Source: a bacterium (GTDB lineage Bacteria; Zhuqueibacterota; Zhuqueibacteria; Residuimicrobiales; Krinioviventaceae). Taken from it: DNA of 64,000 nucleotides. The notes beneath the pieces are model-generated. The model ran no database searches, was not told the DNA's origin, and saw nothing but the letters and a program-made list of their open reading frames with translations. Made by a program: the position numbers and the translations under genes. Below, piece by piece: positions 1 to 64,000 of the stretch; the stretch's first letter is position 1; each line of letters begins with the position of its first letter. Location of the stretch: NCBI GenBank assembly GCA_963693055.1, contig OY843751.1, forward strand, positions 1,344,001 through 1,408,000. The letters run 5' to 3'.

Positions 1-2333
1 CCGGATTTTCACCCATCGGTAATAGTAGCACCGAATTTACCGGCTCTTATGACGGCCAGTTATATAGCATTTCCGGATTGACCATCAACCGGTCATCAAC
101 CAGTGATGTCGGATTGTTTGGCCGTACCAGCGGCGCCATTCTGGAAAATATTGCAGTGATCAATGCGGATATTACCGGCAATGACGCTGTGGGTTGTCTG
201 GTGGGTAACAATAGGGCCAGCTCCACAGTAAGCAAAAGTTATTCTACCGGTACTGTCAGCGGTAACATAAATGTTGGGGGTATTACGGGTTTGAACTATA
301 ATGCCAGCCTGGCGCAGTGTTATGTTACGGCCGGTGTTAGCGGCGCCTCGGATGTGGGCGGACTGGTGGGCTCTAATTATATTTCCGCCACAACACAAAA
401 ATGTTATGCCCGGGGTGACGTTACCGGCACATCCAACATTGGCGGACTTGCTGGCTCGAATGCAGGTGGAACGGTCAGCAGATGTTATGCAACCGGTGAG
501 GTCTCGGGCTCATCCAATACCGGCGGACTGGTGGGTAATAACAATAATACAGTTACTGATAGCTTTTACGATGAATGGACCTCTGGGTGTAGCGATACCG
601 GTAAGGGAGAACCTGTAAATACAGTATTTATGAAAATCCACTTGACGTTTACTGATGCCAATTGGGACTTTGCCACAGAGACCGCCAACGGCAGCAACGA
701 TGTCTGGGACATGGATTACAACCAGGCAATAAACAGCGGTTACCCCTACCTGAGCTGGCAGGATGGCAGTAGTGTATCACTCAACTGGACAGCAGCAGCG
801 CCTGCTGACGGTGAGGGCACCAGCGGCGATCCCTACCAGATTGCCAATCTGGAAAATCTTGCCTGGTTGTCACTGTATGCCAATCACTGGGACAAATATT
901 ATATACAAACCGCAAACATTGATGCCTCGGCAACCAGTACCTGGAATGGAGGTGTAGGATTTTCACCCATCGGTAACAATTCTGTATGGTTTACCGGCAA
1001 TTACGACGGTCAATCTTACACTATCACCGGCCTGACCATCGATAGGTCAGGTACCAATAATATAGGTCTGTTTGGTTATACCAACGATGCCGTCATAAAA
1101 AATCTTGGGGTCTTGAGTGTTAATATTACCGGCAACAATAATGTGGGCAGTTTGATAGGCAATTTAAACGCCGGTACTGTAAAAAAGTGTTACTCTAACG
1201 GTAGTGTTTCCGGCAATGCCAAGGTTGGTGGTCTGGCAGGGTCCAACAACAGTGGGCTGCTTGGTCAGTGTTTTGCCAATACTGGTGTTTCGGGCGCTAC
1301 CGATATAGGTGGACTGGTGGGATACAACAACTATTCCTCTGATGTTAATAACTGTTATGCCAAAGGCAGTGTTTCCGGCACATCAAATGTGGGCGGTCTT
1401 GCCGGTTCAAATGTCTCATCAGCCATCCTGAATAAAAGTTATGCCAAAGGCAGTGTCTCCGGTTCTTCTGCCTCGGGTGGTCTGGTGGGTTTTAATGCTG
1501 GCGATGTGATTTTTTGCTTTTACGATTTAGAAACCACAGGGTGTAACGATACCGGCAAAGGCATACCCAAGTCTACAACAGATATGAAAATCCTGTCCAC
1601 ATTTACGGATGCGGACTGGGATTTTGAAGCAGAAACGGCTAACGGCAACAATGATTTTTGGGACCTGGATTGCAGTTGTTCCATAAACAATGGCTATCCC
1701 TTTCTCTCATGGTTAAATGGAGAAGATGTGGCCCTGCCCGTGGAATTGTACAGCTTTACAGCTGTTTGTGATAATGGCATAGTGATACTTGAATGGCAAA
1801 CCGCCAGTGAACGCGACAACCTGGGTTTTATACTTGAGCGACGAGATGAAAACAGCAACTGGCAGGAAATCAATTCTTACAAGATGTGTCAGACTCTGCA
1901 AGGGCAGGGAACAACTCCCTCGGAAACGGAATATTCCTACATTGATGATACGATTTCTCCCGGAAATACCTATACCTACCGTCTTTTGGATGTAAATACC
2001 AGTGGTGCGATAAATGTACTCGCATCTATATTGGTTAAAGTGGAATCTATTCCAACGACAACGCAATTATACCCTGCGTATCCGAATCCGTTCAATCCAT
2101 CTACAACCATCAGGTATGATCTGGCAAAAGACGGATATGTGAGTATTGCTGTATATGATGTGCTGGGCAGGCAGGTCAGGTCACTGTTTAACGGTGAGCA
2201 GGCTGCGGGGAGTTTTGATCTGCAATGGAACGGTCTCGATGATCTGGGTTGCCAGGTTTCGAGCGGTATTTATCTCGTTCGTTTTCAGACTGGTAATTTT
2301 ACCCGGACCCAAAAGGTTATGTTTGTAAAATAG
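1..2333 (+). CDS. Secreted GLUG-repeat (beta-helix) protein with LPVEL Ig-like domain and T9SS/FlgD-type C-terminal domain; 5'-truncated by the window
   Basis: Repeated VGGLVGxN/GxVSG GLUG motifs and a YPNPFNPSTTI C-terminus. The frame is open from the window start (GFSPIGN motif at about 3-23), so the real start lies upstream of base 1. Confidence 0.85.
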   Translation, partial: GFSPIGNSSTEFTGSYDGQLYSISGLTINRSSTSDVGLFGRTSGAILENIAVINADITGNDAVGCLVGNNRASSTVSKSYSTGTVSGNINVGGITGLNYNASLAQCYVTAGVSGASDVGGLVGSNYISATTQKCYARGDVTGTSNIGGLAGSNAGGTVSRCYATGEVSGSSNTGGLVGNNNNTVTDSFYDEWTSGCSDTGKGEPVNTVFMKIHLTFTDANWDFATETANGSNDVWDMDYNQAINSGYPYLSWQDGSSVSLNWTAAAPADGEGTSGDPYQIANLENLAWLSLYANHWDKYYIQTANIDASATSTWNGGVGFSPIGNNSVWFTGNYDGQSYTITGLTIDRSGTNNIGLFGYTNDAVIKNLGVLSVNITGNNNVGSLIGNLNAGTVKKCYSNGSVSGNAKVGGLAGSNNSGLLGQCFANTGVSGATDIGGLVGYNNYSSDVNNCYAKGSVSGTSNVGGLAGSNVSSAILNKSYAKGSVSGSSASGGLVGFNAGDVIFCFYDLETTGCNDTGKGIPKSTTDMKILSTFTDADWDFEAETANGNNDFWDLDCSCSINNGYPFLSWLNGEDVALPVELYSFTAVCDNGIVILEWQTASERDNLGFILERRDENSNWQEINSYKMCQTLQGQGTTPSETEYSYIDDTISPGNTYTYRLLDVNTSGAINVLASILVKVESIPTTTQLYPAYPNPFNPSTTIRYDLAKDGYVSIAVYDVLGRQVRSLFNGEQAAGSFDLQWNGLDDLGCQVSSGIYLVRFQTGNFTRTQKVMFVK

Positions 2334-2394
2334 TATCATATGACCAGAGGAGAAAAAGAAATTTATAAAACCCCCTAAAAATACAACGGAGCGT

Positions 2395-2421
2395 CAGATC
2401 ATTAATAAATTTGGTGATCTG
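2395..2421 (-). terminator. Hairpin downstream of the element A genes
   Basis: CAGATCATTAA-taaat-TTGGTGATCTG imperfect stem about 40 bp after the 2459 stop. Confidence 0.4.
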
Positions 2422-2458
2422 TCATTCTGAAAGTAATAAAAGGGAAATATAAAAGCAA

Positions 2459-3283
2459 CTAATTGTTCTTTGAAAGATTCAACTGACTCCTTTGATTTTT
2501 AATTTTATCAGGCAAAAGATCAACATATTGTTGTATGACACGTTTGGAAAGTCTTGCCAGCTGGCTGATTTGATCAAGGTTTTTAATGTCATGCTTCCAA
2601 AGTAATTCAACACGATGGTAATCTTTGATATACCTGTCAACCGCTTCGTTGCTGTGTTTGGTTTTCAAAGCGATTTCGGGAGTGAGATATCCCTCAAGAT
2701 ACAGAGTGATAATTTCGCGTTTATGAGTAATAGCGCCGGAAAGATCATGGATGTTGCCACGCGTTGGTAAGAGATGCCCTTCTTTTTGGATTTCATTTAC
2801 ATATTTACTGACAACGGCATCACAGACACCGAGTAACATAGCCAGGTCAAGTTGAGTAAGCAGAGCACCTTGATCAAAAGCTTCATCAACCCAACGTTTG
2901 AGGCGTCTTTTCCTTAAAGTTTTGGAATCAAAACCATGCGCGATATGAGAAGTATCCTGATCAGTAATGAAAGAGAGGACAACGGGTTTCATTCGGGTAG
3001 CGGCAATACTTTTTCCGCGTTTGGGGTATTCATCGACAGGAACAGCCATCCAGACGAGTTGCCCATAGTGAATATGGTGCAAGTCATCATCAATAGAGGA
3101 GACAAGGAAATAGTCATCAATGATTTTAAGGATATCATCAATGATGGCATTGGCAGTGATGGCTCCTTTGTCATAGCCATAGCTATTCAAAAAGTTGTAC
3201 AGTAGTAACTGCTTGAGATCTTTATCTTTAAGTCGTCTCATTTTTTTGAGTTGAATTTGTTCTTTAGTCAAAGGTTTACTCAT
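2459..3283 (-). CDS. DUF1670-family protein, B-type subunit (element A)
   Basis: GALLTQLDLAMLL HTH, then TRG..HD, THK..II.LY..G and HS...RY motifs. The ATG at 3283 has a GGAGG RBS (3292-3296); the frame stays open back to 3337. Confidence 0.75.
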   Translation of the reverse strand: MSKPLTKEQIQLKKMRRLKDKDLKQLLLYNFLNSYGYDKGAITANAIIDDILKIIDDYFLVSSIDDDLHHIHYGQLVWMAVPVDEYPKRGKSIAATRMKPVVLSFITDQDTSHIAHGFDSKTLRKRRLKRWVDEAFDQGALLTQLDLAMLLGVCDAVVSKYVNEIQKEGHLLPTRGNIHDLSGAITHKREIITLYLEGYLTPEIALKTKHSNEAVDRYIKDYHRVELLWKHDIKNLDQISQLARLSKRVIQQYVDLLPDKIKNQRSQLNLSKNN

Positions 3284-4115
3284 TTTCTTTGCCTCCTGAT
3301 AGATGTTGAGGAATGGATTTTTTTTTCGCGTCGCCACCAGGTTCCGCAGGAGATAACAGATCGTTTAATCGCGTATTGTTTTGTTGAAGATAGGTTTGGT
3401 AGAGTTGGATATACTCGCGCACCAGGCGGTCGGATTTCTTTGCAATGAGTCGAATCTGGTTCGGAGAGAAATTTTCCTTGTATAAAAGGGCGATCTGCAT
3501 AAAGTCAGCGAGGTAACGTTTGATGCTGGTTTCAGAATGATTGGTTTTTTGTTCTATTTCTGAAAAGGTATAACCTTTAAGATACAGATCAATAATGATG
3601 GTTTTATGAGACAGTCCGGGACCCATGTCATGTTTCATACCTCGTGTCATGATAAACATACCGTGATGACGGAGATGATAAATGTCACGTTTAACAGTGG
3701 CCGGACTGGTGGTTAAAAGCATTGCCAGGTCTTCATAGCTGAGTAAAGCACCCTGATCATAGGCTTGTCGAGTCAGACGGGCGATCCGGTGTCGTCTAAG
3801 TCCGGCAAGGCCATAATTAGCCAGGGCTTGCAGATCTGTATTAAAGTCAATTAGTTTGAGACGGACCGTAAGCTTTCGGGTTAATCTGATATGTTTGCCG
3901 GCTGGTTCTTCAGCGGCAACAGCTTCATAAGCGACTTCACCTCCTGATAATGAAATGTTGGAATGTTCCTGAAAGTATTGGTCAAATTGTTGATAGTAAG
4001 CTTCGGCAATAATAGGAGTCAAATTGAAATCCTGAGACAGTTTTTGGACAATAGCGTTTTTAGCTGTCTTGGATTCGAGTCTTTTTAAACCATAATTATT
4101 TTTAACATCTGCCAT
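3276..4115 (-). CDS. DUF1670-family protein, A-type subunit (element A)
   Basis: GALLSYEDLAMLLTTSPATVKRDI HTH, TRGMKHDMG, SHK and HSETSIKRY motifs; AAGGAG RBS. Confidence 0.75.
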   Translation of the reverse strand: MADVKNNYGLKRLESKTAKNAIVQKLSQDFNLTPIIAEAYYQQFDQYFQEHSNISLSGGEVAYEAVAAEEPAGKHIRLTRKLTVRLKLIDFNTDLQALANYGLAGLRRHRIARLTRQAYDQGALLSYEDLAMLLTTSPATVKRDIYHLRHHGMFIMTRGMKHDMGPGLSHKTIIIDLYLKGYTFSEIEQKTNHSETSIKRYLADFMQIALLYKENFSPNQIRLIAKKSDRLVREYIQLYQTYLQQNNTRLNDLLSPAEPGGDAKKKSIPQHLSGGKENE

Positions 4116-4215
4116 AAGAATCTCCTTATTTCTGTTTTTATTAAAACAATGATTCCTATGGTCATATGCACTAAACTTTAAATAATTATATTTTGATAAA
4201 GGTAAGGGGCAAAGC

Positions 4216-4246
4216 GTGCCAGGGATACTTATTGCATCACTGGCAC
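4216..4246. terminator. Hairpin in the 90-bp spacer between the two elements; probably the original terminator of the convergent flanking genes
   Basis: GTGCCAG.GAT...ATC.CTGGCAC stem followed by a T-rich tract. Confidence 0.55.
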
Positions 4247-4311
4247 TTGTTTTATTTACGTTTAGGAAATATTTCCGGTAGGTTGTTTTTAAGATTAGAA
4301 CATTTATTCAT

Positions 4312-4362
4312 TTTTTCAGCTAACGAAAGGAGCTCGTAGGGCGACTGGAGTTAGCTGAAAAA
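4312..4362 (-). terminator. 13-bp stem-loop inside element B, downstream of its genes
   Basis: TTTTTCAGCTAAC (4312-4324) pairs with GTTAGCTGAAAAA (4350-4362); 25-nt loop. Confidence 0.5.
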
Positions 4363-4399
4363 CAATGACAACCTAACCTATTAATTCCTTTTCAAATTT

Positions 4400-5215
4400 T
4401 CAAGTTTTCTTTTGTATTAAATCTGAATGATAATGATAAACCAGATCACGATATTGTAATATTGTACTCCGTCCTAATCCGGTTATTCTTACCATTTCCA
4501 TTAAATTAAAACCTTTTTCCAATAATGATTTTACGTTCTTGTAACTCTTTAAATACCGACTCGTTGATTCAATTGTGTGATTTGTAATCCGGGCGATATC
4601 CGGTTCGGGATATCCCTGCTCGTACAAATCTATAATTGCGGCTTTATGCGTCGGCTTACTGCCCTGATCCAGCATCATTCCTTTAGTCGGCAATATATCA
4701 TCATGCGTTTCATGATAAATTGTCATATACCGACCAATAGTGTTTAATGAGCGATTCAACAATACACTGAGTTCTGCACCTGTCAACCAGCCGCCCTGTT
4801 CTGCCGCACTCTTGCATAACCGCGCCATTACTTTAATATCCCGTTCTGTTTGTTTTTCATAATTAGCACTGCCATCTTTTGGGGGATAAGAATAATGGCT
4901 TTTGATACGATTGTCAATATCCGCATCTGTTACCAACGGTAGCACAACTGTCTGAACCTCATAATCTTCCGCTTTTGTGCCATAACTTGGCTTTCGGTTT
5001 GTCGCTTTGGTTGTCCGCCAGATAATCTGACCAAAACTTTTCTTTTCCAGCTCTGGATAAAATTCATTTTGCAATGCGACAATATCTTCTGCAATCATCC
5101 GGATGACTTTGTGGCTTCCCAGCATTTTATAATTTTCTTCCAGTAATCGAATAATCGCATTTTGAAAGCTACGCTTAGCTATTGATTCATAACGATTTAA
5201 AGGCTTAGTCTTCAT
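4400..5215 (-). CDS. DUF1670-family protein, B-type subunit (element B)
   Basis: GGWLTGAELSVLL HTH, TKG..LDQG, THK..IIDLYEQG and HTIESTSRY motifs; AAGGAGG RBS. Confidence 0.75.
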   Translation of the reverse strand: MKTKPLNRYESIAKRSFQNAIIRLLEENYKMLGSHKVIRMIAEDIVALQNEFYPELEKKSFGQIIWRTTKATNRKPSYGTKAEDYEVQTVVLPLVTDADIDNRIKSHYSYPPKDGSANYEKQTERDIKVMARLCKSAAEQGGWLTGAELSVLLNRSLNTIGRYMTIYHETHDDILPTKGMMLDQGSKPTHKAAIIDLYEQGYPEPDIARITNHTIESTSRYLKSYKNVKSLLEKGFNLMEMVRITGLGRSTILQYRDLVYHYHSDLIQKKT

Positions 5216-6032
5216 CGATCCCCTCCTTGGTTTGTTTTTTTTTCGAGGGGTATAACACCTTTAATTGCTCCAATAACTCTACATAGATCGGCGGCCATTT
5301 GTCACCCTGTTTATGATGCTCAAAAATATCCAGGTACTCACGGGTCAAACGCTCACTTTGGCCTAATAACCGACTGATCTCTTTGATATCCTGCATACCA
5401 TGATTCAGTAATAACAACAGCCTGCCAAAGCTGCACACATATCGTTTTATTGAAAACGCGCTATGACGACTTTTACGAATAATTGCATCGTATGTGTCTC
5501 CCTGCAAATACAGTTCAATAATGTGGCTTTTGTGTGACAAGCTCCGACCGATGTCATGGTCTGTTCCGCGCGTGTGAATAAAGTTGCCATCAGTCTGCAA
5601 AGACTTTATATCCTGGCGTACAGTGCGGCTCGTAACCTGGAGGATCCGGGCCAAATCCTCTTGTGTCAAAGAACCTTCCTGATCCCAGGCTTCTTCGGTC
5701 AATCGTAAGACCTTTAACTGGCGCAGTGCCTTGGGACCGCTTTCTTTTAATACATTTAAATCTTCTACACCGGCATCCAGTGTTAACTCTACTTCTTTCA
5801 ATTCCTGCTCACCCAGGGGCTTGCCATGTTTTGCCTTGGTGGATGCGCAGATATATTTTATTTTACCAACTGTCTGGGGAACCTCGCCAAATAAACACTG
5901 CTTGGCTAAATCCAATATCCCTTTACTTTCTGCCGGTGATAATTCAAATTCTTTTCGTAAAGAATTGATGAATACTTGCTCGGGTGTTTTTTCTAATATC
6001 CTGTCATACAAACTACTACGAGTATTGTACAT
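5205..6032 (-). CDS. DUF1670-family protein, A-type subunit (element B)
   Basis: GSLTQEDLARILQVTSRTVRQDI HTH, TRGTDHDIG, SHK and HSAFSIKRY motifs; GGAGG RBS. Confidence 0.75.
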   Translation of the reverse strand: MYNTRSSLYDRILEKTPEQVFINSLRKEFELSPAESKGILDLAKQCLFGEVPQTVGKIKYICASTKAKHGKPLGEQELKEVELTLDAGVEDLNVLKESGPKALRQLKVLRLTEEAWDQEGSLTQEDLARILQVTSRTVRQDIKSLQTDGNFIHTRGTDHDIGRSLSHKSHIIELYLQGDTYDAIIRKSRHSAFSIKRYVCSFGRLLLLLNHGMQDIKEISRLLGQSERLTREYLDIFEHHKQGDKWPPIYVELLEQLKVLYPSKKKQTKEGIDED

Positions 6033-6137
6033 TTGTCCTCCGGTAAGTTTTGAAATCTTTGTTTGACTTCCGGTTACTTCTAGTAAATACTATATGAAAT
6101 AACCGCCTTTTTTCCAAAACCTACCGGAAAATTTTCC

Positions 6138-8645
6138 TTATTTCACAAACAAAGCTTTTCTGATTTTAATACAATTTCCTGTTTCCAGTTTGTAAAAATA
6201 TATGCCGCTTGAAAGATCCTCCGCATTCATCATGTAGGTGTATACTCCCGCTCCTTTTTGTTCGTTCACAAGTTCACGAACTTTTTCCCCCAATACATTA
6301 TACAGGGTCAGTTTTACATTTGATTTGTAGGGTACAGCATAGTTGATTGTTGTTGTCGGGTTAAAGGGATTGGGATAGTTTTGCTCTAATCTAAACCGAG
6401 TGGGGATTGCCGTATCCTTCTCTCTGGAATCGATGCGAGTATAAACAGGAGGCTCTTCCGGTACCCAGTCATAGCTGAAACGAGGATTAGATGTTTTTGC
6501 AAAAATGTTTTCAAGGGTATATTCGGCAGCTTCTTCATCGGATAGTTGTCTGGATATAGGAGTTCTATATGTTGTATCCGCACCTTCACCGTAACAGTTG
6601 TATTCTGCGTATAATGCCGGTGGCACATTCCAGGCCGACCATCCCACTAGTGAAAGAGCTGCAGGCTCTTGCGTATTGATGAATACCGTGCGTGGCGCTC
6701 CCTGCCAGGGGCGACCCAGCACAAAAGTATAAATCTCTTTGCCATCAAACCCAATATTATCATTACTAATGATACAATCTTTGAATACATAACCGAATTT
6801 GGAATCTGCTTCTGTGGCTGCTGCTGTCAGGGCTCCACCGTTTCGGTTGATGTGAATTTCGCAGCTATCAAACAGCACAATATTACGTCCGAAAATAAAA
6901 TCAACCGATCCTTCAATGTAGCAGTTTTTCATATAGGTCCTGCCTGTACCCCGGCCACCCCAGGTATAGTAAGTGTCCTGATATCCGAGCAGTCTGCAGT
7001 TATAATAGCTTTGCCGGTCTCCGTTTACACGTAGAGCAACCGCCTGTTGGTCTTCAAAACTACCGTCATTCATTACAGTGTTCTGAAAAGTAATATTAAC
7101 TGCTGTAAAGTCATCCGCATCAATTGCTGTGCTGTACGAATTGGAGGTGCCGCCTGCTTTGCCAGCATAATCATCAAATGTGAGTATGGTACTGTCCGCA
7201 TTTTCACCCCGAAGCGTTACATTGAGCTTTTCTCTGTCAAGTAGCAGCTTTTCGTAATATACTCCATTTTTGATATAAATATAATAATTACCGGTATATT
7301 TGTCCGGAATGTTATCAAACGCTTGCTGAACAGTAGTATAATCTCCATTGCCCGAATGGTCAACCACTTTATAGACATCCGGTTGGGGAGCCAGAGTAGT
7401 GAATTCGCGGACCGATCCATAACCGGTCCCGGCGCTATTGGTAGCATACGCACAGACGTAATAGGTTGTGGTTTCCTGCAAGGGGTAGATCAAGCTGTTA
7501 AAGGCTGACATGCCGTCACCTTCTATGTTATAACTGTCATCCAGAGTAGGGGAGCCGGTAGTATTCCACACCAGACCTTTCGCGGTAATTTCGGCGCCGC
7601 CCCAGTCAATAACACTGCCGCCGCATTCAGCGGTTTCTACACGTACATTAGAAACACCGGCAGTAAATACCCAGGGAACATCTAATGAATCAAGGGTTTT
7701 GAATGTAATTTCTTCTCCATAAGCAGTACCTGCGGCATTTATAGCATATGCTTTGGCAAAATATTCTGTACCGGGAGTTAGGCCCGTCAAATGACTTGTA
7801 AAGGCACCAGAGCCGGTTCCATCTGATGTGTGATTGTTTTCGATAGTGGGGGAACCTGTGGTATTCCAAACAACACCACGTTGAGTAATTTGTGCGCCAC
7901 CATCAGATTCAATATCACCTCCGCAGGTGCAATAAGTGGTGGAAACAAATGTAGCATCTTCCGTAGAGAGACTGGCTAAATCGTATTCAATTTCACCTTC
8001 CACAGTGCCACTAATTTTGACATCTTTTAATAAAAGATATTTACCGGTAAGGCCGCTGGTTTGATTGTGGACCCAGGGATAGACTCGCAGGTAAAAAGTT
8101 CTATCGCCAGGGATCTGTACATTTAAATTCAAGGATACTGTATGCAACGAGTCGGCACGTAATATATATCCGTTGCTTTCAAGCACAAGAGAAGCAGGGA
8201 TTTCTTCAAATGTATTGAAATCAGGATCCTGTGAGTAAAGAATACGGGCTTTAAGATAGTTGGTATAGTCCGCTCCAATTTTTAAAGAAGTGTTTTTGAT
8301 TGTGAGATCTGTGCCGCTCATTGCGGATACGGCAAACTGTGTATAAACCGATTCAATGATGTCGGTTTGATTCTCCGGCCATTGTGTGGCTCCACCCGGG
8401 GGACGGTTGTCGCTGCGTTGGCTGTTTTTGGCACCGGTGTAACTATTTACGCGCATACCAACGAATTGCTGATCCACTGCATCTATAGGGCCGGAGGTCA
8501 AAACGGTTAGTCCGCTACCTTCTGTCGCTGGATCACTCAACTCCCACAATGCATATGCAGAGGTGGTTTCATTTACCTCTTGTCCAAAACTATTACCGGT
8601 AATGAAAAGAGTACAAAATAACAAAAGAAATGTTTGTCGATTCAT
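6138..8645 (-). CDS. Secreted pectin methylesterase (CE8) with FN3-like repeats and T9SS-type CTD
   Basis: CE8 motifs GVYYEK, QAVALRV, GYQDTYY, YIEGSVDFIFG and LGRPW; signal peptide; YPNPFNPTT C-terminus. Confidence 0.9.
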   Translation of the reverse strand: MNRQTFLLLFCTLFITGNSFGQEVNETTSAYALWELSDPATEGSGLTVLTSGPIDAVDQQFVGMRVNSYTGAKNSQRSDNRPPGGATQWPENQTDIIESVYTQFAVSAMSGTDLTIKNTSLKIGADYTNYLKARILYSQDPDFNTFEEIPASLVLESNGYILRADSLHTVSLNLNVQIPGDRTFYLRVYPWVHNQTSGLTGKYLLLKDVKISGTVEGEIEYDLASLSTEDATFVSTTYCTCGGDIESDGGAQITQRGVVWNTTGSPTIENNHTSDGTGSGAFTSHLTGLTPGTEYFAKAYAINAAGTAYGEEITFKTLDSLDVPWVFTAGVSNVRVETAECGGSVIDWGGAEITAKGLVWNTTGSPTLDDSYNIEGDGMSAFNSLIYPLQETTTYYVCAYATNSAGTGYGSVREFTTLAPQPDVYKVVDHSGNGDYTTVQQAFDNIPDKYTGNYYIYIKNGVYYEKLLLDREKLNVTLRGENADSTILTFDDYAGKAGGTSNSYSTAIDADDFTAVNITFQNTVMNDGSFEDQQAVALRVNGDRQSYYNCRLLGYQDTYYTWGGRGTGRTYMKNCYIEGSVDFIFGRNIVLFDSCEIHINRNGGALTAAATEADSKFGYVFKDCIISNDNIGFDGKEIYTFVLGRPWQGAPRTVFINTQEPAALSLVGWSAWNVPPALYAEYNCYGEGADTTYRTPISRQLSDEEAAEYTLENIFAKTSNPRFSYDWVPEEPPVYTRIDSREKDTAIPTRFRLEQNYPNPFNPTTTINYAVPYKSNVKLTLYNVLGEKVRELVNEQKGAGVYTYMMNAEDLSSGIYFYKLETGNCIKIRKALFVK

Positions 8646-8802
8646 GAGATTACCCTCAAGTTGAAATACGACCCCAATACTGATTTGTGATATATTGATT
8701 ATAATGAATTTTCATTCAATGAGCAAGGGGATATCCTTTTTTTTTACCGGTGATTGAAAAAACTGTTGGTCGATTCCGTTTATAATCAATTACCCTATGA
8801 CG

Positions 8803-8841
8803 TGCGACATATGTACTGGTTTTTGCGACATGTGTACTTGG
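8803..8841 (+). promoter_or_regulatory. Direct-repeat operator (TGCGACAT x2, 21-bp period), copy 1
   Basis: TGCGACATATGTACTGGTTTTTGCGACATGTGTACTTGG, near-identical to the reverse complements of 49621-49659 and 56131-56169. Confidence 0.75.
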
Positions 8842-8863
8842 TTCCATAAGTTTTTTATAATTA

Positions 8864-10075
8864 GAAACATCTGAAATATTGGATTTTTTCATATTGAACT
8901 AATAAATTGAGTTCAATTTTCCAAAGAGAATGAAATATTTATAAAATCTATAACATTTAAAATTGTTCTTTGACAAAATTTACTATCATTACTCTAATAC
9001 ATAGGTTATATACCTACGAAATGGCTCAAGTGGTTAATGTAACCATACGCCTGATATTATAAACCCATGCTGCAATCACAAATTCAAAACGATTTCGGCC
9101 CATATCATAATAACTGCACCGATCATAATCTAATACTTGCTTCATAAAGGCAAACGGTCTTTCAACTGCATTCCGAACTTTAGATAATTGCTTATTTCTT
9201 TTTACCTGCTTTGATGTCAAATTTCGGTTTCTATATCCTTTATCAAGAATGCCGCAATAGACTCCTTTGCCTCGCAGGTTGCACTTGCGGGCTTTGTTCG
9301 TGTAACCTTTATCTGCGAACACCGCATTTTCTTTTTCTGTTATCAGATCCGGAAAAAGATTTGTGTCGTGAATACTTGCGCTGGTAAACTCTACAGAATG
9401 AATAATATCACTGTCCAAATCTGTACCAATATGGCCTTTGTAGCCATAATGCGTTTTGCCACGTTTCTTTGTGAAATCTGCATCACGATCACGCTTGCTT
9501 CCTGGTTTCGCTTGTGCTTGTTTTATAGTTGCATCAACAAGTGTTCCTTTGCCAACGATCAGACCCATTTTTTCAAGCTGTTTGTTGAATTGCCGGAACA
9601 GTATTTTATCAAGACCAAGACGGGCAAATAGTTCACGATATCGGCAGATAGTGGTTTCGTCAGGGATTGCATCCGCACTGGTCAGTTCCAGAAACAATTG
9701 AAAACTACGTCGATCCGCAATCTCTTCTTCCAGGCGAGGATCGGATAAACCATAGATACGTTGTAATAAAAAACAACGAACAATAACTAACAAATCAAAT
9801 GACGGCTTGCCTGCATTTGATTTTCTGGTTTTTGATTGTTCAATACGTTCTTCAATGGGTTCAAGTAAATTTTGCCAATCAATTTTTTCTTTGATAATTT
9901 CCAGAGCTTGTTTGCTTTGGGTTTTTATATGCTTTTTGAAATTTTCATTTGCTGCTGTGGTAAACAAGTCTTCATTGTTTATTCTATTGCGACCCATGTA
10001 AAACTCCAGTTTTTTTTATCATACAGCAAATTAGTAAATTATTACCTTTGATTCTAATAATATTTCAGAGGTTTC
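8864..10075 (-). mobile_element. IS5-family insertion sequence, 1212 bp
   Basis: 17-bp TIRs GAAACATCTGAAATATT (8864-8880) and AATATTTCAGAGGTTTC (10059-10075) match 16/17; 5-bp target duplication AATTA (8859-8863 and 10076-10080). Confidence 0.92.
9026..9997 (-). CDS. IS5-family DDE transposase
   Basis: LSDPRLEEEIADRRSFQLFL, IPDETTICRYR, LVDAT, YGYKGHI, FADKGY and RNAVERPF motifs. Confidence 0.92.
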   Translation of the reverse strand: MGRNRINNEDLFTTAANENFKKHIKTQSKQALEIIKEKIDWQNLLEPIEERIEQSKTRKSNAGKPSFDLLVIVRCFLLQRIYGLSDPRLEEEIADRRSFQLFLELTSADAIPDETTICRYRELFARLGLDKILFRQFNKQLEKMGLIVGKGTLVDATIKQAQAKPGSKRDRDADFTKKRGKTHYGYKGHIGTDLDSDIIHSVEFTSASIHDTNLFPDLITEKENAVFADKGYTNKARKCNLRGKGVYCGILDKGYRNRNLTSKQVKRNKQLSKVRNAVERPFAFMKQVLDYDRCSYYDMGRNRFEFVIAAWVYNIRRMVTLTT

Positions 10076-10263
10076 AATTAAATTATTCTGAGACTGTGGG
10101 ACTATTATTGATTGGCGTTTGATGGCAAGAGTGTAGAGCTGGAATTTGGTTGGTAATACATTTTCCCCCTGTTAATCGATACAAATTAAAAATTATAAAA
10201 AATCTTAATGATTAGGTTTCACTTTCCGACTTTGTAGAAAGGATAAAATATGGGAATCATAAA

Positions 10264-11100
10264 GTGGATACCAGATACAATTTCATCATTTATTTATTTT
10301 GTAGCATCATGCCGTTCGCAGTTGTAATCTGTGGTTGTAACAAAACGGCCCCACCTCAATGGTGGGCGGCTTCCGGTACAAACGTGATACACACAAAATG
10401 GTTTACAGATGTTGCAGATACCTCACAAATGCTGGAAACCGTTAACGGAATTTGGGTATTACCAAAACAGCCTTTAGAGGATGACAATATAAAAATCGAA
10501 TCCTCAACAACATCTTTATTCGCTTTCAATGAGAAAATATCCATTTTAGGGCATGTGGACCAAATTGCATGTCATCAATCCGGCAATGTTCAGCAAGAGT
10601 ATTATCGCTTTGATAATGGCGATGTATTGCTGGCCGGTGTAAAAACCGCGGATTCCTCCCGGTTATTTACAATCTATGATCCGCCAATGATGTTGGTACC
10701 GGATAATTTGTTCGATATGGAAACCAAAATTGTGTGTCAAGCCCGGTCACGCTATCATAATGAACTGACAGGATTACAAAGTCAGGGGCCTCTGGTGCAT
10801 ATAGAAATAGAACGACTGCAAAAGGGCAAGGTATTGTATCAAAATAAATCGTTAGATGCAGTTGTATGTAAAGTGACCCTGTCTCAGGATCAGGAAATAA
10901 ACTATCAGGATACAAAATTTACATTGCCCAAAACAAGAGTGATTTCAAACCATTTGTTAATAGCTCGTGGAGTTGGGACGCTTTTAGAATGGAGTATACG
11001 GTATACGCATGATAACCAAAATGCAAAGAAAAAGAAAAGTGATAACAGCAAGTTTGATAAAAAACTATTAATTGTTTTGCATAAACATATCAGTCATTGA
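10264..11100 (+). CDS. Hypothetical lipoprotein
   Basis: 278-aa ORF with a hydrophobic N-terminus ending in ICGC (lipobox-like); first gene of the + strand operon. Confidence 0.55.
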   Translation: MDTRYNFIIYLFCSIMPFAVVICGCNKTAPPQWWAASGTNVIHTKWFTDVADTSQMLETVNGIWVLPKQPLEDDNIKIESSTTSLFAFNEKISILGHVDQIACHQSGNVQQEYYRFDNGDVLLAGVKTADSSRLFTIYDPPMMLVPDNLFDMETKIVCQARSRYHNELTGLQSQGPLVHIEIERLQKGKVLYQNKSLDAVVCKVTLSQDQEINYQDTKFTLPKTRVISNHLLIARGVGTLLEWSIRYTHDNQNAKKKKSDNSKFDKKLLIVLHKHISH

Positions 11101-11116
11101 AAAGAGGGAGAAAATA

Positions 11117-14100
11117 ATGAAATTCAATAATCTTATCCTTGTAATTTTGACCGTAATGGGTCATTCACTTTACGCGCAAACCAACCTGGTACAAACCATA
11201 ACCGAAGCCAATGCAGATGTTGTGGCCGGTTGGGGTGCTCGCTCTATTACCTATGCCAATGTCAATGGCGACGCGTACGATGACCTGGTCATTGGAGCAG
11301 GTGAAGCCAATACCGACGGCAGCGTCTTTATCTATTACGGGGGACCCACTCTGGACGGGACGGTAGACATTACCCTGAACGCTGTAGATTCCGATACCTG
11401 GTTTGCTGAAATTATAGCCAACGCCGGTGATTTAAACAATGATGGTTACGACGACCTGCTTGTTTCAGCACCCAGATATAACGAAGGAGCGGGGCGTATT
11501 TATGTGTATTTGGGCGGAACCAGTATGGATGCAACACCTGACCTGGTCCTGGACCCTGACACGGATATGGAAAATTTTAATTACATTTCCCTGGCTGGCG
11601 CGGGCGATGTCAACCATGACGGCTATGATGATTTTCTTTTGGGCGTTCCACTCTACAACAATTTAACCGGCATGGCCAGCATTTATCTGGGCGGGGCAAC
11701 TTTAAACAGCACACCGGACTATACATTTTACGGTAATAATGAAGGTGATCTTTACGGTGAAAGGGTATGCGGCGCTGGTGATGTCAATAACGATAACTAT
11801 GATGATGTGCTCATTGGCGCTTGTAAAAAAGACAACTATACCGGGGAGGCACAGCTCTTTTTAGGCGGTGCCAGCATCAGTAGTACGCCGGCACAAACTC
11901 TGACCGGTGAAAATGAAAATGATGATTTTTCCTGGGGAATGGCCGGTAATCTGGACGTGAACAATGACGGTTATGATGATGTGGTGGTGAGCAGTGATGG
12001 TTATGACTATACAACCGGCAGGATTTATATCTATTTTGGAAGTGCAAGTTTTGACGCCACCGCCGATGTGAGTATCGATGGTAACAATCCATACGAACAA
12101 TTCGGTAGCCGAGTTAGCAGCGCCGGCGACATGAACAATGACAATTATGACGATATTTTAGTTACGGCTGTAGGGGAAAATAACGAGGGAATGGTTTATG
12201 TTTTTTTGGGTGGAAGCAGTATGGATACATATGACGATTTTTATTTGGAAGGCTCTGAAGAGGATGAAAAATTAGGATGTACCATTGCCGGCGGCGGCGA
12301 CATGAACAATGACGGCTATGATGATATTGTCATAGGGTCCGCTGAAAATGTATACAGTACATTTTATGCCTTTCAGGGTAGTAATCCCCTGGACGACACG
12401 GTAGATATGACCATTCAGGATGAGCTGGGAATGGTACCCGGTAAATACAACGCTTTTGGCAAATCCATTGCCAACGCCGGCGATGTGAATAATGACGGCT
12501 ATGACGACATGATTGTAGGGGCCACCAATTATGACGAGAAAGGCGCGGCGTATATTTATTACGGTGGCCCGGGTATGGACTATACCGCGGATGTCATACT
12601 GGTTGGTTACACCAAGAGCGGACAATTTGGTTGCGCGGTTGCCGGTGCGGGAGATGTAAATAATGACGGCTATGATGATGTATTGGTAGGGGCAAGTGAT
12701 GATGGCTCAAGAGGTAAAGCATTCCTCTATTTGGGCGGCAGCAATATGGATAGCACGCCAGATGCAAGTATGGAAGGTCAATATAACGGAAATTTTGGTC
12801 ATGCACTTGATGGTGTGGGTGATGTAAACAGCGACGGGTACGATGATTTTATCATTTGTACAAATAGCTGCAATATTGGATCGGGCAGGGCCTATTTATA
12901 TTATGGCGCGGAAACAGTAGATGGGACGGCAGATGATCATTGGCAAGGCAGTTTGGGAGAATATTACGGCAGTTCAGTTAGCAGCGGCGGAGATTTTAAC
13001 GGCGACGGTCATAATGACGTTATCATTAGTTCACGGAGTTTGGATGGATATATTTACATTTACAGGGGTGGTAGTTCATTTAGCTTTGGCAGCTATAGAC
13101 TTATAACCGGCCCGAACAATAATGACAGATGGGGACATAAAGCACGCTTTGTAGGCGATGTAAACAATGATGGATTTGATGATATAATGGTAACCAACCA
13201 AAAAGGCCCTGATGATTCAAGTTCCGTGTTCTTGATTCTGGGTAATAACTCGGATGATTATAGTAGTGATCTTGAGTTCAAATTTATGTACGAGGATTAC
13301 AGTTATGATCTTGATATAGGTTATGTAGGCGACCTTAATGACGATGGCTTTGACGACATTGTAATAGGCGATCAGACTAAAAATCGTTTATCAGGCCAAA
13401 CCTGTGTTTACCTGGGCGGCAGTACTGTAGACAATATAGCAGACGCCATCATATATGGAAACGATACTAATGACCACTTTGGTTGCGCGATTGCCGGTGT
13501 GGGTGATATTGATAATGATGGTCATATAGATTTTATGGCGGGCGCTTATGCGGAAGGCGATAATGGTACGGTCAAACAATATTATCTCAGTGATGATATG
13601 GTAGTGACCGGCGTTAAAGTGTTTTTGCAAGGCGCATACGATGCGGACGCTGTCGATCCTGTCATGACCACGGAATTGGCGGGCAGCATTCCCACCACAT
13701 CCCCCTATTCCGATAGCCGCACCGTCTCCAGTGTGCCGGATAGTGTAGTTGACTGGGTATGGCTAGAACTGCGGTCAACGCAGGACGGCGCTGCCGAATA
13801 TGGCCGGTCTTACTTTTTACAAAATGATGGTTACCTGGTGGATGATGATACCAGCAAAACCATTCTTGATCTCTCATCACAGGTTGCGCCCGGAGACTAT
13901 TATATGGTGATCAAACATCGAAATCACCTATGTGTGGAAAGTGCCGCCGCACAAACGCTCAGCAGTTCCATGAGTACATATAATTTTGCATCAAGTTTAA
14001 CCAATTATTTAGAGTCAAACGCGGCTACGCTGGAAGCAGGTGTGTACGGCATGTACGTTGGAGACTGTGGATGCGATGGCATCATTACCAATGCAGACAA

Positions 14101-14236
14101 AGATCCAATAAATGCCAACATTGATGCCACCGGATATCAGACAGGTGATACCAATATGGATGGTTTAATCACCAATGCCGATAAAGATTTTATCAACTCA
14201 AATATGGATGCATCATCATCTGTAAATAATGAATAA
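11117..14236 (+). CDS. Secreted FG-GAP (integrin alpha-like) repeat protein with C-terminal dockerin-like domain
   Basis: Many AGDVNNDGYDDxxVGA repeats. C-terminal VKVFLQG..HRNHL domain, then duplicated GDxxxDGxITNADKD motifs. Start reassigned to MKFNN after a GAGGGAG RBS. Confidence 0.85.
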   Translation: MKFNNLILVILTVMGHSLYAQTNLVQTITEANADVVAGWGARSITYANVNGDAYDDLVIGAGEANTDGSVFIYYGGPTLDGTVDITLNAVDSDTWFAEIIANAGDLNNDGYDDLLVSAPRYNEGAGRIYVYLGGTSMDATPDLVLDPDTDMENFNYISLAGAGDVNHDGYDDFLLGVPLYNNLTGMASIYLGGATLNSTPDYTFYGNNEGDLYGERVCGAGDVNNDNYDDVLIGACKKDNYTGEAQLFLGGASISSTPAQTLTGENENDDFSWGMAGNLDVNNDGYDDVVVSSDGYDYTTGRIYIYFGSASFDATADVSIDGNNPYEQFGSRVSSAGDMNNDNYDDILVTAVGENNEGMVYVFLGGSSMDTYDDFYLEGSEEDEKLGCTIAGGGDMNNDGYDDIVIGSAENVYSTFYAFQGSNPLDDTVDMTIQDELGMVPGKYNAFGKSIANAGDVNNDGYDDMIVGATNYDEKGAAYIYYGGPGMDYTADVILVGYTKSGQFGCAVAGAGDVNNDGYDDVLVGASDDGSRGKAFLYLGGSNMDSTPDASMEGQYNGNFGHALDGVGDVNSDGYDDFIICTNSCNIGSGRAYLYYGAETVDGTADDHWQGSLGEYYGSSVSSGGDFNGDGHNDVIISSRSLDGYIYIYRGGSSFSFGSYRLITGPNNNDRWGHKARFVGDVNNDGFDDIMVTNQKGPDDSSSVFLILGNNSDDYSSDLEFKFMYEDYSYDLDIGYVGDLNDDGFDDIVIGDQTKNRLSGQTCVYLGGSTVDNIADAIIYGNDTNDHFGCAIAGVGDIDNDGHIDFMAGAYAEGDNGTVKQYYLSDDMVVTGVKVFLQGAYDADAVDPVMTTELAGSIPTTSPYSDSRTVSSVPDSVVDWVWLELRSTQDGAAEYGRSYFLQNDGYLVDDDTSKTILDLSSQVAPGDYYMVIKHRNHLCVESAAAQTLSSSMSTYNFASSLTNYLESNAATLEAGVYGMYVGDCGCDGIITNADKDPINANIDATGYQTGDTNMDGLITNADKDFINSNMDASSSVNNE

Positions 14237-14246
14237 AGGAGATACC

Positions 14247-15350
14247 ATGAACTTTGATAAAAGAATCATGATCGTTGTATTGTTATTGTCCCTGATGGGC
14301 ACATTGCCTGCATTTGCACAAACTGTTGATTTGACTATCAATAATCAACAGGTAAGCGGTGGTTATTTGTATTTTGATGTGGTGCTCAACCGCACCAGCG
14401 CTTGGGCTGCAGATTTTTTGGGCGATTGTAGTTTTTATTTCAGTTATAACAACAGTGCGCTTAGTAACCCCTCTGTCACCTCGCAGCATGCGGACCTTAC
14501 TTTAGGAAATGGCTATTCTATTACTTCCGGAACAAACGCTCCGTATGTATATGTTACCATTACCTATGGTTTTAGTGAAACGCCAATGGCTATATCACAA
14601 AACATAGACTATACCCTGTTTACTCTTCGTATGGATATAGATGATTCTGGTGCAAACTCAAACCTGAATTGGAACACGACCGCATCTGCTGTGCTGGATG
14701 TAGCTGACCAGTCCACCACCGAATCGTATTACGGTGGCAGCGATGTTACATTACCGGTAGAGCTTTCATCCTTAACCGCGAATCAAAATGGTAATGTGGT
14801 AGACATTTGCTGGACCACAGAAAGTGAAGTTGAAAACCTGGGTTTTATTGTTCAACGTAGCATTGACGATCAGGAAACCTGGACACAAGTTGCTTCTTAT
14901 AACACACATGCGGAATTAATGGGGCAGGGAACAAGCTCGAAACAAACAATATATAATTTTACCGATTCTGATGTTCAATCCGGGACTGTTAGTTATCGTC
15001 TTTCTGAAGTAAGTACATCTGGTCAGGTGAATATTTTGGGTACGGTTGATGTTAGCCTGTCAAAGATACCGGAAAAGACAGAGCTGGATATGGCGTATCC
15101 CAATCCCTTTAATCCGGTAACAACAATAAGCTATCATATGGCAAAAGACGGACCGGTTGAAATTTCTGTTTATAATTTGTTGGGCAGTAAAGTAAAGACT
15201 TTGATTGATATGAAAATGGCTGCTGGCAGTTATCAAACAATCTGGCAGGGTAAGGATGATTCCGGTCAGCAGGCAGCTTCGGGAATGTATCTGGTAGTTA
15301 TGAAGGCCGGACAGAAAAGACTAACTCAAAAAGTTTTGTTGATAAAGTAA
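14247..15350 (+). CDS. Secreted cohesin-like domain + Ig + T9SS-type CTD protein
   Basis: Signal peptide; beta-sandwich N-domain (YLYFDVVL..FYFSYNNSAL); LPVEL; YPNPFNP; AAGGAG RBS. The cohesin call is an inference. Confidence 0.7.
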   Translation: MNFDKRIMIVVLLLSLMGTLPAFAQTVDLTINNQQVSGGYLYFDVVLNRTSAWAADFLGDCSFYFSYNNSALSNPSVTSQHADLTLGNGYSITSGTNAPYVYVTITYGFSETPMAISQNIDYTLFTLRMDIDDSGANSNLNWNTTASAVLDVADQSTTESYYGGSDVTLPVELSSLTANQNGNVVDICWTTESEVENLGFIVQRSIDDQETWTQVASYNTHAELMGQGTSSKQTIYNFTDSDVQSGTVSYRLSEVSTSGQVNILGTVDVSLSKIPEKTELDMAYPNPFNPVTTISYHMAKDGPVEISVYNLLGSKVKTLIDMKMAAGSYQTIWQGKDDSGQQAASGMYLVVMKAGQKRLTQKVLLIK

Positions 15351-15373
15351 GTTAAATCAGATAAAATGATAGA

Positions 15374-15412
15374 GTGCTCCTGGATTTATATATCCGGGAG
15401 CACCTTTTTTTT
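15374..15412 (+). terminator. Rho-independent terminator
   Basis: GTGCTCCTGGAT/ATCCGGGAGCAC stem followed by a T-run. Confidence 0.8.
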
Positions 15413-15502
15413 ATAAAAAGTTAATTACCTTTTGCATTTCAAAAAAAATATTAATAGGTTGAAAATATTAAAAATTAAAATTCTTAAAAATCTAATTATG
15501 CA

Positions 15503-18397
15503 ATGAAAAATTTGTACAAATACGGTTTTTTTATATTTTTTTTACTTTTATTGTCTGCAAACTCTTGCAGCAATCAAGGGGGATTTGCGAGTCAATCTGT
15601 TAAGGATTTGGTCAATCTGGACAAAGGCTGGCAATATCGAGTTGGTGATTCTCCAATAAATGAAAAGGGATTTCTCGTTTGGCTGGATGAAAACTGGGAT
15701 GCTCCTGGGTGGAATACAGTTTATGATATTAATGATTTTTGTATCAAAAACACAAGCAAAAGCCTATGGTTGAGAATTCAATTGCCGGAATGGGAGGAAA
15801 AGAATGCCGGGATTTATATTAATGGAGTTTCTCAGCAAGTACAAGTCTATCTTGATCATGAATTAATATACCAGTTTGGTAATTTTAAATCACTTGGTGA
15901 GGACCATTTTTACGGATGGCGTCAGCACCCCATTCAGCTGCCGCCGAATGTCTCAAATAAAATGCTGACCCTGCGTATATGGTCAAACGGGCAATATACC
16001 GGAATTGTAGAACCTGTAATCCTGGCCCCCATGTTTGATATTATAGAATCTTTGTTTTACCAGAATATTGATGAACTTTTACTTGCCGGTTTATTTGTGA
16101 TTCTGGGTGCGGCAGTATTGATTATGTTTGTTTTTTTTCAACATACGCGGCTCTTTCTCGGTATTTCTATGTTTTTGTTATCTATGGGGTTTTTTACTGC
16201 AAGTAATTCTTTATACTTGCAATATATGGTTAATGCGCCACATCTCTTTTTTATGTTTGATCTTTTTTCGCTTCTAGCTGCACCCATTGGTATAATGTTG
16301 ATCATTGAACCCCTGGTATTACAAAAATATGGTAAAATTGTCAAACTGTTTAGGCAATTTGCAGTGCTATATTGGATATCTATATTATTTATGGTACAGA
16401 TTTTTCCTAAAATTAATCTTGATATCGTTTATAACTTTTTTTTCTTGATGGTTACTTTTTTTGTATTAAACAGTACTTTTTTTATATATAAAAGTTTAAA
16501 AAAGGGAGGTAAGCAAGTTAAAATCCTGTTTGTTGGCGTACTATTGGCCCTGCTGGCATATTCAATTGAAACTATAATATACTATACTTCCCAAAGGGTT
16601 GTTTTAACATCTTATAATATGAGTTTTATACCTGTAGGTGTATTGTGTTTTGTTGGCTGTTTGACCTGGATTATAGTTCAACAATATGTAGAAACGTACC
16701 AACAAAAAGAAGCAGCGTTCAAAAGTGTAATGGAATCAAAGCTTCAAAGAGAACGTATGAAAGATGAGATAAAGCTGAAAATTCTTGAAACGGAAAAATG
16801 GCAAGAGCTCAACCATATAAAATCACAATTTTTTGCCAATATTTCTCATGAATTTCGTACGCCACTCACACTGGTACTGGGAACAGCAAAACAGCTTTAT
16901 AAAGAAACAAACGATCCCGGGATACAAGAAAAATATAAAATTCAGATCCGAAACAGTAATCGTTTATTGTGTCTGGTCAATCAGCTGTTAGAGCTTTCTA
17001 AAATTGAATCCGGCAAAACCAAAATTAATGTCCAAAAACTCGATATAGTTCCAATGATTAAGGGTATTTGCCAATGTTTTGAACATCAACTCAAGCTTGA
17101 AGATATTAAACTGAAATGTAACAGCGGTGTGGAATCTATTTTTATATATTATGATCCTGTCATGATGGAAAAAATAATAATGAATGTTATATCTAATGCT
17201 GTAAAATTCACTAATCCAAGCGGACAGGTGACTGTTGATATCATTCAAAAAGAGGTTCTGGAAATTCAGGTCAGAGATACCGGTCCAGGAATCTCGCAGG
17301 AACACTTGCCTCATATATTCGACAGGTTCTATCAGACAGGGAATAATTATGAACGTGATCCGCATGGCAGTGGAATTGGACTTGCACTGACCCGTGAACT
17401 TGTTTTGCTGCATCATGGAGAGATCAAGGCTGCGAGCATTGTTGGTGTGGGAACAACAATCACCATTCAATTGCTTTGGGGATGTGACCATTTTAAGGAT
17501 AAAGAAATTGTAAAAACAGATAATAATAAATCCGTTCAAGAGTACTCAAAAGTTGTGAATGAAATTGAACCTCTTTTATTCAACGATAAAATGATGACAG
17601 AGACACCAAATAAAGAAATAAATTCCGGATATGAGACAGATACGCATTTGTCAATATTGCTTATTGTTGAAGATAATATAGATATGTGCAACTATATCCG
17701 AAATATATTTCAGAATGAATATAAAATTTTGAACGCAATGGATGGTAAAACCGGATTTTTTCTGGCGGTTGAGTATGTACCGGATCTGATAATTAGTGAT
17801 GTAATGATGCCTGAAATGGATGGTTTTGAGTTGTGTGATAAAATAAAAGCTGATGTACGTACCAGCCATATTCCTTTTATTTTGTTAACAGCGCGTTCTA
17901 ACAGTGAAAGTAAGCTTGAGGGATTACAACTGGGAGCAGATGATTTCCTGATTAAACCTTTTGAAGAGGCAGAACTTTTAACAAGAAGTCGAAATTTGAT
18001 TGAGCAAAGACGTAAATTGCGCGAACGATTTTCAAAAGATTTCAATATACCCTTTAACGATTTGTCAACCAATCTTTCAGATGAAAAATTTTTGCAAAGG
18101 GCGGTTGAAATTATTGAAGCTAATTTGGAAAATACCAATTTTACAGTAGAATTGTATTGTCACGAGATTGGTTTTTCCCGTTCGCAATTACATCGCAAGC
18201 TACAGGCACTTACCGGGCAATCTACCAGTAGTTTTATACGTTCCATTAGATTGAAACGGGCCGTTCAGATGCTGGTTCAGAAATCAAATACGGTTTCAGA
18301 AATTGCATATGCCACAGGCTTCAGTAGTGCGGATTATTTTCGTCATTGTTTCAAAGAATATTTTGGCCTTACACCTACCGATTATATCTCTCAATGA
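15503..18397 (+). CDS. Hybrid two-component regulator (periplasmic sugar-binding-like domain, multi-TM, HisKA/HATPase, REC, AraC HTH)
   Basis: FANISHEFRTPLT H-box, DTGPGI, GSGIGL, PDLIISDVMMP receiver, and SRSQLHRK...EIAYATGF AraC motifs. Confidence 0.92.
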   Translation: MKNLYKYGFFIFFLLLLSANSCSNQGGFASQSVKDLVNLDKGWQYRVGDSPINEKGFLVWLDENWDAPGWNTVYDINDFCIKNTSKSLWLRIQLPEWEEKNAGIYINGVSQQVQVYLDHELIYQFGNFKSLGEDHFYGWRQHPIQLPPNVSNKMLTLRIWSNGQYTGIVEPVILAPMFDIIESLFYQNIDELLLAGLFVILGAAVLIMFVFFQHTRLFLGISMFLLSMGFFTASNSLYLQYMVNAPHLFFMFDLFSLLAAPIGIMLIIEPLVLQKYGKIVKLFRQFAVLYWISILFMVQIFPKINLDIVYNFFFLMVTFFVLNSTFFIYKSLKKGGKQVKILFVGVLLALLAYSIETIIYYTSQRVVLTSYNMSFIPVGVLCFVGCLTWIIVQQYVETYQQKEAAFKSVMESKLQRERMKDEIKLKILETEKWQELNHIKSQFFANISHEFRTPLTLVLGTAKQLYKETNDPGIQEKYKIQIRNSNRLLCLVNQLLELSKIESGKTKINVQKLDIVPMIKGICQCFEHQLKLEDIKLKCNSGVESIFIYYDPVMMEKIIMNVISNAVKFTNPSGQVTVDIIQKEVLEIQVRDTGPGISQEHLPHIFDRFYQTGNNYERDPHGSGIGLALTRELVLLHHGEIKAASIVGVGTTITIQLLWGCDHFKDKEIVKTDNNKSVQEYSKVVNEIEPLLFNDKMMTETPNKEINSGYETDTHLSILLIVEDNIDMCNYIRNIFQNEYKILNAMDGKTGFFLAVEYVPDLIISDVMMPEMDGFELCDKIKADVRTSHIPFILLTARSNSESKLEGLQLGADDFLIKPFEEAELLTRSRNLIEQRRKLRERFSKDFNIPFNDLSTNLSDEKFLQRAVEIIEANLENTNFTVELYCHEIGFSRSQLHRKLQALTGQSTSSFIRSIRLKRAVQMLVQKSNTVSEIAYATGFSSADYFRHCFKEYFGLTPTDYISQ

Positions 18398-18655
18398 TAA
18401 TATAAAGATTTTACCCGGTTCATATTCCGAATAGATAAAGATGCCCCGGTTTTAACCCCTTATTGGGCCGGGGAGACAATAGCATAATCCATATAGGATG
18501 TGACTCGCTTGTCTGCTGGTAGATTTTATTTCAGTAGCAGCTTTGTCGAGTTTTTGTGATTATTGTCATTACTGATTGCTGATTTTAATGATAGAATGGT
18601 ATTTTAAGCAAGTAGGAAAATGGCAGCCAGTATTGTTTGCTGGCTGCCTTGAATG

Positions 18656-19759
18656 TTATTTTAAAAATAGAATTTTTTGGGTATTATTGTAACCATTTGA
18701 CTGCATTCTGACCAAATATGTACCGCTGGGTGCGGTAATACCAGCATCAGTTGATCCATCCCATTTGATCGAATACTCTCCGGCAGACTGGTGTTTGTCG
18801 TTTAATAGCTTAATCTGTCGTCCTAGTACATCGTAAACAGTCATGGTGACATGGCTGTCTTGAGCCAGGTTATAGTTCAAGGTTGTTGACGGATTAAACG
18901 GGTTGGGGTATGCAGCATAAAGTCGGGTTGATTTTGGTGATATCAATGTTTCAACAAAGAGAGAGCCAATTTCGGTGACCTCACCATTACTGGATACATC
19001 ATATAAACAGTAGGTATAGCATTCTCCTGCTAATATAGTAGCATCTGTATAATTGTATTGTGATGGGGAAGAGGTTGTGCCTTTTCCAACAAGCTCGTTA
19101 TTTGACCGAAAAGATACAATTTCTTTCCATTCAGCATTTGCTGTTTTGCGTTTTAGGATGAATCCCAGATTGTTGCTTTCACTTTCAGTAGTCCAGGTAA
19201 GGCTTACGGTATTGCCTTTATGATTTGCCGTAAAGGACGACAACTCTACTGGAAGTGTAAGATCGCTGCCACCGTAATACGATTCGGTGGTGGACTGGTC
19301 AGCTACATCCAGCACAGCAGATGCAGTTGTATTCCAATCCAGATTAGAACTTGCAGCGGGGTTATCAATATCCATGCGGACTGTAACAAGTGTATAATCT
19401 GTACTTTGTGCAATGGCCATTGGAGTTAGACTGTACCCATAGTTGATGGTAACATATACATAAGGATTGTTTGTGCCATATGTTATAGTATAACCATTAC
19501 CCGAAGTGAGGTTTGCATGCTGTGATGAAACAAATGGATTACTCAGTGCGCTGGTGTTATAACTAAAGTAAAAACTGCAATCGCCTAAATAATCAGCAGC
19601 CCATGCGCTGGTACGTTCAAGTACAATATCAAAGTATAAATAACCACCGCTAACTTGTTGGTTGCTGATAGTCAGGTCAACAGTTTGTGCAAAAGATGGA
19701 GCGAAACCCAACAGGGTCACTAATAATACTGTCATCAAAAATGTTTTAACAAATTTCAT
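18656..19759 (-). CDS. Secreted cohesin-like domain + Ig + T9SS-type CTD protein, paralog of 14247-15350
   Basis: N-domain nearly identical to that of 14247-15350 (QTVDLTIxNQQVSGGYLYFD...TTESYYGGSD); YPNPFNP CTD. Confidence 0.7.
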   Translation of the reverse strand: MKFVKTFLMTVLLVTLLGFAPSFAQTVDLTISNQQVSGGYLYFDIVLERTSAWAADYLGDCSFYFSYNTSALSNPFVSSQHANLTSGNGYTITYGTNNPYVYVTINYGYSLTPMAIAQSTDYTLVTVRMDIDNPAASSNLDWNTTASAVLDVADQSTTESYYGGSDLTLPVELSSFTANHKGNTVSLTWTTESESNNLGFILKRKTANAEWKEIVSFRSNNELVGKGTTSSPSQYNYTDATILAGECYTYCLYDVSSNGEVTEIGSLFVETLISPKSTRLYAAYPNPFNPSTTLNYNLAQDSHVTMTVYDVLGRQIKLLNDKHQSAGEYSIKWDGSTDAGITAPSGTYLVRMQSNGYNNTQKILFLK

Positions 19760-19771
19760 GATAAATCCTTT

Positions 19772-22444
19772 TTAATTATTCACTGACGAAGCTTTGTCCA
19801 TGTTTGTGTTAATAAAATCCTTGTCGGCATTCGTTACCAGGCCGTCCATATTAATATCACCATTTTGATAGTTGCTGGCGTCCATGTTTGTATTGACCGG
19901 ATCTTTATCTGCATTAGTTATCAGGCCATCACCATTGGGATTACCTGCATACATGCCGTAAACGCCTGTTTCTACAACCGCAGCGTCTCCACCGTAATAT
20001 TTGTCAAAAGCAGTGGATCCATTTACTGTAAAGTCGTATAACGTGTTACCGCTTGTGCTTAGTGTATGTACCTCATCGCTTTCTATAGCAAGGTGATTAC
20101 GATGTTTGATGACGATAAAATAGTCTCCCGCGTCGGCTTCCATTTCGATAAATGAAGTTGTTCCGTCGTCACCTACAATTCGTCCATCTTTGTGGAGCAA
20201 TGCGCTTTTGGAAGCCACAGTGCTGCCGTCTGCGGTTGATCTGATTTGTACCAGCACCCAATCCACAATATCTGCTGGAATTGAAGAAATGGTACGGGCA
20301 TCTTGAGCATAAGGTGCAGTGGTTGGGATTATGTCATTTGTATTAAGCGTTGTAGCCATTGCATCATTGTCTGCATTGTACGGTCCCTCAAGAAAGACTT
20401 TGACCTGTACATGAATATTGGCGCCAAACCCGGTATCACCGGCTGTCCAATATGAAAAGCTGTTTATTCCGCTCAACGTTAAAGTATTTGCACTCGTATT
20501 CAATGTTGCGGATTGTTCTGTCCAACTGTTGCCATCTGCTGATTTGTACAAATCCAGATCCGCTTCGGTTGTACCGTTCAATTCTGTATCAAGATAATTG
20601 AAAACAAGAGTTGCGTTTGTTGGTGCATTATTGGAAGTGATTTGGTAATAACGTTCAATTCCGCTTGTACCCTGTGCAGTATGCCCTCTGGTAATGGTTG
20701 TGCTTCCCAGGTCTCCATCTTCGGTAATAACTGCTCCCAATCCGGCAACATCCATATCAATATTGCTCAAACTGCGTGTTGTGGTAATGGTACCGCTTGA
20801 ACCGTATAAATACCCGGCATCTTCAATTAATTCGCCTAAAGCGCCTAGTGTGATTGTGTTTCCAGCAAGATCGAGATTTCTTTCAAGAATCAAACTGCCA
20901 TTAACAGTCATAGCGGAAGTTAGTGATGAACTTGTATTGCTTCCCAAATAAAGATTATGGAATGACTGGGAGGCAGGGATGTCTGGTTCACTGTATCCAT
21001 TGCCATAGTCATAAATCCCGACATTGTCTCCCACTACCGGAATCCCGTTTGACCAGTTTTCCGCCGTTGACCAGTTTGTTGATGGAGTATTAAGCCAAGT
21101 ATTAAAGGCTGAAGACGCTTCCCAATCTGTTGATCCGTCCATGTTGGTCAGTGTTCCATTATTGCCATTTCCTGTATAGTCAGGTAGTATAGTACCACTG
21201 ATATTGTCAAAAGTGTAATAAGTGATTAAACCCGTTTCATTACCTGTCAGGGATTTGCACATGTTTTCACGGATCTCTAAAGCTGAGCGAGCTGTGTTCC
21301 AGATACGTACCTGATCAAATTTAACGGAGCAAATGAACGACGTGTTACCATTATCAGAGCCTAAACATAAATAGTCTGAACCATCCAATGAAAAGTTGGA
21401 GGTGATTGTCTCCGATGCCTCTAATTTGCCATTGATATAGATTTTGGTTTCCCGGTTATCGTACACAAAACACAAATGATACCAAACATTCGCGCTTACA
21501 GTATATCCTGAATTGACAACAACCTGGTTAGCGGATGCATCACTAATAAATAAATTTATTTCATTCGCGGAATCTTTGTAGGGGACAATTCTACAATTTG
21601 CGCTTTGCGCTTGGGCAAGATAAACCATGTTTTGTTGATTGGTAAGTGAATTGAACATGATCATATATTCTAATGTTACCGTTGAAGAAGACGATGACGT
21701 TATTGTCGCTTCGATGAAATCATTGGTTCCATCAAAATCCAGACAGTTTTTGGGGCCATACATTGCGGACGATGTTTGCCATTCGGTACCCGCCATGTTA
21801 GTTAACGCACCATCATAGTTGCCATTGTAATCTGATAATGTTGTTCCCGATGTCTCATTGAATTGATAATAAGCCACCAGATTGGTTTCCGATGCGGGGG
21901 CTGGTAGTTCACGATACATATTTTGACGGATTTCAGCTTCGGTGCGGACATCGTTCCAGATGCGTACTTCATCGATATTACCGGGAAAATAAATATCCTC
22001 TTTAGTGTATTTGCCTATACACATGAAATCAACACTTGTTACATTGCTGTTTGTGCCGCTGCCGTCTGCTATGCCGTTAACATACAATTGAACGGATTCA
22101 CCGTTTTTAACTACTGCTACGTGCACCCATTCACCTGTAATGATTGATTGTGAACCTACGGTAGAAATCCAGGAGCCACCATTCGGATGCGTACCAAATT
22201 CAAGAACACCTGAAGTTATTCTAAACTGTACATTGCTGCCATCAGAAGTGTTGCCCCAACTGATAAAATCGTTCAAGGCTTCGGTGCTGGTGGTTTTAAT
22301 CCAGGCTTCAATGGTTATTGTTTCCGTATATGCCGGTGAACTGGAGAACTGTACATAATCGTCAGTTCCATTAAAAACTAGAGAATAATTTTGGGCTATT
22401 GCCGCAACTGTCAAGATGAGAATTAAAAGTATTATTCTTTTCAA
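19772..22444 (-). CDS. Secreted tandem LamG/pentraxin-like protein with C-terminal dockerin-like domain
   Basis: Two W.H.A.V...ID[EQ]VRIWN LamG repeats; VKVFLEG..HRNHL domain; duplicated DGL[IV]TNADKD; no YPNPFNP CTD. Confidence 0.82.
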   Translation of the reverse strand: MKRIILLILILTVAAIAQNYSLVFNGTDDYVQFSSSPAYTETITIEAWIKTTSTEALNDFISWGNTSDGSNVQFRITSGVLEFGTHPNGGSWISTVGSQSIITGEWVHVAVVKNGESVQLYVNGIADGSGTNSNVTSVDFMCIGKYTKEDIYFPGNIDEVRIWNDVRTEAEIRQNMYRELPAPASETNLVAYYQFNETSGTTLSDYNGNYDGALTNMAGTEWQTSSAMYGPKNCLDFDGTNDFIEATITSSSSSTVTLEYMIMFNSLTNQQNMVYLAQAQSANCRIVPYKDSANEINLFISDASANQVVVNSGYTVSANVWYHLCFVYDNRETKIYINGKLEASETITSNFSLDGSDYLCLGSDNGNTSFICSVKFDQVRIWNTARSALEIRENMCKSLTGNETGLITYYTFDNISGTILPDYTGNGNNGTLTNMDGSTDWEASSAFNTWLNTPSTNWSTAENWSNGIPVVGDNVGIYDYGNGYSEPDIPASQSFHNLYLGSNTSSSLTSAMTVNGSLILERNLDLAGNTITLGALGELIEDAGYLYGSSGTITTTRSLSNIDMDVAGLGAVITEDGDLGSTTITRGHTAQGTSGIERYYQITSNNAPTNATLVFNYLDTELNGTTEADLDLYKSADGNSWTEQSATLNTSANTLTLSGINSFSYWTAGDTGFGANIHVQVKVFLEGPYNADNDAMATTLNTNDIIPTTAPYAQDARTISSIPADIVDWVLVQIRSTADGSTVASKSALLHKDGRIVGDDGTTSFIEMEADAGDYFIVIKHRNHLAIESDEVHTLSTSGNTLYDFTVNGSTAFDKYYGGDAAVVETGVYGMYAGNPNGDGLITNADKDPVNTNMDASNYQNGDINMDGLVTNADKDFINTNMDKASSVNN

Positions 22445-22789
22445 TTGTTTATCTCCACAATTTTAAAATTTGGTTTTGAATTAAATGTGAATAGAAAAAT
22501 TTTGTAATTATTGATTAACAATAAATATGCCAATAAAAGTTATTATACAATATTAATTTATTAAATTTTCTATATATAAAAAAAAAATAATTTTTACTTT
22601 ATATAATTTTTAAGATAATTATTTACGAAAAAAATTTAATTTTTTAATAATTATGGCAAGAGTCTGATTTCTAAAGGTAGTTTATTGAGTGGAAGATAGA
22701 TAGAGAGTTAAAGATTTGTATAATGAGAGCCTTGTACCGGAACAAATGTTCCGATACAAGGTCTTCTTTTCCTGTCAATTCATTATGAT

Positions 22790-24067
22790 CTATTTAATTA
22801 ATATTACTTTTTGGATTTGAGAAAGATTACCTGTCTGCAATCTTACCAGATAGGTACCGCTGGGAGCCATGATCCCTGAATCGGTTGAACCGTCCCACTG
22901 TGCCGAGTATTCACCAGCGGTCTGATATAGATCATTAAGTAAACTGATCTGACGTCCCAACATGTCAAAAACGCCAAGTGTTACATGACCATCTTTTGCC
23001 AGATTGTATTTGAGTGTGGTGGATGGATTAAATGGGTTGGGGTATGCTGCAAAGAGCTGAGTTGTTGTTGGGATAGCTGAAACCTTAACCTCAGTTTTCC
23101 CGATTTCACTCCTGTTGCCATCTGAGCTGACATCGGAGAGACGATAAGTGTATTCCTTTCCCACGGTTACATTGTTATCTATAAAACTGTATTGAGAAGT
23201 GGAGGAGGTTGTTCCTTTTCCAGTCAGATCCGAGTGTGTTTTGTAAGAGGCAATCTGTTCATAATCCGAGTTTTCCATGCAACGTTCAAGTATGAATCCC
23301 AAATTGTCAGATTCGCTTGCGGTTGCCCATTCCAGGATGATTGATTTGTTTTCAGGTTTTGCTGAAAAGGACATTAATTCCACAGGGAGAGAGAGATCGT
23401 TAGCCACTGTCCAGGTTGCCCCGGTAATTGTTCCGGTATGTCCATTACCAGTATTATCTGTCAGTGTGGTGCCGCTGCCATTACTCATTTTATAATAAGC
23501 AACAAGGCCTGATTCGGAACCGGTAAGCTCTATGTTTTTGTTGTTATTAATCTCTGTCACAGTACGGGCATCGTTCCAGATTCTGACTTCGTCAATAAGG
23601 CCGTCGAAAAATCTGGTAGTATAATCTACACCAATGCACAACGGATCGGAATTTGCCGATGTGACCAAATAGCCTGATGATGAAGATGTTTTAAGGCTGC
23701 CATCAATATAAATATAGCATACACCACTATTTACAACACCAGCAACATGGTGCCACGTATTAGCGGTTAGTGAATTCGTTGGGCTTTGTAATCCATCAAA
23801 GCTTATGTTCTGGTTGTCTCCTATTCGAATTACAAATCCATCAGCTGCGCCTGTTTGATATTTAGAGATAATGCCGTTTCCTGATGTAAAGCTGTGACAA
23901 TAGATCCAGGCTTCAACGCTATAGTCACCCGTTAAATCGAGGTTGTCATGGTCGGGTATTGCAACAAAATTACTAGAGCCGTTAAATTCTAGAGCATAAT
24001 TTTGAGCATTTGATGTGCTCCATAAAAGTAGAACCAGAATAGATAAAATAGTACCAATTTTCCTCAT
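22790..24067 (-). CDS. Secreted LamG domain + Ig + T9SS-type CTD protein
   Basis: WHHVAGV..IDEVRIWN, LPVEL and YPNPFNP motifs. Confidence 0.85.
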   Translation of the reverse strand: MRKIGTILSILVLLLWSTSNAQNYALEFNGSSNFVAIPDHDNLDLTGDYSVEAWIYCHSFTSGNGIISKYQTGAADGFVIRIGDNQNISFDGLQSPTNSLTANTWHHVAGVVNSGVCYIYIDGSLKTSSSSGYLVTSANSDPLCIGVDYTTRFFDGLIDEVRIWNDARTVTEINNNKNIELTGSESGLVAYYKMSNGSGTTLTDNTGNGHTGTITGATWTVANDLSLPVELMSFSAKPENKSIILEWATASESDNLGFILERCMENSDYEQIASYKTHSDLTGKGTTSSTSQYSFIDNNVTVGKEYTYRLSDVSSDGNRSEIGKTEVKVSAIPTTTQLFAAYPNPFNPSTTLKYNLAKDGHVTLGVFDMLGRQISLLNDLYQTAGEYSAQWDGSTDSGIMAPSGTYLVRLQTGNLSQIQKVILIK

Positions 24068-24378
24068 TCATAACTCCTTTCTTAGGCTTTGTCAGATAGT
24101 ACATGTTCATTAGATATTAGTTATAAAGTAAAAGTGAATTTTTTGATTTTGTTCTTTTGTTGTTTTAATATTCAACCTGATAAAAATACTGATTTAATAT
24201 TACAAATAAAAATAATTTTAAAAGAAAAAATCTACTGACAGTTTCAAGCTTGATTCAAATGTTTTAAAAATAAAAGATATTTAATATTTATGAATATGAT
24301 ATGTTTCTTGTATGTATCAATTCTTGTGCCAATTTATAACTATTGTTATTATTTAATGCATCTTTTGTTTTAAATAAT

Positions 24379-26349
24379 TTATCTCAGGAATATGATTTTT
24401 TGTGTTTGTGTTACGGATTCTGTTTGCAAACGTATTAAATAAGTTCCGCTGGGTGCAGAAATTTCATTATCATTAGTACCGTTCCATTGGATAGAATATT
24501 CACCCGCAGCCTGCTGCTGGTTGACCAGTGTTTTAATTTTTCTTCCCAATACATCAAATACAAAAAGACTTACCTGGCTGTCTATTGCTAAATGATATTC
24601 AAGTCTGGTAGTAGGATTAAATGGATTTGGGTACGCTGCGAATAATTGTGTTTTTGAAGGTACAGCTGACGATTTAATAAATGTTGTTCCGATCTCTTTT
24701 CTGTCTCCGTTGATATTGACTTCAAAAAGTCTGTAACTGTAATCTATTCCTGATTTAATACTGGTATCAATAAAATGATATTGTGATTGGGACGAGATTG
24801 TTCCCTGTCCTGTAAGTGTTGTATTGGATTTATATGAAGCGATCTGCTGCCATGCAGAATCTTTTGATTTGCGTTCAATAATAAATCCGAGATTATCTCT
24901 TTCGCTAGCCGTAACCCACTCTAGTTTTACCACGTTACCTTGGCTGGATGCTGTAAAGGATACCAGTTCCACTGGCAATGATGCATCACCGTTAGATAAA
25001 GCCGCATTGCTGATTGAACCGTCTAGTGCACCTTTGTCTAAGGTCAGACTGCTATTGTTTACAATTACTCCCTGAACCGCACCCGTGGCATTAGATGCAA
25101 TATCACCAGTGAGAAAGAAATAAACGTTACTGGTACTTATTGCGCTGGTGAATCCTGAAAAGGTCACAGAACTACCGTCACTGGGATCGGCTGCAACAGT
25201 CGATCCCAGTTGGGTATCTGATCCGAAAACGGCATCTGCGGATGCCCACAATTTAAGGTTTGATAGACCGGTTCTGGTACCGTTGAGCTGGATTGATAAA
25301 TCAGTTACTGATGCCCCGGTGACATCAGCAGACAGCTGCAAACGGCCCAGAACCTGATCTGAACTCCCCGGCGTAACTGTTGGTGTATAGCTACTGCCGT
25401 CAGTAAAAGTAATTGTAGCATTGGATGTGGTGAAATTTTCCACACCGCCATAAGCATTACCCTGAGTATTGGTTGCATATGCCTGAAAATAATAAGTGGT
25501 TCCGGGTAAAAGAGAACCAATGATTTCATCAAACTCGCCAGTACCACTGCCGTCCGATAACTGGGTGACACCTGCATCTCCAATATAAGGTTTTGTATCT
25601 GTAGCAGAATACACATAACCTCGTTCAGTAATTGAATTACCACCGTCATAGGTAATATTACCTCCCAGTGTAGCAGAGGTTTGAGTGACCGATACTGCAG
25701 CGGTTGTTGTAAGCACCGTTTCTGTGGGAGGCGTTGTACTGCCTTCATAGTAAATGTTTAAATCGTCTACTGCAAAGTCATTGCCATAATTGTCGGATTG
25801 TGCATTAGTTAAGGTAAGCGTTGGCCGTAAAGAAGCCGCTGTAAAAGAACCCGAGAGACGGTTCCAGGTTTGATAATTAGGACACGTAATAGTTCCAATG
25901 ACTTCAGCATCGGCTTTGAATGTCAAAGAGGCGTGGGCTCCATCATTATAAACATCCATAACCCAGGCAGAGAAATCATATGTTTGGCCTAAAATTAAAT
26001 CCTGACTGGGTGTTCCCTGCCATACGACTGTTGAGGTGTTTGCGGATCCATTTGCAATGAACATGAGACCATCGCCAGTAGTATGGTCAGTTCCGCTGAG
26101 CCATGCGCTATGAAAGTCATATGCACTGTATCCTACACTATAGTAACCTTCAGGTCCAAGTTCATTATTAATACCAACCTGGTCTGCAATAAAAGTATAA
26201 CCGCTTGAAAAGCCAGAATTTCCCAATGAAAAATCTCCGTTAACTATTACAATTCTTTCAGCATAAATCATCATTGTTGTACTGAAAATATAGATTGCAA
26301 TTGTCATACAAAAATTGACAGGTGTAATTCTTAATAAATTGTGTTTCAT
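24379..26349 (-). CDS. Secreted multidomain protein (CBM-like, FN3-like, Ig) with T9SS-type CTD
   Basis: NGDFS..GNDFAVDDL N-domain, GTTYYFQAYATN FN3-like repeat, LPVEL and YPNPFNP. Confidence 0.8.
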   Translation of the reverse strand: MKHNLLRITPVNFCMTIAIYIFSTTMMIYAERIVIVNGDFSLGNSGFSSGYTFIADQVGINNELGPEGYYSVGYSAYDFHSAWLSGTDHTTGDGLMFIANGSANTSTVVWQGTPSQDLILGQTYDFSAWVMDVYNDGAHASLTFKADAEVIGTITCPNYQTWNRLSGSFTAASLRPTLTLTNAQSDNYGNDFAVDDLNIYYEGSTTPPTETVLTTTAAVSVTQTSATLGGNITYDGGNSITERGYVYSATDTKPYIGDAGVTQLSDGSGTGEFDEIIGSLLPGTTYYFQAYATNTQGNAYGGVENFTTSNATITFTDGSSYTPTVTPGSSDQVLGRLQLSADVTGASVTDLSIQLNGTRTGLSNLKLWASADAVFGSDTQLGSTVAADPSDGSSVTFSGFTSAISTSNVYFFLTGDIASNATGAVQGVIVNNSSLTLDKGALDGSISNAALSNGDASLPVELVSFTASSQGNVVKLEWVTASERDNLGFIIERKSKDSAWQQIASYKSNTTLTGQGTISSQSQYHFIDTSIKSGIDYSYRLFEVNINGDRKEIGTTFIKSSAVPSKTQLFAAYPNPFNPTTRLEYHLAIDSQVSLFVFDVLGRKIKTLVNQQQAAGEYSIQWNGTNDNEISAPSGTYLIRLQTESVTQTQKIIFLR

Positions 26350-26741
26350 GCTATTTTCTTTCCCTCATTCTTCAAGTCTGGAGCCTGACTTGTTGTGTTG
26401 ATCTTGAAATTTGAACTTGATTGTCATTTTTTAGTCAGGTTGATCTATTCATGACATGTACCCAGAATTCTCCAGCAAGCATCATTCCTTAGATTCTTGC
26501 TGAGAAAAGTACAGCACGGTAGGGCTCAAGTTAGTTCATCCGCAAGAAAAACGGTAAAAATAATATAATGTTTAGCCATTTTTGTTTATACTGTTTTGTA
26601 TTTTTACCCATTGATATAAAAATTATATTAATTTGTTTAAAGTTAAAAAATTTCTATATTTACAACATAATTGTATTTGTTAAAATTGGTAAAACTTTAC
26701 ATTAATGATAAAGATTAAACGGTATTGATAAAATATATGGA

Positions 26742-28484
26742 GTGAATGATTTGGGAAAATTCAGTTTATTAATACAGTTTGTTTTTATGTTTTGTTTTGT
26801 CCTCCTGGGATCCCCAACTGCTCAATCAAACACATTTGATTTTGACGCTCAGATACGTGGTTTGGATACATTGAATATTGAACAATTCCGTTTGGAAATT
26901 GATACATTATATTTTGAACTGGAACGTATCAATGACTATGAAATTAAAAAGGAATATGCCGATCGTCTTTTTGCCATCACTAAGGAGAGGGACGAGTTGG
27001 CTCACATTCGTTCGTTGGTTTATCCGGTAATCTATCCGGATTCTATCAAAGTACTTTATATGAATGAAGCCTTTGAAATTGCGAAAAGATTAAACTCTGT
27101 TAAAGAATTAGCATGGTTGGAGGAAAGGCGTTGTCGTTATTTTATGGGAAAAGCCCAGTATGATTCGGCAATGATAAGCTTATTAATATTGAGAGATGAA
27201 TTCAGTCCCAGCCCTGGCAGTGAAGAATACCTGAATATTGAAAACCTATTGGGAGATATTTACTATAGAACCGGTATGTATGAACAAGCATTGACTGCCT
27301 ACCAAAATATTTATAAAGAGTTTGTAAAGCAGGACAAATGGAATTATTGGCGACCTTTTGTTCTCATGAACAATATGGGTTTAATAGGTATAGTAACATC
27401 TGATTATCAATTAGCAGAAAACTGGTTTAGCAAGTCATTAGAAAAAGCCAGACAATATTTGATGGTTCCTGAAAAAAATAATATCATTGCTTATATTTTG
27501 GTGAAATTAATGCAAGTAAATATCGAAAAGGAAAGCTATGATGTAGCCAGAAATTATTTACAGCAAATATTATCTATACCACAAGATCAATTTTATACTG
27601 ATGTTCACCAGGAACTTTTGTTTTGGAAAAGTATGCTATTGTTAAAAGAGGGGGATGCAGATGGAGCATTGGAACAGGTACAAGCTTTATTAGATTATGG
27701 TAAAAAAAGACAAGCTGCTGTGCGGTTTAAAACTGAAGTTAATTTATTGCTATCTCAAATATACAAAGCGCAAGGTAAACGCCAATTGGCTTTACAGCAT
27801 TTGGAAAAATATACAGTTGTAAATGATTCTTTAATGAAATATAATCACTCTATTCGTTCGTTACTTTTACTGGCAGAAAAAGATCATAAACTTACAAGAG
27901 AAAAGTTGAAAGCTGCCAAACGTCAGGAATTATGGTTGTTTTCATTCATAGCAATTATATTATTAGCCTTGGTGATTGTTGTTCTGTTATACAGGCGTCT
28001 TTATCTGTCAAAATTGAAAATGGTTGATAATGCAATGGAAAAAGAATTAAAAGGTGAAAAACAATCTGTATCAACCCGATTTAATGAGTTGCCAAAAGAT
28101 ACTGAACAGCAAGAGGGCACGTTTCAACTACTTTTCCAGTTGGACGAATTAATAAATGAGAAAAAAATATATCTTGATCCTGATTTGAATATTCAAAAAA
28201 CAGCAGACTATTTATCTACTAATCGAACCTATTTATCTACAGCTATAAATAATACCTACAATATGAACTTTCCTACCTATATTAATCGCTTGCGTATACA
28301 GGAATCTATACACCTGATTGCTGAGGGTTTTACAAAAAATCAGACACTGGAAGCATTGGCATCACAATCCGGCTTTGCCAATCGGGTAGTATTTGTAACA
28401 GCGTTTAAAAAGTATACCGGTGTTACTCCGTCCTTTTTTATCAAGAATTTTGAGCATTATCATGCAAAGCTGGTTGAAAAATAA
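26742..28484 (+). CDS. Membrane-anchored TPR + AraC-family transcriptional regulator
   Basis: TPR-like helices, a TM segment (LWLFSFIAIILLALVIVVLL), and YLDPDL..TNRTYLS..YINRLRI..SGF..FKKYTGVTP AraC motifs. Confidence 0.85.
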   Translation: MNDLGKFSLLIQFVFMFCFVLLGSPTAQSNTFDFDAQIRGLDTLNIEQFRLEIDTLYFELERINDYEIKKEYADRLFAITKERDELAHIRSLVYPVIYPDSIKVLYMNEAFEIAKRLNSVKELAWLEERRCRYFMGKAQYDSAMISLLILRDEFSPSPGSEEYLNIENLLGDIYYRTGMYEQALTAYQNIYKEFVKQDKWNYWRPFVLMNNMGLIGIVTSDYQLAENWFSKSLEKARQYLMVPEKNNIIAYILVKLMQVNIEKESYDVARNYLQQILSIPQDQFYTDVHQELLFWKSMLLLKEGDADGALEQVQALLDYGKKRQAAVRFKTEVNLLLSQIYKAQGKRQLALQHLEKYTVVNDSLMKYNHSIRSLLLLAEKDHKLTREKLKAAKRQELWLFSFIAIILLALVIVVLLYRRLYLSKLKMVDNAMEKELKGEKQSVSTRFNELPKDTEQQEGTFQLLFQLDELINEKKIYLDPDLNIQKTADYLSTNRTYLSTAINNTYNMNFPTYINRLRIQESIHLIAEGFTKNQTLEALASQSGFANRVVFVTAFKKYTGVTPSFFIKNFEHYHAKLVEK

Positions 28485-28521
28485 TAACTATTTTTTCATA
28501 ACAAAATTTATTTTAGAAAAG

Positions 28522-28559
28522 TGTATAGCTCTTTCGGTATTTTCCGAAAGAGCTATACA
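28522..28559. terminator. Bidirectional terminator between convergent genes
   Basis: Perfect 16-bp stem TGTATAGCTCTTTCGG/CCGAAAGAGCTATACA. Confidence 0.8.
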
Positions 28560-28576
28560 AATTTTGTTATAAAATA

Positions 28577-29917
28577 TTATTTGATAAACAATACTTTTTG
28601 TGAATGAGTTGTGTTCCCTGTATTCATCTGAATCAGATAAGTACCGCTTGGGGTAAGCTGACCGCTATCTGTAGAGCCATTCCACTGGACCGAATATTCT
28701 CCTGCAGGCTGTTTTTGGTTAATCAGCTGTTTGATCTGACGACCCAAAACATCATAAACTGTCATGGTAATGTGGTTGTCTTTTGCTAAATTATACTTGA
28801 GCGTTGTGGTTGGATTAAACGGATTTGGATAGGCTGTAAATAATTGTGTGGAAACAGGCACTGTTTCGTTAACAGATGTTGTACCAATAATGTTTATTGT
28901 TCCGGTTATGCTGGCTTCGGTGAGACGATAGATGTAATTCATTCCCGCTGAAGCATTCTTGTCTGTATAAATATATTGCGATGGGGAAGAGGTAGTACCT
29001 TGACCCGTTAATTCCGTATGGGTTTTGTACGAGGCGATCTGCAGCCAATGGGTATCATCGGTTTTACGATCGATAATAAAACCGAGATTATCTCTTTCGC
29101 TGGAAGTGATCCATTCGATATCGATCCCCATTGAGGTAGAAACTGCAGTTAAGGATTGTAAAGCGACAGGCAAACTTCCATCCAGTCCTGTACCTTGTAT
29201 GGAAAAGCTAAAGGAACTTTCGTCTTGATCATCGTTGGATATTGTAATTGTTGCCGAGCGTGTTCCCTGTACAGTAGGATCAAAGGTTACCTGAAAGGTT
29301 GATGAGCTGCCTATACCAATTTCAGAATTGGGATCAAGAGTGACAGAAAAATCACCAGCATGAGTACCGCCAATCTCAACCAGGGGGGCGCCTGTTAATC
29401 CTAATGGCCATACCCCACTGTTAGATATAGTAAAAGAGTGAACTACTGTTTGAGATGTAATATCGGCATCACCAAAGTCTGTATTGTCGGTAAGCGATGG
29501 TAAAGGATCGTTGTTTTTAATGTTTTGTCCATTACCGGATACAGATATTTCTGGCCAAAGTACAGTAACCAGAGGAGTGCCGGTTGCTTCACCCCACAAA
29601 ACCCACCCCGAAGCTGGCGGTTCAGATGGGGGTGCCTCCGGATCTCTATATTCTACGAAATATAAAATATCATCATCATCATTATAGTTGGTATCAATAT
29701 TCCAGTATTCAACGCCGCCGTACCAGTCACAATAGACGTAATTTCCGTCAACGTCCATCCAGTATTTGTAACCATCACTATCTACACCTTGTACACTATA
29801 GGTGCCGTTTACATTTGCAGGAGTAGTGATTCCGGTAATTTTCAAACCCTGACTGTAAACCTTTAAAGTAGTAATTATTACAAATACCAGAAAAATTGTT
29901 TGATTTAATTTTTTCAT
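28577..29917 (-). CDS. Secreted choice-of-anchor-D-like + Ig + T9SS-type CTD protein
   Basis: TDFGD..FTISNSG..FQVTFDP..RSATITISNDD domain, LPVAL and YPNPFNP. Confidence 0.8.
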   Translation of the reverse strand: MKKLNQTIFLVFVIITTLKVYSQGLKITGITTPANVNGTYSVQGVDSDGYKYWMDVDGNYVYCDWYGGVEYWNIDTNYNDDDDILYFVEYRDPEAPPSEPPASGWVLWGEATGTPLVTVLWPEISVSGNGQNIKNNDPLPSLTDNTDFGDADITSQTVVHSFTISNSGVWPLGLTGAPLVEIGGTHAGDFSVTLDPNSEIGIGSSSTFQVTFDPTVQGTRSATITISNDDQDESSFSFSIQGTGLDGSLPVALQSLTAVSTSMGIDIEWITSSERDNLGFIIDRKTDDTHWLQIASYKTHTELTGQGTTSSPSQYIYTDKNASAGMNYIYRLTEASITGTINIIGTTSVNETVPVSTQLFTAYPNPFNPTTTLKYNLAKDNHITMTVYDVLGRQIKQLINQKQPAGEYSVQWNGSTDSGQLTPSGTYLIQMNTGNTTHSQKVLFIK

Positions 29918-29944
29918 TTTCTTTCTCTTGTTTACTAATACTTT

Positions 29945-30502
29945 TTAAAATGGATTTTCACCATTTACACAAATATAATATCGAAGTACTAGAACCGGTT
30001 GAATATTGGAATGTGGTTGATTTTCACCGGACGATATAATTACACCTGGGGCCATTGTTGTTGAAGAGATGGAAGGAGAGGAATAGTATTTTAGATCATC
30101 ATACTTTTCATCCATTTCTTTTATTTTTGCAGGATAATTGTTTTCAATTTCCAAGTTGTCTGCATCTTTATTAGAGCAAAATACCGAATGATTATGGGAA
30201 GGTATTTGAGATTTGGTTAAAGTTACTTCACTAGCCCCCCCTGTTTCTCCCAAAGTACGTGCTGTTAGTTTCGCTCGTTTACCCACTCCAACCACTACTC
30301 TGTCTTTCAGGTTCGGAATTGCAAAATTGTTGACCCCATCTCCTCCGAAATGATTTCCAATTATTGCAAATAATTCAGGATATTCTGTAATTTTTAACAG
30401 ACGGCCATCGCAATATTTCCAATTTGTAGTAATAAATTCTCCGTACAGATTGTAGGGGAATGCTTCTATTGTACCCATAAAACTGGTTTCACTGGCCATC
30501 AT
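29945..30502 (-). CDS. Phage tail-collar domain protein (MdpB-like), copy 3
   Basis: F.GTI..F, W..CDG.LL.I..Y..LF..IG..FGGDG..FAIPNL.R and HSNIQP.L.L.Y.IC..G motifs. Start moved to the ATG after an AAGGAG RBS. Confidence 0.85.
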   Translation of the reverse strand: MMASETSFMGTIEAFPYNLYGEFITTNWKYCDGRLLKITEYPELFAIIGNHFGGDGVNNFAIPNLKDRVVVGVGKRAKLTARTLGETGGASEVTLTKSQIPSHNHSVFCSNKDADNLEIENNYPAKIKEMDEKYDDLKYYSSPSISSTTMAPGVIISSGENQPHSNIQPVLVLRYYICVNGENPF

Positions 30503-31058
30503 GTTCTCCTTTGTTTTCAGATTCATGCCTTGGGGGAAAGATACCATTTATACATATAATATAATTTAAACAGAAAAATGGCATCATATTCTCATGACCC
30601 TCGCCATCGCCTGTCATACCAATCATATTTTTTTTCATTAATACATCTTTATCTTTTCTATAAAAATGATATTTGTTAGAACTACTGTTTTGTGCCGGAT
30701 AATTATTTTCAGGATCATTAACCAAACCTGTTCTACCTGGTGTTGTAGTACATTGTAAAAGGTGATTATGTAATGGCATTTGATCTCTTTCCAATATTAT
30801 TTTTTCATATCCACCATGATTCCCAAGATTGAAGTTTGACGATTCTCCTTGACCGGTCCCAACCGGTATACATCCGCGCAAATCCGGCAATGCTATTGTA
30901 GTTCGGCCATCACCCCCAAAATTGTTGCCGATTAGGGCTGCAAGTGCCTTGTGATCTGAAATGGATAATAGTGATCCATCACAAATTGCCCAATTGGTAG
31001 GGATTTTGGGGCCAGCAAAAAGTGCAATTTCTCCCAGAAAACTGTTTAAACCTGCCAT
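30489..31058 (-). CDS. Phage tail-collar domain protein (MdpB-like), copy 2
   Basis: FLGEIALFAG..NWAICDG..FGGDGRTTIALPDLRG..HENMMPF.CLNYIICING. Confidence 0.88.
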   Translation of the reverse strand: MAGLNSFLGEIALFAGPKIPTNWAICDGSLLSISDHKALAALIGNNFGGDGRTTIALPDLRGCIPVGTGQGESSNFNLGNHGGYEKIILERDQMPLHNHLLQCTTTPGRTGLVNDPENNYPAQNSSSNKYHFYRKDKDVLMKKNMIGMTGDGEGHENMMPFFCLNYIICINGIFPPRHESENKGEHDGQ

Positions 31059-31074
31059 TTTTTATCTCCTGAAT

Positions 31075-31602
31075 TTATTCAACTGGTTCCTGTTCATGAG
31101 GATATGTACCTTCAACACATATGATATAATGCAAAGCCAAAAAAGGCTGCATGTTAGAGTGCCCGTTGATACCACCTTCCTGGCTTATTATCTCATCTCC
31201 CATTGTTTTGTTATCATGTTCTGCGCAATAACATAAAATGTTTTCAAGGTTTGGTTTTGCGAAAATATTGTTTTGGGGCTCGAAAGATTTTGTTGTATCA
31301 CTAACATCACAAAATACAGAGTGGCTATGAGACGGTGTATGATATTTTTGTAGATTAGATTTTTCTTTTCCCAGATAGGTTGCAAGATTATAGTTGCCTT
31401 CTCCCATTACTGCTCTGCCATTTAGGTTAGGTAAAGCAAAATATTCATGACCGTCCCCTCCATATTTTATATGAATAATAGAATACAGTTTTGTGTATTT
31501 TACAATCTTTAGCATATCACCATTACAGAACATCCAGTTCTTGGGTAGATAACTCCCGGCATAAAGTTTAATGGTTCCAATAAAATCATTGTTTTCTTGC
31601 AT
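31075..31602 (-). CDS. Phage tail-collar domain protein (MdpB-like), copy 1
   Basis: FIGTIKLYAG..NWMFCNG..YGGDG..FALPNLNGR..HSNMQPFLALHYIICVEG. Confidence 0.88.
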   Translation of the reverse strand: MQENNDFIGTIKLYAGSYLPKNWMFCNGDMLKIVKYTKLYSIIHIKYGGDGHEYFALPNLNGRAVMGEGNYNLATYLGKEKSNLQKYHTPSHSHSVFCDVSDTTKSFEPQNNIFAKPNLENILCYCAEHDNKTMGDEIISQEGGINGHSNMQPFLALHYIICVEGTYPHEQEPVE

Positions 31603-31757
31603 AAACCCTCCTGTTTGATTTTTGAATTTGGAATTGTCAAACCAGTCCCCTTAATTTTGCCCGGTTTTATTAACAGGAATTGTATTGGAGGGACCAATTT
31701 ATTCATATACAAATGCAACTGAATTGATGTAAAGATATGGAATATATTGATGCCCTA

Positions 31758-31796
31758 ACAAGCACATATGTTTCAAAATGCAGAGATTATGTTGCA
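31758..31796 (-). promoter_or_regulatory. Degenerate copy of the direct-repeat operator upstream of the tail-collar operon
   Basis: 31758-31800 matches 56131-56173 at 33/43 positions without gaps; TATCTT lies 20 nt downstream (31732-31737). Confidence 0.6.
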
Positions 31797-31956
31797 TTTG
31801 AGATGTTGAAAGGTGATTTTTCGAGAAAAAATTGTATTTTGCGGATAATTGGTTTATGAATTGAAAAACTTTAATTCAGGGTTCTGATAGTATTTAAATT
31901 GTGAATGGTGTGTAAAGAAACCTCCCCGGAATCATCGATTCCAGGGAGGGAGATAG

Positions 31957-33132
31957 TTATTTTAAAAGTTGAATTTTCTGGCTCTGATGGTAACGTGCTG
32001 TATGCATACGAACCAGATAAGTCCCGCTTGCTGCTGTTACGCCTGAATCCGTTGAGCCGTCCCATTGGATGGTATATTCACCGGCGGCCTGGTGCTGATC
32101 GGCCAGCATTTTGATCTGGCGGCCCAATATGTCATAAACAGCGAGAGTCATATGGCTGTCTATCGCTAACTGGTATTTGAGCATTGTGGTTGGATTAAAA
32201 GGATTGGGATACGCTGCGAACAACTGTGTAGTTAAAGGCACAGTTGATTTAGCAGATGTTGTTCCGATCTCGTTCCTGTCACCGTTTATATTGACTTCAA
32301 ACAATCGATAACTGTAATCTGCTCCTGCTGTAATATTTGCATCCGTAAAACTGTAATCAGACGGGGAAGACGTTGTTCCTTGTCCCGCCATTCTGTCATC
32401 GGATTGGTATGAAGCGATCTTTTGCCAGTCGGATTTATCTGTTTTGCGCTCGATGATGAACCCGAGATTATCGGATTCGCTGGCGGTGGTCCATTGCAAC
32501 TCTACAGAATTGCCTTTACCTATTGCTGAAAAGGAGAGCAGTTCAACGGGCAGGGAGGCGTCAGCTTCAAACTGAAAATCATCTATCATTAAATAAATAA
32601 CATTGTTTGTACCATAAGGTTCTATAATAAATTCAAGTTCATCCAATGTGTATGATGAATAACTGCTTAAATCGATATATGTGAAATAATTATTTGTAGA
32701 AGTGGTGTTGAATTCGTTATAATTGATTGTATGGGTAAACTGTGTACCTCCATCGAGTTTTCCTCTTATTAATATATTGTTATATTTTACAATCTGCTTT
32801 GAGGTATTGAGGGGAATGATATACAATTCATGAACTTTAAAATCGCTGGTAGTGTTGGTAAATGAACCCACAGTTCCACCCCCGTATACCGGGTTGGCAA
32901 AATTAGATATAAAATAATCATCATCAAATCCCCAGCCGGCCTTGTAATCCACTTCTAACTGGCTGGTAACGTTGAAATTTAATGTTCCTTCCGAAAAGGA
33001 TTTGTCACCATCGGAATGATCTGCAAATTTTTCAGTAGTTTGTGAATAAACACTTGATACAAATAAAAGCAGGGATAAAAAAATGTAGACTATAAGCGCT
33101 CTCTTTATTGAAAAATTTGAAAAATATTTCAT
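31957..33132 (-). CDS. Secreted protein with Ig + T9SS-type CTD
   Basis: Signal peptide, DASLPVEL and YPNPFNP. Confidence 0.8.
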   Translation of the reverse strand: MKYFSNFSIKRALIVYIFLSLLLFVSSVYSQTTEKFADHSDGDKSFSEGTLNFNVTSQLEVDYKAGWGFDDDYFISNFANPVYGGGTVGSFTNTTSDFKVHELYIIPLNTSKQIVKYNNILIRGKLDGGTQFTHTINYNEFNTTSTNNYFTYIDLSSYSSYTLDELEFIIEPYGTNNVIYLMIDDFQFEADASLPVELLSFSAIGKGNSVELQWTTASESDNLGFIIERKTDKSDWQKIASYQSDDRMAGQGTTSSPSDYSFTDANITAGADYSYRLFEVNINGDRNEIGTTSAKSTVPLTTQLFAAYPNPFNPTTMLKYQLAIDSHMTLAVYDILGRQIKMLADQHQAAGEYTIQWDGSTDSGVTAASGTYLVRMHTARYHQSQKIQLLK

Positions 33133-33252
33133 TTTGCCTCCTGTACAGTTTTTTTTAGGGTTTTTTGTCCCAATTTGAAATTTTATGAAATTTGTAATAT
33201 TATACCAATAAAAAATATTTTTTCATCAGACATGAAAAATGATAAGATAAAG

Positions 33253-34121
33253 TTACTTTATAAGCATAATTTTTTGTAACTGGTTAAGACCATTTGCCTG
33301 CATGCGCACCAGGTACGTGCCGCTTGGCGCGGCAGCTCCCGAGTCCATTGTTCCGTTTCATTGAATAGAATATTCACCTGCTGATTGTTCAGCATTTTAA
33401 TCTGTCTGCCCAGTACGTTATATACTGCCAACGTTACGTGGCTATCTTTTGCCAGATTATAATTCAGGGTTGTTGACGGATTGTAGTACACCGCGAACAA
33501 CTGTGTAGTTACAGGCACAGTTGATTTATCAGATGTTGTACCTATCTCGTTTCTGTCACCGTTTATATTGACTTCGGAGAGGCGATAATCGTTATCCATT
33601 CCAGCGGTTACATCGGTATCGCTATAGCTGTATTGTGACGAGGAGGAGGTGGTGCCTTTTCCCACGAGCGCGTTATCGGTTTGGTAAGATGCAATCTTTT
33701 GCCAGTCGGATTTATCTATTTTGCGCTCGATGATGAAACCGAGATTGTCGGATTCGCTGGCGGTGGTCCATTGCAACTCGACTAAATTGTTTTTACCTGC
33801 AGCAGAGAAGGAAAGCAGTTCAACGGGCAGGGAGGCGTCCGTAACAGTACCACTTCCACTAACTGGGGCAAAATTTAAACCTAAAGGTGAGGCAGGTGCA
33901 GTACCTACTACATAGTATGGAGTATAATAAAATAATATATCCTCTTTATCATTAGTGTTATCATCTATAATCCAGTAATCATAGGTGCCGTTTGCGGCAA
34001 TAGGAGATGTTATACCGGAAACGGTCAAATCTCCAGCCCAAAGCGGTAAATTCGATCCTAATAGTAGAAATAAAAACAATAGGTGATCCGATCTTAATTG
34101 TAATTTTTGTAACAATTTCAT
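33253..34121 (-). pseudogene. Degenerate T9SS-type CTD protein gene
   Basis: YPNPFN is reduced to YYN. A frameshift follows NNQ; the alternative frame reads AGEYSIQ*NGT..QKIMLIK* with TGA at the conserved Trp. Confidence 0.75.
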
Positions 34122-34466
34122 ATTTACTACTTTTTTTGTTTCGAGAATATTTTAGTATGATACGTATGATTTTTGATCAGGGTTAAAATTAAGGTTAGAG
34201 CAAGTGCATAAATTTGACACTTGAATTTTATTATAAATTTCCTGAATGCATATACTAATGCTTATCATGTTCCACGTATTATCTTTAGTATTGTAGAAAC
34301 TTTTGTCTATTAACGTGTCGTAATGTTACTTGTCGTACAGATAAATGTACAGTAATATGTAAATTTTGATCAAATTGATATTGTTTTTCTATGGTAAGGT
34401 AAAGTTTGTTATTGATTAATATAAAAATCTAATAATGAAAAGTCAATGTTTAAAAAGGATTTACGT

Positions 34467-34502
34467 AAAAAAAGCCCTTCCTGGAAATTCCGAAAGGGCT
34501 TT
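34467..34502 (-). terminator. Terminator resembling the groEL terminator
   Basis: AAAAAAAGCCCTTCCTGGAAATTCCGAAAGGGCTTT hairpin with a U-tail on the minus strand. Confidence 0.65.
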
Positions 34503-34566
34503 AATTATTTTGAAAAAAGTAAGTCGGGATATTAGTATATCTAATCCATGACGAGATGGAGTTGAA

Positions 34567-37185
34567 TTACTTTATTAATAATATTTTTTGTATCTGGTTA
34601 AATCCATTTGCCTGCATTTTTACCAGATATGTTCCGCTTGCTACTGTTACGCCTGAATCCGTTGAGCCGTCCCATTGGATGGTATATTCACCGGCAGCCT
34701 GGTGCTGATCGGCCAGCATTTTGATCTGGCGGCCCAATATGTCATAAACAGCGAGAGTCATATGGCTGTCTATCGCTAACTGGTATTTGATCATTGTGGT
34801 TGGATTAAAAGGATTGGGATACGCCGCGAATAACTGTGTAGTTGTGGGGATTGCGCTCATATCTACAGCCGTTGTCGAAATAACGGATTTTAGTCCGGTT
34901 GTGCTGACTTGGAAGAGGCGATAATCGTAATCCATTCCAGCGGTTACATCGGTATCGCTATAGCTGTATTGTGACGAAGAGGAAGCAGTGCCTTTTCCCA
35001 CGAGCGCGTTATTGGATTGGTAGGAAGCGATCTGCTGCCAGTCGGATTTATCTGTTTTGCGCTCAATGATAAAGCCCAGGTTGTCAATTTCGCTGGCTGT
35101 GGCCCAGGTCAGTTCAACGGCGCTGTTTTTAGGTGTGGCGTTAAACGCGACCAGTTCAACAGGCAGCGAGGCGTCGCCACCGGAGAGTGGACCGTTAGAG
35201 ATAGAGCTTGCAAGCGTGCCGTTACTCAGGGTCAGGCTGGCATCATTCACCAATACGCCCTGCACAACGCCCGTGGCCGCGCCTGAAACATCTCCGGTGA
35301 GAAAATAGTAAACACCACCGGTGCTGATGGCGCTGGTGAATCCTGAGAAAGAAGCGGAATTTTCATCGCCGGGATCGGAAACGACCGTGGCGCCGAGCTG
35401 GGTATCGGCCCCGGACTCAAAAGTAGCGTCCGTGGATGACCACAGTTTAAGGTTTGAGAGTCCGGTACGGGTACCGTTGAGTTGAATAGAGGCGGCGGTC
35501 AGGTCTGCACCTGCCACATCGCCGGTCAATTGAAACCGCCCCAGGGCTTGGTCCGTACTGCCTTGTGAAACAACGGGTGAAAAACCGCTGCCGTTGGTAA
35601 AGGTAATGGTAGCACTGTTTGTGGTTACATTGTTAGGATTTCCAGTCTCTGACCCGGTCAAATAAAGCTCTGACCCGGCGCCCTGATTATATTCGCAAAC
35701 ATGTATACGATAGGTCGTTCCCGGGGCAAGGCCGCTGACAGATTCGCTTGTGCCCGGTCCGTTATAAATACAATACCAGCCGGAAGAACCAATCTGGCTA
35801 CCAGAGCCGAATGTTGTGTTGGCAGTGTATGTGCTGTTATCTACCGGACTTGCAGTGCCGGAAGATGTAGCTGCCATAAACACGGCACAATTGGCGCCGT
35901 CTCCCCGGGTCCAGGATATTGTTGCGCTTGCTGCCGTCAGGTTGGAAAAAGTAACATCCGTGGCCTGGCTTGTTGGCGCGGCAATTAACTCAAAAGCCCC
36001 AATATCTGCATTTGTTCCACAGGGACGAGAGTAACCCCGCTGGTCTGTAGGATAAACACCGTTATAAGAATTTCCACCTTCTGGAATGGCATTGATTGCG
36101 GCGCTGCCGGTTAAAAGAGCATGAGTTTTTGTACTTCCTCCATTGTTTGCCAAAGTGCCAATGTTTAATGTGCCGCTTTGTATATCACCGGTCCCGGTTA
36201 AAGAAGCCAAAACCCCATTACAAAGATTGTATCCTTGTGAATTAAGAGAGCCACTGCCACTGGTATTTAAATTTGCACCTGTAGAAGCCGTGTTGTTGGC
36301 AAGAATTGTGTTTTTCATATTAACGGTGGCAGTTCTTAAATTAATACCACCACCGTTTGTTGCCGAGTTGTTAACAATAGTACACGAATTTATGTTTATT
36401 GTGTTATTGGCCGTTCCATCAGAATAAGCGCCCCCTTGATTGGTGGCACTATTACCTGATAGTGTAGAGTTTTTTATATTAACATTCCCGTCATACCAAT
36501 AGATACCACCACCTATATCAGCTGACTGGTTATTACTTATCGTGCAATTGGTAACAGTTAAACTTCCGGTAGATTGATACTGTCCAATGGCAGCGCCCAT
36601 GTCGGCATTATTATTTTCAAGGGTACAATTTTCTATTGTAATACTTCCGTTATAAGAGCCCACAGCGCCTCCCCTGTCTGCTGCTGTGTTCCCTGAAAAA
36701 ACAGAGTTTGTTATTTGCACAGTTCCATTATAATTATCAACAGCTCCTCCGCTCCCGCTGCCTGTAACCTGGTTCCCGGAAAAAAAACAGTTATTTATAG
36801 TCAATGTTCCTAGATTGTTCTCTATTCCGGCACCATAATTTGATACAAAGCCATTTATTATAGATAAATTATTAATCTCAACAGTAGCACTAACTTCTAT
36901 TACTCTGGAAGAATTTCCTCCGCTAATTGTTAGTTGAGAAGCACCGGGTCCGTTAATTGTTAGGTTCTTGGAAATAGAAAGTTGAGAAGAAAGAGTAATT
37001 GTACCGGTAACAGAAAAATCAATATCATCGCCCGGAGATGCATCGGTAATGGCCTGCCTTAAAGAACCAGCATTGGAATCGTTTGTATTCGTAACAGTAA
37101 TAGTTGCAGCTAAAGTCTGTTGATAGATACCAAGAAAAACCAGACAGATTATGAAAAGACTTTTTTTTAAGATGATTTTTATCAT
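34567..37185 (-). CDS. Secreted right-handed beta-helix / choice-of-anchor-Q protein with Ig + T9SS-type CTD
   Basis: VTNTNDS..GSLRQAI, GGA[IV] repeats, LANNGGSTKTHALL..DQRG..DIGAFE, and YPNPFNP. Confidence 0.85.
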   Translation of the reverse strand: MIKIILKKSLFIICLVFLGIYQQTLAATITVTNTNDSNAGSLRQAITDASPGDDIDFSVTGTITLSSQLSISKNLTINGPGASQLTISGGNSSRVIEVSATVEINNLSIINGFVSNYGAGIENNLGTLTINNCFFSGNQVTGSGSGGAVDNYNGTVQITNSVFSGNTAADRGGAVGSYNGSITIENCTLENNNADMGAAIGQYQSTGSLTVTNCTISNNQSADIGGGIYWYDGNVNIKNSTLSGNSATNQGGAYSDGTANNTININSCTIVNNSATNGGGINLRTATVNMKNTILANNTASTGANLNTSGSGSLNSQGYNLCNGVLASLTGTGDIQSGTLNIGTLANNGGSTKTHALLTGSAAINAIPEGGNSYNGVYPTDQRGYSRPCGTNADIGAFELIAAPTSQATDVTFSNLTAASATISWTRGDGANCAVFMAATSSGTASPVDNSTYTANTTFGSGSQIGSSGWYCIYNGPGTSESVSGLAPGTTYRIHVCEYNQGAGSELYLTGSETGNPNNVTTNSATITFTNGSGFSPVVSQGSTDQALGRFQLTGDVAGADLTAASIQLNGTRTGLSNLKLWSSTDATFESGADTQLGATVVSDPGDENSASFSGFTSAISTGGVYYFLTGDVSGAATGVVQGVLVNDASLTLSNGTLASSISNGPLSGGDASLPVELVAFNATPKNSAVELTWATASEIDNLGFIIERKTDKSDWQQIASYQSNNALVGKGTASSSSQYSYSDTDVTAGMDYDYRLFQVSTTGLKSVISTTAVDMSAIPTTTQLFAAYPNPFNPTTMIKYQLAIDSHMTLAVYDILGRQIKMLADQHQAAGEYTIQWDGSTDSGVTVASGTYLVKMQANGFNQIQKILLIK

Positions 37186-37324
37186 TTTTGCTCCTATGGA
37201 ATTTTGGGTTTAAACTGCAATCACACATAAAGTAAAAATTAATATACAATGATTCAATGAAAAATATAAAGCAGTCAGTTTTATAATACTCTGTTGTAAA
37301 TGTAAGCATTGTTGGGGACTGAAA

Positions 37325-37363
37325 CCAAGTCTGTAAGTTGCAAAAGGCCGATGCTATGTTGCA
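37325..37363 (-). promoter_or_regulatory. Degenerate copy of the direct-repeat operator upstream of 34567-37185
   Basis: CCAAG...TAAGTTGCAAAA...TATGTTGCA with the same 21-bp period; TACATT lies 20 nt downstream (37299-37304). Confidence 0.5.
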
Positions 37364-37456
37364 TTAAAGAAAAGTAGGGAAAAATTTGTCAAGTAAGCGG
37401 TGAAAAATATGGGGGGGACCGGCAAATGGGCGCCAGTCCCTAACAAAAGCAAGAAT

Positions 37457-39481
37457 TTATTTCATCAAGATAATTTTTTGTAACTGCGACCGGCCACCTG
37501 CCTGCAAACGCACCAGGTAGGCGCCGCTGGGCGCAGCCAGTCCGGCGTTTGTTGTGCCGTTCCAGGTGGCTGCGTACTCACCCGCAGATTGTTGTTGGTT
37601 AACCAATTGTTTGACCTGGCGGCCCAACACATCGTACACGGCCAGGGTCACGTGACTGTCGTTTGCCAACTGGTATTTGAGTGTGGTCTGCGGATTAAAC
37701 GGATTGGGATACGCCGCGAACAGTTGCGTGGTGGTTGGCGTTACAGCGGCAGTAACCTCAGTTGTGGCAAGAGCATTAACCTGACCATTCACATCCACAT
37801 CAGACAGTCGATATGTATAGCTGCCGCCCGCTGTCACATCTTTGTCGGTATAGCTGTATAGTTTTGGCGAGGAAGCAGTGCCTTTTCCCACGAGCGCGTT
37901 ATTGGATTGGTAGGAAGCGATCTGCTGCCAGTCGGATTTATCTGTTTTGCGCTCAATGATAAAGCCCAGGTTGTCGGTTTCACTGGCAGTGGTCCATTCC
38001 ACTGCAACACTATTGCCTTTTTTTGTGGCTGAAAAAGAAACAAGCTCAACCGGCAGGGAAGCGTCGCCATTAGAAAGCGGGGCGTTGGTTATAGTACCGG
38101 ACAGTGTACCGGAGGCAATGGTCAGGCTGCTGTTATTGACGAGCACACCCTGCACGACACCGGTAGCATCAGAGGCCACATCACCGGTAAGAAAATAATA
38201 AACATCGCTGGTACCTATTGCGCTGGTAAAACTTGCAAAAGTCGCCGTGCTGCCGTCTCCGGGATCAGCAGTCACAGTGGCCCCGAGTTGTGTATCCGAG
38301 CCGAATGCTGCATCAGCAGACATCCATAGTTTCAGGTTCGAGAGACCTGTACGGGTGCCGTTGAGCTGGATGGATGCATCTGTGAGTGACGCGCCTGCAA
38401 CATCACCGGCCAACTGGAAGCGACCTAAAACCTGATCAGTACTGCCTTTGGTGATGTCGGGAGCAAAACCGCTGCCGTCTGTGAATGTTACGCTGGCATC
38501 GGCTGTGATTACATTATCAGGATTATCGGTGCCGGTTGTAGTCATATATACTTCGGAACCGGGGCCCCCGTTATATTCGCAAACATGTACACGATAGGTT
38601 GTATTTAAACTTAATCCACTGACAGATACACTCGTTCCTGTACCATTATAAACACAATACCAGCCGCTGGAACCGACTTGCGTTCCTGAACCGAATGCTG
38701 TATTAGCAGTGTAGGTGCTGTTATCTACCGGACTTGCAGTGCCGGAAGATGTAGCTGCCATAAACACGGCACAATTGGCGCCGTCTCCCCGGGTCCAGCT
38801 AATGGTTGTTCCGGAAGCAGAAGTACTGGAAAATCCTACGTTTGAAGCCTGGGTGGTGGGGGCGGGGGTGACTGCCGTACCTATACTAATATTATTAAAG
38901 CCTGCTTTGATTTTAGTGCCGGAAACGTTTGTAATTCTTACTTCATCCACATTGCCAAAAATGCTGGTAGAAAAATCTGACAAGGTAAATGTTTCCTCAT
39001 GCGAGGTGCCATTGACGCTCAAGTTTACCGAACCCGTGGATACATTGTCTTTGAATCCTTCAAAGTTTGATGTGGCCTGGCTGTTGTCAAACAAATAATC
39101 CGTGATGTAAATGGATTGAAAGCTGAATTCACTTCCGTCATTGCTCATTATAACGATTACTGTAGGTAAATTATTTTCTTCAACAATCGTATTCCCGGTT
39201 GTAACATCAATAGGTATCACCTGGTCGTGCGTCATAAACATATATTCTTTTGAATAAAAAACAAAACTACCGGTATTGGTGCGGGACGTAGCATCCGCGT
39301 CTGTCATAGCACCAAAAACATTCAATTGTATGCCGGGAATGTCATTTGAAAAAATGCCGTCATGAAGAATTTGTCCTATATTGGTCTCATCTGTCCCTGT
39401 AAACGCAACGGTGCCGGTTTGGGCGAATAGGGATGTGGAATTGAATAGTACCAAGATTGATAAGCAGATTAACTTTTTCAT
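37457..39481 (-). CDS. Secreted FN3/Ig multidomain protein with T9SS-type CTD
   Basis: Shares the ISWTRGDGANCAVFMAAT and QVLGRFQL modules with 34567-37185 and 24379-26349; YPNPFNP. Confidence 0.8.
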   Translation of the reverse strand: MKKLICLSILVLFNSTSLFAQTGTVAFTGTDETNIGQILHDGIFSNDIPGIQLNVFGAMTDADATSRTNTGSFVFYSKEYMFMTHDQVIPIDVTTGNTIVEENNLPTVIVIMSNDGSEFSFQSIYITDYLFDNSQATSNFEGFKDNVSTGSVNLSVNGTSHEETFTLSDFSTSIFGNVDEVRITNVSGTKIKAGFNNISIGTAVTPAPTTQASNVGFSSTSASGTTISWTRGDGANCAVFMAATSSGTASPVDNSTYTANTAFGSGTQVGSSGWYCVYNGTGTSVSVSGLSLNTTYRVHVCEYNGGPGSEVYMTTTGTDNPDNVITADASVTFTDGSGFAPDITKGSTDQVLGRFQLAGDVAGASLTDASIQLNGTRTGLSNLKLWMSADAAFGSDTQLGATVTADPGDGSTATFASFTSAIGTSDVYYFLTGDVASDATGVVQGVLVNNSSLTIASGTLSGTITNAPLSNGDASLPVELVSFSATKKGNSVAVEWTTASETDNLGFIIERKTDKSDWQQIASYQSNNALVGKGTASSPKLYSYTDKDVTAGGSYTYRLSDVDVNGQVNALATTEVTAAVTPTTTQLFAAYPNPFNPQTTLKYQLANDSHVTLAVYDVLGRQVKQLVNQQQSAGEYAATWNGTTNAGLAAPSGAYLVRLQAGGRSQLQKIILMK

Positions 39482-39665
39482 AAGAACCTCATTTGTTTAG
39501 AATAGCTATTTATAATGACGGTTAGTTATTGGTAATTTCAAAACATAAATATCACAATTTTTATGCCAGGTTTTTTAGTTTGCGTTTCGGAGAGAAGAAA
39601 GAAAAGAGAACCCCCAAAGTCCTTTGTTTAGGGCTTTGAGGGTTGTAAAAGTTTTTTATGATTTT

Positions 39666-41489
39666 TTACTTCATCAATAGGATCTTTTGTACCTGTGATG
39701 TATTACCTGCTTGAAATCTTGTCAGGTACATTCCGCTTGGAGCTGCTGTACCGGAATTAGTTGTACCGTCCCAGGAGACAGATTGTTCTCCGGCTGTTTG
39801 CTGCCCGCTGACCAGTGTTTTGATCTTGCGACCCAGAACGTCGTAAACAGCCAATGTTACATGGCTGTCTTTTGCCAGATTATAATTCAGTGTTGTAGTG
39901 GGATTGAATGGATTGGGATACGCCGCAAACAGTTGCGTGCTGGTTGGTGTTCTAGTTATTTCAACAGTTGTCGTTGATAGAACATTCACCTGACCACTGG
40001 TACTGACTTCTGACAAGCGATAGGAATATTGGTTGTCAGGTAAAACAGAGGTATCGTTATAGCTGTAATGTGTAGATGATTGTTTGGCGCCTTGTCCTGT
40101 TAATTGCTCGTTTTGCAAATAAGAAGCAATCTGCTGCCATTGTGTGTTTTTGGATTTGCGCTCGATGATAAATCCCAGGTTGTCAATTTCGCTGGCTGTG
40201 GTCCATTCCAGGTGAATTGTGTTGGCTTTGTATGATGCTGTAAAGGAGACCAGTTCCACGGGTAATGCATCGTCACCGACTTTGTACTCATATGTACCCA
40301 TGTCGATGGTGCCCGCCGCTCCTGTGGTTTTATCCAGTTTTCGGTCGTAGCCGTTACCGCGGATATCATAACTTTCAGTGCAATAGCTGTCGTTACCGGT
40401 ATCGGCACAGGGAGAAATACCGGAAATACTGTAGGGATGATCTGCATTGTTGGATACACCAACAAATAGTGGATTGGTAGTGATGCAATTATTGGTGGCC
40501 GTTAGCGTGCCGCCATTATTATAAATGTCACCTGCATCGTTTCCATAGCAGCTATAATTTAAAATGGGCGCTCCTGTGTCTATATAGATTTCATTACCAT
40601 TGGTAGTACTTGAATTACCCCAAATGATACAGTTATATAATTCAGGATCAGAATTGTTCGAGTATATTCCTCCTCCATTGTCCGCGGAATTACCAGTAAT
40701 GGTTACATTTGTCATTTGCATGGCTGATGATAACAAACATATACTGCCACCGTCTCCATCACATGTGTTATCACTGATCAATCCATTGATGAGAATGGGG
40801 GCGCCGGATGTATTATAAATTGCACCACCGGATACTGTTGCATAATTGCCAGTGAATGAGCAGTTGGTCATGCTTAAACCTGATCTTGTGTTAAGTATGG
40901 CACCACCGTATTTCGCTTCATTGTTTTTAAAAGTAACATTTACAAGCGTTGGTGTGCAGGTATTATTATACATTCCACCACCATAAACGTGCTGTGGTTG
41001 CTCTGAGTCAACATAATATGCCATGCCATCACTGATGGTTACACCATCAAGTACAGCTGTATTATCCAGGCTGATACTATTATGATAGAATACATGGTAA
41101 CAATGATCACCGCCCAGGTCGCCACTGAGAATGGTCTCATTGTCTTGTCCCGGGGCATAATTGGTGCGTTCGCTAACAACAGATTCTGTCCCTGCGAATC
41201 CACCATAGACAGTTACACCATTGATCAATCTGAAATGGTTATAAGTCGATCTGTTTCCACCAGCAAGGCCATAGTCGTAGGAGGGGACGTAGGTGCCTTT
41301 GGCGATCCAGATTTCATCGGGAGATGCCGCAACGTTCAAGGCTGATTGTAATGAGGTGTAGGCGTGGGTCCAACTGCTACCATCATCGTTTCCAGATGCA
41401 TTGATATCAACATAGATGGTGGCGCTCCATAGGGGTAGAACAATAGCAAGAGAAACAAGAACCATGAGTATAGTCTTTTTCATGATCAA
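39666..41489 (-). CDS. Secreted right-handed beta-helix protein with Ig + T9SS-type CTD
   Basis: IYVD..DGSSW..A..LQ.AL..IWIAKGTY, GGGMYN/GGAI repeats, IDMGTYEY and YPNPFNP. Confidence 0.85.
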   Translation of the reverse strand: MIMKKTILMVLVSLAIVLPLWSATIYVDINASGNDDGSSWTHAYTSLQSALNVAASPDEIWIAKGTYVPSYDYGLAGGNRSTYNHFRLINGVTVYGGFAGTESVVSERTNYAPGQDNETILSGDLGGDHCYHVFYHNSISLDNTAVLDGVTISDGMAYYVDSEQPQHVYGGGMYNNTCTPTLVNVTFKNNEAKYGGAILNTRSGLSMTNCSFTGNYATVSGGAIYNTSGAPILINGLISDNTCDGDGGSICLLSSAMQMTNVTITGNSADNGGGIYSNNSDPELYNCIIWGNSSTTNGNEIYIDTGAPILNYSCYGNDAGDIYNNGGTLTATNNCITTNPLFVGVSNNADHPYSISGISPCADTGNDSYCTESYDIRGNGYDRKLDKTTGAAGTIDMGTYEYKVGDDALPVELVSFTASYKANTIHLEWTTASEIDNLGFIIERKSKNTQWQQIASYLQNEQLTGQGAKQSSTHYSYNDTSVLPDNQYSYRLSEVSTSGQVNVLSTTTVEITRTPTSTQLFAAYPNPFNPTTTLNYNLAKDSHVTLAVYDVLGRKIKTLVSGQQTAGEQSVSWDGTTNSGTAAPSGMYLTRFQAGNTSQVQKILLMK

Positions 41490-42007
41490 TTCCTTGTTGT
41501 TTTGATTCGCAAACTGTTTTTTTATATGGAGATTTGAGAAAAGTAATATTGAATATAGAAAACTAGATTGTAAAAATCAAATCTAAATCATTAATTATTT
41601 TATAAATATGTTTTTTTTGATTTTGTCTCCAAATCGCATTTGGATCGGAGAGTTGTTGGTTTTTTCAAGATTATGACCTTTTTCAATACTCACTTTGAGG
41701 CTAGGTTCCGATTATTAGAACCTGCAAATGAGATACTGTCTGCGAACGGTCTGTTTATGTTATGCTGAGATTTCGTAAACATGAATTTATTAAAACTTTC
41801 AACTGGACAAAATATTAAAGGTTGTCCGAAATTATTTGATACGTATCTGGATAAATGTCTCAATTTCTCATTTATCCATTTGCAGAATAGTTTCAATTCA
41901 GGTTATAAATAGTGTCTTTCGGGAATGTAGCCCTTGCTTTCAAATTCCAAAGTTTGTAATTTAAAAATTATAGATTTTAATTATTTTTTTGTAAAGGAGG
42001 GTTATAA

Positions 42008-44053
42008 ATGCAACATTCTCTTTTTCGTTTCTTTCTTTTGGGTACTCTATTCTTTTCATTATCTCTTGTTGCTGGCCCGTCTCAATCGCGACCTTTTACA
42101 GTGCATGAACTTTTAGCCATGGAGCGTATTGGAGCCCCTCAGGCTTCACCTGATGGACAGCAAATCGTTTTTTCCATTCGTAAAACCAATCTTGAAAAAA
42201 ACAAAGGAGAATATGATCTCTATCTTGTGGATATAAACGGCAATTCTTTCAAAAGGCTGACGACCCATCCTTCTATTGATACCAGTCCCTGCTGGTCTAT
42301 GGATGGGCAATGGATTTATTTTCTCTCTGCGCGGTCTGAATTTATGCAGGTGTGGCGAATTAGGCCGGACGGGGGCGAAGCGGAAAGAGTAACAAGCCTT
42401 GACCTGGATATTAACGATTATACAGTCGTTCCTTCTGGCAAAGGTCTGCTCCTTTCCATTGATGTATTCCCCGGTAAATCCATTCAGGAAACAAGTGAGG
42501 TGCTGCAAGCGCATGAAAACAGTAAAGCCACCGGTAAACTTTATAATCAGGCACTGTTCCGTCATTGGGATGTGTGGGCAGATGGACGTTTTGCCCATTT
42601 GTTTTACCTTGATTTTGAAACAATGACACCTGTTGATCTGATGAGTGACATGCAGGCTAATGCTCCAACTAAACCCTGGGGGGGAATGGAAGAGATTGCA
42701 TTTACCCCTGATGAACAAAGTGTCATTTTTACCGCCAAAGATGTGGGTGACCAGTCCGCCTGGTCTACAAATTATGATTTGTTCAAGGTACCGCTCGATG
42801 GTACCCAGGCCCCGGAATGCCTGACTGCAACAAATAAAGCTTGGGATACCCAGCCGACGTTCTCCCCGGACGGAAAAACCCTGGCGTATCTCGCCATGGC
42901 CAGGCCTGGCTTTGAAGCAGACCAATACCATATTATGTTGCGGGATTGGCAAACCGGTACTGCCAGAGAACTTGGAAGTACCTGGGACCGTTCTCCATCT
43001 GCTATTTTCTGGAGTCCGGATGGTAAGATTCTATTTGCGGTTGCCGAAAATCTGGGACAGCTCGCCCTCTTTGCCATTGATGTAAAGTCAGAAAAAGTAA
43101 CTCCGGTGATTGAACAGGGAACCATTCGCTCTCCGGTATTTGCGGGCGAACGCATTGTATTTGGACTGGATCACTTAAAGTCTCCGGTTGAGCTCTATTC
43201 CATACGTCCTGATGGCAAGGACCGACAACAGATCACTCATGTAAATGACGAACTTGTAAAGCAGATTGCCTGGGGTGAACCAGAACAGTTTACTTTTAAG
43301 GGATGGAATAACGAGACAGTTTATGGCTATGTTGTTAAACCAGCAAATTTTGATCCTGCAAAAGAATATCCTGTGGCATTTTTAATTCACGGCGGACCGC
43401 AAGGGTCTTTTGGTAATGATTTTCACTATCGTTGGAATCCACAAGCCTATGCAGGGGCAGGGTACGCCGCTGTAATGATCGATTTTCATGGGTCTACAGG
43501 ATACGGACAGGCCTTTACCGATGCTATCCGTGAAAACTGGGGTAGCCGGCCTTTTGAGGATTTGCAAAAAGGACTTGCCGCAGCCCTGGTGAAATATCCG
43601 TGGCTAGATGGGGACAAGGTGGGCGCTCTTGGTGCATCCTATGGAGGCTATATGATCAACTGGATTGCGGGAAACTGGCCTGACCGGTTCAAGTGTTTGG
43701 TCAATCATGATGGTAATTTTGATATTCGTATGGCGTATTACGATACAGAAGAACTCTGGTTTCCCGAGTGGGAGCATGGTGGTACACCCTGGGAACGTTC
43801 TGAAGTTTATGAACTACATAATCCCGTAAATCATGTAGACAAATGGAAAACACCCATGCTCGTTGTTCATGGTGAACTGGATTATCGTGTTCCTGTCACC
43901 CAGGGTATTGGAGCGTTCAACGCTTTACAGCGCAAAGACATTCCCAGTCAGTTCCTCTGTTTCCCGGATGAAAACCACTGGGTGCTCAAACCTCACAACT
44001 CTATCTTGTGGCACAACACGGTGATTGGCTGGTTGGACAAGTGGCTAAAGTAG
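42008..44053 (+). CDS. S9 family serine peptidase (dipeptidyl-peptidase 5-like) with WD40/PD40 propeller
   Basis: IHGGPQG, catalytic GASYGG, D(YRV) and ENHW motifs; signal peptide. Confidence 0.92.
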   Translation: MQHSLFRFFLLGTLFFSLSLVAGPSQSRPFTVHELLAMERIGAPQASPDGQQIVFSIRKTNLEKNKGEYDLYLVDINGNSFKRLTTHPSIDTSPCWSMDGQWIYFLSARSEFMQVWRIRPDGGEAERVTSLDLDINDYTVVPSGKGLLLSIDVFPGKSIQETSEVLQAHENSKATGKLYNQALFRHWDVWADGRFAHLFYLDFETMTPVDLMSDMQANAPTKPWGGMEEIAFTPDEQSVIFTAKDVGDQSAWSTNYDLFKVPLDGTQAPECLTATNKAWDTQPTFSPDGKTLAYLAMARPGFEADQYHIMLRDWQTGTARELGSTWDRSPSAIFWSPDGKILFAVAENLGQLALFAIDVKSEKVTPVIEQGTIRSPVFAGERIVFGLDHLKSPVELYSIRPDGKDRQQITHVNDELVKQIAWGEPEQFTFKGWNNETVYGYVVKPANFDPAKEYPVAFLIHGGPQGSFGNDFHYRWNPQAYAGAGYAAVMIDFHGSTGYGQAFTDAIRENWGSRPFEDLQKGLAAALVKYPWLDGDKVGALGASYGGYMINWIAGNWPDRFKCLVNHDGNFDIRMAYYDTEELWFPEWEHGGTPWERSEVYELHNPVNHVDKWKTPMLVVHGELDYRVPVTQGIGAFNALQRKDIPSQFLCFPDENHWVLKPHNSILWHNTVIGWLDKWLK

Positions 44054-44098
44054 GTTGTAAATAATTGATTCACTGCCGGGGGCGTTAGTTAATAAAAT

Positions 44099-44127
44099 TT
44101 GCCAGGCACATTTCTAGTGCCTGGCAA
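44099..44127. terminator. Bidirectional terminator
   Basis: TTGCCAGGCAC/GTGCCTGGCAA stem between convergent genes. Confidence 0.7.
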
Positions 44128-44145
44128 TTGTAATTCAAACGTCTG

Positions 44146-46071
44146 TTATTTAATCATCATTACTTTTTGTATAGAGGAACAATTACCTGCCTGCAAACGC
44201 ACCAGGTAGGTACCGCTGGGTGCAGCTACCCCTGAATTGGTAGATCCATCCCATTCCACCTGATATTCAGCGGCGGATTGCTGCTGATTTACCAGTGTTT
44301 TAATTTCACATCCGAGTATATCATAAACGATCAGGGAAACATGACTGTCCGTTACCAGTTGATATTTCAATGTAGTAGACGGATTAAAGGGATTGGGATA
44401 AGCCGCAAACAATTGTGTGGTCATTGGAATTGATTGAACATCTATGGATGTTGTACCAATTTCTGTTTGAACTCCGTCTGTACTGACTTCCATCAGACGA
44501 TAGGTATAACTTGATCCACTGGTTACATTTGCATCGGTTATGCGGTAATGTGACAGGGAGGAGGTTGTGCCTTGTCCGGTCAGTTCAGAGTGGGTTTGGT
44601 AGGATGCGATCTGCTTATAATCGAAATTTTCTGTACTGCGTTCAATGATGAATCCCAGATTGTCTTTTTCGCAGGCAGTGGACCATGTCAATTCTATAGA
44701 GTCTTTATCGTATTTAGCGGTAAAGGATTGCAGCTTGACCGGTAATGCTGTGTCGCTGCCGTTTTGCCATCCCAGAAAGGGGTAACCGTCATTAATGGTC
44801 CCGGAAGGGTCAATGTCCCAAATATCCTGACTGCCATTGGTAATTTCAATACTAAAGTCCCAACCAGCATAGGTAAATGTGGAAAGCGTTTTCATTTTTT
44901 CTGTGGTTTTGGGGGAAGCAGAATTTGTATCGTTTTGTCCTGTGGTTTCAGAATCATAAAAATTTGCACTTGCTGATATAGTCGTAGCCAGGGTAATGCC
45001 ACCAGTAACGCTTCCGGTAACTGTACCCTTTGCGTAGCAATAGTGAATTTCGCTTTCCCCGTATACATTACAGGCCAGAGCGGTTATCCGGTATGTTCCG
45101 AATGTATTTCCTGTTGCATAACAATTGTTAATATCACAATTATCACAATAGCCAATCAATCCACCAATATCTGCATGGCCAGTAACCTTACCTGTTGCGA
45201 AACACTGATTGATATTCGTATCTTTTGTCCAGCCGATCAGTCCACCAAGATAGTCTTGACCACTGACCGCTCCTGTAGCAGAGCATCTGGTCACTTGGCC
45301 ATGATTCGTACCTATCAATCCACCTACATTATCAGTGGTGGCATTGACGCTGCCGGAAGCGTGGCAATCTGTGATTTGCCCGTAAAAACGTCCTGCCAGG
45401 CCGCCTATACTGGTGCCATTTTGCACATTCACACTGCTGCTACAGTTACTGATGATGGCATCTACATATACGCCACCAATTATTCCTCCGGCAAGTGCGT
45501 CAGAACAAGTAACAGTTCCGGATAAAGTACAACCGGATATAGTGGTGTTTTCATAAACAGAACCAACCAGACCTCCCACAAATCCATAAGCAGAGATATT
45601 TAAGCTTTCCATTTTAATATTATTTAATTCAGCGTTGGTAACATCCCCAAATAAACCGGCATAATTTGACTCGGGTCTGTTTATATACAGACCCGTGATG
45701 GTGAAACCTTGACCGTCATAGGTGCCTTCAAAAGGTGATAAAATAGTGCCAATGGGGCTAAAACCGGCGTATCCGCCGTCTCCATCGGGATTCAGGGTTG
45801 CGCTTGCAGAGGCGTCAATATTATCGGTTTGTGTAAAGTGACGTGACCAGATAGTTGATGTTGTGCTGATCCATATCAGATGGTCAAATTCAGAAATAAG
45901 ATACGGATCATAATATGCACCTGTGCCGGGCGGCTGCGTACCCGCAGCCAATAAAGGGCCTGTAAATGTCAGAGTAATGCAAAATATAGACAGATATTTT
46001 TTACTTTTGAAAAATATTCTGTGGTTTGTGATAAGAAAAGAGTTGATAAAATATGATAATAAAATTTTCAT
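44146..46071 (-). CDS. Secreted GLUG-repeat protein with Ig + T9SS-type CTD, paralog of 1-2333
   Basis: GFSPIG..F.G.YDGQG, VGGLIG repeats, INDGYPFL.WQ and YPNPFNP. Confidence 0.85.
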   Translation of the reverse strand: MKILLSYFINSFLITNHRIFFKSKKYLSIFCITLTFTGPLLAAGTQPPGTGAYYDPYLISEFDHLIWISTTSTIWSRHFTQTDNIDASASATLNPDGDGGYAGFSPIGTILSPFEGTYDGQGFTITGLYINRPESNYAGLFGDVTNAELNNIKMESLNISAYGFVGGLVGSVYENTTISGCTLSGTVTCSDALAGGIIGGVYVDAIISNCSSSVNVQNGTSIGGLAGRFYGQITDCHASGSVNATTDNVGGLIGTNHGQVTRCSATGAVSGQDYLGGLIGWTKDTNINQCFATGKVTGHADIGGLIGYCDNCDINNCYATGNTFGTYRITALACNVYGESEIHYCYAKGTVTGSVTGGITLATTISASANFYDSETTGQNDTNSASPKTTEKMKTLSTFTYAGWDFSIEITNGSQDIWDIDPSGTINDGYPFLGWQNGSDTALPVKLQSFTAKYDKDSIELTWSTACEKDNLGFIIERSTENFDYKQIASYQTHSELTGQGTTSSLSHYRITDANVTSGSSYTYRLMEVSTDGVQTEIGTTSIDVQSIPMTTQLFAAYPNPFNPSTTLKYQLVTDSHVSLIVYDILGCEIKTLVNQQQSAAEYQVEWDGSTNSGVAAPSGTYLVRLQAGNCSSIQKVMMIK

Positions 46072-46218
46072 ACAACATCTCCCTTTCGTTCAAAAGGTTG
46101 TCGGTTTGTTATCTATAGCAATATCAAACGTCGAAATTGCTGGAGATGTTTGGGATTATATTCATAAATTAATAATAATCCCCCATAAAGGCAACAATGT
46201 TTTTAGGGTTGTAGATGG

Positions 46219-46833
46219 GGGAATTTCGACGGATAGAAAAAATTCCCAGACACCGATGAGGTGCCTGGGAATAGTAATGTTCTATATGTGAAATAGGGAT
46301 GGTTTTTATGGAACCTGCGAATTTTTACCACTATTGGGTTTAACCACCAAATAGTCTGTAGCGTTAACACTGCCATTCATGTTACAGTCAGAGGGATTAT
46401 AACTCGCTGATCCGCTTTGGCCTTTGACAGTGAGATAGTCGGTCGCGTTTATAATACCGCTGTTATTCGCGTCTCCACTAAACATACCGTAAATGCCGGT
46501 TTCTAACTGTGCAGCGCTGCCGCCGTAATATTTGTCATAGGGTGTTGATTCATCCACGGTAAAATTATAGGTTGTCAGTGTACCGCTTAAACTCTGTGCT
46601 GTGGCGCTCATGATTGCCAAATGATTGCGGTGACGAATGACAATGTAATAGTCGCCCGGTGCCAGACCTGTGAGGGTGAGGTTGGTTACGGTACCATCGT
46701 CCTCAGCCAGATAGCCGTCGCTGCGCAGGATATAAGAGCGGCTGTACACAGCTTCACCATCTACAGTTGAGCGTAATTCCATACAAACCCAGTCGGTAAT
46801 GCCTTCGGGGATACTGCCGGCATTACGATTGTC
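46219..46833. repeat. ~615-bp near-identical direct repeat, copy 1 (copy 2 at 49699-50313)
   Basis: Offset 3480 bp. Covers the 3' end of the gene, its terminator and downstream DNA, with roughly a dozen mismatches by eye. Confidence 0.9.
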
Positions 46834-48411
46834 AGAATAGAAAGAGGTTGCGGGAATAATGCCTGCCAGATTTGTGCCCATATTGTGGGCGCCGCTATCA
46901 TAGGGGCCTTGCAGATAGACTTTGACGGCAAGCTGGGGCGTTCCTTCGTCAGTGGTAAACGATTTTACATTGCCATAAAAAGTGCCGTAACAATTGGAAC
47001 AAAAAGTGCGATGATAATAGGTGGTGTTGGGCGCAAGACTGGTCACTGTGCCTGAAAAAAAGCCAAATCCGCTGCCCATGGGTGCTTGTTCATCTGCCAG
47101 GGTAGGTGTTTTGTTGGTGGAGCTGTAACAAACACCCCGACGAAGTGTAGTGACTCCATTGTATTCATAGACATTGCCGCCAAACTCGGCAGTGGTGGCG
47201 GTAATGCTTTCCGCGTCGTACGAAGCGATGCAGTAAGGATCAATATAATATGTATCTGAGCTGCCTTTTTTAATACCCACAATGCCGTCGTCACTGCCCA
47301 CCAAGAGGTCAACTCTTCTATCGCCGTTCAGGTCGGTTTGGGCCAGAACAGATTTGTCGCCTACATCAATGTCATTCCAGTTTGTGGTTACTCTGGAAAA
47401 CGATAATGATGCAATACCGCTTTGCTGATAAAGCTGAATTTGACCGTCAACATTGCCAATAAAAAACTCATATCTAGAGTTATTATCATAATAACAAAAC
47501 ATGGGTGACGGCAGCTCGCCAACGTCAATGGAATTGAAATTATCGCTGACAAGCGTAAAAGTGGTAGATGTCCCGCTGTCTTGTTGGTAATGGTAAATGG
47601 CGCCGCCCAGGTTGCCCACCAGCAGATCGAGGCGGCCATTCCGATCGAGATCGGTAAAAGTAGGTTTAGAGTACCCACCCACATCAATACCGCTCAGGGC
47701 ACCGACAAGGGTAAACGACGCGGAGCGGTCGCTGTCTTGTTCAAAATGGCGCAGGGTACCGTCGTCGCGGCCCATGATCAGGTCAAGCAGGCCGTCATCA
47801 TCCAGGTCTGTAACCGTGGGGAAATTACAGGTGCCTACATCAATATTGTTAAAGTAAGATGTGATGAGATTGAATGAAAACGAGTTGATCTCAGATTGTT
47901 CATATCGCGATATTCTGCCGTTTTTATTGCCTACCAGCATGTCCAGCAGGCCATCTCCATCAATGTCGGTTATGGTGGGGGCGGCGTTTTCGCCCACGTT
48001 GATATTGGTCATGTCTGACGTTTCAAATTGTAGTGAATAACCATAGCTGCCCGTACCGGCGCGGTTGGTGGCGCTGACCCGCCAAAAATAGTAGGTACTG
48101 TTGGCGGGCAGATCAACAGCATAGTTTGTGTCTTCTATGCCGGTATATGTTCCCACAATGTCGGTAAATTGATAATCATTCGCGATCTGAACGTTATAAG
48201 TCAGGGCATGGTCTATGTTTTCCCAAAATAAATAGGCCCGGCAAGAGAGCAGCTCAAGATTGGGATATCTGGGACCGACCAGTTCAGGCGCCGGACTTGG
48301 CGCTCTGGATGTGAGGGATACCGCTCCTGATTCGCCATTTCCCGTTTGTGCAAATGTTGTGCTGGTAAAGGCCAAAACCCATACTACCAAAAGAACAAAT
48401 AATTTTTTCAT
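46306..48411 (-). CDS. Secreted FG-GAP/VCBS repeat + FN3 protein with C-terminal dockerin-like domain
   Basis: TDxDxDGLLDxLVG repeats; VKVYLQG..HRNHL; GDANNSGIINATDY..DCNMNGSVNATDY. Confidence 0.82.
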   Translation of the reverse strand: MKKLFVLLVVWVLAFTSTTFAQTGNGESGAVSLTSRAPSPAPELVGPRYPNLELLSCRAYLFWENIDHALTYNVQIANDYQFTDIVGTYTGIEDTNYAVDLPANSTYYFWRVSATNRAGTGSYGYSLQFETSDMTNINVGENAAPTITDIDGDGLLDMLVGNKNGRISRYEQSEINSFSFNLITSYFNNIDVGTCNFPTVTDLDDDGLLDLIMGRDDGTLRHFEQDSDRSASFTLVGALSGIDVGGYSKPTFTDLDRNGRLDLLVGNLGGAIYHYQQDSGTSTTFTLVSDNFNSIDVGELPSPMFCYYDNNSRYEFFIGNVDGQIQLYQQSGIASLSFSRVTTNWNDIDVGDKSVLAQTDLNGDRRVDLLVGSDDGIVGIKKGSSDTYYIDPYCIASYDAESITATTAEFGGNVYEYNGVTTLRRGVCYSSTNKTPTLADEQAPMGSGFGFFSGTVTSLAPNTTYYHRTFCSNCYGTFYGNVKSFTTDEGTPQLAVKVYLQGPYDSGAHNMGTNLAGIIPATSFYSDNRNAGSIPEGITDWVCMELRSTVDGEAVYSRSYILRSDGYLAEDDGTVTNLTLTGLAPGDYYIVIRHRNHLAIMSATAQSLSGTLTTYNFTVDESTPYDKYYGGSAAQLETGIYGMFSGDANNSGIINATDYLTVKGQSGSASYNPSDCNMNGSVNATDYLVVKPNSGKNSQVP

Positions 48412-48464
48412 GTTAACCCCTATTATAGTTGTTAATTAATAACATCTTTGTTTATGATCATTGG

Positions 48465-49415
48465 TTAATCTTTGACCAGGCGGATAGAAAATCCGTAAGT
48501 AAAACTTTGATTTGAGCGTGTAATCTCTGTATCGCCGTTGTATAATCCTCGCGTCCATGCGGCCTTTTGGGGATTCCCAGACAAAACATATTGAGTGGAT
48601 GACCAAAAATCAGTTGATGATCCCAATAGGGAGCTAATTTTATCGAATCGATAACCACCTGGAAGAGCGGTAAAACGGCTTTTGTTGGTAGCCCCGGTGT
48701 TTGGGCTGTCCCAATGGGTTGTTCCTGTTTCTTTAAGTTTCCCTCCGGCCATTGTACCCCCAAGTGTATTTTGTAATGTGTTCCATTCGTCATCCGTAGG
48801 AACATGCCAGCCGTTTGGAGCTATGCTTCTGCTATCATTTACTGCATACCAATTATATAAATAACCGTATGTTTCAATAAACGTTACAGCCGATGAATAG
48901 CCATAACGTGCACCAGTACTTATGTTCTTCCAAGATGTATTATAGTCAACTTTAGGTATTTCGTCACCATTTCTGTACTGTGTTTCTTTTAAATTCTCAG
49001 CCATCCACCACTGGTCGCCAATCTTGACGGTTTTGTACACCGTGCCGTCGTTGCCGGTCATGGTGCTGAAAAAATAGTAGAGTACACACACTTTGAACTG
49101 GCTGCCACTGGTATTGGGATTGTCCGCGTAAAAGTCCCACACAATGTGCTTGTCTGTGCCCGCTGTTATGTCCACACCAAGGTCGCCGGAAAGGCTGACG
49201 CATTTCAGGTCCCATGTTGCGCCGTTGTCGTTAGAGGCTTCGACTGCAATTTCAGTATTATACCCTTGGGGATTGCTGAAATCGTAATAGATGTCGACCA
49301 TGAAATTGCCGTCTGTGCGTTGTGCCACCCGTATGTTGGAAACCTGGGCGAACAGGCAGCCGGTCAGTGAAATCAACAATAAAGCAGTGAATAGTAATCT
49401 CATTGTTCTCCTCAT
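48465..49415 (-). CDS. Fib_succ_major (FISUMP) domain protein with N-terminal Ig-like domain
   Basis: YKTVKIGDQWWMAENL, YGYLYNWYAV, PNGWHVPT..EW and GFSIRLVKD motifs. Confidence 0.88.
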   Translation of the reverse strand: MRRTMRLLFTALLLISLTGCLFAQVSNIRVAQRTDGNFMVDIYYDFSNPQGYNTEIAVEASNDNGATWDLKCVSLSGDLGVDITAGTDKHIVWDFYADNPNTSGSQFKVCVLYYFFSTMTGNDGTVYKTVKIGDQWWMAENLKETQYRNGDEIPKVDYNTSWKNISTGARYGYSSAVTFIETYGYLYNWYAVNDSRSIAPNGWHVPTDDEWNTLQNTLGGTMAGGKLKETGTTHWDSPNTGATNKSRFTALPGGYRFDKISSLLGSSTDFWSSTQYVLSGNPQKAAWTRGLYNGDTEITRSNQSFTYGFSIRLVKD

Positions 49416-49620
49416 TCGTTATGTAAAAACCAATGCTTAACTCTAAATACCCGGGCATTGCTATTCCATACTTTTTGTAGGAAATGCTTGTTACGGTATC
49501 TGCATCTGCATATTTTTATTCCCTCAAAAAGAACAGGCACTGCTGTAGTATTCAGAACCTAATAAAATGTCAATGTTGGAAAAGTGTTAGATTGAATTTA
49601 AGCAATTTCGCAATACAGTA

Positions 49621-49659
49621 CCAAGCACACATGTCGCAAAAACCAGTACATATGTCGCA
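49621..49659 (-). promoter_or_regulatory. Direct-repeat operator, copy 2
   Basis: CCAAGCACACATGTCGCAAAAACCAGTACATATGTCGCA; TAAATT -10-like box 20 nt downstream (49595-49600). Confidence 0.75.
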
Positions 49660-49698
49660 TTTGAATCGATTTTTAATGCTTTGGGGGTTGGAGCTGGT

Positions 49699-50313
49699 GG
49701 GAATTTCGACGGATAGAAAAAATTCCCAGACACCGATGAGGTGCCTGGGAATAGTAATGTTCTATATGTGAAATAGGGATGGTTTTTATGGAACCTGCGA
49801 ATTTTTACCACTATTGGGTTTAACCACCAAATAGTCTGTAGCGTTAACACTGCCATTCATGTTACAGTCAGAGGGATTATAACTCGCTGATCCGCTTTGG
49901 CCTTTGACAGTGAGATAGTCGGTCGCGTTTATAATACCGCTGTTATTCGCGTCTCCACTAAACATACCGTAAATGCCGGTATCTAACTGTGCAGCGCTGC
50001 CGCCGTAATATTTGTCATAGGGTGTTGATTCATCCACGGTAAAATTATAGGTTGTCAGTGTACCGCTTAAACTCTGCGCTGTGGCGCTCATGATTGCTAA
50101 ATGGTTGCGGTGACGAATGACAATGTAATAGTCGCCCGGGGCCAAGCCAGTGAGGGTGAGGTTGGTTACTGAACCATCGTCCTCAGCCAGATAGCCGTCG
50201 CTGCGCAGGAGATAAGAGCGGCTGTACACAGCTTCACCATCTACAGTTGAGCGTAATTCCATACAAACCCAGTCGGTAATGCCTTCGGGGATACTGCCGG
50301 CATTACGATTGTC
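49699..50313. repeat. ~615-bp near-identical direct repeat, copy 2
   Basis: Matches 46219-46833. Confidence 0.9.
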
Positions 50314-51873
50314 GGCATGGGGAGAAGTTGCTGGTATTTTACCGGCCAAATTCATACGCATGGCGTGCGCGGCGGTATTATATGTGCCTTGCAGAAAGAC
50401 TTTGACGGCAAGTCGGGGGTCGCCTTCATCGGTGGTAAATGATCTTGTTGTTCCATAAAAGGTGCCGTAACAATTGGACCCAAACGTACGGTAATAATAG
50501 GTAGTATTGGGAGCAAGCCCGGTCACAATGTCTGAAAAACTTCCTGACGAACTGCCCATTGAGACCATGTTGTCTGTCATGACGGGCGGATTGGTGGTAC
50601 TGTAAATGACACCGCGTCGCTGCACCGGTACGCCATTATGATTAGAAAAACGACCACCCAGTTCAGCGGATGATTCGGTTATGTTTTCCGCCGCGTCCGT
50701 TGACATGGAAACATCAATACGATAAGTATCTCCTTTTTTAATACCAACAATGCCATCACCACCACCGACCAACAGGTCAACGCGTTTATTACCGTCCAGA
50801 TCGGTTTGAGCCAGTATTGATCTTTCGCCAACATCAATGTCATTCCAATCCGTGGTTGCACTGGAAAACGATAATGATGCAATACCGCTTTGCTGATAAA
50901 GCTGGATTTTACCGTTTTCAGCACCTATAAAAAGCTCTAAATTATTTCCCGCATCGTAATAACAAAACATGGGTGAAGAGTCACCGCTGACATCAATAGA
51001 ATTGAAATTATCACTAACCAAGGTAAAGGACAATGAATACTTGGCGTCCTGTTCGTAATGACGAATGGTGCCCTCCAAGGTGCCCACCAGCAGGTCAAAG
51101 TAGCCATCCAAATCCAGGTCAGTAAAAGTGGGTTTAGACCAAGAGCCCGCATCGATGCCGCTCAAAGCGCCAATATAGGTAAAGGATGCTGAACGCTCGC
51201 TGTCTTGTTCATAATGTTGCAGGGTGCCGTCGCCGCGGCCTATGAGCAGGTCAAGCAAGCCGTCGCCATCCAGATCAGCAACTGTGGGGGAACTACCAAC
51301 ACCGACATCAATATCGCTAAAATTTGACGTAATGAGGTTTAATGAAAACGAGTTGACAGCCGTTTGTTCATAACGGGTCAGTGTACCGTCATGATTGCCC
51401 ACCAGCATATCTAACAGACCGTCGGCGTCAATATCGGTCATGGTTGGGGCGGCGTAACTGCCCACGTTGATGCTGGTCATATCTGATGTTTCAAATTGCA
51501 GTATATAACTATATTGGCCTGTGCCGGCGCGGTTGGTGGCACTGACCCGCCAGTGATAGGTGGTACTGTTGGCGGGCAGATCGGCAGCATACTCTGTTTC
51601 TGTTATGCCGGTATATGTTCCTATTATATTGTCAAATTCCCAATCAGTTGCGATTTCTAAGTTATAGGTTTGGACATGGTCCATGTTTTCCCAAAATAGA
51701 TAGGCCCGGCAAGATAGCAGGTCTGTATTGGGGTATCTGGGACCGACCAACTCTGGCGAACCGGGAGGCATGGAAGTCAGAGACACTGTAGAAGATTCGA
51801 CGCTACCATTAGCTGTTAAACCGCATACGGCAAATAACAAAAGCATTAAAATTATCATGTTTAAATTTTTCAT
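49786..51873 (-). CDS. Secreted FG-GAP/VCBS repeat + FN3 protein with dockerin-like C-terminus, paralog of 46306-48411
   Basis: Same architecture as its paralog; start reassigned to MKNLNM (AAAGGA RBS, signal peptide). Confidence 0.82.
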   Translation of the reverse strand: MKNLNMIILMLLLFAVCGLTANGSVESSTVSLTSMPPGSPELVGPRYPNTDLLSCRAYLFWENMDHVQTYNLEIATDWEFDNIIGTYTGITETEYAADLPANSTTYHWRVSATNRAGTGQYSYILQFETSDMTSINVGSYAAPTMTDIDADGLLDMLVGNHDGTLTRYEQTAVNSFSLNLITSNFSDIDVGVGSSPTVADLDGDGLLDLLIGRGDGTLQHYEQDSERSASFTYIGALSGIDAGSWSKPTFTDLDLDGYFDLLVGTLEGTIRHYEQDAKYSLSFTLVSDNFNSIDVSGDSSPMFCYYDAGNNLELFIGAENGKIQLYQQSGIASLSFSSATTDWNDIDVGERSILAQTDLDGNKRVDLLVGGGDGIVGIKKGDTYRIDVSMSTDAAENITESSAELGGRFSNHNGVPVQRRGVIYSTTNPPVMTDNMVSMGSSSGSFSDIVTGLAPNTTYYYRTFGSNCYGTFYGTTRSFTTDEGDPRLAVKVFLQGTYNTAAHAMRMNLAGKIPATSPHADNRNAGSIPEGITDWVCMELRSTVDGEAVYSRSYLLRSDGYLAEDDGSVTNLTLTGLAPGDYYIVIRHRNHLAIMSATAQSLSGTLTTYNFTVDESTPYDKYYGGSAAQLDTGIYGMFSGDANNSGIINATDYLTVKGQSGSASYNPSDCNMNGSVNATDYLVVKPNSGKNSQVP

Positions 51874-51926
51874 ACTATCCTTTCTACTTGATTTATACAG
51901 GTCTTCAGGAAACCCTTTTTGTAAAA

Positions 51927-52910
51927 TTAATCTTTGACCAACCGTACTGAAAATCCATACCCGGCAATTGCAGACCGTCTCTGGATACCGGATTCGTAAT
52001 AAAAAAGCATGCGTATTGTATTTGTAGATGCCCAATATCCGGTTTCATAGCCCAAAGGGGGATAGGAATTCATTATACCTCCATCCCAAGCACTTTTGCG
52101 AAAAGACCCTGGTGTGGCAGAAAAATGCCAGATGTCAGAAGAACCATATCCATCCATGTACCATCCTCTTGTAGTTTTTAATTGATTCCCTTGATCCGTG
52201 CCGCGATATACACCTCCCTTATTGGCTTCTTCTTCACTCATGCCCATAAACATTTCCAGTTCTATCCAGTCCTCATCCGTGGAAAGGTGCCACCCGGGAG
52301 GGGCAATGTTTCTGCTATCCGCACAAGCATACATATTATATACATAACCATAGCTTTCAGCATAACTTTCATCATTGTCATATACACCTCGTGCTCCAAT
52401 TTCATTCTCGTTACAATCTTGCCATCCCGCAATATCATCCGGGTAAACAATGTCAGAGCCGTCACGGTATTTTGTTTCTCTTAAATTTTCACGCATCCAC
52501 CACTGGTTGCCAATTTTAATGGTCTTGTATATCCTGTCGTCATTGCCGGTCATGGTCCCATATAAAGTATACAAAATTTGAATTTTGAGCTGGCTGCCGC
52601 TGGTATTGGGATGGTCGGCGTAATAGTCCCATACGATGTGTTTGTCTGTTCCGGGTGTAGTCACATATCCTTTATCACCCGAGAGGCTGGAACATTTTAA
52701 ATTCCACGTAACGCCATTATCTTCTGAAGCTTTGATTCCGATATCTGCAGCTTCACATACCGGATCAACAATGTCATACCATATGTCAACCATAAAAGTG
52801 CCATCGGTGCGTTGTTGCACGCGCAGGTTGGTGACCCCTTGCGCCAACAGGCAGCCAACGGTCAAGAGTAATGTTGTTACTGTTGTTGAAAATTTCATGA
52901 TATCCCTCAT
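51927..52910 (-). CDS. Fib_succ_major (FISUMP) domain protein
   Basis: YKTIKIGNQWWMRENL, PPGWHLST and GFSVRLVKD motifs. Confidence 0.86.
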   Translation of the reverse strand: MRDIMKFSTTVTTLLLTVGCLLAQGVTNLRVQQRTDGTFMVDIWYDIVDPVCEAADIGIKASEDNGVTWNLKCSSLSGDKGYVTTPGTDKHIVWDYYADHPNTSGSQLKIQILYTLYGTMTGNDDRIYKTIKIGNQWWMRENLRETKYRDGSDIVYPDDIAGWQDCNENEIGARGVYDNDESYAESYGYVYNMYACADSRNIAPPGWHLSTDEDWIELEMFMGMSEEEANKGGVYRGTDQGNQLKTTRGWYMDGYGSSDIWHFSATPGSFRKSAWDGGIMNSYPPLGYETGYWASTNTIRMLFYYESGIQRRSAIAGYGFSVRLVKD

Positions 52911-53005
52911 TTCTGTATCCGGGTTAGCTCTTTAATCTCGCACACACCGGAAATTGACTCTACACTTTTAATAATTGTAACTGTACATGACGCGCCACAA
53001 ATGAA

Positions 53006-53956
53006 TTAATCTTTAATTAAACGCAGAGAACATCCACATTCCCTGTACTCTTCATCAAATATGACATAAGTAGCAGCACTGGCTAATAGCATAATATCCG
53101 CGAAGAAAGAACGAGATGATGTTGAGGCCCATAGGGATGATGCATTTTCAAGATTTCGAAAATATCCTGATAAAGGAGCATCCAAACGGACAAACCGGTC
53201 TCCCGCGCCAAGGGCTGTAAATCCGCTTGAATTTGTTGCATTAACATTATAAGAGTTCCAATGCATGGTACCCTGTTCTTTAAGTTTGGAACAGGCGTCA
53301 TTAAAAAGATAGTTTTTTAGCGCATTCCACTCTCCCTTTGAAGGCACATGCCATCCCTCGGGCGCTATTTGACGGGCATCATCAACCACAAACCAGTTGT
53401 AAAGGTAACCATAAACATTGCCAAGCGAGTCCGAATTGTTATAAGAACAGCGTGCCCCGGTAGACAATCCATACCAATTATAATTATTTTTCTCTACAGG
53501 TATCGGGTCGCCATTTCTGTATAATGTCTCTTTTAAATTCTCCGCCATCCAAACCTGATTGCCGATTATAACGGTTTTATACAGTTTTCCGTCATTGCCC
53601 ATCATATAGTCATCTCTGGCAGTTAAACGTACTTTGTATTGATTGCCTGAGACATTGGGATTGTCTGCATAAAAATCCCACACAATATGTTTGTCCGTAC
53701 CCGGGGTGATATTTCCACCCACATCACCCGTCAGGTGTGTGCACATTAAATCCCATGTCGCTCCGTTATCTGCCGAGGCTTCAACCAATATGGCAAGCAT
53801 ATTCTCCCCAGAATAAGCTAAATTGTACCAGATATCCGTTATAAATGTGCCGTCGGTGCGCTGCTGCACGCGCACGTTTGAGACCTGGGCGTACAGGCAG
53901 CCAACGGTCAAGAATAATGTTGTTACCGTTGTTAAAAATTTCATGTTATTCCTCAT
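53006..53956 (-). CDS. Fib_succ_major (FISUMP) domain protein
   Basis: IGNQVWMAENL, YGYLYNW and PEGWHVPS motifs; start set at MRNNMKF by analogy with the paralog. Confidence 0.85.
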   Translation of the reverse strand: MRNNMKFLTTVTTLFLTVGCLYAQVSNVRVQQRTDGTFITDIWYNLAYSGENMLAILVEASADNGATWDLMCTHLTGDVGGNITPGTDKHIVWDFYADNPNVSGNQYKVRLTARDDYMMGNDGKLYKTVIIGNQVWMAENLKETLYRNGDPIPVEKNNYNWYGLSTGARCSYNNSDSLGNVYGYLYNWFVVDDARQIAPEGWHVPSKGEWNALKNYLFNDACSKLKEQGTMHWNSYNVNATNSSGFTALGAGDRFVRLDAPLSGYFRNLENASSLWASTSSRSFFADIMLLASAATYVIFDEEYRECGCSLRLIKD

Positions 53957-54051
53957 TGCTGTATCCAGGTCAGAGCTTTGATCTTGCACACACCGGTAAT
54001 TGACCATACACTTTCAATAATTGTAACTATATATGACGCACCACAAATGAA

Positions 54052-54999
54052 TTAATCTTTTATTAAACGTATTGTACATCCGTGCTTTTTATTAATCAAA
54101 TAATTATACATAGTATCTGTATTGTAACTCATTGTTAAGCTCCCACCATTAATGCCGTTAACATCTTGTTGGGCTAACCATATCCAGGCGTCCTCCCATA
54201 TGTCATTAAAATTACCATCGTCATTTCGTCTTCCGGCCGCTATTGCTGTAAAGCCGCTTTCATTTGTGGCGGCGGTATTGGGATAATCCCAATGAGCATA
54301 TCCGGTTTCTTTCATTTTTCCACCTTTCGAACCCCCTAAAAAATCATATAAATCACTAAAATCATAATAAGTTGGAACATGCCATCCGGAAGGCGCAAGA
54401 TTACCGGTTGCGACAACATACCAATTATATAAATAACCATAGCTGTTTGTGTAATTTTCATTATTATTATACACACACCGGGCGCCGGTTTCCAAAGTGG
54501 ACCATGTGGAACTGCTGGCTACAACCGGTATACTACTAATACCGTTTCTGTATTTTGTTTCCCTTAAATTTTCAGCCATCCACCATTGGTTACCAATCTT
54601 GACGGTTTTGTACACTTTACCGTCGTTACCGGTCATGGTGCTGTTATAAAAAAACAAAAGACGGACCTTGTACTGGTTACCACTGGTGTTAGGATGGTCG
54701 GCGTAAAAGTCCCATTCAATGTGCTTGTCCGTTCCCGCGGTAATTCCTTCACCCACATCGCCGGTGAGGCTAGAGCAAGACAGGTTCCATGATGCTCCAT
54801 TGTCATGAGAAGCTTCTATTATTATTTCGGCGGTTTTTGTATAAGAATCTCCCTCAAAACCCAGATCATACCAGATATCAACCACAAAATTGCCATCTGT
54901 GCGTTGAACCACCCGCACGTTGGAGACCTGAGCGTACAGGCCGCCGGTCATAAGGAGGAATGTCATTATTGTAATTTGAAATCTCATTCTGTACCTCAT
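54052..54999 (-). CDS. Fib_succ_major (FISUMP) domain protein
   Basis: IGNQWWMAENL, YGYLYNW, PSGWHVPT and IRLIKD motifs. Confidence 0.86.
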   Translation of the reverse strand: MRYRMRFQITIMTFLLMTGGLYAQVSNVRVVQRTDGNFVVDIWYDLGFEGDSYTKTAEIIIEASHDNGASWNLSCSSLTGDVGEGITAGTDKHIEWDFYADHPNTSGNQYKVRLLFFYNSTMTGNDGKVYKTVKIGNQWWMAENLRETKYRNGISSIPVVASSSTWSTLETGARCVYNNNENYTNSYGYLYNWYVVATGNLAPSGWHVPTYYDFSDLYDFLGGSKGGKMKETGYAHWDYPNTAATNESGFTAIAAGRRNDDGNFNDIWEDAWIWLAQQDVNGINGGSLTMSYNTDTMYNYLINKKHGCTIRLIKD

Positions 55000-55021
55000 T
55001 ATTTATACATTAGCTCAACAG

Positions 55022-55997
55022 TTAGTTCTTTACTAGACAGACCGAATGTCCTTTTCCTTTTTCGTCATAAAGACGGTAAATATTTAAATTATAACAGAGT
55101 ATGTAACGTTTCAATGCTTCATTTTCGCCATAGGATGAAGCAGACCAAAAATAGGCACGGATTCTCTTGTCAATAAAAATGCCTTGAATGTTGGAACAAC
55201 AACCGCCCGGTGTCGCTGTAAAAAGGCTTACGGCAAAATTAACATCATTTTTTGAAACATCATCTTGTAACAAATTTGCACGATCCGCCAGTTTACTACC
55301 TTCATCATCTCCGTAATCCAGATTTATTTTTGTCATCTACACTCATACCCAATGCGCGTTCCAGTTCCTTCCAGTCGGCATCTGTGTGAACATGCCAACC
55401 GTTTGGAAAAAAATCATGCGGATTTTCCAGATCCACAACTTACCAATTGTATAAATAACCAAAAGTTGAAGCATTATCTGGATTATTATCAAAATAACAA
55501 TAAGCGCCAATATTAATATTAGTCCAATCCTGATTGTTTACTGTGGTTGCTATGGTTGACCCATCGTTATAATGCTTTCCCCTTAAATTTTTTGCCATCC
55601 ACCATTGGTTACCAATTTTTATTGTTGGGTACACATTAGCATCGTAATCCCTCATGGTGTCGGTTAATAAAAGAATTACACGTATTTTAAACTGATTACC
55701 GTTAGTGTTAGGGTTGTTTGTGTAAAAATCCCAAACAATGTGTTTGTCCGTACCCGCTGTGATATCCTCACCAGCGTCGCTGGTAATGCTGGAACAATTC
55801 AGATCCCAGGTTGTGCCATTGTCGTCAGAGGCTTGAATAATTATTTCGTTATCACATCCTTCGGAATTATTGAAATCGTACCAGATATCAACTATAAAAG
55901 TGCCGTCTGTGCGTTGTTGAACTCTCATGTTGGAAACCTGGGTGAATAGACTGCCGGTTATATTAATTATTAAAAATATAGTATATAGTGATCTCAT
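55022..55997 (-). pseudogene. Disrupted FISUMP gene
   Basis: In-frame TAA after YLYNW (55440-55442). Homology continues (PNGWHVHTDADWKELE), then a frameshift near 55312 leads into the 55022-55336 frame ending SVCLVKN. Confidence 0.8.
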
Positions 55998-56130
55998 AAA
56001 AATTCTTGTATATTTGAATTGTCTTACAAATAGGCAAGATTCCTGGAAAGATTTAGACGGCATGTTGTAAAAAAAATTTTTACAACGATTTATTCTTGTT
56101 TTAAAATTTACAAAAATAAACAAAACAGTA

Positions 56131-56169
56131 CCAAGCACATATGTCGCAAAAACCAGTACATATGTCGCA
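56131..56169 (-). promoter_or_regulatory. Direct-repeat operator, copy 3, directly after the HTCS stop codon
   Basis: CCAAGCACATATGTCGCAAAAACCAGTACATATGTCGCA; TAAATT lies 20 nt downstream (56105-56110). Confidence 0.75.
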
Positions 56170-56192
56170 TTTGGAATTTTTAGAAGTGTTAT

Positions 56193-58997
56193 TTAAAAAG
56201 TGTATTGGGAAGGAGATTTGCCAAACCGTTTTTTAAAGCAGCGTCTGAAATAGTCAGGGCTGCCGAACCCGGTTTGGTAGGCAATTTCTGATATGGTGGC
56301 GGTTTTACTTTCTAACATTTGAATAGCATGTTTTAGCCGGATTGAATGGATAAAATCAACAACAGTTTGGTTGGTAAGCGCATGGATCTTGCGGTGCAAT
56401 TGTGAGCGAGACAAGGCCATCTTACTGCTTAACCAGTCTACACTCAGATCGGGATTGTTTAAATGCATTTCAATCAAATCCGCCGCACGCTTTAAAAAAA
56501 CCTCATCGGCAGGCATGACCGCAATATCTTTAAGGGGGGTTGTGATTTGTTTGTTAAATCGTTGGCGCAGTTTTCGGCGCTGATCGATAAGGTTTTTGAT
56601 CCGTACTTTGAGCTCGTCCGGTTCAAAAGGTTTGGTAAGATAGTCGTCAGCACCCAAGGTAAGGCCTTCAATTTTGCTGGCACTGTCTGAACGGGCGGTA
56701 AGTAACACAACAGGTATATGGCTGGTGCGTTCATCGGTTTTCAATTTTTCACAGAACTGGTACCCGTCCATGTTGGGCATCATTACATCACTGATTACCA
56801 AGTCGGGAATGCAATTGATTGCCTGTAGCAAACCGTCTTTGCCATCGACTGCTTCCAGTATTTCATATTCATCTTCAATAATCTCATGAATATAGGCGCG
56901 CAGCTCTGAATGGTCTTCGGTAATGAGAATGATGGGGGCATCTTTTTTCTTTGAATGTCGAACAGGAACAGGCTTGTCATCCTTGTCATGTATATCCACA
57001 GGTGGTTGTTTGGTACTCTTGAAATTCAAAGAGGGTACTGGTGCAAAATCTTGTTCTGAAAAATGATCTTTTCCCAAAGGCAGATGTACAGTAAATGTGC
57101 TGCCCTTGTCTATTTCACTGGATACTGAAATTTTACCACGATGCAGAAGCACAAGTTCGCGAGCCAGTGCCAGCCCAATTCCGCTGCCTTGCTGGTTTTG
57201 TGGGTATCCGTTTTCAACCTGGTAAAACCGATCGAAAATATGTTCAAGGTGCTCATCTGGAATCCCTGGACCGGTGTCTGATATGCTGATTTCCAGGGAA
57301 TCGTTTTGAGAAACCGAAACTTTGATCTCTCCACCGGTGGGTGTGAATTTAACAGCATTTGATAAAAGATTGCCTAGTACTTTGTCGATTTTATCCCGAT
57401 CAATCCAGACATAGGCAGCATTTAAACCGGTTTCATATATCAAACTGATTTGATGATGAACTACATGAGATTCAAATGTCTGACATACACCTTTAATTAG
57501 TGGCCAAATATCTGTTTTTTTAACTTTTAATTCCATACGTCCTGATTCAATGCGGGAAAGGTCAAGCAGCTCATTCACCAGGTTTAAAAGTCGGCGACCA
57601 TTCTTTAACTGTAAACGTGACCTCTTTCGTATGTTTTTATCTTGTGATTCATTCAGAATCTGTTGTGCTGTACCCAGAATCAGGGTGAGGGGGGTACGGA
57701 ATTCATGGGAAATATTGGCAAAAAATCGGGATTTCATTTTATCAATTTCTTTAAACTTTTCCGATTCGATGACTTTTTTCTGAGCAATCTCTTTTTGGCG
57801 ATTGTTTTCAATATACCTGTCAATGATGATCAATGTAAGACAGATAACAAAACCCAGGGTGCCGAAATGAATCAGTCTGATATTTGATGATATATTGATC
57901 ACATAATGCAGAAAAAGTTCAAGACCACCAAATAAATAAAAAATAATCAATCCTATAAAAAGTAACTTGATTTCGCGCTTACCTTTGGTTGAACTCTTGA
58001 TCACCAGAATAAAATTGGTTGTGGCGCTTGTGGAAGTAATTATAAAAAATAATTGATAAAACAGATCCGTAAAACGGTTCTTGATAATAATCATTGACAA
58101 TATTGATAGTAATAGAAAAAACAGGTGGCCCTTCCAAAAACGTCTGACGACAGGTTTGAATTTTTTAGTGATAATCTGTTCCGTGAGATACAAGCCGCCA
58201 ATGGGTGAAGACATTAATGAGAAAAAATCCAGTAAAAAAAAGAGTCGCGGAGCATAGACCATTGTTTGAAGAAAGTAAGAATTGCTTCCTGTAAAGATAC
58301 CAATTGAAATTAAAAATGTAGCAATTCCAATCAATAGATTGTTTCTCTGCACAAATAAATAAATAAATAATAGTACAAAGCCAAGAATAATAAAAAGCGG
58401 GGCAAAGATGATTTCATCTATATCTTTGATAAATAGTTTTTTTAAAATAATGTCTGCCGGGGCAAGCCAGATGGGTTGATTTAAACCTATTGTAGATTTA
58501 TCGGACCAGATTCGAAAACAAAGAATACCTTTGGAATAATCATCGGGAAGACGTACAAGCATCATATGCCAGCCAACAAACAAATCTTTGTTTGTTGTGA
58601 AATCACCAAATTGATAGATTTGTTGGTCATTTAGGTAAACCTGAACAATTTGCCTTACACTGGGGAAAAATAACGCAGGGTCTGAGTCTTTAGTATCCGG
58701 AAGCTGTGTTCGTATCCACAAACTATTATATCCCGTATTGGGGATGTCGTCAAAGTTTTCTACGGATATCCATTTGTTTGAATCAATACCGTCATCCAAC
58801 CAGATTAAATGTCCGTTTGCATCTTTAGGAGAATCCCCAATACGATACTGCCAACCGTTCTCAATATTATATATCTCGTTTGATGTATTGGTATTATAGT
58901 TAATGATATTCGTTTCTTTGCCGAAACAAAGCGTTGAATATAATATAATTACAAACAAAATATATGTTAAGACCAATGGTCGATTAGTCAGAATCAC
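56193..58997 (-). CDS. Hybrid two-component AraC regulator, paralog of 15503-18397
   Basis: GWQYRIGDSP periplasmic domain, multiple TMs, FANISHEFRTPLT, PDLVISDVMMP and an AraC HTH. Confidence 0.92.
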   Translation of the reverse strand: MILTNRPLVLTYILFVIILYSTLCFGKETNIINYNTNTSNEIYNIENGWQYRIGDSPKDANGHLIWLDDGIDSNKWISVENFDDIPNTGYNSLWIRTQLPDTKDSDPALFFPSVRQIVQVYLNDQQIYQFGDFTTNKDLFVGWHMMLVRLPDDYSKGILCFRIWSDKSTIGLNQPIWLAPADIILKKLFIKDIDEIIFAPLFIILGFVLLFIYLFVQRNNLLIGIATFLISIGIFTGSNSYFLQTMVYAPRLFFLLDFFSLMSSPIGGLYLTEQIITKKFKPVVRRFWKGHLFFLLLSILSMIIIKNRFTDLFYQLFFIITSTSATTNFILVIKSSTKGKREIKLLFIGLIIFYLFGGLELFLHYVINISSNIRLIHFGTLGFVICLTLIIIDRYIENNRQKEIAQKKVIESEKFKEIDKMKSRFFANISHEFRTPLTLILGTAQQILNESQDKNIRKRSRLQLKNGRRLLNLVNELLDLSRIESGRMELKVKKTDIWPLIKGVCQTFESHVVHHQISLIYETGLNAAYVWIDRDKIDKVLGNLLSNAVKFTPTGGEIKVSVSQNDSLEISISDTGPGIPDEHLEHIFDRFYQVENGYPQNQQGSGIGLALARELVLLHRGKISVSSEIDKGSTFTVHLPLGKDHFSEQDFAPVPSLNFKSTKQPPVDIHDKDDKPVPVRHSKKKDAPIILITEDHSELRAYIHEIIEDEYEILEAVDGKDGLLQAINCIPDLVISDVMMPNMDGYQFCEKLKTDERTSHIPVVLLTARSDSASKIEGLTLGADDYLTKPFEPDELKVRIKNLIDQRRKLRQRFNKQITTPLKDIAVMPADEVFLKRAADLIEMHLNNPDLSVDWLSSKMALSRSQLHRKIHALTNQTVVDFIHSIRLKHAIQMLESKTATISEIAYQTGFGSPDYFRRCFKKRFGKSPSQYTF

Positions 58998-59183
58998 TTT
59001 GTTCCTCAGACGATTACTAATGGAAGTATATTTTATCTATATAAAATATAATAATTATTATAAAAAACATAATTTTTTTACGAATTAATTTTAAAAAAAC
59101 GCTGACAAGCATTTCTGCCTTGCCAGCGTTAAATGTGATAAATGACAGGCAACAAATACCTATCTGAGAATATTTGATTCGAA

Positions 59184-60281
59184 TTATTTCATAAACAATA
59201 CCTTTTGTACCTGGGAAGTATTTCCAGTCTGCATGCGCACCAGGTAGGTTCCGCTGGGTGCCATTACACCGGCATCGGTTGAGCCGTCCCATTGGACCGA
59301 GTATTGCCCGGCGGTCTGGTACTGATCGCTGAGCAGTTTGATCTGACGGCCTAATACGTCATATACTGCCAGAGTTACATGGCTGTCTTTTGCCAGATTG
59401 TATTTTATATTGGTTGACGGATTAAAAGGATTGGGGTACGCCGTGAATAGCTGTGTGGTTGAGGGGATGGCTGCTTTAACGGATGTTGTGCCGATCTCTG
59501 ATTTTTCTCCATTTATATCTATTTCTGACAAACGGTAATCGTAATCTGCTCCTGCAGATATAGTATTGTCTATAAAATCGTATTGAGATGGGGAAGAGGT
59601 AGTACCTTGTCCGGTCAGTTCTGCATCGTGTTTATAAGATGCAATTTGCCGCCAGCCGGTATTTTCGGATTTACGCTCAATGATAAATCCCAGATTGTCG
59701 GTTTCGCTTACGGTGGTCCATTCTAATTCGACTGTATTGTTGCTGTGGGGCGCGGAAAAGGAGGTCAGTTCCACGGGCAACGAAGCATCACCTAAAATTA
59801 AATCGTCAAACGCAAAGCCACTTAATTCTTCGCTTTTTGTAACAGTAAATGATGTTACATTTGTCCAATTAAGCGTGACTGTTTGACCCGTTGCTTTAGC
59901 AATTGTATCATTTACCGGTGAATTTGATCCACCCGTAGGAGTATATGTCCAGGTACCATCATAACTTCCGCTTGCGTTAACGGCATATATTGTAAGGATA
60001 TCTACAGATTCCGAAAAAGTAAAAGTAATTGTCTGAATATTGGTTACGGATGCCATGACAACATTTCCGGAAGCTCCACCAAAACCAGCAGATGCAAAAA
60101 GTTGTATATAACGTCCCCCACCGGCATCCGCAGTAGTTACAGTAACAGTAATATCACTAACCGTTTCCTGAACAATAGTTGCCTGAGATTCACCAATTTC
60201 TGTTGCGGTTTCCCAGGTAAAAGTTTGTGCAAAAAGTATGAAAGGTAGTAAGAGAAAAAGTGTCAATAACAATTTTTTCAT
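59184..60281 (-). CDS. Secreted protein with Ig + T9SS-type CTD
   Basis: Signal peptide, DASLPVEL and YPNPFNP. Confidence 0.8.
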   Translation of the reverse strand: MKKLLLTLFLLLPFILFAQTFTWETATEIGESQATIVQETVSDITVTVTTADAGGGRYIQLFASAGFGGASGNVVMASVTNIQTITFTFSESVDILTIYAVNASGSYDGTWTYTPTGGSNSPVNDTIAKATGQTVTLNWTNVTSFTVTKSEELSGFAFDDLILGDASLPVELTSFSAPHSNNTVELEWTTVSETDNLGFIIERKSENTGWRQIASYKHDAELTGQGTTSSPSQYDFIDNTISAGADYDYRLSEIDINGEKSEIGTTSVKAAIPSTTQLFTAYPNPFNPSTNIKYNLAKDSHVTLAVYDVLGRQIKLLSDQYQTAGQYSVQWDGSTDAGVMAPSGTYLVRMQTGNTSQVQKVLFMK

Positions 60282-60395
60282 TGTTTAACTCCAATTGTGT
60301 GGGGTAGAGATTTAGGAAAAGTTTTAAATGGACTGGTGTAGTGATATTATTATTATATCGGCAGAAATTATCAATACTTTGATTAAAAATGATAT

Positions 60396-60432
60396 AAAAA
60401 AAGCCCTCTCGGCAAATTTCCGAAAGGGCTTT
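60396..60432 (-). terminator. groEL terminator
   Basis: AAAGCCCTCTCGG...CCGAAAGGGCTTT hairpin 30 bp after the groEL stop, with a U-tail on the minus strand. Confidence 0.8.
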
Positions 60433-60462
60433 GTATTTTGAAAGGAAAGTAAGGTCTGTATA

Positions 60463-62097
60463 TTAGTACATACCACCCATACCACCCATGTCGCCGCCAG
60501 GAGGCATTGGCATGGCTGATTTTTCTTCGGGTTTGTCTACAATTGTTGCTTCGGTCATGAGTAACAGAGATGCAACACTTGCAGCATTTTCTAAAGCAAT
60601 ACGAGTAACTTTGGTTGGGTCAATTACGCCGGCTTCATAAAGATCTTCATAAGTTTCTGAAGCAGCGTTGAAACCAAAACCATCTTTGCCTTCTTTAACT
60701 TTTTGAATAACGATAGAACCTTCAAGTCCTGCATTTTCAGAGATCTGACGCAGAGGTTCTTCAAGAACGCGTTTCAAGATATTGATACCAATTTCTTCAT
60801 CGCCGTCAACTTTAACTTTATCCAGTGCGGGAAGTGCGCGAATGATTGCAACACCACCACCAGGGATGATACCTTCTTCAACTGCTGCGCGGGTTGCGTG
60901 CAGAGCGTCTTCAACGCGGGCTTTCTTTTCTTTCATTTCTACTTCAGTTGCAGCGCCTACGTTCAATACAGCAACACCACCGGCCAATTTTGCCAGACGT
61001 TCCTGCAATTTTTCTTTATCATAGTCAGAAGAAGTGGTTTCGATCTGTTTTTTGATTTGTGCAATTCTACCTTTAATATCTTCGGTTTTGCCAGCGCCTT
61101 CAACGATAGTTGTGTTGTCTTTATCGATGGTAACGCGTTTTGCAGAACCCAGATCGGTTACAGTTGCGTTTTCAAGTTTGAAACCGGTTTCTTCAGAAAC
61201 AACGCGTCCACCCGTCAGGATAGAGATATCTTCCAGCATGGCTTTACGACGATCACCAAAACCAGGAGCTTTAATAGCTGCAACGCGCAGGGTGCCACGC
61301 AATTTGTTAACAACCAAAGTTGCCAATGCTTCGCCTTCAATATCTTCAGCGATGATCAATAAGGGTTTGCCCATTTGAGCAACTTTTTCAAGAATTGGCA
61401 GCAAGTCTTTCATTGCGCTGATTTTTTTGTCATGGATGAGGATCAATGCTTCATCCAAAACGGCTTCCATGCTTTCCTGATCGGTAGCAAAATAGGGAGA
61501 GAGGTAACCACGGTCAAACTGCATACCTTCAACAACTTCAAGATAAGTATCGGTTGTTTTGGCTTCTTCAACAGTAATAACACCGTCTTTACCAACTTTT
61601 TCCATAGCGTCTGCAATCAAGTCACCAATTTCAGAGTCATTGTTTGCAGAGATAGAGCCAACCTGTGCAATTTCTTTTTTGCCAGGAAGAGGTTTGCTCA
61701 TGCTTTGTAATTCCTCGATAACGGCTTTAACGCCTTTTTCGATACCACGTTTAATAGAAGTAGGGTTAGCACCAGCGGTCACGTTTTTCAGACCTTCGCG
61801 GCAAATTCCCTGAGCCAGAACGGTTGCAGTAGTGGTTCCATCACCGGCAATATCACTGGTTTTGGAAGCAACTTCTTTAACCATCTGTGCGCCCATATTT
61901 TCCAATGGATCTTCAAGTTCAATTTCTTTAGCAACGGTAACACCGTCTTTAGTTACTGTAGGAGCACCAAATTTTTTGTCGATAACAACGTTACGGCCTT
62001 TGGGTCCCAGAGTAACTTTAACGGCATTTGCTAATTGATCAACGCCGCGTTTCAGGGCGTTTCTTGCCTCTACATCAAAGGTTACAATCTTTGGCAT
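60463..62097 (-). CDS. groL: Chaperonin GroEL
   Basis: [25 protein letters not shown] motifs and a GGM tail. Confidence 0.99.
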
Positions 62098-62154
62098 GTT
62101 TAACTATCCTCCATACTTGTATGGTTAATTTAATGATTCAAAGTAATTTAAATA

Positions 62155-62439
62155 TTATATAACTGCCAGAATATCGCTTTCGCGCATAATCAGGTAATCT
62201 GTTCCATCGATAGTCACTTCCGTACCGGAATATTTTCCGTACAATACAGTGTCGCCAACTTTGACTTCGAGGTCAACTTTGGAACCACTGTCAGCAACTT
62301 TACCAGGACCTACAGCTACGATTTTTCCCTGCATGGGTTTTTCTTTTGCTGTATCCGGAATGATTATGGTGCCCTGTGTTTGTTCTTCGGCTTCAGTAGG
62401 TTGTACGACAACGCGATCTGCCAATGGTTTGATGTTCAT
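62155..62439 (-). CDS. groS: Co-chaperonin GroES
   Basis: [19 protein letters not shown] and [12 protein letters not shown] motifs. Confidence 0.99.
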
Positions 62440-62496
62440 AGATTATCCTCCTGTTTCAATATATAAGGTTTAAATGTTATGTTTTTTACTTTTTTG

Positions 62497-62523
62497 TTAG
62501 CACTCTCTTTTAAAGAGTGCTAA
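62497..62523. promoter_or_regulatory. CIRCE element (HrcA operator)
   Basis: Perfect TTAGCACTC-N9-GAGTGCTAA upstream of groES. Confidence 0.97.
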
Positions 62524-62654
62524 CACCGTAAAAAGATATAATATTCCCCCAAGAAAAGCAAGAAAAAATTTTAAAATTGATTGATTTTTTTAACAAATAC
62601 GCCGTAAAACATGGGGGAAATGTGATGTTTTTTACAATTTTTTACTTTTTTTTC

Positions 62655-62683
62655 TTGACATTATTACATCATATGGATATATT
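62655..62683 (+). promoter_or_regulatory. Sigma70-type promoter for the KH-domain gene
   Basis: TTGACA-17 nt-TATATT. Confidence 0.7.
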
Positions 62684-62819
62684 CAAAAAGGGAGGCCATA
62701 CATAGTTGTTTAGTATTACTTTAGGGAGGGTTGTGTTTCCACAAAAGTGCCAAATCGTATGAATATCATCATGTTCGAATGGAAAATGACATTAATCCTA
62801 TCAGAAGGGGATTTTGGTT

Positions 62820-63050
62820 ATGAAGGAATTTGTTGAACACATTGTAAAGCACCTCGTCGATAATCCTGACGCTGTTAAAGTTACTGAAGTTTTTGGTGAA
62901 ACAACTGTCGTCTATGAACTTCGCGTTGATCAACCGGATATGGGTAAAGTTATTGGTAAAAACGGCAGAACTGCTCACGCAATACGAGTAATTTTAAGCG
63001 CAGTAGCTAGAAAGGCTGGAAAACACGCCACCCTTGAAATATTAGAATAA
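62820..63050 (+). CDS. khpA: KH-domain RNA-binding protein KhpA (UPF0109)
   Basis: [34 protein letters not shown]. Confidence 0.9.
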
Positions 63051-63102
63051 ATAGCAAAGATTACAATGTCTTTGTAGTACTAGACTCAGGAAAATGGTTT
63101 TT

Positions 63103-63135
63103 AAAAAGACCATCTGCATCCGCATGATGGTTTTT
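63103..63135. terminator. Bidirectional terminator between khpA and rlmH
   Basis: AAAAAGACCATC..GATGGTTTTTT hairpin. Confidence 0.6.
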
Positions 63136-63603
63136 TTATTTATGATATTTTTCTCCTCTTAGAATGGTATGCGCTCTGTAGATTTGTTCAAGCAGCATGA
63201 CAGCTGCCAGTTCATGTGGAAACGTCATTTTTGAAAATGATACTTTTTGTTCCGCTTTACTGACAATCTCAGGCGCAAGCCCATGGGGACCCCCAATAAT
63301 AATGGTTACAGATTGCCTTCCATTATTTTGCTGGACCTGAATCCAATTTGCAAACTCTATTGAAGAGAATTGTTTCCCCCCTTTATCCATGACTATGGTA
63401 TACTCTGTGGGTGACAGTTTTTTTTCCAGCTTGATCTTTTCCCGCTCAAGTATTTCAGATTCTGACAGTTTGGCAATCTTTTCAGGTTTTATAAAATCCA
63501 TTTCAATGGCAGTATAGTGCTTTATTCGTTTGAGGTACATGTCTATTGCTGCTTTGAATTGCGGATTTTCGGGTTTGCCAACTGTTAATATTCTGATCTT
63601 CAT
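63136..63603 (-). CDS. rlmH: 23S rRNA (pseudouridine1915-N3)-methyltransferase RlmH
   Basis: IIGGPHGL, SFSKMTFPHELA and LLEQIYRA..I..GEKYHK motifs. Confidence 0.95.
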   Translation of the reverse strand: MKIRILTVGKPENPQFKAAIDMYLKRIKHYTAIEMDFIKPEKIAKLSESEILEREKIKLEKKLSPTEYTIVMDKGGKQFSSIEFANWIQVQQNNGRQSVTIIIGGPHGLAPEIVSKAEQKVSFSKMTFPHELAAVMLLEQIYRAHTILRGEKYHK

Positions 63604-63609
63604 TTGTCT

Positions 63610-64000
63610 CTATAAAAAGGATTTGATGGATTCTGCCACAAGTTCAACACCGTGCGCTATTTTGTCTTCAGGGGTATTGCAAAATGAAATTCGCATACAA
63701 TTGTTTCGTTCACCTAACGGATCAAACGTATTACCAACAACAAATACGGCGCCTTTATCAATTGTTTTTTTCAAAATGTCCATTGCGTTCAATTGTTCCG
63801 GCAAAGTGACCCAGATATAGAATCCACCTTTGGGGCGTGTCCAGGTTACTCCCTCTGGCATAACAGCGTCAAGTGCTTCCAGCATCAATTCTGATCTTTT
63901 TTTGTAGGCTTTTCGTAATTTTGCCAGATAGTCCGGTAAACGGTTTTGTACCAGAAATTCATGAGCCAAAACCTGACTAAGAGTAGATGTACATGCATCT
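63610..64000 (-). CDS. PLP-dependent aminotransferase class I/II (ARO8/LysN-like), 5'-truncated by the window
   Basis: WTRPKGGFYIWV..G..F..MRISF C-terminal motifs. Confidence 0.8.
   Translation of the reverse strand, partial: DACTSTLSQVLAHEFLVQNRLPDYLAKLRKAYKKRSELMLEALDAVMPEGVTWTRPKGGFYIWVTLPEQLNAMDILKKTIDKGAVFVVGNTFDPLGERNNCMRISFCNTPEDKIAHGVELVAESIKSFL

Follow-up and report, generated by a model that had tools for sequence, protein, structure and literature searches.

The two adjacent elements E1 and E2, each of which carries one A-type and one B-type DUF1670 gene and no other gene, are mobile elements, or insertion sequences in the general sense; they insert immediately before the last lysine codon of genes with a type IX secretion sorting domain, without target duplication. 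Their status as insertion sequences rests on near-identical copies at different sites of the genome and on precise empty sites in a relative. On balance, E1 and E2 appear to be autonomous insertion sequences of an undescribed family, with the co-translated A and B paralogues as their own likely site-specific recombinase; the main rival to this reading is the recruitment of a host enzyme. Coordinates (Table 1) refer to the window, that is, the whole stretch of 64,000 nucleotides that was analysed; the sister species used for comparison is designated G001.

Table 1. Positions of E1, E2, their target genes and the displaced native gene ends in the window
Feature	Position	Strand	Remarks
Target gene 1	3..2333	+	GLUG-repeat protein, 5' end cut by the window; ends ...KVMFVK*
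E1 mobile unit	2328-4179		1852 bp: carried pentamer AAATA 2328-2332 and body 2333-4179
E1 inverted repeat, gene side	2337..2351		Contains palindrome TCATATGA
E1 B-type DUF1670 gene	2459..3283	-	PF07900 E 2e-62; B clade
E1 A-type DUF1670 gene	3276..4115	-	279 aa; PF07900 E 1e-58; A clade
E1 far end	4154..4179		Inverted repeat 4154-4168, then spacer ...CACTAAACTTT to the crossover point
Lys-stop AAATAA native to target gene 1 and displaced by E1	4180..4185	+	Single AAATAA in the G001 empty site
Original intergenic spacer	4186..4251		About 67 bp; GC-rich hairpin GTGCCAG...CTGGCAC between the convergent target genes
Lys-stop AAATAA native to target gene 2 and displaced by E2	4252..4257	-	From junction analysis
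E2 mobile unit	4258-6143		1886 bp: body 4258-6138 and carried pentamer 6139-6143 (TATTT in the window, AAATA on the strand of the target gene)
E2 inverted repeat, far end	4264..4284		12-bp palindrome GGAAATATTTCC; preceded by spacer ACGTTTA (4258-4264)
E2 B-type DUF1670 gene	4400..5215	-	271 aa; PF07900 E 5e-48; B clade
E2 A-type DUF1670 gene	5205..6032	-	275 aa; PF07900 E 7e-47; A clade
E2 inverted repeat, gene side	6118..6138		Palindrome GGAAAATTTTCC
Target gene 2	6138..8645	-	Pectinesterase, PF01095 E 1e-56; ends ...ALFVK*

Borders and ends of the elements

The first-pass annotation described each unit as an A-type and a B-type DUF1670 reading frame and nothing else, which agrees with the Pfam results: all four ORFs match PF07900 (DUF1670) with 160-211 bits, against a gathering score of 25 bits, and nothing else lies inside. 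It had placed the borders at 2333-4171 and 4265-6137; according to copy alignments and empty sites, by which the borders were set, one end of each was off, and the element bodies extend over 2333-4179 and 4258-6138. Each element does have inverted repeats of its own (21 nt with 90% identity in E2, 15 nt with 93% identity in E1), and those of E1 and E2 are unrelated to each other, as had been proposed; taken alone, the E1 pair is at chance level, with other 15-16 nt pairs at 93-94% identity within the same 4.1 kb, and it is accepted solely because 32 distinct E1-like elements found elsewhere have the repeat conserved at their ends. At the gene-side end of E1, the first 25 nt are 92% conserved across 22 E1-like elements; beyond them, the base found in the window is common to only 25-40% of 22 same-target elements. 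The surroundings of the crossover (TAAAC.T / AAATA) are common to E1 and E2 despite their differing repeats.

Copies and empty sites

The genome contains 26 matches to PF07900, which form 13 pairs. BLAST against the host assembly, proposed in the first-pass annotation as a check for copies with different flanks, recovered six copies of E1 (99.7-100% identity) and seven of E2 (six at 98.6-100%, one at 92%). The E1 unitig reaches a depth of 60 in public assemblies of this organism, vs. approximately 10 in its flanks. At five of the sites where this genome carries an insertion, the sister species G001 has a precise empty allele; at the window locus it lacks both E1 and E2 and has only two convergent genes and the spacer between them (colinear with G001:C3:3402113-3402193 at 83% identity). 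Deletion of both units from the window likewise gives two convergent genes for secreted proteins and a spacer, of 67 bp and with a hairpin, exactly as in G001; the first-pass annotation, which had made this deletion on paper, put the spacing at about 90 bp with a terminator. Its view of the units as mobile is thus borne out by 13 near-identical copies at different sites, the five empty alleles and the patchy occurrence of the family. Elsewhere, G001 carries a single E2 copy, and the flanks in the own genome are not colinear with that site. No circular junction or excision product was found in the assembled contigs of public runs, which drop rare forms; two "skip" joints in assembled contigs have sides of only 23-25 nt, within repeated sorting-domain sequence.

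Target choice and the absence of target duplication

Both target genes in the window end in a C-terminal type IX secretion sorting domain (PF18962, Por_Secre_tail; E 3e-08 in gene 1 and 3e-10 in gene 2), with scores above the cut-off of 27 bits. E1 now supplies the last lysine codon and the stop TA of gene 1 (2328-2332), together with the G at 2333, and E2 likewise supplies the last lysine codon and stop of gene 2. Identical AAATA pentamers flank both window copies on both sides; the wider set of 63 non-redundant insertions, to which the own genome contributed 13 and the 84 fetched loci 50, indicates how this pattern arises. The gene-side pentamer was AAATA in 62 of the 63 insertions; the far pentamer was AAATA in 34, AAGTA in 12, AAGTG in seven and AAATG in three, and an independent metagenome scan of 64 contexts yielded the same spectrum (38, 11, 6 and 4, respectively). 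The two pentamers were identical in 35 insertions and differed in 28, the variant always being on the far side; the far hexamer was an in-frame Lys-stop in 56 of 63, and the junctions were base-exact in all. Two empty sites in G001 read AAGTA and AAAAA and correspond to the far copy, not to AAATA. At position 56386 of the own genome, the far copy is AAGTAA vs. AAATAA in G001, an ambiguous case because the flank is only 83% identical. Since the gene-side pentamer is a constant AAATA, variation is confined to the far side and empty sites match the far copy, the gene-side pentamer is element-borne, and the interrupted gene therefore retains its lysine and stop through the carried AAATA(G/A). The short duplicated flanks of the first-pass annotation (TA for E1, TTA for E2) accordingly give way to a pentamer AAATA that is no target duplication; one end of the element carries a replacement Lys-stop.

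Insertion orientation is constant within each element type, and recognition of the target reaches across the insertion point by approximately 18 nt. With a target matrix built only from the targets of other genomes, 11 of the 13 own insertions fell among the 1,121 genome sites scoring at least 10; the genome contains 40,757 AAATA pentamers.

DUF1670 genes and proteins

In E1, the likely start of the B gene is the ATG at 3283, which has a GGAGG ribosome-binding site upstream and overlaps the stop codon of the A gene; the longest ORF begins with GTG at 3337. In E2, the start of the B gene overlaps the end of the A gene by 11 nt. A and B constitute two old clades, which account for 69 and 39, respectively, of 108 sequences, and the A proteins of E1 and E2 are 32% identical. 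Overall pN/pS ratios of 0.07-0.27 (in E2, 0.07-0.08 for the A gene and 0.10-0.11 for the B gene) indicate strong purifying selection on A and B. Fused forms also occur, namely three A-B, 19 A'-A and four four-module proteins; the 12 long proteins scanned with Pfam contained DUF1670 and families of the helix-turn-helix type only, and no enzyme domain. Eight residues (R113, Q121, R158, H170, K171, H193, Y201 and Y235 in E1 A numbering) are 87-100% conserved in both clades, so that A and B have an invariant Arg/His/Lys/Tyr set in common despite their different DNA sites; among the serines, none is conserved in both clades. The AlphaFold2 model of E1 A (pLDDT 87.5) predicts helix-turn-helix modules and a small helical/beta-hairpin N-terminal part, with the invariant Arg/His/Lys/Tyr residues mapping onto the modules.

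Searches for an enzyme fold agreed with the first-pass annotation, which had noted no DDE, HUH or serine-recombinase motif: Pfam and NCBIfam returned DUF1670 and helix-turn-helix families only for the four ORFs, the PDB sequence search with the DUF1670 protein returned winged-helix regulators only, and the ESM Atlas search DUF1670 clusters only. With the full E1 A model, Foldseek gave no match at E <= 0.001 and VIA-align a best Z of 6.6, always to helix-turn-helix domains; no recombinase, nuclease or topoisomerase stood out in these searches. The winged helix of topoisomerase VI-A (Z 5.8) was considered and rejected, as dozens of regulators scored equally and no invariant tyrosine lies in the part that matched. 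Residues 1-95 are without fold assignment because the model of the N-terminal part alone, folded from a single sequence (pLDDT 47.5), is too poor for a fold search. DDE families were absent from Pfam and NCBIfam matches of the four ORFs at E <= 0.1, and a DDE/RNase-H-like fold from the Foldseek and VIA-align matches, in which residues 1-95 are barely covered; proteins of 270-290 aa with three helix-turn-helix modules leave scant space for such a fold. None of the four proteins matched DEDD transposases (PF01548 / PF02371), the HUH family Y1_Tnp or serine recombinases (PF00239); gamma-delta resolvase ranked 48th in the Foldseek search with the E1 A model (E 0.35). Tyrosine recombinases (PF00589) gave no sequence match in Pfam or the PDB search and no chain among the fold-search matches listed, an absence that by its nature does not exclude the family.

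Proposed mechanism and alternative explanations

It is likely that the DUF1670 pair is the catalytic machinery, because each type of terminal repeat co-varies with the protein pair that it accompanies, purifying selection on both genes is strong and the elements contain no other gene. In such a mechanism, an A/B hetero-oligomer, probably of four modules, would bind the 12-bp palindrome inside each terminal repeat and pair the ends in the arrangement palindrome, 13-14 nt, crossover, 12 nt, palindrome; it would also read the last six codons of the target, and a conservative break-and-join would occur at, or just 5' of, the AA common to the element pentamer and the target lysine codon. The active site would be formed by the invariant Arg/His/Lys/Tyr on the helix-turn-helix modules. 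In the predicted structure, these residues sit where helix-turn-helix domains often contact the DNA backbone (wing, turn, recognition helix), and they may be structural, not catalytic. At slightly less than even confidence, DUF1670 A/B can be viewed as a new enzyme class, a prokaryotic transposase or site-specific recombinase in the form of an all helix-turn-helix hetero-tetramer that would insert conservatively, without duplication, into a protein-read target of approximately 20 bp, present in thousands of bacterial and archaeal lineages and annotated throughout as a hypothetical regulator.

Recruitment of a host enzyme, with the DUF1670 pair recognising only the ends and the target while the chemistry falls to the host factor (for instance a tyrosine recombinase of the Xer type or a topoisomerase, or else template switching during replication at short AA(A) homology), is unlikely but deserves the most serious hearing. 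This scenario, which resembles that of elements exploiting XerCD, gains from proteins that consist of helix-turn-helix modules and a small N-terminal part with no enzyme fold detected, from crossover surroundings that suit a factor common to E1 and E2 while their repeats differ, and from the resemblance of the element pentamer to the target pentamer. The family, however, spans Methanosarcina to many bacterial phyla, and the recruited host factor would therefore be nearly universal; furthermore, both paralogues retain the invariant Arg/His/Lys/Tyr set though the DNA they bind differs, and base-exact junctions throughout are unlike template switching. It is very improbable that E1 and E2 are non-autonomous, with a transposase from another locus acting on them in trans and the DUF1670 pair as cargo, for example regulators: the missing catalytic domain would fit, but two unrelated repeat types each come with their own diverged protein pair, the pair is the sole content of every locus examined across phyla, selection on both genes is strongly purifying, and most homologues are found on contigs that match the element in length (1-2.3 kb).

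The junctions invite comparison with single-strand "peel and paste" elements like IS200/IS605, which insert beside a specific pentanucleotide and end in a similar one of their own; the absence of target duplication, the fixed element-borne pentamer on one flank with that of the target on the other, and the short palindrome in each end all point in this direction. An explanation of this kind is nevertheless even less probable, given that no HUH/Y1 protein was found, that the four ends folded as single-stranded DNA no better than shuffled sequences (0 to -3.6 kcal/mol), that target recognition extends across the insertion point, and that the sense strand of the target gene is leading in nine and lagging in four of the 13 insertions, therefore without strict strand bias. 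The least probable reading, and the one nearest to the picture of the first-pass annotation, is a classical DDE insertion sequence with a 5-bp target duplication at a preferred AAATA; inverted repeats and identical AAATA on both sides of both window copies would suggest as much, yet the pentamers differ in 28 of 63 insertions, in each of which it is the far one that varies, the sequence at two empty sites is that of the far variant, and neither a DDE domain nor an RNase-H-like fold was found with Pfam, Foldseek or VIA-align.

Comparison with known systems

Serine-recombinase elements (IS607, resolvases/invertases, large serine integrases) perform a conservative break-and-join at a 2-bp core; a non-palindromic core sets their orientation, and the enzymes work as tetramers. 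The AA common to the element pentamer and the target lysine codon would fit such a core, a long helix followed by a helix-turn-helix is found in both systems, and the tetramers have a parallel in the four-module DUF1670 fusions; the DUF1670 proteins differ in lacking a PF00239 match and a conserved serine. Tn7, with TnsD at attTn7, finds a safe landing site where a protein-coding gene has its conserved 3' end; it inserts downstream of the stop with a 5-bp duplication and requires five proteins, including a DDE transposase. E1 and E2 likewise land at a gene 3' end and leave the product intact, but they insert inside the last codons and rebuild them. Unlike IMEX, which exploit Xer, the DUF1670 elements target 13 scattered sorting-domain gene ends and not one dif locus.

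IS1111/IS110 elements, which use a DEDD transposase with a seeker or bridge RNA, resemble E1 and E2 in their small size and strict site and orientation specificity, in the lack of a real target duplication with a dinucleotide common to both junctions (AA in E1 and E2), in an inverted repeat that is subterminal at one end, and in a gene arrangement relative to the ends that is reversed between subgroups, here between E1 and E2 (bioRxiv 10.1101/2024.04.26.591405). E1 and E2 differ by the absence of DEDD, with two helix-turn-helix proteins in place of one enzyme, and by the absence of a conserved guide-capable non-coding region, of a target-like stretch (the best guide-like target copies inside the elements scored 7.6 and 5.4, within the shuffled range, in a search that very short matches could escape) and of any Rfam match in window positions 2000-6500 at E <= 1. 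The SEs and Tn554 are mobilised by a pair of paralogous recombinases and are target-specific without target duplication, and a short flank sequence moves along with the element, the other flank belonging to the target (PMC10214605). The enzymes described there are tyrosine recombinases with an RHRY motif, in contrast to DUF1670 proteins, which gave no PF00589 match and no such fold among the fold-search matches listed; the 6 bp carried over from the previous site change, whereas the DUF1670 pentamer is constant; and the elements measure 6-16 kb vs. 1.85 kb.

Distribution and significance

The PF07900 family comprises 2,376 cluster representatives at E <= 0.001 and is present in 10 of the 41 relatives and, within the phylum, in 33 of 167 genomes; its distribution across phyla is patchy, including many bacterial phyla and Methanosarcina. 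A full-text literature search, with ISfinder outside its scope, found no mention of DUF1670 or PF07900 and no description of such elements, in agreement with the earlier statement that the family is not known to have been described as a transposase. To our knowledge, all known prokaryotic transposable elements use DDE, DEDD, HUH, serine or tyrosine enzymes; the DUF1670 elements form a widespread and clearly active family in which sequence and fold searches found none of these enzyme types. If the pair is the enzyme, it would represent DNA strand transfer by new chemistry or on a new scaffold; if a host enzyme is recruited instead, it would be a new way of hijacking one. Base-exact, orientation-specific, scar-free and protein-read insertion would, if true, make an attractive genome-insertion tool. 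The spare Lys-stop carried by the elements is an unusually clear strategy of harmless landing that leaves the interrupted gene intact. If DUF1670 genes are element genes, thousands of "hypothetical regulators" would be re-annotated as genes of mobile elements; DUF1670 elements also explain breaks in metagenome contigs at the ends of type IX secretion genes.

Copies and Empty Sites of the DUF1670 Elements

All four minus-strand open reading frames between the two convergent genes matched PF07900 (DUF1670) in Pfam, with E-values of 5e-48 to 2e-62, as the first-pass annotation had proposed for the A-type and B-type pairs of the left unit (E1) and the right unit (E2); the A and B frames overlap in both units, and the weaker Pfam matches of these frames were to many helix-turn-helix families. 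Both genes bordering the units terminate in a C-terminal sorting domain for type IX secretion (PF18962), and the right-hand gene is a pectinesterase as well.

E1 and E2 are mobile. The first-pass annotation had suggested looking for further copies in the host assembly and for empty sites in sister genomes, and both were found. The source genome (6.5 Mb, one contig) contained 26 DUF1670 matches in 13 adjacent pairs, and BLAST found six E1 copies (99.7–100% identity) and seven E2 copies (six at 98.6–100%, one at 92%); in publicly available assemblies of this organism, E1 formed a separate unitig at a depth of 60, against approximately 10 in its flanks. In the sister species G001 of the same genus, the sequence runs without a break from one window flank through the 67-bp inter-unit spacer to the other flank, and E1 and E2 are precisely absent, which matches the earlier picture of two convergent genes lying close together once both units are removed; three more insertion sites of the source genome also had precise empty alleles there. 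Both genes of the DUF1670 pair are under strong purifying selection (pN/pS 0.07–0.27).

The coding ends of the sorting domains in the window (2052-2190 and 6290-6390) recur many times in G001, with more than 30 short matches, several of them clustered at G001:C3:3.39-3.43 Mb; the host therefore has a large family of near-identical landing sites.

Element Borders and the Carried Pentamer

On the strand of the target gene, AAATA stands on both sides of the E1 body and of the E2 body. Junctions were compared across 63 non-redundant E1-like or E2-like insertions, 13 from the source genome and 50 from 84 loci in other genomes, leaving out loci whose available stretch did not reach one end, duplicates, and loci that did not match the end patterns; L107 and L108, at Arg-stop gene ends, were among the loci left out. 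The pentamer adjoining the target gene was AAATA in 62 of the 63 insertions; the pentamer on the far side was AAATA in 34, AAGTA in 12, AAGTG in 7, AAATG in 3 and another sequence in 7, and the two were alike in just 35. Together with the next base, the far pentamer spelled an in-frame Lys-stop of the target gene in 56/63 insertions; either Lys codon was used, and each of the three stop codons occurred. The same far-pentamer spectrum (38/11/6/4) recurred in 64 distinct contexts when metagenome contigs were scanned independently for a 20-base end sequence. G001 carries AAGTAG once at the site that reads AAATA-[E2]-AAGTAG in the source genome, and AAAAA once at the site that reads AAATA-[E1]-AAAAA there; at a third empty site, whose flank has diverged to 83% identity, the origin of the pentamer is ambiguous. 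These counts and the two empty sites show that the far copy is the native end of the gene and that the gene-side AAATA moves along with the element; the flanking repeat, which the first-pass annotation had read as a short duplicated flank (TA; TTA), is not a target duplication. Since the gene-side AAATA is element-borne, the mobile units include it.

Coordinates of the two elements within the window
Feature	Positions	Basis
E1 body	2333-4179	copy alignments
E2 body	4258-6138	copy alignments
E1 mobile unit including carried pentamer	2328-4179	
E2 mobile unit including carried pentamer	4258-6143	

The element enters the target gene after the penultimate codon, directly ahead of the final Lys codon, and the displaced Lys-stop is replaced by the element's own (AAATAG in E1, AAATAA in E2). 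The crossover has to fall on, or immediately 5' of, the first two bases, which were AA in 61 of 63 far copies. Two related elements occupy Arg-stop gene ends: L107 is flanked by CGATA at both junctions, and in L108 a gene-side AGATA is paired with a far-side CGATA, which are synonymous codons for Arg; the pentamer that the element carries thus evolves with the target class.

Both units have inverted repeats, as first described (21 nt at 90% in E2, 15 nt at 93% in E1); taken alone, the E1 repeat does not stand out from several chance pairs within that 4.1-kb stretch, and it becomes convincing only through its recurrence at the borders of 32 distinct related elements from other genomes. Each end contains a 12-bp palindrome or near-palindrome, GGTCATATGACC in the E1 relatives, and GGAAATATTTCC at one end and GGAAAATTTTCC at the other in E2. 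Between palindrome and crossover, the far end has an additional ...TAAAC(T/G)T(T), a stretch common to E1 and E2 despite their differing palindromes. Joining the ends would leave 13–14 nt between the crossover and the centre of one palindrome, and 12 nt between it and the other centre.

Target Choice and Orientation

Pre-insertion sites spell K-M-h-h-h-K-stop (h, hydrophobic residue), and in each hydrophobic codon the second base carries information. With a target matrix built solely from the targets of other genomes, the source genome, which has 40,757 AAATA pentamers, had 1,121 sites scoring at least 10, and 11 of its 13 insertions, kept out of the matrix, fall within these. The two insertions away from sorting-domain gene ends are both E1 copies, one abutting E2 and one at G000:C1:6088451 in the source genome. 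The latter lies behind ...TATCATATAT, which resembles the element's own gene-side repeat TATCATATGACC; the likeness could be chance or mark a decoy site.

Orientation is constant within each type: E1-type genes point at the target gene, and those of E2 type share its direction, which implies that the A-B cassette is inverted relative to the ends between the types (the two mobile units of the window were compared, and loci L052-L098 with L109-L115). E2-type genes lie co-directionally just downstream of the target gene's stop, and read-through from that gene could express them.

The DUF1670 Family

DUF1670 is a large family (2,376 representatives of 50%-identity clusters, E ≤ 0.001). Its members come from many phyla, among them Ignavibacteria, Bacteroidota, Cloacimonadota, KSB1, Fidelibacterota, Poribacteria and Halanaerobiales, as well as from Methanosarcina; its distribution is patchy (10/41 relatives; 33/167 genomes of the phylum). 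None of the 120 closest homologues carried a transposase name, and most were on contigs of 1–2.3 kb, as with repeats in assemblies. The first-pass annotation knew of no description of DUF1670 as a transposase, and this holds within the literature searched and NCBIfam: no paper mentioning "DUF1670" or "PF07900" was found, broader searches gave no relevant result, and NCBIfam, which includes NCBI's transposase naming models, named none of the four E1 and E2 proteins.

A and B form two old clades, which hold 69 and 39 of the 108 sequences. Among the 26 members of at least 480 aa, three are A-B fusions, 19 are tandem A'-A proteins (~500–660 aa), and four (P0121, P0122, P0125, P0126; 930–952 aa) have four modules in the order A'-A-B'-B; the tandem and four-module forms hint at joint action of four modules. 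Residues R113, Q121, R158, G159, D163, H170, K171, H193, R200, Y201 and Y235 (numbering of E1A, the A-type protein of E1) are conserved in both clades; no serine is conserved across them.

Candidate Mechanism

Classical cut-and-paste with a staggered target cut is excluded by the junction data; insertion fits a conservative, site- and orientation-specific break-and-join. Three known modes of movement that leave no target duplication were compared with the elements. A guide RNA as in IS110/IS1111 is unlikely, as the non-coding part past the first 25 nt is unconserved among 22 elements sharing a target; neither a target-like stretch inside E1 or E2 nor an Rfam match at the elements was found. 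A single-strand mechanism as in IS200/IS605 is unlikely as well, given ends without hairpin folding, no HUH protein, and no strict strand bias (9/13 leading-strand insertions in the source genome). In Tn554/SE-type movement, the carried flank sequence changes with every hop (PMC10214605), whereas the pentamer carried by the DUF1670 elements is constant.

It is fairly probable that a hetero-oligomer of A and B binds the palindromes of the element ends, brings these ends together with the target and carries out the strand exchange at the AA itself; the element would presumably pass through a circular intermediate. The main rival, considered rather unlikely, is that the hetero-oligomer recruits a host enzyme for the chemistry. 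The AlphaFold2 model of E1A (pLDDT 87.5) consists of three N-terminal helices, a beta hairpin, a 30-residue helix, a winged helix-turn-helix and two more helix-turn-helix modules. Foldseek found no match to this model in the PDB at E ≤ 0.001, the top rows being tandem winged-helix proteins, and the highest VIA-align score among 48,161 chains was Z 6.6, the matches being always to helix-turn-helix domains over residues 95-243 and nothing enzymatic; these comparisons essentially cover the residues beyond 95, and the separate model of residues 1-95 (pLDDT 47.5) was of too low quality for use. A PDB sequence search returned winged-helix regulators only and no enzyme, and Pfam found no enzyme domain in the 12 of the 26 long proteins that were scanned, only DUF1670 and helix-turn-helix-type families.

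On L180, a 26-kb metagenome contig, AAATA and then the first 12 bases of a gene-side end come directly after an E1-like far end, which represents either a tandem of two elements or a remnant; since the junction lies inside a long contig, a free circle is excluded. Outside the window, at G000:C1:507851-511583, an E2 copy directly abuts an E1 copy with one AAATA in common (gene-AAATA-[E2]-AAATA-[E1]-AAATA-flank), and here the pentamer at one element's junction served as the other's target. A solitary 31-bp copy of the E2 far end with its TATTT, beside a terminator hairpin at G000:C1:333436-333466, also outside the window, looks like a remnant or an abortive event.

Follow-up and report, generated by a model that had tools for sequence, protein, structure and literature searches.

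Tn7, through TnsD at attTn7, recognises a gene by its conserved 3' coding end, inserts in one orientation and leaves that gene intact; its insertion lies downstream of the glmS stop, produces a 5-bp duplication and requires TnsABC+D. Integrative elements and prophages at the 3' ends of tRNA and tmRNA genes carry a replacement end and displace the original one to the far junction; they depend on an integrase of the tyrosine or serine type and on identity over tens of bases. IS630/Tc1-mariner elements are small; they have inverted repeats, HTH-HTH modules and a dinucleotide at each junction. For IS1111 elements, PMC11187229 gives a rule of no duplication and of subterminal inverted repeats that are extended by 7 or 6 bp at one end and by 3 bp at the other.

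The elements described here, A and B, lie at the start of the window (the whole 64-kb stretch of DNA that was analysed), both within the gap separating two genes that converge on each other and encode proteins with a C-terminal ...FVK and with Por_Secre_tail, the T9SS tail (Pfam). We propose, at a probability of roughly 0.7, that A and B represent an undescribed family of small elements that insert at an AA core in the last Lys codon, likely through site-specific exchange by or with their DUF1670 pair. The features of the locus are:

3 to 2333, + strand: target gene 1, with GLUG repeats and a T9SS C-terminal sorting domain; its 5' end is beyond the window
2328 to 2329, + strand: core AA where A meets the gene, bases 1 and 2 of the Lys codon
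2330 to 4179, + strand: element A, 1,850 nt excluding the AA
2459 to 3283, - strand: A ORF2, DUF1670, 274 aa from the ATG at 3283 (PF07900, E 2.1e-62)
3276 to 4115, - strand: A ORF1, DUF1670, 279 aa (PF07900, E 9.8e-59)
4180 to 4185, + strand: leftover original Lys and stop (AAATAA) of gene 1 at the far end of A, matching the G001 empty site AAATAA TTATAT
4216 to 4246, no strand: native hairpin between the convergent genes
4252 to 4257, - strand: leftover original Lys and stop (AAATAA) of gene 2 at the far end of B, from shared flanks and the G001 empty site
4258 to 6141, - strand: element B, 1,884 nt excluding the AA
4400 to 5215, - strand: B ORF2, DUF1670, 271 aa (PF07900, E 4.9e-48)
5205 to 6032, - strand: B ORF1, DUF1670, 275 aa (PF07900, E 6.6e-47), in the same direction as target gene 2
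6142 to 6143, - strand: core AA where B meets the gene, from shared flanks, the G001 empty site and B relatives
6138 to 8645, - strand: target gene 2, a pectinesterase with a T9SS C-terminal sorting domain

Target gene 1 (C-terminus ...MFVK) has Pfam matches to Glug, FlgD_ig and Por_Secre_tail, and its ortholog in G001, a genome of the same genus, is 80% identical and ends in AAATAA; target gene 2 (...LFVK) matches Pectinesterase (1.1e-56) and Por_Secre_tail (3.3e-10). The third base of the Lys codon and the stop derive from element A in gene 1 (TAG, 2330–2333) and from element B in gene 2 (TAA, 6141–6138). The hairpin lies outside both elements, is conserved in the G001 empty locus, and is likely the shared terminator of the two genes.

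All four ORFs score far above the PF07900 gathering cut-off of 25 (160–211 bits). The start of A ORF2 overlaps the stop of A ORF1 by 8 nt and the two proteins are 34% identical; between the elements, identity is 34% for ORF1 and 29% for ORF2. A non-coding stretch of 125–136 nt follows ORF2 on its 3' side. The inverted repeats occupy 2337–2351 and 4154–4168 in A and 4264–4284 and 6118–6138 in B, with palindromic cores GGAAAATTTTCC and TCATATGA. At the gene-side tip of A, ATA precedes the inverted repeat, which starts from 2333, while at its far tip the repeat runs up to 4171 and is followed by the extension TAAACTTT; B, read on the - strand, likewise opens with ATA and its repeat (6138–6118) and closes with its repeat (4284–4264) and the extension AAACGT; a hairpin lies at the gene-side tip of B (6085–6152, - strand). 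All A copies have AAATAG...CTAAACTTTAA in common, and all B copies AAATAAGG...CCTAAACGTAA. This 6.5-Mb genome holds six copies of A, 100% identical over 1,838 nt, and seven of B, at 92.6–100% identity. In the run assemblies, the A repeat forms a unitig (2328–4181) at about 6 times the depth of its flanks and B unitigs span 4256–6143; runs X6–X8 contain the locus as assembled contigs, with unitigs breaking at the element ends. Three joints in X6–X8, with sides of 21–25 letters, lie among paralogous tails and have no bearing on empty sites or circles.

Insertion takes place within the last Lys codon, after its initial AA. The element brings the third base and a new stop, TAG for A and TAA for B, so that the host protein is unchanged, and the far end retains the original AAR and stop of the target. 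The supplied stop is independent of the original, which may be TAA, TAG or TGA after AAA or AAG. The first-pass annotation was right that a stop is retained (TAG with A, TAA with B), although it placed the insertion at the TAA itself, one codon too late, and the stop that the host gene still has is not its own: the element supplies it together with the third codon base. It is this replacement codon end and stop that keep the host gene intact.

Empty alleles support this reading. In G001, the two sites of the window lie in one stretch and read ATGTTTGTT AAATAA TTATATG for gene 1 and GTTTGTG AAATAA AAAAATGCC for gene 2; altogether, the nine matching sites that were compared, which cover 10 of the 13 copies (those other than A4, B4 and B7), are empty. 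The informative ones are those of B6 (AAGTAG) and A6 (AAAAAC): there the empty site is identical to what stands on the far side, and AAATA(A/G) stands on the gene side. AA is the only sequence that both junctions share. The G001 alleles differ from the empty sites that the first-pass annotation had reconstructed with AACTTT and ACGT next to the genes. Both strings are element sequence, not target, because the far ends are common to all copies: ...CACTAAACTTT followed by AA in 6/6 A copies, and ...CCTAAACGT followed by AA in 7/7 B copies.

Relatives in other genomes extend the rule. We collected 80 A-type loci from several phyla and located both ends in 71, of which 53 adjoin a tail gene, in a fixed orientation in 53/53. 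For 52 loci the far junction was available; AAATAG stands on the gene side in 51 of them, and the far-side hexamers are AAGTAA (17), AAATAG (11), AAATAA (11), AAGTGA (7), AAGTAG (3) and others (3). The first 2 nt agree between the junctions in 51/52, the first 5 nt in only 23/52. The 7-nt far extension is AAACTAT in 36, AAACTTT in 13, GAACTAT in 2 and AAACTTA in 1, with ATA at the near end. B-type elements carry AAACGT-like 6-nt extensions plus ATA, again in a fixed orientation at all junctions; in those B-type metagenome loci that have both ends and whose junction pair is listed, AA is common to the junctions in 13/13, with AAATAA on the gene side in 12/13 and far-side stops of TAA, TAG or TGA. 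A 5-bp target duplication (AAATA) was considered and dropped given the B6 and A6 empty sites and these cross-phylum tallies. Targets ending in an Arg codon keep their own two bases at both junctions (CGATA/CGATA once, AGATA/AGATA twice), and two junction pairs depart from the AA rule, L049 (CAATA/AAATA) and L048=L067 (AAATA/TGATA).

A 2-nt repeat that flanks nearly all copies, and that derives from the target where AG or CG stands on both sides at Arg codons, could be a conventional 2-bp duplication made by an unrecognised cut-and-paste or copy-paste transposase without a joined-end intermediate, with ATA(G/A) as terminal element sequence; the bipartite HTH layout recalls the DNA-binding halves of IS630/Tc1 transposases. 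However, the fixed orientation, the asymmetric extensions and the two unlike dinucleotide pairs fit core exchange better than fill-in, and neither a DDE domain nor an RNase H-like fold was found by Pfam and fold searches. We consider this duplication unlikely.

No familiar enzyme was recognised in the proteins themselves. Pfam and NCBIfam assign the four ORFs to DUF1670 and HTH families alone, with no catalytic domain detected; a PDB profile search returned only weak HTH matches, and the ESM Atlas only HTH clusters (0.76–0.81). Of four clusters, one bears the source name 'predicted transcriptional regulator'. The AlphaFold model of A ORF1 (pLDDT 89) shows three helices, a beta hairpin and a long helix, then winged-helix/HTH modules. 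With the full-length model, the fold search matched winged-helix/HTH proteins only (best Z 6.6), and with the N-terminal 125 aa it gave weak matches only, IHF/HU among them at Foldseek E 0.19–1, Z 4.7 and rmsd 13.8. The fold searches, with two AlphaFold models, listed no catalytic fold, a result that does not show the absence of one. Pfam detects no Y1 HUH transposase family in the four ORFs and no phage-integrase domain, and no integrase is among the listed fold matches. The serine-recombinase features amount to a sub-threshold HTH_7 match, with no catalytic domain in Pfam and no such fold listed. The DEDD transposase (PF01548 + PF02371) is absent from the four ORFs and has 0 matches in the complete genome (controls were detected in 6/14). 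A tyrosine-recombinase reading of the motif HSxxSIxRY was dropped; the model places the motif on the recognition helix of an HTH and the conserved R158, H170, H193 and Y201 on HTH helices, and the motif resembles a resolvase-type HTH pattern. A literature search found nothing on DUF1670/PF07900, nor on insertion sequences that target type IX secretion stop codons.

The weak IHF/HU-like N-terminal matches mean that the pair may only bind and bend DNA. A and B might then be non-autonomous, the DUF1670 pair holding and bending the ends and the target while a host enzyme does the chemistry; the lack of a detected catalytic fold, with only HTH modules beyond the N-terminus, is in keeping with this. 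The host range weighs on the other side. Elements of this kind occur in Calditrichota, Ignavibacteria, Bacteroidetes, Cloacimonadota, Poribacteria and the present phylum, always with these two genes and nothing else, so that the same helper would be needed in all hosts; moreover, no other element of this genome was found to carry the A or B repeats. We therefore regard a borrowed host enzyme as improbable, to about the same degree as the 2-bp duplication. Proteins with two to three fused DUF1670 repeats exist, which makes it likely that the two proteins act together. Eight lower-scoring DUF1670 loci of the phylum (L051–L055, L057, L059 and L062) have no tail-gene neighbour and no DNA similarity to one another, and a plasmid-collection search with A ORF1 gave no match.

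Targeting by a guide RNA, as in IS1111/IS110 (seekRNA or bridge RNA), would place the guide in the 125–136-nt stretch beyond ORF2, and the IS1111-like ends together with a non-coding region in that position are what such a system would have. B-type elements even carry an internal TTATTT(CA) complementary to the junction AAATAA, 8 nt in the leader of B, and L056, with a CGATAA junction, has TTATCG, the single covarying case; elements with an AGATAA junction nevertheless still carry TTATTT. The bases to the left of the core differ at every site, so a fixed guide would be unable to pair, no DEDD transposase was found in the elements or the complete genome, and an Rfam search returned no family matches. 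RNA guidance is quite improbable on these grounds. A promoter and terminator scan gave nothing usable.

In this genome, 11 of the 13 copies adjoin the Lys-stop of a T9SS tail gene; the other two are one copy stacked behind another element at a tail gene and one off-target copy (A6). T9SS tails were called with a custom HMM, and 10 of the 11 junction ORFs are also in the PF18962 list. Stacks occur as gene-B-A and gene-B-A-B, arrangements that fit insertion beside the gene or at a regenerated far-end site alike. The 13 gene ends bearing an element or remnant (11 full copies and 2 B remnants) are Lys-final in 13/13, compared with 163 of the 251 T9SS-tail genes of the genome. Elsewhere, one Poribacteria genome has eight off-target copies in a repeated hairpin, and L125 is off-target as well.

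These counts, together with the cross-phylum loci (53/71 A-type) and the same junction in B relatives, uphold the central claim of the first-pass annotation, that the two DUF1670-pair elements, though divergent, have a common target, which is sequence-specific, spares the gene and lies at the conserved 3' ends of T9SS-tail genes. Its further observation that A and B have opposite coding orientations relative to the target gene is confirmed as well; orientation is fixed within each family, and A and B are opposite relative to their own genes.

Could the preference be an illusion, with insertion at any AAATA and selection retaining the harmless events? Only a few bases are strictly shared (AA, as a rule with ATAR after it), and off-target copies do exist. 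The genome has 40,757 AAATA sites, however, and an insertion would be just as harmless at any of approximately 3,197 intergenic AAATAR sites or at the AAATAR end of 628 genes (137 of them tail genes), which by our arithmetic puts about 3.6% of insertions at tail-gene AAATAR ends vs. the 11/13 observed. Tail genes make up only 163 of the 829 Lys-stop genes, yet all 11 gene-end copies are at tail genes, and the bias repeats in other phyla; an absence of preference is very improbable. When the genome was scored with a 27-nt matrix derived from tail-gene ends that carry no element, a threshold at the median score of the occupied sites gave 80 sites, 74 of which are tail-gene stops, and one at the lowest occupied score gave 486 sites, 205 of them tail-gene stops; to judge from these scores, a DNA motif could suffice for target choice. 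The bases immediately left of the core vary all the same (TTATTA, TTTGTA, TTGTTA, TTTTTG and others).

Least probable of all, and refuted by the empty sites, is the proposal in the first-pass annotation that both elements recognise an imperfect palindrome, GTTTGT-N3-ATAAAC, which a symmetric protein dimer would read: although both window junctions can be read so and AAAC stands near the far end of both elements, the motif mixes target GTTTGTR with element AAAC, the former being Phe-Val codons of these two genes only (upstream of 3/13 copies) and the latter part of a 6–7-base far-end extension, AAAC(TTT/GT), that is carried by 13/13 copies whatever the flank and is missing from all nine G001 empty sites, and a genome scan for the corresponding motif GTTTRTNAAATAAAC gave 0 occurrences.

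We favor, then, site-specific exchange at a two-base AA core by or together with the DUF1670 pair. The target read would be the conserved DNA for the last approximately eight residues of the secretion tail (AAR ATG nTn nTn nTn, then AAR TAR), and the multi-HTH DUF1670 pair would be its reader. The reaction may pass, as in IS1111-type elements, through joined ends made up of far repeat, 6–7 nt, AA, 3 nt and near repeat, in that order. The assembled contigs of the runs showed no circle junction or excision product. Joined A-A ends were not found in the genome or the collected loci, and the sole match to a B-B pattern (L171) is a B far end followed by an unlike flank. It is likely that A and B are moved by machinery not yet described. 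More tentatively, and with somewhat more doubt than confidence, we suggest that the DUF1670 pair is a new class of transposase or recombinase, with no DDE, DEDD, HUH, serine or tyrosine domain, that reads about 25 bp with six or more HTH modules and exchanges strands at a 2-base core. If so, insertion into the last codon would be guided by protein and leave no scar, and the system would have reached at least six bacterial phyla with the T9SS tail as a multi-copy safe harbour.

Landing in the last codon and rebuilding it allows multiplication without cost to the host, and the landing pads are a gene family of about 250 members per genome. The last-codon rule is an old, conserved trait, because two families at approximately 30% protein identity and several phyla obey it. 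Since no known cutting enzyme was found, A and B point directly to what may be a new chemistry of DNA insertion, and their defined ends, core and target supply substrates for testing it. Wherever a T9SS cargo gene lies beside a DUF1670 pair, its stop codon and terminator should be annotated as element-derived.

Compared with described systems, A and B come close to IS1111 (e.g., ISEc11; IS110 family) in having subterminal repeats with 7/6 + 3 extensions, the shared AA left uncounted (rule from PMC11187229). They also resemble IS1111 in lacking a true target duplication, in inserting in one orientation at a specific site, in having a non-coding region 3' of the genes, and, for some A relatives, in lying in repeated hairpins. 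They differ in encoding two paralogous HTH proteins, with no DEDD transposase in element or genome, and in having target flanks too variable for a fixed RNA guide; no circle was observed in the run contigs. With IS630/Tc1-mariner they share small size, inverted repeats, a junction dinucleotide and HTH modules; however, they have no DDE domain, the dinucleotide is AA (or AG/CG) rather than TA, the orientation is fixed, and the target is long and sequence-specific. The inverted repeats and the lack of a Y1 HUH family separate them from IS200/IS605 (HUH). Like the elements at tRNA and tmRNA genes, A and B bring a copy of the gene end, rebuild the gene and leave the displaced original at the far junction, but with no detected integrase domain and with junctions that share only 2 bases. 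Finally, they resemble Tn7 in using a conserved 3' coding end in one orientation with the host gene intact, whereas their insertion falls inside the last codon, with a built-in codon end and stop, two genes only, and approximately 250 paralogous targets per genome.

Elements A and B lie between two convergent genes whose products both end in the type IX secretion (T9SS) sorting domain Por_Secre_tail (PF18962); genes of this kind are called tail genes below.

3-2333, + strand: gene 1, GLUG repeats, T9SS sorting domain at its end, product C-terminus ...FVK
2330-4179: element A
2336-2343: palindrome within an A inverted repeat, TCATATGA
4258-6141: element B
4266-4277 and 6125-6136: palindromes within the B inverted repeats, GGAAATATTTCC and GGAAAATTTTCC
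6138-8645, - strand: gene 2, pectinesterase, T9SS sorting domain at its end, product C-terminus ...FVK

Each element is 1.85-1.88 kb long, has short inverted repeats and carries two overlapping DUF1670 genes, all on the - strand; a native spacer of ~70 nt that contains a hairpin separates A from B. The palindromes inside the inverted repeats would fit binding by protein dimers. ORF1 pairs with ORF1 at only 34% identity and ORF2 with ORF2 at 29%, so A and B are old relatives, not copies of one another. We counted 26 DUF1670 matches in the complete 6.5-Mb genome, forming 13 pairs: six copies of A, 100% identical throughout, and seven of B (six at ≥99.7% identity, one at 92.6%). In the assembly unitigs (three runs, one sample), the breaks fall precisely at 2328-4181 and 4256-6143, with about six times the depth of the flanks over the element intervals. 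The nine insertion sites that we compared with a same-genus genome (G001), accounting for 10 of the 13 copies, are empty there. A and B are mobile.

A 5-bp AAATA repeat seems to flank the elements, but it is only apparent, since the version on the far side (away from the target gene) differs in three of the 13 copies (AAGTA twice, AAAAA once). The G001 empty sites of the copies B6 (AAGTAG) and A6 (AAAAAC) both equal the far-side versions; therefore the gene-side ATA, followed by G in A and by A in B, belongs to the element and moves along with it. We extended the comparison to 80 A-type loci from Calditrichota, Ignavibacteria, Bacteroidetes, Cloacimonadota, and Poribacteria, 71 of which have both ends located; a tail gene adjoins 53 of these. 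Of the 52 loci for which a far junction is available, 51 have AAATAG as the gene-side hexamer, while the far side reads AAGTAA (17), AAATAG (11), AAATAA (11), AAGTGA (7), AAGTAG (3), or other hexamers (three). The two junctions agree in their first two bases in 51/52 but in their first five in only 23/52. In B-type metagenome loci, AA is common to both junctions in 13/13 listed pairs, the gene side is AAATAA in 12/13, and the far-side stops are TAA, TAG, or TGA. Where the last codon encodes arginine, the target's own two bases stand on both sides (CGATA/CGATA once, AGATA/AGATA twice); two pairs, L049 and L048=L067, are exceptions to the two-base rule. To sum up, insertion takes place between the second and third bases of the last codon; the third base and the stop come from the element, and the original codon and stop are displaced to the far end of the element, with no change in the host protein.

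These junctions recast the target proposed in the first-pass annotation, an imperfect palindrome GTTTGT-N3-ATAAAC shared by both sites. Alignment of all copies reveals that the far end of every A copy reads ...CACTAAACTTT then AA, and that of every B copy ...CCTAAACGT then AA, so part of the supposed target consists of element bases. In G001, the empty locus has the sequence ATGTTTGTT AAATAA TTATATG on the gene 1 strand and GTTTGTG AAATAA AAAAATG on the opposite, gene 2 strand. The palindrome is thus a composite of the Phe-Val codons of gene 1 and gene 2 and the elements' own AAAC. The motif has no match across the genome, and GTTTGTR lies upstream of only 3/13 copies.

What most sites do share is a tail gene. 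Eleven of the 13 copies sit on tail-gene ends, against a background of 40,757 AAATA sites, ~3,197 AAATAR sites between genes, and 628 genes with AAATAR at their end, and this preference therefore cannot be explained by chance or by selection alone. A PF18962 search of the genome gave at least 150 matches; 251 ORFs have a terminal T9SS tail, 163 of them Lys-terminal and 137 AAATAR-terminal. When the cutoff is set to the median score of the occupied ends, a 27-nt matrix built from unoccupied tail-gene ends selects 80 sites in the genome, and because 74 of these are tail-gene stops, DNA reading by itself could suffice for specificity. In the cross-phylum logo, positions -15 and -14 are A, positions -12 to -10 spell ATG, and T occupies -8 and -5. 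The window contains eleven further tail-gene ends without an element, ten with Lys plus stop and one with AGA TAA, and all are potential landing sites (15350, 18656, 22790, 24379, 28577, 31957, 34567, 37457, 39666, 44146, and 59184).

Some copies lie elsewhere. A6 is intergenic and positioned before AAAAAC; likewise, eight A-type copies in one Poribacteria genome (L132, L135, L136, L138, L139, L140, L142, and L145) occupy a repeated-hairpin loop instead of a tail gene, reading GAAACCGAGTTTTG..G | AAAAAAC TCGGTTTC. In a lower-scoring DUF1670-pair subfamily of the same phylum (L051-L055, L057, L059, and L062), no tail gene adjoins and the loci have no DNA similarity to one another.

Elements also stack. 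Outside the window, at G000:C1:507851-511575 of the complete genome, copy A2 lies behind B2 at one tail gene; the matching G001 site is empty (TTAATG AAATAG TTTGTAAAG). Other stacks behind one tail gene (L165, L168, and L175) comprise two metagenome contigs with gene-B-A, and L168, where the order is gene-B-A-B; AAATAR recurs at each junction of stacked elements. B-type end remnants occur at G000:C1:1730453, 5975654, 333442, and 5684744: two tail-gene Lys-stops carry gene-side tips (17 nt, and ~40 nt, diverged), a 25-nt far tip is joined to a truncated tail ORF, and a 12-nt trace is possible. At L172:1850-1957, a 17-nt fused near/far repeat follows a B-type far end, and then TAATAGT AAGTGA again, which looks like a second copy, nearly all deleted.

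A hairpin is predicted at the gene-side tip of B (6085-6152, - strand; -14.4 kcal/mol, z -2.95): around the palindromic repeat, an internal segment of B (UUAUUUCAUA) base-pairs with the final codons and stop of gene 2 (UGUGAAAUAA). Most B-type loci keep TTATTT at this position; L056, whose junction is CGATAA, reads TTATCG. The hairpin could serve as a substitute terminator, or it could block read-through.

Pfam and NCBIfam searches of the element proteins returned DUF1670 and HTH families only, and we found no paper on DUF1670. The family comprises 1,230 representatives at E ≤0.001, including forms with three repeats (P0004, P0011, P0014, and P0019, ~930-950 aa) or two (P0025 and others, ~500-545 aa) that have no other Pfam domain and are natural fusions of the pair. 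In the predicted model of A ORF1 (pLDDT 89), three helices are followed by a beta hairpin tipped by the conserved EPAGKP, a long helix, and then winged-helix/HTH modules. Foldseek with this model returned nothing at E ≤0.001, and VIA-align gave HTH regulators (top Z 6.6). Modeled alone (pLDDT 83), the N-terminal 125 aa gave weak IHF/HU-like matches (E 0.19-1; Z 4.7 at rmsd 13.8). Between two HTH modules lies a loop motif, TRGxxHDxGxxxSHK (A ORF1 residues 156-171; window ~3603-3650, - strand), nearly invariant across 86 family members (R158, G159, G165, and H170) and degenerate in B ORF2 (TKGMMLDQG).

A-type genes are always convergent with the target gene and B-type genes always codirectional, yet in both types ATA marks the near end and the long extension lies at the far end. 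With the target as reference, joined ends of either type would read repeat-(T)AAAC(T/G)T(T)-AA-ATA(G/A)-repeat in one and the same direction. For this reason we favor an exchange between joined element ends and target. Unlike IS1111, A and B lack a DEDD transposase, which is absent from their ORFs and from the complete genome. Their anatomy nevertheless fits the published IS1111 rule, by which the repeats are subterminal, one extension measures 7 or 6 bp and the other 3 bp, and there is no duplication (PMC11187229).
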